From the human T2T-CHM13v2.0 reference genome, Homo sapiens: a DNA stretch of 64,000 bases. The stretch is from the NCBI RefSeq assembly GCF_009914755.1, contig NC_060927.1; one strand, 5' to 3'. Position numbers and translations under genes: made by a program. The notes under the pieces are model-generated. The model saw only the letters and a list, made by a program, of their open reading frames with translations, was not told the origin of the DNA and did no database searches. Positions 1 through 64,000 of this stretch are shown piece after piece. Position 1 is the first letter of the stretch. Every line of letters starts with the position of its first letter.

Positions 1-200
1 GAGATGGAGTCATAAAACACAGGAAAAAGAACAAGTTAAACCAAAAAACAAGTCAAACGGCATAAGAAATATAATAGCTTGCCATTCATTATTATGTTCT
101 GCTGACTGTATCCCTTCTACTTTAAGAGCAAGGACTGTGTCTTACACAGCCAAATTGGAATGGAGATATATATATGTGTGTGTATATACACACACACACG

Positions 201-510
201 TTTTTGTTGTTTTGTTTTGTTTTGTTTTTGAGATGGAGTCTCACTCTTGTTGCCCAGGCTGGAGTGCAGTGGCACGAACTCGGCTCACTGCAACCTCAGC
301 CTTCCCAGGTTCAAGCGATTCTCCTGCCTCAGCCTCCCAAGTAGCTGGGATTACAAGCGCCCGCCACCACGCCCAGCTAATTTTTATTTATTTATTTTTT
401 TGTATTTTTAATAGAGATGGGGTTTCACCACATTGGCCAGGCTGGTCTCAAACTCCTGACCTCGGCCTCCCAAAGTGCTGGGATTACAGGCGTGAGACAC
501 CGCACCTGGC
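201..510 (-). mobile_element. Alu (S-like)
   Basis: Alu consensus, antisense. Confidence 0.9.
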
Positions 511-575
511 ACATACATACATACATACATACATACATACATACATACATACATACATAAATATATATATACACA
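511..575. repeat. (ACAT)n microsatellite
   Basis: Read directly. Confidence 0.95.
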
Positions 576-683
576 TATTTTTTTTTCTTTCTTTTTTTAA
601 GAGACAGGGTCTAAGTTCCCCAGGCTGGTCTTGCACTTCTGGATTCAAGTAAGCATACGCATTTTTTTAAATATCAAAATGAA

Positions 684-1245
684 GGCCAGGCCGGGTGGCT
701 CATGCCTGTAATCCCAGCACTTTGGGAGGCCCAGGTGGGTGGATCAAGAGGTCAAAAGATCGAGACCATCCTGGCCAACATGGTGAAACCCCGCCTCTAC
801 TAAAAATGATTAAGCTTAGTGAGAAAGGCATGTGGAAAGCTGAGACAGACACAAAGCTAGGCCTCTTGCACCAAACAGCCAAGCTATGAATGCAAGGAAA
901 AGTTCTTGAAGGAAATTAAAAGTGCTACTCCAGTGAACACACAAATGATAACAAAGCAAAACAGGCCAGGCACAGTGGCTCACACCTGCACTTTGGGAGG
1001 CTTGAGGCGGGCAGATCACCTGAGGTCAGGAGTTCGAGACCAGCCTGGCCAACATGGCGAAACCCCATCTCCACTAAAAATGCAAACATCAGCTGGGCAT
1101 GGTGGTGCGCGCCTGTAGTCGCAGCTACTCAGGAGGCTGAGGCAGGAAAATCACTTGAACCCGGGAGGCAGAAGTTGCCAGAGATTGCGCCACTGCACCC
1201 CAGCCTGGTGACAGAGCGAGACTCCATCTCAAAAAAAAAAAAAAA
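684..1245 (+). mobile_element. Alu left arm (684-806) and full Alu (964-1245) on either side of the Tigger1 fragment
   Basis: Alu consensus. Confidence 0.85.
804..963 (+). mobile_element. Tigger1 internal fragment
   Basis: AAATGATTAAGCTTAGTGAG...GAAGGAAATTAAAAGTGCTACTCCAGTGAACAC. Confidence 0.85.
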
Positions 1246-1934
1246 TCAAAACGAACAAAATCAAGAAAAGTTTATCTATTACCTGCCTAGAGAAAGACAA
1301 GAATTAAAAGTTTTAACTATAAAGTCAAAACACCATTCTTTAAAATGACTAAAACATAGAGACAAATGTTTACTTTGTTCACCACTGCATTCTTCAACTA
1401 GTAATTCCATTAATTACAATGAAGGTTTTCATTATGATAACAAGAAATGCAAACTTCTACAGTTTTTCCCTTGGTAAAGTTCTAATGCCACAGATTTTAC
1501 TAAACTTAATGAATCACAAAATACGTTGTTTGAGTGGAACTTACTTAGCTCCTGACTCAAACATACTATAGAGGAAAGAAATCGTAAGATAATCTAAAAT
1601 TGAACACTGGATATTTCAGGATATTACAGAATTACTGCTCATTTTTAAGGGTATAATAATGACATTGTGATAGTATTTTTAAAAATAAAAAAGGCTTTAT
1701 CTTTTAAATATATATGCCAGAGTATTAATTAATGAAACAATGAATTCTGAGATTAGCTTCAAAATAATTCAGATGTGATGGGATACAGAGGAAAGAAGAC
1801 TGGCCATCTGCTGATAATTACCGAAATTAGCTAACAAAGAGGCTCAATAAACTACTTCAACTTTTGAATATGCTTAAAATTTTCCATAATAAATAGGTAA
1901 AAAAAAAAAGTGTGAGTTGCTAATAAAAAACTAA

Positions 1935-2213
<279 letters not shown>

Positions 2214-2489
2214 TAAAAAGCAAGTAGAGGTGTCTATGTGACATGCAATGGCTTAGGTGGATTGTAAATTTATAGCAATGACATTGCACATATAGCATGT
2301 AGCTCGATTTTAAAAATTGTGGCCATGGCAGACACTGTCAGGCTCCTATTGAATTTCATTCTCCTCTGATTTCCTTACTTATATAACCCTATTTAAGTTT
2401 ATAAAACGTGTTCAACTAAAAAATTCATTTTACTAATTTCTCTTGTAGCTAGAAAATAGTATTGAGCAATAGCAATTCTTATCGAAAAA

Positions 2490-3390
2490 TTATAGAATTA
2501 AATGCTTATATTAGAAGAGAGAAAGGTATCAAATTAATGACCTAAGCTTCCCCACCTTAAAAAAAAAAAAAAAAGAGTATACATCCAGGAAAAGAAAATA
2601 AAATTAAGCTCAAAGAAAACACAAATTAATAAATGACCTAGAAAGCAAATACAATAGAGAAAAACAAAAAAAACCCACCAAAATCCCAAGAGCAGTTTTT
2701 TGTTTTGTTTTGTTTTTTGTTTCTTAAGAGACAGAGTCTTACTGTTGCCCAAAGACTGGAGTGCAGTGACTACTCACAGGTATGATCATAGCACACTACA
2801 TTCCTGAACTCCTGGGCTCAAGCAATATTCCTGCCAAGCAGATGGGACTATAGGCACATGCCACACCCCAGCTGGTTCCGTAAGATCAATAAAACTACTA
2901 AGCCTCTGGCCAGACAGTCGGGGGAAAAAAGGGAAGCCACAAATTCCCAAAAACAGAATTAAGAGAGGGGACAACTACAATCTCTACATTCATTCATGGC
3001 ATCACGAGGGACTATAATGAACTCTGACAATATAGTAAAATGAACAAATCCCTAGAAAGATACAACTTGCTAAAGCTTATCCAAGAAGAAACAGATACCA
3101 AGTAGTCACGTATCTACCGATAAGATTGAATTTGTAGTTTAAAATTTTCCACCAAAAAAAAACTCTAGGCCCATGTAGCTTCACTGGTAAATGTCATCAA
3201 ACATTAAGGAAGAAATAACAACAATTCTACAGACACTACTGCAGAAAACAGAAGAGGAAGAAATACTTCTCAATTCATTGTGAGGTCAGCATTAACATGT
3301 TACCAAAAGCAGAAAACGACATTATAAAGCATTACATGGAAGAAAGGAAACAACAACAACAAAATGCTCTCAAAAAAACTATAAATCAAG
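2490..3390 (+). mobile_element. Old L1M ORF2 fragment containing an inserted Alu monomer (about 2696-2874, -)
   Basis: CCAAGAAGAAACAGAT...CTCTAGGCCCATGTAGCTTCACTGGTAAAT, a degenerate SPGPDGF region. Confidence 0.7.
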
Positions 3391-3537
3391 CAGGAGAACT
3401 GCTTGAGGCCAGGAGTTCGAGACCATCCTGGCCAACAAGATTTCTATACTATCCCTTAGGGCTTTTCCTTAAATAGGCACTTTATTATAGGTGATAACTG
3501 AAGGAAGTGTTCCTCACATCTTCTAAAACTATTTTTA

Positions 3538-4607
<1,070 letters not shown>

Positions 4608-5335
4608 TTATTTGCAACCAATCTTGATACCAATTATCAAACATGTCTACCTAGTAATAGTATATTCTAGAAATTAAGTATAGAAGTAAATTCTAGGAGG
4701 GCCAGAGAGCCAGGCCCTAAAGCTATATTAACCAATAAAAATGCTCAACTATACCATGACAGTTGTTTCAGCAAAAACAAAAAACACCACTTCCAGCCGG
4801 CTGTGGTGGCATGTACCTGTAGTCCTAGCTATTCGGGCAGTTGAGGTGAGAAGGCTGCTTCAGCCCAGGAGTTCTAGGACAGTCTGGGCAAAACAGCAAG
4901 ATCCCACTCCAAAACAAAAAACAAAACACACAAAAAAACCAACCACTTTCACTGCTATTTAGACCTGGATATCAGAAGCCCTCCCAGAGCTGCCCCTCAG
5001 GAAGTAGACACCTTTACCACTAGGCTTGCCAGGTCAGTCCTCCTGCCCAACCTATTCACATTGCTTCCTTCTAAATCCAGATCCTGGGGCATCTGCCTGC
5101 ACTCTAGCTGCAAGACAGACTGGCAGGAGTATGAGTATCATGATTTCACCAAGAAGATGGAACTCTCATGTGGGAAATTATCAAAATATAAGGAGGATAT
5201 CTAAGATGCTATAGCCACAGTGATAGTTGTCCACTAGTTAGATTATCTTTACCATCTTAACATCGAACATTTTATATAAGATGCTTATGACCAATTACAT
5301 TTATTTTCCCATCACCACCTCCTAATTATACTTAC

Positions 5336-5463
5336 TGAACGGGCACATTTTTTGGGGGGACTGCTAGAAAGTCCATCCAGTTGTCCATGTTCACCCAGAA
5401 ATCCCGTCACTTGGTCCAAGAAAGAAGATACATCTAACTGGTGCCATTCTACTAGCTTCTGAC
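5336..5463 (-). CDS. UBXN7: UBXN7 coding exon 8 (128 nt; GQKLVEWHQLDVSSFLDQVTGFLGEHGQLDGLSSSPPKKCARS)
   Basis: Acceptor TCCTTAG|GTCAG, donor TCA|GTAAGT. Phase 1 to 0. Confidence 0.96.
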
Positions 5464-5468
5464 CTAAG

Positions 5469-5840
5469 GATTAAAAACCAAGATCTATAAATAAATATAA
5501 TATCTAGAATCCTTCTGAACATTCTCCAGGATCTATAAATATAATACCTAGAATCCTTCTGAACACTCTCATTAAGTATCTCTTTCAGCATATGCATAGA
5601 TTAAAAACCTGGATCTATAAAGGTAATATCTAGAATCTTTCTGAACATTCTTATTAAGTATCTCTTTCAGCATATGCATAGATTAAAAACCAGGATCTAT
5701 AAAGGTAATATCTAGAATCTTTCTGAACATTCTCATTATCTCTTTCAGCATATGCATACATTAAAAACCAGGATCTGTAAATATAATATCTAGGATCTTT
5801 CTGAACATTCTCATTAAGTATCTCTTTCAGCACATGCATA
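5469..5840. repeat. About 82-bp minisatellite (about 4.5 copies) abutting the exon 8 acceptor
   Basis: Unit GATTAAAAACCAGGATCTATAAA...CTAGAATCTTTCTGAACATTCTCATTAAGTATCTCTTTCAGCATATGCATA. Full units start at 5599, 5681 and 5759; partial units start at 5469 and 5527. Confidence 0.9.
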
Positions 5841-6088
5841 AAGTGTACTGTAAAGACATATCCTCTCCACCAGCTTATGCTACATAGTGTCTTCATAACC
5901 TAGAAGTCACATCAATTATACTCACCTAACAGATTCCCACCCGTAATGATAGGGCAACTATCTTATCTGCTGCTATCACTTACTGCCATTTAGGAAGAAG
6001 AGATTCAGACAAAGCAATATCTATATAAAACACCATCAATTAATAAAACCAGCTCCACCCTCTGCTTCTCAGGTGGGATTACAACTAG

Positions 6089-6430
<342 letters not shown>

Positions 6431-6728
6431 TGGTAAAAAAACTTTTAAAAAATCCCTTAAAAAAGGTAAGATGAACATATCAGTTATTCTTCAAAAGAAC
6501 AGAACTGCACAAACATAAAATACTACCATCTCCCAATGTTGCCAGAAAAAGATGTCCTAAATACATACATCAATAGATGTTTAAATAATTATAAAGGGAA
6601 AAAAACGAAACCTTCACCTAAATTACTGCAATTCTGAAAACAGATCCAGTCAAATATTAAAGATCAATCATTTAGGTAACTGAAAGACAAGTAATAGGTT
6701 AAAAGCTACGTGCTGATATAAATCTTAC

Positions 6729-6819
6729 CTGTCCGTGGGTCCAATATGGAAACATAGGGGAAATCCCCTAACTTATAAAACTGTATGTATCTCTGACCTT
6801 CCTCACTGTCATGATAAAC
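6729..6819 (-). CDS. UBXN7: UBXN7 coding exon 7 (91 nt; VYHDSEEGQRYIQFYKLGDFPYVSILDPRT)
   Basis: Acceptor TTTAACAG|GTT, donor ACAG|GTAAGA. Phase 0 to 1. Confidence 0.96.
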
Positions 6820-7158
6820 CTGTTAAATCATTGATATAAAAAAAAAAGTCAGCCTCTAAGAAAAGAACCAACTATAACCTTCTTATACACCAACATCAAT
6901 TAGCTCTCCAAATATACCTCCGGCCTATGTATTAAGATCTCACTCCTACACTAAAAAGAAAATAAATCTGGTTTGAACTCCTTCAACTTCCCACTTCCAG
7001 CACTCTCTGGAAATTTACCATAAACATATTGACCCATTCCTCCTCCTTTCCCAGTTCAGATGAGGTATTATTCTTCCTGCTCAAGTTATCTGTCAACTAT
7101 GTCATTCATAACTCTCAACCATATACATCTTAATAAATCACAATATATTAAGATTATG

Positions 7159-8332
<1,174 letters not shown>

Positions 8333-8485
8333 CAGTGGGGGAAAAATGATACAAGGTCTGTAACCTTATCTCATTAGCTGGGAAGACTAAAGTGACATGT
8401 CTAAGAACACAGAGTTAAAAAGTATCAAACTCAAGCTAAAATCTAAGTCTTAGCCAAATGCTTCCAATTACCTCAAGATCTTCTA

Positions 8486-9124
<639 letters not shown>

Positions 9125-9203
9125 TAACCCAATTCCTTTCCCTCAACAACCCACACTACAAAAGTAAAATTCTACAAAACTTCTGATTAACTCTCCTTCT
9201 CAC

Positions 9204-9350
9204 CTGCCAGAAAATGAAATGTTCCCGGATAATATTCTTCACAGCTTCGTTGCTCCACACATCGCGGTTGAGGCACTGACATGCAAAGTCTTGAACATTT
9301 TGAATGTTTATCATCAGCCACTTATTTTGCATCTGGCCACACTCTTTGGC
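9204..9350 (-). CDS. UBXN7: UBXN7 coding exon 6 (147 nt; UAS domain; AKECGQMQNKWLMINIQNVQDFACQCLNRDVWSNEAVKNIIREHFIFWQ)
   Basis: Lies inside ORF 9156..9356(-). Acceptor CTTGCAG|GCC, donor CAG|GTGAGA. Phase 0 to 0. Confidence 0.97.
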
Positions 9351-9566
9351 CTGCAAGAGTAAAGTTACACATTTGTTAGAAATAATTTCTACTTAGTGAC
9401 AGATGTTTCCGTAGTTGTTCAGAGGTTGTTGTCTTTCATTAAAAATACTAAGTTTTTGCCAGATACGACATCTAGAGTTTTCAGCATTTATACATTCTAT
9501 ATATTTACTTCGCATATGCATTTATAGCTATACTGTCCATTTCAAGCACTGCTCAAATTTAAATGA

Positions 9567-10437
<871 letters not shown>

Positions 10438-11863
10438 TAAACATCATATTAATCTCAGTTATTAGGCATATATGCTGTTTTGGAGAATCACCCTAAACAT
10501 TTTAGTAAAAACTGCTGAGAGTTTTTTCTCTTAAGAGTTGTCTTCCTAGGAGTAGATTCCAAAAATTGGGATTACAAGGTCAAAGAATGTTTGAGAATGA
10601 TCCCCAAACAACTCTACGATTCGTACAACAGATATCGATACATCAATCGTTAGTGCGTACTTTTTGCCTGTCAGTCCCTTGTCAGCATAAAGACCCATGA
10701 AATGCTGCTGAGTGGAAAACAATGGCAGAAAAGCAAATAAGCAAATGCTGCCTCAAATCTTTGCCTAGGAAAGAACAGTGACACGAAACCACAGTTTTGG
10801 AATAAATTTATCCTAGAACAGTATTCTTTTCCAAATCAGTGTGACATGGGAAAATCTTAAGAATCAATGAATTTGGTGTAATAACAATCCAAGAACATAC
10901 TGGACATCATTTTGTGGGTACTGAAAAATGTGAGACTGAGAATATCTTCTGTTTTAAGAAGGTCTACATCATCTCACAAATAGCTTTTTTTTTGTATGAA
11001 TCCCCCAGAATAAATTATTTTCTTTTTTTGTTGTTTATATTTTTTGTAGAGACAGGGGTTTCACTATGTTAGCCAGGCTGGTTTGGAACACCTAGCCTCA
11101 AATGATCCTCCTGCCCTGGCCTCCAAAAGTCTTGGGATTACAGGTGTCAGTCACCCCACTCAGCCCCAGAATAAATTATCTTCTAATATTTGCTTACTGA
11201 TTCCATGGGTGAAAACCCAAGGTCTAAAAAGAAATATCCTCATATTGAGCCAGGAAGCCGCATTTAACTGGTCAAAGGCTTATTTTAAAATATACAAATA
11301 TAATAATTCCTTGCTTATAGGAAGTAATATTTCCATTTACTTCCTTATAGGACAAAGATTTAAAAAGTGAATGATAAATGAATAATTAAGCTGCTTTAAC
11401 TACAGAAACAGTATTTGAAAATAAACGGAAAAATGACCATACGTTCTAGAGATAGACTAGAGCGCACATATTCCTACAGCAGGGTAAATTTACATAAGTC
11501 TGCCCCAAAAACAATGACAAGAAAAAAATGTACAAAACTGAAAATGAATAAAAGTCCAGAGTTTAAAATGGAAGAGTCACTTTTTTTTTTCGCTTTTAAA
11601 AATTTGTTTACTCACATTCATGCTTTCATTATCTCAGATTTATTCATTCAACAAATACTGAGTACCTATCATGTTTCAGGTACAGTTATAGATATTAAAG
11701 TAATAGCAGTTCTAAAATATAAAAATCTTTGCCTTTGTGAAGCTTCCAATGGGGGAGAAACCTAATACTAGCAAAAGAAACTTGGAAATGATACTAACCA
11801 CATTGAAGATATTGTTAAAAAATTGTTACTGCTAAAAGGAAGGGTGCAAAGACACAATTTTCA

Positions 11864-12418
<555 letters not shown>

Positions 12419-12510
12419 CTAGAGATCTCATGTACAACATGAGGACTATACTTAATAATATCGTATTATACATTGAAAATGTGCTGAGAGCAGATTATTA
12501 GGTGCTCTTA

Positions 12511-12511
<1 letters not shown>

Positions 12512-12554
<43 letters not shown>
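12512..12554. repeat. (CA)n microsatellite
   Basis: Read directly. Confidence 0.95.
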
Positions 12555-12556
<2 letters not shown>

Positions 12557-13074
12557 AAAAAGACAATTATGGAAGGTAAGGACAGGTTAATTTGCTTGAC
12601 TGTAGTAATCATTTTACTATGTATATCCAATCTTCATGTTATACATCTTAAATATGTACAGTAGTCTGGAGCAGTGGCTCACACCTATAATCCCACTGCC
12701 TTGGGAGGCCAAGACAGGAGGATTGCTTAAGGCAAGGAGTTCGAGACCACCCTGGGCAACACAGCAAGACCCCATCTCTAAAAAGATTTAAAATAATTGA
12801 ATATATGCAATTTAAAAAGAGAGAGTCTTAAAAATAATCTAAGTATACCAATTATGTGAATCAAGGACTGGAGGTGAGAGTGGGCCATGAGAAAAATAAT
12901 CTCCTCATGGAAGATTATCATTGAAGAAGATTACTGGAATCCTTGGAATCTATTAGGTTGTTCTGAATCAACATTTCAAAGCCATTATAATGGAGACCCC
13001 AGAGTAAAACAGCGGGAGACTAACGTCTGTCCCAGTACCAGCCAGATCAGGAAGGCATGATAAAAAAGGATTTA

Positions 13075-14390
<1,316 letters not shown>

Positions 14391-14998
14391 GGAAGAAATA
14401 TTACCGAAATTGTTCTGATTCTTTCTGTACAATATTCCTTCTGGCATAATCATGATTTCATGAAGGCTAATTAAACTGCTTTAGACCCCGTGGACACACA
14501 ACAGTCAAGAAAATGAAGTCCCTGTGTTCATACAGCTTACAGCATGGTGGGGAAAGAGGAAAACGTAGGAAACATTCCCTTGCCCAGGTCAGACCATTTG
14601 GCCTCAGTGCTCTGCTCACTCAGCTGGTCTTCTTGACGGTACCAGCTCTTTCCAACATCAGTATGCTCACACTGTATTTTCCCTCAGACCTCCCCATCGT
14701 TCGCATTCCCTCGCTTCACTAAGGTTTCTATTCATATCTCATCCTTTCAGAAATCTTCCCTAATCTTCCTAATACAGTCCTTTCTCTTCACAATTATAAA
14801 CATATGTGGAACCTACGAAATCAATCTGGCTTTCAATTTGGCTGTAAGAAGAAACTGAATTTGGCAACACGGACACATCTACTTGCAAAGGACACTAGAA
14901 ATTTCCAGATGCTTAACTCAATTCAGACCACACACATCAAATGGCCCTGAACAAAATACAGCCCCCCTCTCTCCTTCCCTTATTGTATTTTATTCTCC

Positions 14999-15301
14999 TT
15001 TTTTTTTCTTTTGAGACAGGGTCTCACTGTGTTGCTCAGGGTGGAGGGCAATGGCACCACCACAGCTCACTGCAGCCTCAACCTCCTGGGCTCAAGCGAT
15101 CCTCCTACCCCAGCCTCCTGAGTAGCTGCTGGGGACCACAGGTGTGCACCACCACGTCCAGCTAATTTTTTCGACTTTTTGTAGAGACAGGGTTCCACCA
15201 TATTGCCCAGGCTGGTCTCGAACTCCTGGGCTCAAGTGATCTACTCCCTTCAGCCTCCCACCAAAGTGCTGGGATTACAGGCATGAGCCACTGCATCCAG
15301 C
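14999..15301 (-). mobile_element. Alu (J-like)
   Basis: Alu consensus. Confidence 0.88.
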
Positions 15302-15779
15302 TACATTTTATTCTTTCTCCAAGCAACTACTATAACTTGAAATGAATGTCACACTCTCTCTCTCCATCAAAGACAAACATATGTATTATATTCACTGTTA
15401 TTATATATATGTGTTTGTGTGTGTTTGTTTTACGTTATTTGTTTATAGTCTGTTTCTCCTACTAGATTATAAACGCTACAATGGCAAGGATTTTATATAA
15501 TTTACCACTATCTCCCTGTGGCAGAAACTGCTTATAGGTACCAAATAACCCATTCTCCCCTTGTCCCTCTTACTTATAGAACCTCCAGTTTTTAACTAAG
15601 CATCTGGATTTCCTAGTGTCCCTTGCAAATGGGTGTAGCCATGCTGCCAAGTTATAGTAGATGGAATGTAGACAGAAGTGCTGGGTACAACTTCTAGGTT
15701 GTTCCCTTCAAGGGAAATTTGTACCCTTATCAGCTCCTCCCTCTTCCATGCTGTTTATTTTTTTTTAAGTGAAAGCAAG

Positions 15780-15785
15780 TTTATT
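15780..15785 (-). terminator. MER41 R-region AATAAA, sense to UBXN7 intron 5
   Basis: tttatt on the + strand, followed on the - strand by 13 nt and then A9. Confidence 0.5.
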
Positions 15786-15908
15786 AAGAAAGTAAAGGAA
15801 TAAAGTATGGCTATTCCATAGGCAGAGCAGCCCAAGGGCTGCTGGTTGCCAATTTTTATGTTTATTTCTTGCTTATATGCTAATCAAGGAGTGGATTACT
15901 TATGAGTT

Positions 15909-15938
15909 TTCCAGGAAAAGGTTGGGCAGTTCCGAGAA
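15909..15938. promoter_or_regulatory. Tandem GAS (STAT) motifs in MER41 U3
   Basis: TTCCAGGAA (15909-15917) and TTCCGAGAA (15930-15938) both fit TTCNNNGAA, at the position of the MER41B tandem GAS sites. Confidence 0.65.
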
Positions 15939-16060
15939 CTGAGGGCTCCTCCTCCTTTTTAGACGATACAGGGCAACTTCCTGATGTTGCCATGGCATTT
16001 GTAAACTGCCACTGCACTGGTGGGAGTGGAGCAGTGAGGATGACCAGGTCACCCTCATCA

Positions 16061-16635
16061 CCATGTTGGTTTTGGGGGATTTTAGCCAGCTTCTTTCCAT
16101 GTTGGTTTTGGGGGGTTTTAGCCAGCTTCTTTCCATGTTGGTTTTGGTGGATTTTAGCCAGCTTCTTTCCATGTTGGTTTTGGGGGATTTTAGCCAGCTT
16201 CTTTCCATGTTGGTTTTGGGGGGTTTTAGCCAGCTTCTTTCCATGTTGGTTTTGGGGGGTTTTAGCCAGCTTCTTTCCATGTTGGTTTTGGGGGGTTTTA
16301 GCCAGCTTCTTTCCATGTTGGTTTTGGGGGATTTTAGCCAGCTTCTTTCCATGTTGGTTTTGGGGGATTTTAGCCAGCTTCTTTCCATGTTGGTTTTGGG
16401 GGGTTTTAGCCAGCTTCTTTCCATGTTGGTTTTGGGGGATTTTAGCCACAGCTTCTTTCCATGTTGGTTTTGGGGGGTTTTAGCCAGCTTCTTTCCATGT
16501 TGGTTTTGGGGGGTTTTAGCCAGCTTCTTTCCATGTTGGTTTTGGGGGGTTTTAGCCAGCTTCTTTCCATGTTGGTTTTGGGGGATCTTAGCCAGCTTCT
16601 TTCCATGTTGGTTTTGGGGGATTTTAGCTTCTTTA
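16061..16635. repeat. 36-bp VNTR, about 16 copies, inside MER41 U3
   Basis: Unit CCATGTTGGTTTTGGGGG(A/G)TTTTAGCCAGCTTCTTT. One copy has a 2-nt insertion near 16448 and the last copy is shortened. Confidence 0.95.
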
Positions 16636-17311
16636 CTGCAACATGTTTCATCAGCAAGGCCTTCATGACCAGTTTCTTGTGCTGACCTCCTATCTCATCC
16701 CATGACTTAGAATGTCTAACCTTCTGGGAATGCAGCCCACTAGGTCTCAGCCTTATTTTACCGAGCCCCTATTCAAAATGGAGTTGCTCTGTTTTAAATG
16801 CTTCTGACATTTCCTCCCTCCCTTTTACAAGAGAACCCTTAATCCTAAGGGTTGTAGAGGGAAAAAGATTCAACTTCCGTAACTTCTTCATGCTTAATAG
16901 GGACGATGGTATTCCTGTCTATTAGATCTCTTGCATTCAGAGTAGAGAGGACCTCAGTCTGAAAGCATCTGTATGGCGAGCGCCATTCCTAACTCTTGAG
17001 TCCCAACAGAAGGTGGTATCCTTCAGCCAACTGGTGCTCACAGATGATTTTCCTTTGGGTTGGGGGTATCTTCGGTATCATCCCTTCTGTGATTCGCCAG
17101 AAAGATGTTACTGGGCCCCACCACTTAACCAAAGTTAGCCTTTGGGTTGGGGGTTTCCTCAGTATTGTCCCTTCTGTGGTCGCCAGAATGATGTTACCGG
17201 AAAGGGGTCCGGATCCAGATCCCAAGAGAGGGTTCTTGGATCTAGTGCAGGAAAGAATTCAGGGCGAGCCTATAGAGTAAAGTGAAAGCAGGTTTATCAA
17301 GAATGTGAAGG

Positions 17312-17598
17312 TCATGCCTGTAATCCCAGCACTTTGGGAGGCCAAGGCGGGTGGATCACGAGGTCAGGAGATCGAGACCATCCTGGCTACCAGGGTGAAA
17401 CCACATCTCTATTAAAAAATACAAAAAATCAGCTGAGCGTGGTGGCGGGCGCCTGTGGTCCCAGCTACTCAGGAGGCTGAGGAAGGAGAATGGAGTGAAC
17501 CTAGGAGGTGGAGCGTGCAGTGAGGCAAGATAGCGCCACTGCAGTCCAGCAGTCCAGCCTGGGCGAAAGAGCGAGATTTCATCTCAAAAAAAAAAAAA
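17312..17598 (+). mobile_element. Slightly 5'-truncated AluY-type element inserted in the MER41 5' R region
   Basis: TSD AAGAATGTGAAGG at 17299-17311 and 17599-17611. Confidence 0.92.
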
Positions 17599-18075
17599 AA
17601 GAATGTGAAGGAATGAAGAACAGCCACTCCATAGGCAGAGGAGCCTTCCATGCTGTTTAGTAAGCAAACATGGTGGTAAGGCAACTTGAATCATGCAGAC
17701 AAGGGCAAGCAAGACCTAGGGGATGGCAGAACAAGACAGAAAAAAATTCTGCAACTCTAATAACTTTACAGAGCTAATCATCCTAATAGCCTGGACTTCC
17801 ATCTTGCTTAAGCTACTGTTTGTTTGTGGTGGGGTGTTCCAAGATGGCCAAATAGGAGCAGCTGCAGTCTGCAGCTCCCAGCATGATCAATGCAGAAGAC
17901 GGACGATTTCTGCATTTCCAACTGAGGTACCTGGTTCATCTCACTGGGACTGGGTGGAGAGCGGGTGCAGCCCACGGAGGGCGAGCTGAAGCAGGGCAGC
18001 GTGCCGCCTCACCTGGGAAGTGCAAGGGGTCGGGGAAATCATTTCCCTTTCCTAGCCAAGGGAAGCCGTGACAGA

Positions 18076-18270
18076 CTATCTGGAAAAACGGGGCACTCCC
18101 ACCCAAATACCGCATTTTTCCCAAGGTCTTAGCAACTGGCAGGCAAGGTGATTCTCTCTCGTACCTGGCTTGGCAGGTCCCACGCCCATGGAGCCTTGCT
18201 CACTGCCAGCGCAGCAGTCAGAGATTGATCTGTGAGGTGGCAGCCTGGCTGAGGGAGGGGCGTCCGCCAT
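18076..18270 (-). CDS. L1 ORF0 homolog (64 aa; MADAPPSARLPPHRSISDCCAGSEQGSMGVGPAKPG...WVGVPRFSR)
   Basis: Antisense ORF in the L1 5'UTR, colinear with primate ORF0 (MAGAPPPASLPPCSLISDCC...RVGVTRFSR). Kozak context GCAATGG, stop TAG at 18076-18078. Expression is unknown. Confidence 0.6.
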   Translation of the reverse strand: MADAPPSARLPPHRSISDCCAGSEQGSMGVGPAKPGTRENHLACQLLRPWEKCGIWVGVPRFSR

Positions 18271-18851
18271 TGCTGAGGCTTGAATAGGTAAACAAAGCGG
18301 CTGGGAAGCTTGAACTGGGCAGAGCCCACCACAGCTCAACAAGGCCTACTGCCCCTAAACTCCACCTCTGTGGGCAGGGCATAGCTGAACAAAAGGCAGC
18401 AGACAACTTCTGCAGACTTAAACGTCCCTGTCTAACAGCTCTGAAGAGAGCAGTGGTTCTCCCAGCATGGTGTTTGAGCTCTGAGAACGGACAGATGGCC
18501 TCCTCAAGTGGGTCCCTGACTCCCGTGTAGCCTAACTGGGAGACATCTCCCAGTAGGGGCCGACAGACACCTCATACAGGCGGCTGCCCCTCTGGGACGA
18601 AGCTTCCAGAGGAAGGCTCAGGCAGCAATATTTGCAGTTCTGCAGCTTCTGCTGGTGATACCCAGGCAAACAGGGTCTGGAGTGAAACTCCTGCAAACTC
18701 CAACAGACCTACAGCTGAGGGACCTGACTGTTAGAAGGAAAACTAACAAACAAAAAGGAATAGCATCTACATCAACAAAAAGGTCATCTACACCAAAATC
18801 CCATCTGTAGGTCACCAACATCAAAGACCAAAGGTAGATAAAACCGCAAAG

Positions 18852-19875
18852 ATGGGGAGAAACCAGAGCAGAAAAGATGAAAATTCTAAAAATCAGAGCG
18901 CCTCTTCTCCTCCAAAGGATCGCAACTCCTTGCCAGCAACGGAACAACGCTGGATGGAGAATGACTTTGACAAGTTGACAGAAGTAGTCTTCAGAAGGTC
19001 GGTAATAACAAACTTCTCCAAGCTAAAGGAGGATGTTCGAACCCATCGCAAGGAAGCTAAACACCTTGAAAAAAGATTAGATGAATTGCTAACTAGAATA
19101 AACAGTGTAGAGAAGAACTTAAATGACCTGATGGAGCTGAAAACCACAGCACGAGAACTTCGTGACGCTTGCATAAGCTTCAATAGCTGATTTGATCAAG
19201 TGGAAGGAAGGGTATCAGTGATTGAAGATCAAATTAATGAAATAAAGTGAGAAGACAAGGTTAGAGAAAAAAGAGTAAAAAGAAACAAACAAAGCCTCCA
19301 AGAAATATGAGACTATGTGAAAAGACCAAATCTACGTTTGATTGGTGTACCTGAAAGTGACGGGGAGAATGGAACCAAGATGGAAAACACTCTTCAGGAC
19401 ATTATCCAGGAGAACTTCCCCAACCTAGCAAGGCAGGCCAACATTCAAATTCAGGAAATACAGAGAACACCACAAAGATACTCCTCAAGAAAAGCAACCC
19501 CAAGACACATAATTGTCAGATTCACCAAGGTTGAAATGAAGGGAAAAGTGTTAAGGGCAGCCAGAGAGAAAGGTCGAGTTACCCACAAAGGGAAGCCCAT
19601 CAGACTAACAGCAGATATCTCTGCAGAAACCCTACAAGCCAGAAGAGTGGGGGCCAATATTCGACATTCTTAAAGAAAAGAATTTTCAACCCAGAATTTC
19701 ATATCCAGCCAAACTAAGCTTCATAAGTGAAGGAGAAATAAAATACTTTACAGACAAGAAAATGCTGAGACATTTTGTCACCACCAGGCCTGCCTTACAA
19801 GAGCTCCTGAAGGAAGCACTAAACATGGAAAGAAACAACCGGTGCCAGCCACTGCAAAAACATGCCAAATTGTAA
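18852..19875 (+). pseudogene. L1 ORF1, disrupted
   Basis: ATG at 18852. Premature TGA codons at 19188, 19248 and 19308, and a frameshift near 19645. Confidence 0.92.
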
Positions 19876-20161
19876 AGACCATTGATGCTAGGAAGAAACT
19901 GCATCAACTAATGGGCAAAATAACCAGCTAACATCATAATGACAGGATCAAATTCACACACAATAATATTAACCTTAAATGTAAATGGGCTAAATGCCCC
20001 AATTAAAAGACACAGACTGGCAAATTGGATAAAGAGTTAAGACCCATCAGTGTGCTGTATTCAGGAGACCCATCTCACATGCAAAGACACACATAGGCTC
20101 AAAATAAAGGGATGGAGGAAGATCTACCAAGCAAATGGAAAGCAAAAAAAATGCAGGGGTT

Positions 20162-20509
<348 letters not shown>

Positions 20510-21100
20510 TTAAACCAACAAAAATCAAAAGAGACAAAGAAGGCCATTACATATTGGTAAAGGGGTCAATTCAACAAGAAGAGCTAACTATCCTAAATAT
20601 ATATGCATCCAAATTCAAAAAGCAAGTCCTTAGAGACCTACAGAGAAGAGACTTAGACTCCCACACAATAATAATGGGAGAATTTAACACCCCACTGTCA
20701 ATATTAGACAGATCAATGAGACAGAAAGTTAACAAGGATATCCAGGACCTGAACTCAGCTCTGCAACAAGCAGACCTAATAGACATCTACAGAACTCTCC
20801 ACCCCAAATCAACAGAATATACACTTCTTCTCAGCACCACATCACACTTATTCCAAAACTGACCACATAGTTGGAAGTAAAGCACTCCTCAGCAAATGCA
20901 AAAGAACAGAAATCACAACAAACTGTCTCTCAGACCACAGTGCAATCAAATTAGAACTCAGGATTAAGAAACTCATTCAAAACTGCACAACTACATGGAA
21001 ACTGAACAACCTGCTCCTGAATGACTACTGGGCACATAACGAAATGAAGGCAGAAATAATGATGTTCTTTGAAACCAATGAGAACAAAGACACAACGTAA

Positions 21101-21304
<204 letters not shown>

Positions 21305-21307
21305 TAA

Positions 21308-22297
<990 letters not shown>

Positions 22298-22333
22298 TAA
22301 ATAAAGGGTATTCAATTAGGAAATGAGGAAGTC

Positions 22334-23919
<1,586 letters not shown>

Positions 23920-26800
23920 TGAGTGAACTCCCATTCACAATTGCTACAAAGAGAATAAAATACCTAGAAATCCAACTTACAAGGGATGTGAAGGACCTCT
24001 TTAAGGAGAACTACTAACCACTGCTCAACGAAATAAAAGAGGACACAAACAAATGGAAGAACATTCCATGCTCATGGATAGGAAGAATCAATACCTGAAA
24101 ATGGCCATATTGCCCAAAGTAATTTCTAGATTCAATGCCAACCCCATGAAGTTACCAACGACTTTCTTCACAGAACTGGAAAAAACTACTTTAAAGTTCG
24201 TATGGAACCTAAAAAGAGCCCACATTGCCAAGACAATCCTAAGCAAAAAGAACAAAGCTGGAGGCATCATGCTACCTGACTTCAAACTATACTACAAGGC
24301 TACAGTAACCAAAACAGCATGGTACTGGTACCGAAACAAATATATACTATATCTGTTTCAAACTATACTACAAGGCTACAGTAACCAAAACAGCATGGTG
24401 CTGGTACCAAAACAGATATACAGACCAATGGAACAGAACAGAGGCCTCAGAAATAACACCACACATCTACAACCATCTGATCTTTGACAAACCTGACAAA
24501 AACAAGAAATGGGGAAAGGATTCCCTATTTAATAAATGGTGCTGGGAAAACTGGCTAGCCATAGGTAGAAAGCTGAAACTGGATCCCTTCCTTACACCTT
24601 ATACAAAAATTAATTCAAGATGGATTAAAGACTTAAATGTTAGACCTAAAACCATAAAAACCCTAGAAGAAAACCTAGGCAATACCATTCAGGACACAGG
24701 CATGGGCAAAGACTTCACAACTAAAACACCAATAGCAATGGCAACAAAAGCCAAAATAGACAAATGGGATCTAATTAAACTAAAGAGCTTCTGCATGGCA
24801 AAAGAAACTACCATTAGAGTGAACAGGCAACCTACAGAATGGGAAAAAATTTTTGCAATCTACCCATCTGACAAAAGGCTAATATCCAGAATCTACAAAG
24901 AACTCAAACAAATTTACAAGAAAAAAACAAACAACCCCATCGAAAAGTGGGCAAAGGATATGAACAGACACTTCTCAAAAGAAGACATCTATCTATGCAG
25001 CGAACAGACACATGAAAAAATGCTCATCATCACTGGTCATCAGAGAAATACAAATCAAAACCACAATGAGATACCATCTCATGCCAGTTAGAATGGCAAT
25101 CATTAAAAAGTCAGGAAACAACAGATGCTGGAGAGGATGTAGAGAAATAGGGACGCTTTTACACTGTTGGTGGGAGTGTAAATTAGTTCAACCATTGTGG
25201 AAGACAGTGTGGCGATTCCTCAAGGATCTAGAACTAGAATTACCATTTGACCCAGCAATCCTATTACTGGGTATATACCCAAAGGATTATAAATCATGCT
25301 GCTATAAAGACACATGCACACGTATGTTTATTGCAGCACTATTCACAACAGCAAAGACTTGGAACCAACCCAAATGTCCATCAATGATAGACTGCATTAA
25401 GAAAATGTGGCACATATACAACATGGAATACTATGCAGCCATAAAAAAGGATGAGTTCATGTCCTTTGCAGGGACATGGATGAAGCTGGAAACCATCATT
25501 CTCAGCCAACTATCACAAGGACAGAAAACCAAACACCACATGATCTCACTCACAGGTGGGTATTGAACAATGAGATCACTTGGATACAGGGCAGGGAACA
25601 TCACACACTGGGGCCTGTCGGGGGCTGGGGGGCTGGGGGGCTGGGGGAGGGATAGCATTAGGAGAAATACCTAATGTAAATGAGTTGATGGGTGCAGCAA
25701 ACCAACATGGCACATGTATACCTATGTATCAAACCTGCATGTTATGCGCATGTACCCTAGAACTTAAAGTATAATAAAAGAAATAAATAAGCTACTGTTT
25801 GTTTTTTTTTTTTCCAGTCTCTCTCACATGCAGTCAAACCCTTACTCTTGATCACCTAGAACTAGGTCCTGCAACACAAGGCCTCAATAAATATGTATTG
25901 AGTGAACAAGTGAATTAATCAGTCTCTCTCATCTGGTTAGCATGAGCCAGAAAGAATCCTTGAACATGACCTACCTCTAGTTACACTAGCTTCTAAGCCT
26001 GTAAAACTGTGGCTCACATTTACATCTAATATGAGGAACAAACCTATGGGCCCTCCTTGGTCAGCCAAAGAGTATCCCTCTAATTTTTAACATTTATCTT
26101 TCTAAACTTCAATGACTTAATTTTGCTTGTTATCTCCCTAATTGTTATAAAACTAATACATGTATCATTAACCATAATGAAATACCTGCTTTTGGAAGGG
26201 AATATTTATTTCATTTAAAGTCTTGCAGATGGTTAAGTATAATATTATCAGTGAAAAAAAAAATGGACTGCTGTAAACACAGGCCATGAAATACAAGGCA
26301 AAAAAGGTGATATAACTTAAATTTCAGGGGACAACATCAAAAGAGATTCGTATTTTCCCTTAATGACCAAGCAGAAAAGTAACTGCTTTTTCACTCCAAA
26401 GTGACCAAACTAAATCAAGCTTAGTTACTGCATTACGTCCTAGAGCAACTCATAAGCTAATAAAAATAGAACACGTGCCAAAACAAACTAAGATCCTTTT
26501 CTGCCTTTAATATTGCTGCTATTCTCTCTCTCAATGGCTGTAGTATCACCAGAATACTAGAAAGGATAGGCAGCTGCCATGTTGAGACCATGAAGGAAAG
26601 ATGAAGAAAACTGAGGAGACATCTAACCTGACATCTTTGAGCTTATGAATGAACAGCAATAATTTCTTCAACTCTAGGCTTATTACTGACAAAAAGAAAG
26701 CATTGTTTGGTCAAATTATCATCATTTGGGTTTTCTGTTACATGCAGCCAAACCACTTTCAAGGTTTTCTGATTCAGAAAATTGAAACTGGAGAGCACGC

Positions 26801-27130
26801 TGATATGGTTTGGAAATTTGTCCCCTCCAAATCTCACACTGAAATGTAATCCCCAGTGTTGGGGGTGGGGCCTCGTAGGTGGTGTTTGGGTCATGGGGGC
26901 AGACCCCTAGTGAATGGCTTGACCCCTTGCTCCTCGCACCATGTGCTACACCGGCTTCCCCTTTGCCTTCTGCCATGACTGCAAGCTTCCTGAGGCCTCA
27001 CCAGAAGCAGATGTCAGCACAATGCTTTCTATACAGCCTGTAGAAACGTTGAGTCAAAATATACCTTTTTCTTTATAAATTGCCCAGTCTCAGGGATTCC
27101 TTTCTAGCAATGCAAGCAAACTAACACACA
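26801..27130. mobile_element. MST-type MaLR solo LTR
   Basis: Starts TGATATGGTTTGG, contains GAAATGTAATCCCC and TTTATAAATTGCCCAGTCTCAGG, and ends CTAACACA. Confidence 0.8.
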
Positions 27131-27269
27131 AGCTTACATTGAAATTCCTTCTCCTAAATACTTCATGTATGACAGTGTAAAAGTATATCAAAGGACACAT
27201 TTAAAAAAAAATAATCATAACATATTCAAATATGCAGCTGATATACATCGGTTGTTTATTTTAAGAAAT

Positions 27270-28074
<805 letters not shown>

Positions 28075-28776
28075 GACTCAACTGAAATGTAACTGATTTA
28101 CATCTATGGAAATGCTATTGTAATTCAAAAGAGCATTAACATGTTAATCAACACGAAAAGGCAAGCTGTTTGAACACCTCAACAGAAGAGTATCTAAAAT
28201 CTTTACTAAACTCCTTCATTTAACATATGTGTTCCTCCTAATGCAAGAGAATGGGTCCCAAGGATTATTAAAAAGAATGATCTTTCCTCTGCCCTAAGTA
28301 AGTCTGTAAGTTAGCATACAACCAAGTAAACATACTCTGGAAAGTTTTTGTTTGGGTTTAGTCACGATAAAACCAAGAAGAACTGAGGGTGAATGTGTTC
28401 TCCAATTAGAGATATTCTTTTCAAACACATTACGATCCGCACAGAAATATAGACAAAAGACACCTATCAACAATTTACAAATGGCTAACAAACCACACAC
28501 ACTATTCTCAGTAGTAGTCAAAGATATATGAACAAGTGAGATATTTTAAAAAGCTATCAAAATGGCAAAGATTCTAAAATGACACCGCACAAGGCTAATA
28601 AAAGGATTTCATCAATCTCATATACTGCTGGTAGAAATATATTTCATATATTGCTGGTAGAAATATAAATCAATGTAACCTTTAGGCATATCATGTAGAT
28701 ATACTTATTATAATGCCAATTCCCTATACACTGACAATGGTTTTTTGTTCTTATAAAAATAAAAAATGCCACTGAA

Positions 28777-29063
28777 GGCCAGGTGCAGTGGCTCACACCT
28801 ATAATCCAAGCAGTTTGGGAGGCTGAGGCAAGAGGATTGCTTGAACCTAGGCATTCGAGACCAGCCTGGGCGACACAGTGAGACCCTGTCTCTACCAAAA
28901 AAATTTTTTTAATTAGCTGAGTGTGGTGGCACATGCCTATAGCCCTAGCTACTCGGGAAGCTGAGGTAGGAGGATCCCTTGAGCCCAAGAGTTCAAGGCT
29001 GCAGTGAGCTATGATTGTGTCACTGCAGTCCAGCCTGGACGACAGAGCGAGACCTGCTCTAAA
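28777..29063 (+). mobile_element. Alu (J-like), about 80 nt into intron 5
   Basis: Alu consensus. Confidence 0.9.
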
Positions 29064-29140
29064 ACAAGTAATTTTTTAAAAAAAGGCATTGAAAATGCAA
29101 AAGGATTCATAGTTAAGGCACTGACTCTCCAACAACTTAC

Positions 29141-29253
29141 TGTTTCAAAGCTGCCTTTATGCATCAAATCAATGGGTGGCCGGAATAGATCTGCAAGGGT
29201 AGTTAATTTCTTATCGATAGCTCCTCCATTTCTTAATTCTTGTTCTTGCCGAA
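29141..29253 (-). CDS. UBXN7: UBXN7 coding exon 5 (113 nt; IRQEQELRNGGAIDKKLTTLADLFRPPIDLMHKGSFET)
   Basis: Acceptor ATTATAG|TTCGG, donor ACA|GTAAGT. Phase 1 to 0. Confidence 0.96.
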
Positions 29254-29531
29254 CTATAATACAGAAGGATGAAAGTTTCAGTTAGCCATAATCATGAATC
29301 ACACTGAAAAAAAAAAAAAAAAAAACACAAACTTCTGTCAATTGAAGGAATTGCTGTCAATATGCTTGACCTCAAATACAAAGATCTAATGTTGACTCTG
29401 AAAAAAAAAAATGCAAAGGGAGATAAGAGGAATCTTAAGACTTGGTGGTATTCCCTATCCCAAGGATACAAAGAAAATTAACTGAAAATATTCACTTAAT
29501 CAAAGTAACCTCTTCACATATTCAGAAACTA

Positions 29532-30238
<707 letters not shown>

Positions 30239-30881
30239 TTAGGTTCCCCATCAATTCTCTCCAAAGTCACAAGACCTATCTGTGCCTCAATGAACTCATT
30301 CTAAATAAACTACAAAATCAAGCATGGTCCAAGGGTTTCTCATATATCCTAACCTAACTGTCCTTTCTTTAGGATTCCATTGCTAAATCAATACTAAATC
30401 CTCTAAAAGCATAAGACCAAGATTCTCATTCTAATTTATTACACAAAAATATTTCAAATAACTGTAGCCAAAATATTAATAGTGGCTGCTTTGGGTGGCA
30501 TGGCTTTTCCTCCTATTTTTCAATCTCTTATAATAACCATTTTCATTATATATTCCTTTCATTGACAGAAGTCAGGATCCTGAGGGAAATCAGTTTATTT
30601 TATTATAGTAAGCATTTTAAGTGTTTATTCACAAGCGAATTAAGTTTATCAATTACCATATTTCCTACATTATCTCCATCTCCTTTACTATTTTTCTATA
30701 ACCAAATAGGTTAGAATTTGGAACAATTTAGCTCAGGGGAGAATTAATCACATTCTGGATCCATAATTTCACTTTTTAAAGAAGGTGAAAACTTAAAAGT
30801 AATTGGGCCTAATAGTAATCATCTTTGTCTTTTTAATAGGAAGAGAAGAGGGAGATGATAAACTGGTCCATAGATACCTAC

Positions 30882-30947
30882 TAGTTTCAGTCTGAAAATC
30901 CCGGAAACCATCAAAAATTGAACGTGCAGGCCGTCGTCTTTTAGGAG
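30882..30947 (-). CDS. UBXN7: UBXN7 coding exon 4 (66 nt; APKRRRPARSIFDGFRDFQTET)
   Basis: Acceptor TCTCCCCAAAG|CTCC, donor ACTA|GTAGGT. Phase 1 to 1. Confidence 0.95.
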
Positions 30948-31036
30948 CTTTGGGGAGAAAAAATAGAATTGAAAATTTTTTAAATTAATTTTGAAACAAT
31001 TCTAAAAATGTCCTTATCTAAAAGTATTTTTTTAAT

Positions 31037-31140
31037 AAAACATATGAAACCCTTCACGAACTGCATGTCACCCTTGCACAGGGGCCGTGCTAATCTCTGT
31101 CTCGTTCCAATTTTAGTAAATGTGCTGCCGCAGCGAGCAC
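31037..31140 (-). pseudogene. U6 snRNA retrocopy (near full length)
   Basis: The reverse complement GTGCTCGCTGCGGCAGCACATTTACTAAAATTGGAACGAGACAGAGATTAGCACGGCCCCTG... aligns to U6 end to end. Short A-tail and flanking AGTATTT repeats. Confidence 0.95.
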
Positions 31141-31306
31141 AGTATTTCTTGTTTTAAAACACTCAAGATTCATATGGTGCCTTCCCTCAAAAAATAAAAA
31201 AGTTTAAAAACTTTCAAATCATTCATGTATAATTAATCCAAACATCTTCCATCCAGTCATCTTGTATTACAAATGAGAAAATTCAGGCCCAGTTACAATA
31301 GACTTA

Positions 31307-31943
<637 letters not shown>

Positions 31944-32769
31944 AGTTTACTATCTTAATATCCAAGTGGTGATATCAGGAAGAAAGAAGATTTTGAGGAT
32001 GATGCCACGTAGAGATGAAGCCACACACATGCTGCAGATATCCAATTCAGGTTAGCCCTGTTGTATAGAGTAACTCTACATTCTAAACCATAAGACTTAA
32101 GGACTATTTCTTAGGGATTGGATTGGACCCACGTGCAGAACCATAAAGACAAAAAACATCTTTAATTCTGGAAACTTTTTTCACAGTTACACAATGGTTT
32201 AATGACAGAAAAGTAAACAGATCCACCTAAGGTATTCCACTACCCCTGTAGAGTGTCTATTACCCAGTCTTTAAGTATTTTACAGATAAGGTGTAGAATG
32301 CTAGAATCAAAATGTTATCTTCCTATATCTATGTGTTCTTAAACCTAAACAAATTACCAGATCATTTATGTACATTACAATAAATAAAGGCTTTTCATGA
32401 TTCCCTCAATATGGGTAAGTAACTAAGTTGGCTTATGGCAAGGCTGGCCAGCATGTAACCAGAATAATTATCTGTTAATAAATGATTAGTATCAAGATTA
32501 GACAGAGACTACAGAATCCCCTTAACGCGTGTCAAAACATCTTTCCCAATAACTCGTGTTTGTGATTACATAGGATAATTCTTTATATCCAGAACTACCG
32601 AGTAAAAGGCAAAACAAAGCAACAAAAAAATGCACAACATATTAAAAACTTCATTTTTGTTTAAAACATATATTCATATGCATATCATTCCTGTGTATAT
32701 GTGTATGTTTTTATGTTAAACAATCACACTATCATCTCTGGGAAAAGAGATTTTGTAATACACTGTCAT

Positions 32770-33392
<623 letters not shown>

Positions 33393-33605
33393 TGAATTTT
33401 ATTTTTAATTTAAATATTGCACCCTGTGTCGCTCTCTACCTTCCTCCCTCCCTCCTTTCTTCATTTCTATTCAAGAAAAAGCAAGAAATGTCATACTTTT
33501 CAATCTTAGAACTATTTTTGATCAAGAGCTCCTATTTCAAATGTACATGGCCTCTAGCAGGAATAATATAGCCTGCCAAAGAATGCCTCTAAAACTAGTT
33601 ATCTG

Positions 33606-34140
<535 letters not shown>

Positions 34141-34836
34141 CTAAGAAAGTATATTATTTTAGGAAGGTAGCACATAAAAGGTAATTTTCTTCTACTTTTA
34201 AACTGCCAAAGATAGGTTAGTCAATATTCCACATCACCTTTCCAACCTCCCCCTTCTCTATAAGGGACTGATCTCCGTATACTCACTAGTTCCTCTTATT
34301 GCTATCCTTCTACCCAATTCCTTTTACTTCTTGGGCTAATAACCCTCTTCCCATTTGTCTTCCCTTCGTTTACCCTATTTCTAAGCAAAAACCTCTCCTC
34401 AGACCACACCACCTCTAGCCCTAAGACTATTACTGCTACCTGCCTTTTCAATGTGGTCTCCTGGCTCTTCCAAGCCGTCTGCCACAAGGAAACATCAGTC
34501 CTCTGTCCTCACTCTACTGCCCACATAATAGAAGTACTGGTCACTGAAGCCAAAGAGACTAAGCTATAAAGAGCTAAAAGAAATTCAGGAGCTTCAAAGT
34601 CAGCATAGGGGAGGGACAGGTGGAGAAAAAATGTAGTGAGAAGAGTGGCACTGTTTTACATGTCCACATATCTGTTCGTATTTGGCTTCAGAGAAGACAT
34701 CTGGATCTTCAGATCTGCTTCTGCATTCCTTTAGATCTGCTGCTATTCTTTTAGTTCAAGTATAGAAAGAAAACTAAAATTTACTCTCACGCAGACACGC
34801 AGTTGTAAAAGGGAGTAGTGGGCTTTTTGTTTTAAA

Positions 34837-35105
34837 AGATGGGGGTCTCACTATGTTGCCCAGGCTGAAGGGCAGTGGCTATTCACAGGCACAATCCCAC
34901 TACTGATCTGCACCTGCTCCGTTTCCTCTTCCTTAGGTCATCTGGTGTCCTCCACTGCTGGCAGGTCACCATATTGATTCCGAACTTAGTGCAGACACCC
35001 AATCAGCATAGGGCCCTACAGCCAAGAACTCCTGGGGCTCAAGCCATACTCCCGCCTCAGCCTCCAGAGTAGCTGAGACTACATGTCTGTGCCACCATAC
35101 CCAGC
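34837..35105 (-). pseudogene. 7SL RNA retrocopy with internal deletions
   Basis: Contains S-domain sequence absent from Alu (+ strand GTCACCATATTGAT-CCGAACTTAGTGC-GACACCC-ATC-GCATAG). Imperfect flanking repeat AGGGAG(T/G)AGTG. Confidence 0.9.
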
Positions 35106-35265
35106 AGGGAGGAGTGTTTTAAAGTCTTAGATGATTGTGGATATTCCTCTTTAACAGTACACCAATACTTAACCAATGGTAGTTTCTTAGAGGACAGCTG
35201 CAAAGTGGAATCTGAAATCTTATCAATGAGTTTTTCATACTGTTTCATTAAAACCCACTGTACTA

Positions 35266-35701
35266 TGTGGTAGGCAGTGTCTAAGACAGCCCCCAATTTT
35301 CCCTGTCTCCCAGTATTGATAACCTGTGGGTGAATACCTTGAGTACAGGCAGGATTGAACAGAATGTGGCAGACATGATGGGATTTCACTTCCAGATTAC
35401 GTTACAAAAAGACAGTGGCTTCCGTTTTGGGCTGCCCTCTCTGGCTCTCTCATTTGCTCTGTGTTAAGAATGGATGCCCCCAGGCAATAGCCACATGAAT
35501 GAGTTTAGGAGATCCTCCTCCATTCAGGCTTTGAGATGAATGGTAGCCTAGCTGACATGTTGACCACACCTTTGTAGGAGACCCTAACCAAAGGCCACAC
35601 CCAGATTGCTGACCCAAAGAAACTGAGATAACAAACGTTTGTTTTTTTCAGGCAGTTTAATTTTGGAACAATTTTTCACTCAGCAATAAATATCTAATAC
35701 A
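35266..35701. mobile_element. MLT1-type MaLR LTR
   Basis: Starts TGTGGTAGGCAG, contains AGAAACTGAGATAACAAACGTTTG, and ends CTAATACA. Confidence 0.7.
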
Positions 35702-35976
35702 ATTCATCTCGCAGTCTGAATGGATCTTTTACCTATGCACAATTTTGTAGTATCATGCATTGGTTATTCAAAAATACTTGTTTACTGAGTAATGCAAACA
35801 TTTCAAATATTAATGGTTTCATTACACAGTATTTTAAAAATCATCTGTTTCATGTCACCACTGATCTTATCAGAAAGCCTTCAAGTACTGGGAAAGTATC
35901 AAGCTCACAAAGGTGGGTACAAAAAATTTTCTAAAATCCTGTTTTTTGCCTGAAAGCTCTTTTGTAATTTATCATT

Positions 35977-37066
<1,090 letters not shown>

Positions 37067-37237
37067 CCTGCCTTTTAGATTTTTTTTGTAAACTTCAAAT
37101 ATGCAGCAGTGAAGAATTCACTATCTAGTGATACAGCCTGAAGCCACCACATGAATTCAACCAAGATGCCAGCAGTCTGACTCATCATTGTTTCTGAACT
37201 ATCAGTCTAAATGTCACCACAATGAAAATAATTTGAT

Positions 37238-37549
37238 GTCCAGTATAATGGTGCATGCCTATAATCCCAGCTACTTAGGAGGCTGAGATAAGAAGATCAC
37301 CTGAGCCTAAGAGTTCTGGCCTGTAGTGTGCTATGCCAGTCAGGTGTCTACACTAAGCTCGACATCAATATAATTACCTCCCGGAAGTAGGGGGACCACC
37401 AGGTTACCTAAGGAGGGGTGAACTGGCCCAGGTTGGAAACAGAGGTCAAAACTCCTGTGCTGATCACTAGTGGGATCACGCCTGTGAGCAACCACTGCAC
37501 TCCAGCCTGGGGCAACACAGCAAGACCCCATCTTGGGAAAAAAAAAAAA
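37238..37549 (+). pseudogene. 7SL RNA retrocopy (full length, diverged)
   Basis: S-domain GGGGGACCACCAGGTTACCTAAGGAGGGGTGAACTGGCCCAGGTTGGAAAC...GGTCAAAACTCC, followed by an A-tail. Confidence 0.92.
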
Positions 37550-37793
37550 CCCTTAGTATTATTACGTAAGTTGTTTTAACTTTACAGACAACCTGAAAGG
37601 GAATATTAGGGACCTGAGCCCACACCTGAACTGTGATTTAAATCAATACTGTCTTAAGAAAATAGTTTCTAAAGACCCATTTCAAGTTATAACGTCTAAT
37701 AATGAAAGGTAAGAATGACTTCCTAACTGTAAAAAGTCATTCTCAGTGTCGTCCTTACTGTACACCAATTCAGAGATAAAAAAAGGAAGAAAG

Positions 37794-38083
37794 CGGCCAG
37801 GTGTGGTGGCTCACGCCCGTAACTCCAATATGGGCCAAGGCCAAGGCCAAGGCAGGCAGGAAGCTTGCTTGAGATCAGTTCCATAGCAGCCAGGGCAAAC
37901 AGCAATGCCCTGTCTCCACAAAACAAAACAATTAGCCAGGCGTGGTGGCATGCACCTATAGAAGGCTGAGGTGGGAGGAATCCTTGAGCCCAGGAGTTTG
38001 AGACTGCAGTAAGCAAGGATTGTATCACTGCACTCCAGCCTGGGCAACAGACTCCATTTCTGCAAAACAAAAGAAAAAAAAAA
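37794..38083 (+). mobile_element. Alu (J-like)
   Basis: Alu consensus. Confidence 0.85.
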
Positions 38084-38574
38084 GAGTAAAGTGGGGCTTC
38101 CAAATGGAATTCTTCTGCCTCTGTTCAAAAGCAATACAGCACAGAATTTACTTCCTATAGTCCTACAAAGACGCTGTATTATTCCTTGCAATAAAGAGAA
38201 GATAAAGCTTCCAAGGGCATTACTCTTTTGCTCCAAATCTATTCCTAGCATTTATATTTTTAAAATTATGAGCAATATGGTATATTAACAGCATAATGAC
38301 TATCTGCAGTGAGCAGTCCAGAAAGCACTTCATTACACTACAGTATTCAGACTTTACAGCTTTCCTCTTGCCTTTTATTTCCAAATCTAGACAGTATATT
38401 CTTTTGTTTCTTGCTATAATAAACACCAAAGCTGCCAAGTTAAAAACATTTATCTCGGCCGGGTATGGTGGCTCATGCCTGTAATCCCAGCACTTTGGGA
38501 GGCCGAGGCGGGCGGCTCACCTGAGCTCGGGAGTTCAAGATCAGCCTGACTAACATGGAGAAACCCCGTCTCTC

Positions 38575-38575
<1 letters not shown>

Positions 38576-38665
<90 letters not shown>

Positions 38666-38676
38666 CACATATATAC
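38576..38676. repeat. An(TA)n(CA)n(TA)n compound repeat after an Alu left arm (38457-38575, +)
   Basis: Read directly. Confidence 0.9.
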
Positions 38677-38834
38677 AAAAAATAAAAATTAAAAAAATAA
38701 ATAAAAAGGTTTATCTCATAAAAACTCTCAACTAAAGTACTTTATCAAAAGACATACATATAATTTTATTCATCCTTTTGTTACAACGTATATTTCCTCC
38801 TCTTAGTTTACCGATGAAGGCTATGTATGTATTA

Positions 38835-39325
38835 TCCTAAGTGAATTAATGCAGGAACAGAAAGCCAAATACCGGACGTTCTCATAAGAGAGAGCTGAGT
38901 ACAAACAGACACAAAGAAGGGAACAGACACCAGGGCCTGGTTGAGGGTGGAGGGCGAGGATTGAAAAAAATACCTATAAGCCAGGCGTGGTGGCTCGCTC
39001 CCGTAATCCCAGCACTTTGGGAGGTTGAGGCCAGAGGATCGCTTGAGCCCAGGAGTTTGGGACCAGCCTGGGCAACATAGCAAGACTCCATCTCTATTTT
39101 AAAAAAAAAAAAAAAAAAAAAGTAAAGAAAGGAAAGAAAGAAAAGAAAAGAGAAGAGAGAAGAGAAGAGAAGAGAAGAGAAGAGAAGAGAAGAGAAGAAA
39201 AACTACCTATTGGGTACTACGCTCATTACCTAGGTGATAATCTGTACACCAAACCCACGCAACATGCAATTTACCCATGTAACAAACCTGCACATGTACC
39301 CCAAACCTAAAATAAAAGTTGGAGG
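38835..39325 (+). mobile_element. L1PA/PB 3' end with an inserted FLAM and an (AAGAG)n tail
   Basis: AAGTGAATTAATGCAGGAACAGAAAGCCAAATAC...AACAAACCTGCACATGTACCCC. Confidence 0.75.
39121..39200. repeat. (AAGAG)n repeat
   Basis: Read directly. Confidence 0.9.
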
Positions 39326-39357
39326 GAAAAAAATTTGTATGTCTCTTGTACTCAATT

Positions 39358-39648
39358 GTATTTATTTATTTATTTTGAGAGAGAGTCTTACTCTGCTGCC
39401 CAGACTGGAGTGCAGTGGCAGTATCTCGGCTCACTGCAACCTCAGCCTCCCGGTTTAAGCAATTCTCATGCCTCAGCCTCCTAAGTAGCTGGGATTACAG
39501 GCATGTGCTGCCATGCCTAGCTAATTTTTGTACTTTTAGTAGAGATGGGATTTTGACATGTTGGCTAGGCTGGTCTTGAACTCCCGGCCTCGAGTGATCT
39601 GCCCACCTCAGCCTCCCAAAGTGTTGGGATTACAGGTGTGAGCCACCT
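39358..39648 (-). mobile_element. Alu
   Basis: Alu consensus. Confidence 0.88.
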
Positions 39649-40288
39649 CAACACAAAGTATTTCTCTGCATTAACTGTTCTCAATATATACTATATACAG
39701 TTTTCTGTCTTGGTCTGCCCAAGCAGATTGTAATTCCATCTTGTATTTTTTTCTATATAAACTCATGATTAACACAAACTCTTTGGCTTACAAAAGGGAA
39801 ATAAATGCTTAACGATAAATTAATCTGATTAAATGTCCCATTCTCTATCGCCAGTCTCTATCCAGATTCATATCACAATTTTTCACATGAATGAGGGGTT
39901 ACTGTGCCCTTCATCCACATGAGGAACAGCACTTCTACAAACTAAGAGAGAAGGTAAGGCATATCTAGAGAGTAAGGATATGGCAGTCAAGTAGGTATCC
40001 AGAAAATAAAAATAATCAGAATCTTTTCATTATTCATTCCCATTACAAGGCAGTAATTCTTTTTGCTAACGTCCCTCCTTTTGGCATTTTCCAACAAATA
40101 TCAATTTTTAACATCTGCTTCACTCTTTGTGAGTCAACTGTGCAACTTTCTTGACAGGACTATAGAAAAAATAAGAAATGACACCACACTTCTAACAGTC
40201 TCCTAGCAAGCCTTCACATCTTTTGATGGTTTCATTAAAATCCTAAAGAACAAAATCAAATAAGGCTAAGGGAAAAAAGTGAACTTAC

Positions 40289-40356
40289 CACCAAATAATG
40301 GTTCTGGTTCCACCAGTATTTCCTGCTTTTGAGGAATTGGGGCACGAACTTCTTCT
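40289..40356 (-). CDS. UBXN7: UBXN7 coding exon 3 (68 nt; EEVRAPIPQKQEILVEPEPLFG)
   Basis: Acceptor TTTTTAATAG|AGAAG, donor GGTG|GTAAGT. Phase 2 to 1, in frame with exon 2. Confidence 0.96.
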
Positions 40357-40494
40357 CTATTAAAAAAAAATGGGAAAATAAAAAATGAAAACTGTTTTCT
40401 GCTACCTGTTTGCTTTCTGTAAATACTGTGAATATATTCAAATTAACGTAGTGACTTTTAGAAGCACAGTAATAATAAGTTTTTGTGTTGCTAT

Positions 40495-40811
<317 letters not shown>

Positions 40812-41595
40812 TAGATAGTTTCCACATAAAGCTCAAGTGGAAAAGAGTACCTGGCATATATAGCTCAAATGGTTTGGAAATAAAAACAATTTCCCCTTCC
40901 CTCTCAAGTTTCCTACCTTAAATTCTGTCAGAAAAAAAGAAAAAAATTTTCCCCCAAAAAATCAGGCAGAAATGAACAGAAAAATATAGGCTTAATAGAA
41001 GCAATATCACATTACTACTATATCAAAGAATAATTAAATCACAAGGACATATTAAAATAAACTTTAAAAGGCAGTGAATTTCATGCTAATTATGAAAGAG
41101 GCTAACAGGTATGATCTTGGATTATTTACTAAAAAGATCCTAATATACAGAACAAAAAAAGTAATTACTCATCTTTTAAAAGCCTATTTTCTTCAAAGTT
41201 TACATTCATAGGGTTTACTGATAATCCATCTCTTCCAATAAGAAAAAACTCATTTAGATATACTGTAAAAATGGTGTGTGCCTTTAAAGATTAGTTTATT
41301 TTAGGTTGGGCATGGTGGCTCATGCCTGTAATCCCAGTACTTTGGGAGAGGAGGCAGGAGGCTCACTTGAGCCCAGGAGCTGGAGACCAACCTTGGCAAC
41401 ATAGTAAGACTCCATCTCTAAAAAAAAAAAGAAAAAGAAAAAAAAAAATTACTTTGTTTTACAGTTGTAACTCAACTATTGAACTTTGCTGATTAATGTT
41501 CACAGCAAATAGTAACTTCCTAATTCATTATCTTCCTGCTTATAAGTATTATTATATAAGCATGCAAATTCCATATAAATTTATGTTAGCCCTAA

Positions 41596-41899
<304 letters not shown>

Positions 41900-42205
41900 A
41901 ATGGTTTTCATTCAGGTGTTCTGAACAGTATTAACTAAAGATCTTGTTTTTGACATTTAAGTGTTGGAACTCCAAAACATCCTTTATGAAATGAAGTAGG
42001 AATACTCATTTGTCAATAATTACATCCTGTAATCAAAGAACAACCAGTTAAAGAAATTTCCAATAAACCAAGTGACAAAAGGATAATTCAAAATTATGTT
42101 AAGTACCCTTTCCTACTGCTCACACACAAAATTTCGATAATCTGAAGAAACAGACGACACATCTATAAGAGTAAGCTCTGTCAATCCTTTCATCAAAAGG
42201 AAATA

Positions 42206-42851
42206 GGCCAGCCAGGCATGGTGGCTCACACCTGCAATCCTAGCATTTTGAGAGGCCAAGGCAGGTGGATCGCTTGAGCTCAGGAGTTCAAGACCAGCCT
42301 GGGCAACAAGGCAAAACCCCATCTTTACAAAAAATACAAAAATTAGTCAAGTGTGGTGGCATGCGCCTATAGTCCCAGCTACTTGAGGCGCCGAGGTTGC
42401 TTGAACCCGAGAGGAGGAGGTTGCAGTGAGTTGAGAGCAGTAAGCAGAGATCACACCCCTACATTCCAGTCTGAGTTACAGAGCAAGACTGTGTTTTTAA
42501 AAAAAGAGTTAATTATCTTAAGAAAACTGGTGCACACAGTGGCTCACGCCTGTAATCCCAGCACTTTGGGAGGCCGAGGTAGGTGGATCACGAGGTCAGG
42601 AAATCGGGACCATCCTGGTCAACGTGGTGCAACCCCATGTCTACTAAAAATAAGAAAATTAGCCGGGCGTGGTGGAGTGTACCAGCAGTCCCAGCTACTT
42701 AGGAGGCTGAGGCAGGAGAATCCACTTGAACCCAGGAGGCAGAGGCTGCAGCAAGCCAAGATCACACCTCTGCACTCCAGCCTGGCGACACAGAGAGACT
42801 CCGTCTCAAAAAAAAAAAAAGAAAAGAAAAAAAAAGAAAGAAAGAAAGAAA
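42206..42851 (+). mobile_element. Two Alus
   Basis: Alu consensus. Confidence 0.88.
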
Positions 42852-42899
42852 ACTTTTACCTAAACAAAACTTTCCATTATTGTTATACCTCGCTTTACA

Positions 42900-42933
<34 letters not shown>

Positions 42934-43348
42934 CTCAATCTCAGACAACTCAGTTGTTCTATAAACAAACTTTAATCTGATGAAATGCATCAATTAGAGG
43001 GGTGGATTAAGTAGTACACTTGTCCTTACACGAAAAGACTTGATTACTACATTATCTGAGGGTATCTGTACCAAGACTGTCAGCTACCAAGAATGGAAGG
43101 ATGGAACAGAAAAAAGTGAATAAAGAAAATCACACTTTAGGAATTAGGAGCCATTATCAAATGTTAATCAATTAGCAATACAAACTATCTAAGCCAAGTT
43201 ATATATAGGGCAATTCATTAGGAAAAGATATTCATTTATCAAAACTATTTTTCAACACAATTGAGAAAACATGTTTTATACAATGAGGATAAATATGCTC
43301 TCCCAAAACAACTATGAATATTTGCTATTCAAGTTTCTGTATTAGGTG

Positions 43349-44081
<733 letters not shown>

Positions 44082-44583
44082 TAGCTTCAAGCATTTTTCA
44101 TAGCAACTCAAAACATTTCTGTGACAATGTAGAAAAACCTAAAATTGGGAAATCTGAACTTTACTGGGCTCTACTGCTACTTAATTGCTGTGTAGCTTGG
44201 GGAAATGGCTATGCCTCTGCTTCCTTATTGGTAAAATGTTGATAATGCCATCCAATAAGGTGTTTGTTTATTTGCTGCTGCCGTGAGGCACACAGGCCCT
44301 GCTGGCCACGGGCCAATCCTAGCAGAGCACCACCACACACTCCAACCAACCCCATCTCCCCGACTTCACAGAGCCTACACGGTTCCTTTGAGGATTAAAT
44401 AAGCAAGACAGTACTCTAAAGAATTTAAAGTATGTAACTACAAAAATTTCCACTTCATACTTTTTCAGAGGCTTTCAGCCTTTCATTTATTTCAAAACCA
44501 GAGAATCGACCTAGCTTTGATAAAAATGCAACTACTTAATTTAGGCAATGGATAGCTCCTGACAACACATAATAAATTCATAC

Positions 44584-44731
44584 TCTGTGTGTGGTCTGAC
44601 AGTAGAGACACTTGCTGAACTGGTACTGGGCTCTTCAGCGATTCCTCCACCATCCAAAAACATAGTGACTGCCATTTCCAGATTATTGTTGCACGCTTCA
44701 AGCATATGTTTTCCTACACTTTCACTTGCAC
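44584..44731 (-). CDS. UBXN7: UBXN7 coding exon 2 (148 nt; UBA domain; GASESVGKHMLEACNNNLEMAVTMFLDGGGIAEEPSTSSASVSTVRPHTE)
   Basis: Manual translation matches the UBXN7 protein as I recall it. Acceptor TTTCAG|GTGCAAG, donor ACAGA|GTATGA. Phase 1 to 2. Confidence 0.96.
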
Positions 44732-45155
44732 CTGAAACAGTAAAAAGACAGGAAAAACGTTAAAAAAAAAAAAAAAAAAGACAGCCTCTTTCTTCAGCTC
44801 ATATTAGAATTCCCAAGTAAATTAATAGTATTTTTCCCTTTTAGAATGAATGACTTTCTTGTGAAATACACAGAGCTAGAAAAAAATGTAGACATTCTTG
44901 AAGTGAAATACAGAGCTAGAAAAGAATTTAGCAGCATTAAAGAGTAATCATCCTTCATAATAAAACAAAAACTAAATAAAGCATTTTTTGGCCATTTCTT
45001 TGGCCATTTATTTAAATGGCCAAAGTATATATTTGGGAATAAGCTGAAAAAAGATAAAGAAAAATGAAAGACTACATTCTAGAAAGTTAGAAATGCTTTG
45101 TTAGAAAGAATACATTTCAGTTAGCATTTCTGTTTCTGTTAAAAAGAAAGCATCA

Positions 45156-45518
<363 letters not shown>

Positions 45519-45919
45519 CTAAGTCAAAATCTGGTAAGAAATGTCAATCTTCATCATTTAAAAATGTCCCTATTACAAATGTACTCATTTGTAAATAAAG
45601 TAAAGCTAACAGAGTCTGCTAAATGAAATGTAAATTGGTAAGGTCCTTTAAGACAACAATTTTACAACATGTATTCCAGAAACAAAAATACTCATTCCTT
45701 TTTTGACTCAGTAATTTGGGCTTCTAGTCAAAAGAAAATAAAATCTACATAAAATACTATATGCATAAACATGTTCATACACATGTCCAGCATAGCTTCA
45801 GTTTATATTGAAAAGTTGGAAATAACATAAATGTCTAGTGATAGAATGTAAATTGAACATTTTCTGGCCACTAAAAAGCACCTCAAGCTTTCCATTTGGG
45901 ATGATTTTTCTTCTATCTG

Positions 45920-46950
45920 AATTATGTCCCTTAGAATCTCCTTCTCTTGGTGGTAAATGCTCTTAAGTTTTTGTCTGCAAATGTCTTTATTTCGCTGTCA
46001 TTCCTGACAGTTTTACTGGGTATTCCATTTCAAAGCTGACAGCTATTTTCTCTCAGAATATTGAAGACAGCATTCCAATGTCCTCTGGCTTCTGTTGTTG
46101 CTGCTGGGAAATCAGTTGCCAGACTAAAGAAAAATGTTTTTATAGCAATCTGTTGTTTCTAGTTGCTTTTAAGACCCTCTGTCTTTAGCCTTCTGCAATT
46201 TCACTCTGATTTGTCAGGGTGATTTTATTTATCCTCTTTGGAATTCAATGGACTTCTACCACTTGAAGATTATCTTTTATCAATTCTGAAAAATTCCCAG
46301 TGATTTATATTTGATCGTTGTCTCGCCCCCTCCATTCATACTTATTTCCTCTGTAACTCCAATTAGATGTATGTTACAACTCTTCACTCTAACCCTTATG
46401 TCTCAACCTTTCTTTCATATGCATATTGTCTCTTTGAGCTGTCTATGGTGCATTGTGGGTAATCTCTTCAATGCTATCTTCCAGTTCACACATTCTCCCT
46501 TTAGCTGTGCCAATCTGTTTCTTCACTTGCTCACTGAGCTTTTGATTTCAGCTAATTTTTTATAACTAGAAGTTCTGTTTTTGTTTACGTCCTCATCTGC
46601 TTGATCATGTTTTGGAGATCCTTAATTCCTACTATTCCAATCTTTCATTTCTTCAAACATATTAACCCAACTTATTGGAATCACTAATCACTAAGGAAAA
46701 AAATAAATTTTCTACAGTTTCTATAGGTCACTGTTTCTTGTTTCTGCTGGATCTTGCTCACTGTGTCACAGTTTTTGTGTGATTTGTGATTTTTTTACTG
46801 TGATGTCATGTGCCTTGAAATTTTAATCTACAGAATTCTGAAGCCTGGGTTGAAGGTACATTTCCTCCTAAGAGGATATGATTTGACAGACTTTGCAAGG
46901 CACCCACAGGCACTACCAAACTGAGACCACTTTAAATACACTTCTGACTT
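45920..46950 (-). mobile_element. Old L1M fragment (ORF1/5' region), antisense on the + strand
   Basis: T-rich degenerate L1 signature AATGTCTTTATTTCGCTGTCATTC...TATTTTCTCTCAG...TCCTCTGGCTTC. Confidence 0.55.
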
Positions 46951-47278
46951 GGAGGTTTTTCAAGACCACATGAGAAATGTGACTGTAACAATCTTTGTTA
47001 TAAATTCTCTGTGAAGATGTTCATCTCCATACATCCCCTCCCCACTGCCAAGGTAGAAGCGTCCTACTCTCTGCTTTATGAAGGGGAGGAGCCTTCTTTC
47101 AGGCCCCTTTCCTTGCTAAGGCCCCAAGCTTTCTTTCCTGTGACCCATGAGTCTACCAAAAGGGAAGTTCAAAGCCATCCAGTGTGGACAGATTCCACCA
47201 GACCTGCTTTAAAGGTAGCTAATTTCTGCATTCTTCATTTTTAGCCTGGTGCTAACCAATAATGTATTTTAAAAGAAA

Positions 47279-47578
47279 CTTTTTTTTTTTTTTTTTGAGA
47301 CGGAGTTTCACTCTCATCACCCAGGCTGGAGTGTAATGGTGCGATCTTGGCTCACTACAACCTCCACTTCAGGGTTCAAGCGATTCTCCTGTCTCAGCCT
47401 CCCAAGTGGCTGGGATTACAGGCGCCTGCCACCACACCGGGCTAATTTTTCTATTTTTAGTAAAGACAGGGTTTCACCATGTTGGCCAGGCTGGTCCTGA
47501 CCTCCTGACCTCAGGTGATCCACCCGCCTTGGCCTCCCAAAGTGCAGGGATTACAGGAGTGAGCCACCACACTTGGCC
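47279..47578 (-). mobile_element. Alu
   Basis: Alu consensus. Confidence 0.9.
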
Positions 47579-47880
47579 TAAAAAATGTTTTTTAAATACA
47601 TACATTCTTCAGCACTTTTTTTCTCAGCAGCAGGGTTACTCATGTTATCACTCTACATTACCCTTACTGCAAGAAATGGAAGTGCTAACTCTACTCTTAA
47701 TGTCTCTCATTTGTTTTCTCTTCTGTACTACTGTCTCTAAGGCAAATCCTTAATACTTACCTCAATTACTTCAATAGGCTACTAACTGATCATTATTCCA
47801 TTTTCTACCTTGCTGCAGAGGGTATCTCCCAAAATACAAGTCTCATTATATCATCCCTCTGTTTAAAATCACTTCATGGC

Positions 47881-49603
<1,723 letters not shown>

Positions 49604-49719
49604 GCATGAATATACAACGTGTGTAATAATGTTAAATCAATAAATATTACCAAAGAAAGCACCTGATCATTTCACTTAAATCTCTAGAAACGCAAATAGT
49701 TGACGGTCAACTGTTTTTT

Positions 49720-50782
<1,063 letters not shown>

Positions 50783-51076
50783 TCATTTGGGGTCTGCCTT
50801 TTATCTAGGTATATATGGTAATTTAAGTTACACAGAACCAGGGAGGTTTTTCCTTTAAAAGAGCTTCATACATTACTCAAATTTGAGAAACATTCTTAGA
50901 CCCTTCTTTCTCCCCCGAGTGAACATCCCATCAGTTAACCAAAGAGAGCTATAGTTCCTTCTAGTTAATACCACTCCTAACCAACCTTTTCTATGTCCAC
51001 TGCTACAGTCTTAGTTCAAGCCCTCAACATCTCTTACATGAATTACTGTATCTCACACCTCATGGCCCCCTTTGAT

Positions 51077-51703
<627 letters not shown>

Positions 51704-52490
51704 CTTCGACACAGCAAAATAATGTAAGTTCAATTGTCTGTCTTCCTATTTCAACAGTTCTGTATTGCTGATTGAAAAAGTTTTAATCCATCTCAAGCTG
51801 CATACAAGATTTGTTCCTTACCCCTCCCATGTTATATCCCTCTACTCTCATCTCACCTCTGTACCATTCCCTTCAGCCACATGGACCTACCGGCATCATC
51901 TAGGCAGTTCCCTTGGTAGGACTTTATAAAACCCTATCTTTGCATGATTTGGATAGTGGTTGGGACAACAAACCAAACACCCACCTTTCTGTTACGTTCT
52001 GAACATTTCCTCTGCCTCCTCACTCTGAAGCAGGAACAAATATATACTTTTCCATTGAGTCATAATCTTTACCCTTGTCTCTGCTAGCTGCTCTGTCTCT
52101 CAGACTTTAAAAGCTCACTCAACTAGCGCAGATCTCACTTTTCTCATCCCAGTTACATTCTTCCTAAGTTCTCAGTGGAGCTGAACCAAAAGTTAAGTTG
52201 TAGTATATACAAATTTAACATTCTAACCAACAGAAAACACTTTAAAAAATGAAATATCAAAACAAAAACACAAATGCAACTTTTTGAAGGAAAGGAAAAG
52301 TTCTAATATCCCCACAGCCAACCTTATGTAACTAAATACAAATTCTTGGGGCAAAAACAGCACAAATTTGATAAACAATTTCAAGACACATATGCTACCA
52401 TATTCTTACTCATAAAACCTGAGGCTTTGTTTCAGTGTTTCCCTAATATTTGTACATTGCCTCCAGTTACATTGTGTTGTATTATCATAC

Positions 52491-53133
<643 letters not shown>

Positions 53134-53497
53134 GTTCAGTGACTACTGTGCTCTACCATTTTAATTTAGACAGCAGCTAAAAATTAAAGGTTTCTTACAG
53201 GAAGACTACTTTCGGCTGCTTGTTCTAGCAGAGATGCACAATCTGTTAACATCTGCGTCCCAATGAACCCTAAAACTAGCTTCTCAATGTATGGACCAAA
53301 CTTTCTTTTCAGAGAATTAAGTGGCCAAGTTCACACTATTTTGGCTCTTGTCTAAGTGCTCACACCGCATTACAGCACCACAAAAAAGCAGAAAGAACAT
53401 GTTGATGGTGAAGTGAAACTCACTTCTGCCATAACAGCAACCAATGCTGGCTACTTTCATTCACAAACTTATCTGGTCATAGGAAATTCAACTTACA

Positions 53498-56662
<3,165 letters not shown>

Positions 56663-57587
56663 CAATGTGACAGGATGACTTCCATCTTTGGAGTCTGTCA
56701 GGATAGTGAACTGCAAGAGCGTTCCAAAGAAAGTACCACTACACATGCAGATTTTTTAAAAGGAAGCACATGCTAAATCTTGGTTAAGTCTGAACAAAGC
56801 CAGTGCTAGAAAGAAGCCCATGAAGCAAAGTATACCATCCACTTTCTTAAACAAAGCCAAGCTAAGCCATCTGTTCCCGTATCATCAGTTGTTCTTAGCG
56901 TATCACTTAGTGAATCATTTCAGAAACAGGAGCTAACTGAAAGATAATTAAAGGTTCCAGTGGTTCTTAGTGTCGAAGCACTAGAGGCATTCAGTAACAT
57001 GAGAGACCATTTTTGGTGTTTCATGCCTGGGGAGTCGGGGATACTACTGGCATTTCATGGAGAGAGGCCAGGGGTGATGTGGTGGACTGAAAAACGTCCT
57101 CCAAAAGACTACTCGAACCTTCATTTCAGACTTCCGGCCTCCAGAACCATCACAGAATAAATCTGTGTTAAACCACTCAATTTGCGGTAATTTGTCAGCA
57201 GTCAAAGGCAACTAAAAGTATTAAACTTCTGGAATGGATAGAACAGTCCTACTGTAATTGCCAATAACACTACCACTGAGCTACACAGAGGAATATGAAG
57301 AAGTGAAGGTTAACTGAAAGGGAAGAGGAAAAGTAAGGAGGGCTAAATGATGTAAGTGAGGGAACAGTGATAAACAAGTTTAGTGAAGTTACACATTTTA
57401 CCCACATTTTACCTATGCACCCAAGAGGGACTTAACAATTTCTGATGGATCAGCTGTAAAGAATTTGGACTTCTATCTTACTACAGTTAGAAGAACATAC
57501 CTTTTTTTTTAAGGGGGGGCTAATAAAACAAGTTTGACAAGTTTACGATTTAAACTATTTGCAAACTTGTTAAAAATGGGCTTTTTG

Positions 57588-60400
<2,813 letters not shown>

Positions 60401-61218
60401 GGCTATGGGCAGCCCAGCCCGCCAAGTCCTCGCCTGGCTGCATGCCAGCCTGATCAAGCCATAACCAGAGGACACAACAGCCCAACCTAGCGGGGCCAGT
60501 CACCACCTGGTCTGGGGATCATCTCTACCACAAGCGGCTGAGGCACAGCTGCCCTGGGGAGGGCGGAAGGCCAGGCATGTGGGCTAAACTGGCAGGTCAC
60601 CGCAACATGTAAGTGTTTCCACGCCAGCAAACATTTACTGAGTATCTACCACGTATAAGAACATTGGCAACAAGCCCTCCAACAAGCCGGTCCCTGAGAG
60701 GAGCATGTGGACAGTGCCTGTGTGGGCCAATGGACCCTCTGTGGAGCTGGCCCCCTCATCCGCTCCAGATTGTGGCCTGGCCACTGTGCCTCTTTTCTTG
60801 GCTGTGATGGGGCTTGGGGTACTTGTTCCCCTCCTGCCTGACCATTAGGTGCCAGCTGGCTTCACTGTATCCTTGGGAAACTGTGGAGCTGGGTCATGGA
60901 AGAGTGGGGACATGGCAGAGGCCTGAAACTCAGCTCAGAGCCTCAGGGAGCATAAGGTGGGGCATAGCAGGACAATCCCAGTCTTGGAGACAAGTTGCTT
61001 ATCTGCCTGGCCTCCAACCCCCATCTGACTTATCCACTTGACAAGGTGAGTGGATAAACCCAAAGTACCTTGGGGCACTTAAAGTCCTGCATGGATGTGA
61101 ATTTTATCAACTCTAAGATTCTGAAGCACCACAGGGACAGAAGAGAGCCATCTTGAAGCTAATTGTGTTAGCTAAACAAAGGACTAATTAGAGACTAATT
61201 ATTCCATTTACAAAATAA

Positions 61219-62895
<1,677 letters not shown>

Positions 62896-63440
62896 TCACT
62901 CCTCTAATTAAAACCCTTGACTCCCCACTATTCTCAGAATAAAGACAAGATTTTTTTTAACATGGCTTATAAGGCCCAACCCAATCTCCCATTTATCTCT
63001 TGAGGTCCATTTATTGCACTAGCTGTGCTTTACTCATTTGGAATTATCAATTCCCTAAACCGATTGTCTCCCCTCTCTCATCTCTGTCTGTATACATGTC
63101 TGCCCAATTCCCCTCCAAGTCTCTGCATGTTTCTCCTGCAAGAAACATCTTCCAGATTTTAGATAAAAAAGTATTTATTCTGGGAAGGTTTTCTTGACCT
63201 CCCTCTTTTGTGCTCCAGTATTAGCTCCTTACCATTCTCTCACTGTATTCTAATACCTATTCGTGTGTCTCTATTCCTGTTAACCTTTAAGCTTTCTGAG
63301 GACAGACACCACGCCTTGCTCACAGTTGTATCCTTAAGATGTGAACCATGCCTGGCACGTAGCAGTCTACCAATAAATGAATCTACTAGTAAGATTCCAT
63401 TCGCAACTCAAAATTACCTCCCTTAAATTTCTGAAACTTC

Positions 63441-64000
<560 letters not shown>

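What the first reader, a model, noticed from the sequence alone, without database searches (positions are those of the whole stretch)
15743..17659. MER41 endogenous retrovirus copied as an mRNA by L1 machinery (processed ERV retrocopy)
Seen on the minus strand: the element has no 5' U3. It starts at GCTCCTCTGCC (17644), and the equivalent base in the 3' LTR (15831) lies 29 nt downstream of a TATA-like CATAAAAA (15860), i.e. at the expected transcription start. It then runs R-U5, PBS, only about 380 nt of internal sequence, PPT and U3-R. It stops 13 nt after AATAAA in an A-tract, with no 3' U5. A 15-bp TSD (CTTCCATGCTGTTTA) flanks it at a CT/AAAC endonuclease-like site. Known: retroviral integrase leaves 4-6-bp TSDs and two complete LTRs, whereas this mRNA-shaped structure is the hallmark of L1-mobilised HERV-W processed copies. 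Inference: a MER41 transcript was retrotransposed in trans by L1 ORF2p, so this copy records the MER41 start and polyA sites. I do not recall this being described for MER41, and repeat annotation would probably show it as unrelated fragments.
Basis: partly seen in the sequence, partly recalled or inferred. Interest (0 to 1): 0.8.

Follow-up and report, generated by a model that had tools for sequence, protein, structure and literature searches.

The report
L1-made retrocopy of spliced MER41 RNA
This is a DNA copy of a spliced messenger RNA from the ancient MER41 retrovirus, pasted into a UBXN7 intron by LINE-1 machinery, and it belongs to a class of hundreds of such copies, although published reviews name HERV-W as the only human retrovirus family copied this way.

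Summary
On the minus strand the element reads R-U5, PBS, 382 nt of interior, PPT, U3-R and A9. It has no 5' U3 and no 3' U5, and an exact 15-bp target-site duplication flanks it.

- **Spliced source.** The short interior is an exon-exon junction. Unspliced relatives carry ...CTTTGG|GTAAGT at the break and ...TTCCAG|ATATCACC before the 3' part. Five other human loci carry the same junction, and all five start at R.
- **Shared 5' end.** 34 other copies at unrelated loci begin within 17 nt of the same base, about 29-31 nt after a conserved CATAAAAA.
- **Class size.** 271 places have the R end followed by an A-run, against 0 for the reversed control and 3655 R ends in all.
- **R-only copies.** In a sample of 28 of those places, 22 are about 66-nt R-only copies, many with their own duplications.
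- **Family.** The LTR carries published MER41B marks.

The searchable literature calls HERV-W the sole L1-mobilised HERV group, and I found no description for MER41. The mechanism is known; the family, the spliced form and the R-only form appear to be new.

The parts
17645..17659 (-). 5' copy of the 15-bp target-site duplication (TAAACAGCATGGAAG in element orientation)
   Evidence: family D5: 15/15 identical to 15743-15757
17601..17644 (-). 5' R, first part. The element begins here with GCTCCTCTGCC and has no U3 upstream.
   Evidence: (D2). The same start is seen in 34 other copies.
17312..17600 (+). Later Alu-like insertion inside the 5' R, antisense to the element. Its 11-bp duplication CCTTCACATTC lies at 17601-17611 and 17301-17311. 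The name Alu is recalled.
   Evidence: This stretch matches many unrelated places in the flanks of other loci.
17280..17311 (-). 5' R, second part, ending in CACTT. The poly(A) signal here reads GATAAA.
   Evidence: (D4). The 5' and 3' R copies match at 54 of 65 positions.
17192..17279 (-). U5 (88 nt), ending ...GGTAACA
   Evidence: ordinary LTR copies align to this stretch directly after their R
17167..17185 (-). PBS-like site TGGCGACCACAGAAGGGAC. A second, decayed copy lies at 17080-17099 within the 87-nt tandem duplication of the leader.
   Evidence: (D3, D6). The tRNA-Arg assignment is recalled and not tested here. Frith 2025 lists Arg for the MER41E interior.
17020..17191 (-). Leader, exon 1 of the spliced RNA, ending ...GGCTGAAGG at the exon junction
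   Evidence: Of 12 unspliced relatives, 11 have GT and 1 has GC right after ...CTTTGG.
16810..17019 (-). 3' interior, exon 2, starting ATACCACC and including the polypurine tract AAAAGGGAGGGAGGAAA (16810-16826)
   Evidence: All 3 unspliced relatives examined have ...TCTTC(C/T)AG immediately before this point.
15833..16809 (-). U3 of the 3' LTR, starting TGTCAG
16061..16628 (-). 36-bp x 15.7 tandem array inside U3, with 97% matches between units
   Evidence: (D1). In one search other LTR copies align one shared stretch of about 36 nt to both edges of the array.
15909..15938 (-). Two GAS-type motifs, TTCTCGGAA and TTCCTGGAA, 21 bp centre to centre
   Evidence: Schmid & Bucher 2010 state this spacing for the MER41B consensus (passages).
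15870..15895 (-). Match to the published MEME motif M2, which 'resembles MER41B' (23 of 26)
   Evidence: 1 match in the window; none of 100 shuffles gave a match
15853..15860 (-). TATA-like CATAAAAA, 29 nt before the R start
   Evidence: It is conserved in 21 of 23 U3-bearing copies, 28-33 nt upstream.
15767..15832 (-). 3' R (66 nt) with AATAAA at 15780-15785, ending in CACTT; no U5 follows
15758..15766 (-). Poly(A) tail remnant, A9
   Evidence: The same junction occurs at 271 places genome-wide.
15743..15757 (-). 3' copy of the target-site duplication
   Evidence: D5

Best explanation
A MER41-type provirus or proviruses were transcribed from the LTR start site, about 29 nt after a TATA-like box. 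The RNA was spliced from a leader donor (...CTTTGG|GTAAGT) to an acceptor about 210 nt before the 3' LTR (...TTCCAG|ATATCACC). It was cleaved and polyadenylated 13 nt after the AATAAA in R.

This roughly 1-kb mRNA (R-U5-leader / 3' interior-U3-R-An) was then reverse-transcribed at a nicked chromosomal site by LINE-1 ORF2p (target-primed reverse transcription). That produced a promoterless 5' end, an A tail and a 15-bp target-site duplication in what is now a UBXN7 intron. Later an Alu-like element inserted in the 5' R, and one 36-bp U3 segment expanded to about 16 tandem units.

**Shown:** the anatomy, the recurrence of both ends and of the junction at other loci, and the duplications.

**Inferred:** that L1 was the enzyme (from the duplication length, the A-rich target starts, 5' truncations and poly(A)); the splicing (from GT/AG at the break in unspliced relatives); and the order of later events.
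For: 1. **Anatomy and the exact 15-bp duplication:**
2. **Shared 5' end.**
   - Of 28 distinct other leader-bearing loci, 7 start at the same base plus or minus 5 nt with unrelated upstream flanks, 19 have U3, and 2 are unclear.
   - All 5 junction-bearing loci start there.
   - Of 28 sampled poly(A) ends, 22 are R-only copies that start there.
3. **Shared 3' end.**
   - 7 of 29 other U3-R loci end in CACTT plus an A-run with unrelated downstream flanks and no U5.
   - Genome-wide there are 271 places, against 0 for the control, among 3655 R ends (control 77).
4. **Independent duplications.**
   - Full-length copies on C2 and C9, each about 16-17 bp with 2 mismatches (C2 also has one indel).
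   - Spliced copies L067 (17 bp, 1 mismatch) and L069 (18 bp, 2 mismatches).
   - 5'-truncated copies L029 (14/14) and L072 (16 bp, 2 mismatches).
   - R-only copies L076 (12/12), L074 (12/12), L086 (14 exact), L085 (12 exact) and others.
   - Most of these start AAA or AAAA.
5. **Splice.**
   - 11 of 12 unspliced relatives have GT at the donor and 3 of 3 have AG at the acceptor.
   - L065 reads exactly ...CTTTGG|ATATCACC.
   - 5 of 39 other scored places span the junction, and all 5 are R-start copies. No junction-bearing copy with a 5' U3 was seen.
6. **Conserved TATA-like box:** 21 of 23 copies.
7. **MER41B marks:**
Against: - **Target site.** It is AC/TAAAC, or CT/AAAC if the T is not part of the duplication. 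This is only a partial match to the L1 consensus TT/AAAA quoted.
- **Tail.** It is only 9 A long.
- **Divergence.** The duplication is perfect, yet the two R copies differ at 11 of 65 positions. This is a mild tension. It is explained if the source provirus's LTRs had already diverged, but I did not test that.
- **Junction.** This copy's junction is 3 nt shorter and carries one change relative to the five others (GGCTGA-AGG against GGCTGACTTTGG). A small later deletion has to be assumed.
- **Empty site.** No orthologous empty site could be examined.
- **Enzyme.** L1 itself is inferred.
- **Unpaired copy.** For one R-start locus (L047) no 3' end was found in the 6.2 kb fetched.
- **Interior content.** No Pfam domain was found in the roughly 4.1-kb 'intron' of one unspliced copy, so I cannot say which genes the splice removes.
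Confidence: 0.92

Rival explanations
1. An ordinary integrase-made provirus that later lost its 5' U3, its 3' U5 and most of its interior by three separate deletions. The flanking 15-bp repeat would then be chance or microhomology.
For: Old ERVs are often rearranged. This copy has suffered later events: an Alu-like insertion and a tandem expansion.
Against: - The same 5' base, the same 3' base plus A-run and the same interior junction recur at many unrelated loci with different flanks.
- The duplication abuts both ends exactly and is 15 bp long. Frith 2025 lists a 4-bp duplication for the MER41E-type ERV (table).
Confidence: 0.02
2. An L1-made retrocopy of an UNSPLICED transcript from a source provirus that already lacked the interior. 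The source could have been a re-integrated spliced genome or a provirus with a genomic deletion at those points.
For: The product would look identical. Six copies share the junction, so one or a few short master loci could have produced them.
Against: - None of the 5 other junction-bearing places has a 5' U3, so no such master was seen among the 40 scored places.
- This copy has two 87-nt leader units and the five others have one. It matches them at only 74-77%, against up to 85-88% for the best unspliced copies. At least two lineages would therefore need the same deletion at GT/AG boundaries.
Confidence: 0.06
3. The element is not MER41 but another member of the HERV-W/HERV-9 supergroup, for example a HERV-W processed pseudogene. 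In that case it would already be known.
For: - The structure is the same as that of HERV-W processed pseudogenes.
- MER41 and HERV-W are placed in one supergroup.
- No Dfam or Repbase library was available to me.
Against: - The LTR carries the MER41B-like M2 motif (23 of 26) and two GAS sites 21 bp apart, as published for MER41B.
- The LTR layout is U3 about 410 nt without the array, R 66 and U5 88. This does not fit LTR17, which is 780 nt with R at 256-326.
- The R-end 19-mer occurs 3655 times, far more than the 213 HERV-W loci reported.
Confidence: 0.02

Closest known systems
HERV-W processed pseudogenes (Pavlicek et al. 2002, as summarised by Grandi et al. 2016, PMC5016936; passages seen)
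   Same: - The 5' LTR is reduced to R-U5 and the 3' LTR to U3-R.
- Both have a poly(A) tail, a variable long duplication, 5'-truncated members and an inferred L1 origin.
- Splice-lacking variants among processed copies have also been reported for HERV-W (the pre-gag intron; PMC6995185).
   Different: - The ERV group differs: here a MER41-type LTR of about 560-620 bp, there LTR17 of 780 bp.
- Here the splice removes essentially the whole interior.
- Most members of the class in my sample (22 of 28) are R-only copies of about 66 nt, a form I did not find described for HERV-W.
- The target motif of this copy is only partly TT/AAAA.
Ordinary L1-made processed pseudogenes (retrocopies) of cellular mRNAs
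   Same: Both are intron-less cDNA copies running from the transcription start to the poly(A) site, with an A tail, 7-20-bp duplications and no promoter.
   Different: The template is a retroviral transcript, so the copy carries a complete U3 (promoter and enhancer sequence, including the GAS pair) at its 3' end.
MER41 proviruses and solo LTRs (Dfam MER41A-G and MER41-int; Schmid & Bucher 2010; Frith 2025)
   Same: The LTR, leader and 3' interior sequences are the same, at 72-88% identity over stretches of at least 100 nt.
   Different: This copy has no 5' U3 and no 3' U5. It has poly(A) and a 15-bp duplication instead of full LTRs with a short duplication.

Membership tests
ERV processed pseudogene (criteria quoted in Grandi 2016) | The 5' LTR starts at R (R-U5, no U3) | tested here: met
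   the element starts at 17644, the base equivalent to 15831 in the 3' LTR
ERV processed pseudogene (criteria quoted in Grandi 2016) | The 3' LTR ends at R (U3-R, no U5) | tested here: met
   the LTR match ends at CACTT (15767), whereas other LTR copies continue into U5
ERV processed pseudogene (criteria quoted in Grandi 2016) | Poly(A) tail after R | tested here: met
   A9 at 15758-15766; the same junction occurs at 271 places against 0 for the control
ERV processed pseudogene (criteria quoted in Grandi 2016) | Variable-length duplication (5-15 bp), longer than an integrase duplication | tested here: met
   15/15
ERV processed pseudogene (criteria quoted in Grandi 2016) | TT/AAAA insertion motif | tested here: inconclusive
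   This copy has AC/TAAAC or CT/AAAC. Most duplications of sister copies start AAA or AAAA.
MER41 (MER41B-like LTR) | Two GAS sites 21 bp apart, and the MER41B-derived M2 motif (Schmid & Bucher 2010) | tested here: met
   GAS centres 21 bp apart; M2 matches at 23 of 26 and no shuffle gave a match
MER41 (MER41B-like LTR) | Alignment to the Dfam or Repbase MER41A-G and MER41-int consensus, and assignment to a subtype | not testable with these tools
   No repeat library is held, so the subtype is left open
MER41 (MER41B-like LTR) | tRNA-Arg primer binding site | not tested
   A PBS-like 19-mer is present. Its match to tRNA-Arg is recalled. Frith 2025 lists Arg for the MER41E interior.
HERV-W (LTR17/HERV17) | 780-nt LTR with R at 256-326 | tested here: not met
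   Here U3 is about 410 nt without the array, R is 66 nt and U5 is 88 nt
Integrase-made provirus | Two complete LTRs and a 4-6-bp duplication | tested here: not met

The most novel reading that the evidence does not exclude
MER41 is a second human ERV group whose transcripts L1 mobilised, and by count a larger one than HERV-W. By the strict 25-mer test, several hundred retrocopies survive, in four forms:
- full-length, about 5 kb;
- spliced, about 1 kb;
- 5'-truncated;
- R-only, about 66 nt, which is the most frequent form.

The R-only copies run from the LTR start site to the LTR's own poly(A) site. Together these copies are a fossil cDNA record of the promoter, splice sites and poly(A) site of a retrovirus that entered the simian ancestor. 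They contradict the published statement that HERV-W is the sole HERV group mobilised by L1.
Probability: 0.6. Interest if true: 0.7.

Novelty: new member of a known kind. Interest (0 to 1): 0.6.

Why it matters
**Generality of L1 mobilisation.** Reviews of the field state that HERV-W is the only HERV group copied by L1 (Grandi & Tramontano 2017, abstract). A MER41 class of comparable or larger size would show that L1 mobilisation of ERV transcripts is more general. It would also reopen the question of why only some groups were substrates.

**A record of MER41 transcription.** The retrocopies fix the transcription start, a donor and acceptor pair, and the poly(A) site of an extinct virus without any RNA data.

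**Annotation and enhancer studies.** MER41 LTRs are widely counted as interferon-inducible enhancers. About 7% of R ends in my pattern count (271 of 3655) belong to retrocopies, and most of those are 66-nt R-only pieces with no U3. Longer retrocopies, like this one, carry U3 only at their 3' end. This affects age estimates from LTR pairs, copy counts and the interpretation of 'truncated MER41' annotations.

**This locus.** It places a complete U3 with two GAS sites, and an AATAAA, in sense orientation inside a UBXN7 intron.

Tried and rejected
- **Large fetch.** I used smaller fetches instead. Only 4 R-start loci were extended. Three gave a 3' end with an A-rich tail, and L047 gave none in 6.2 kb.
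- **Cutting loci.** In one search the tool could not cut out loci, for the same reason.
- **Pfam scan of an unspliced copy.** I scanned the interior of the C2 copy as 18 stop-to-stop frames and as 6 read-through frames with X at stops. No family was found, so I cannot say whether the acceptor is the env acceptor or what the intron held.
- **Count of 36-nt units.** A substitution-only search for the unit in other LTR loci found none at up to 9 mismatches. The statement that other copies have about one unit therefore rests on the overlapping BLAST alignments.
- **Scripted duplication search.** It found nothing for 6 of the 7 poly(A) loci. Their 5' ends probably lie outside the 1.5-kb flanks, or the duplications have decayed. 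It also found nothing for 11 of the 20 loci, although several of those show decayed repeats by eye.
- **Papers.** Pavlicek et al. 2002 (PMC155283) is not held, and I did not see Costas 2002. Either may mention other families.
- **Deleted-provirus reading.** Considered and rejected; see the rival explanations.
- **Template switching.** L1 reverse transcriptase jumping between the two R copies could in principle produce R-only copies. This cannot be told apart from short LTR-only transcripts with these data.
Full report
**1. What is there**

I number the element q1-q1917 in its own (minus-strand) orientation, from window position 17659 down to 15743. Read that way, the stretch is:

| Window position | Feature |
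|---|---|
| 17659-17645 | Target-site duplication, TAAACAGCATGGAAG |
| 17644-17601 | R, starting GCTCCTCTGCC |
| 17600-17312 | Alu-like insertion, antisense to the element, with its own 11-bp duplication CCTTCACATTC |
| 17311-17280 | Rest of R, ending in CACTT |
| 17279-17192 | U5 (88 nt) |
| 17185-17167 | PBS-like 19-mer |
| to 17020 | Leader, containing an 87-nt tandem duplication |
| 17019-16810 | 3' interior (210 nt), ending in a polypurine tract |
| 16809-15833 | U3, starting TGTCAG and including a 36-bp x 15.7 array at 16628-16061 |
| 15832-15767 | R |
| 15766-15758 | A9 |
| 15757-15743 | Second copy of the duplication |

The duplication is 15 of 15 identical. There is no U3 at the 5' end and no U5 at the 3' end.

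**2. Is it MER41?**

No repeat library was available, so I tested the name against print. Schmid & Bucher 2010 (PMC2897888; passages and Table 1 seen) give a 26-nt MEME motif that 'resembles MER41B'. They also state that the MER41B consensus has two GAS sites 21 bp apart.
- The motif matches 15870-15895 at 23 of 26 positions, and none of 100 shuffles gave a match.
- TTCTCGGAA and TTCCTGGAA lie 21 bp centre to centre.

The layout does not fit HERV-W's LTR17, which is 780 nt with R at 256-326. Here U3 is about 410 nt without the array, R is 66 nt and U5 is 88 nt. The subtype is left open.

**3. The ends recur elsewhere**

The window's own genome could be searched.

*3' ends.* With the U3-R-A9 end as query, 40 places were scored out of 3026 first-look candidates. 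Ten of the 39 other places align into the A-run. In the 29 other loci cut out, 7 (L007, 008, 015, 020, 023, 025, 029) end in CACTT plus A-rich sequence, with unrelated downstream flanks and no U5. The other 22 do not show this ending, and most continue into U5.

*5' ends.* With the leader as query, there were 28 distinct other loci:
- 7 (L032, 033, 034, 035, 038, 047, 052) begin at q1828-1833, the same point as this element (q1829), with unrelated upstream flanks;
- 19 have U3 upstream;
- 2 are unclear.

*Pairing the ends.* I extended four R-start loci by 6.2 kb. Three reach a U3-R end with an A-rich tail, 4.8-5.5 kb from their start. Two of them (C2 and C9) have clear, decayed duplications of about 16-17 bp, and C8 is less clear. 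The fourth (L047) showed no 3' end in the piece fetched.

**4. The short interior is a splice junction**

Alignments of unspliced relatives stop at q637 on the leader side and start at q640 on the 3' side.
- Just past the break, 11 of 12 relatives read ...GGCTGACTTTGG|GTAAGT or a near variant with GT. One has GC.
- Just before the 3' part, 3 of 3 read ...TTAATCTTC(C/T)AG|ATATCACC.

A query spanning the junction found 5 of 39 other scored places that align straight across it: C12:98319539, C4:81105370, C20:47066998, C15:56154578 and C1:165019949.
- All five start at q1825-1829.
- Four run on to the R end, and three of those have an A tail. One (L065) is cut off within U3.
- L065 reads exactly ...CTTTGG|ATATCACC, and the others are near variants.
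- This window's copy reads GGCTGA-AGG|ATACCACC, which is 3 nt shorter before the junction.
- L067 has a 17-bp duplication with 1 mismatch, L069 an 18-bp one with 2 mismatches, and L066 about 9-10 bp.

None of the junction-bearing copies has a 5' U3. This copy has two 87-nt leader units and the other five have one. It is only 74-77% identical to them, against up to 85-88% for the best unspliced copies. At least two source lineages therefore used the same donor and acceptor.

**5. Size and make-up of the class**

The R end plus A6 (a 25-mer, up to 2 mismatches) occurs at 271 places, 56 of them exact. The reversed control gives 0. The 19-nt R end alone occurs at 3655 places, with a control of 77. 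About 7% of R ends are therefore followed by poly(A). Both counts are lower bounds at this stringency.

I fetched the first 28 exact places not already seen.
- Twenty-two are nothing but R, from q1817-1834 to CACTT (61-80 nt, mostly about 66), plus an A tail: 6 of the first 8 and 16 of the next 20.
- For 12 of these 22 a script found a flanking repeat directly abutting both ends. Examples are L076 (12/12), L074 (12/12), L086 (14 exact) and L085 (12 exact). Two of the 12 (L083, L090) are short and A-rich, and therefore weak.
- The other six are:
  - L072, a 451-nt 5'-truncated copy with a 16-bp duplication (2 mismatches);
  - L089 and L094, truncated in U3;
  - L084, with U3 running to the edge of the fetched piece;
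  - L080, which abuts an Alu-like sequence;
  - L075, an inverted arrangement that I did not resolve.
- L029 is a 663-nt 5'-truncated copy with a 14/14 duplication.

Most duplications begin AAA or AAAA. Taken together, long duplications, A-rich target starts, A tails and 5' truncation are the pattern of L1 target-primed reverse transcription. L1 itself remains an inference.

**6. Start site**

Thirty-four other copies (7 + 5 + 22) begin within q1817-1834, most of them at q1825-1830. In 21 of 23 U3-bearing copies, CATAAAAA (up to 1 mismatch) starts 28-33 nt upstream of that point. The R-only copies are most simply transcripts that started at the LTR promoter and used the LTR's own poly(A) signal, either from solo LTRs or by premature use in a 5' LTR. 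A jump of the reverse transcriptase between the two R copies cannot be excluded.

**7. Literature**

I ran six searches:
- MER41 + processed pseudogene: 14 papers;
- HERV-W, processed pseudogenes, LINE-1 and 'other HERV', at least three of the four terms: 112 papers, 20 listed;
- MER41 + LINE-1-mediated: 2 papers;
- MER41 + target site duplication: 10 papers;
- endogenous retrovirus, processed pseudogenes, R-U5 and U3-R: 7 papers;
- a wider HERV search: 29 papers, 15 listed.

I read passages only in PMC5753468, PMC4724089, PMC5537654, PMC6995185, PMC11905727, PMC2897888, PMC5016936, PMC11359688, the 2026 bioRxiv preprint, PMC5356313 and PMC3538585.
- None describes MER41 copies made by L1.
- Vargiu 2016 note that they did not separate processed pseudogenes from proviruses.
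- Frith 2025 places the entry of all MER41 subtypes in the simian ancestor.
- Pavlicek 2002 is not held, and I did not see Costas 2002. Supplements were not consulted.

Absence from print is therefore likely but not established.

**8. Verdict**

This copy is more precisely a retrocopy of a spliced MER41 mRNA. It is one member of a class that includes full-length, spliced, 5'-truncated and, most numerous, R-only copies. The mechanism is the known one for HERV-W and for cellular processed pseudogenes. The family and two of the forms appear to be new.

Not tested: an orthologous empty site, alignment to Dfam, the tRNA match of the PBS, and the identity of what the intron removed (Pfam found nothing).

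Noticed in passing
Genome-wide; examples at L070, L071, L073, L074, L076-L079, L081-L083, L085-L088, L090-L093, L095-L097: These are R-only retrocopies, about 66 nt long. They run from the LTR start site to the LTR poly(A) site, carry an A tail and often have their own 12-18-bp duplication. They make up 22 of 28 sampled places out of 271 R-end-plus-poly(A) places. They look like retroposed LTR-only transcripts. I found no description of them.
   Followed up: partly
window 16061-16628: A 36-bp unit is repeated 15.7 times at 97% identity inside U3. In other LTR copies a single stretch of about 36 nt aligns to both edges of the array. This is therefore a local and probably recent expansion, and it may vary in length among people.
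   Followed up: partly
window 17301-17611: An Alu-like element (a name I recall), 5'-truncated and antisense to the ERV copy, sits inside the 5' R. It has an 11-bp duplication, CCTTCACATTC. It was inserted after the retrocopy.
   Followed up: partly
window 17052-17201; also L048 (C11:126877xxx): An 87-nt leader segment containing the PBS-like site is tandemly duplicated here and in many unspliced relatives. It is single in the five other spliced copies and appears three to four times in L048.
   Followed up: partly
window 15743-17659, relative to UBXN7 (exons at 9204-9350 and 29141-29253, minus strand): The retrocopy lies in sense orientation in a UBXN7 intron. It brings an AATAAA, a complete U3 with two GAS-type sites and a TATA-like box. 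I did not examine whether it affects UBXN7 transcripts.
   Followed up: no
L075 (C1:202862044-202863374): Two R-containing segments lie in inverted orientation around an A-run. I did not resolve this structure.
   Followed up: no
L033 + L061 (C2:173984055-173989193): The interior of this roughly 5-kb R-to-poly(A) copy gave no Pfam domain in any sense frame. The translated frames include Alu-like stretches. The unspliced source may have been largely non-coding by the time it was copied.
   Followed up: partly
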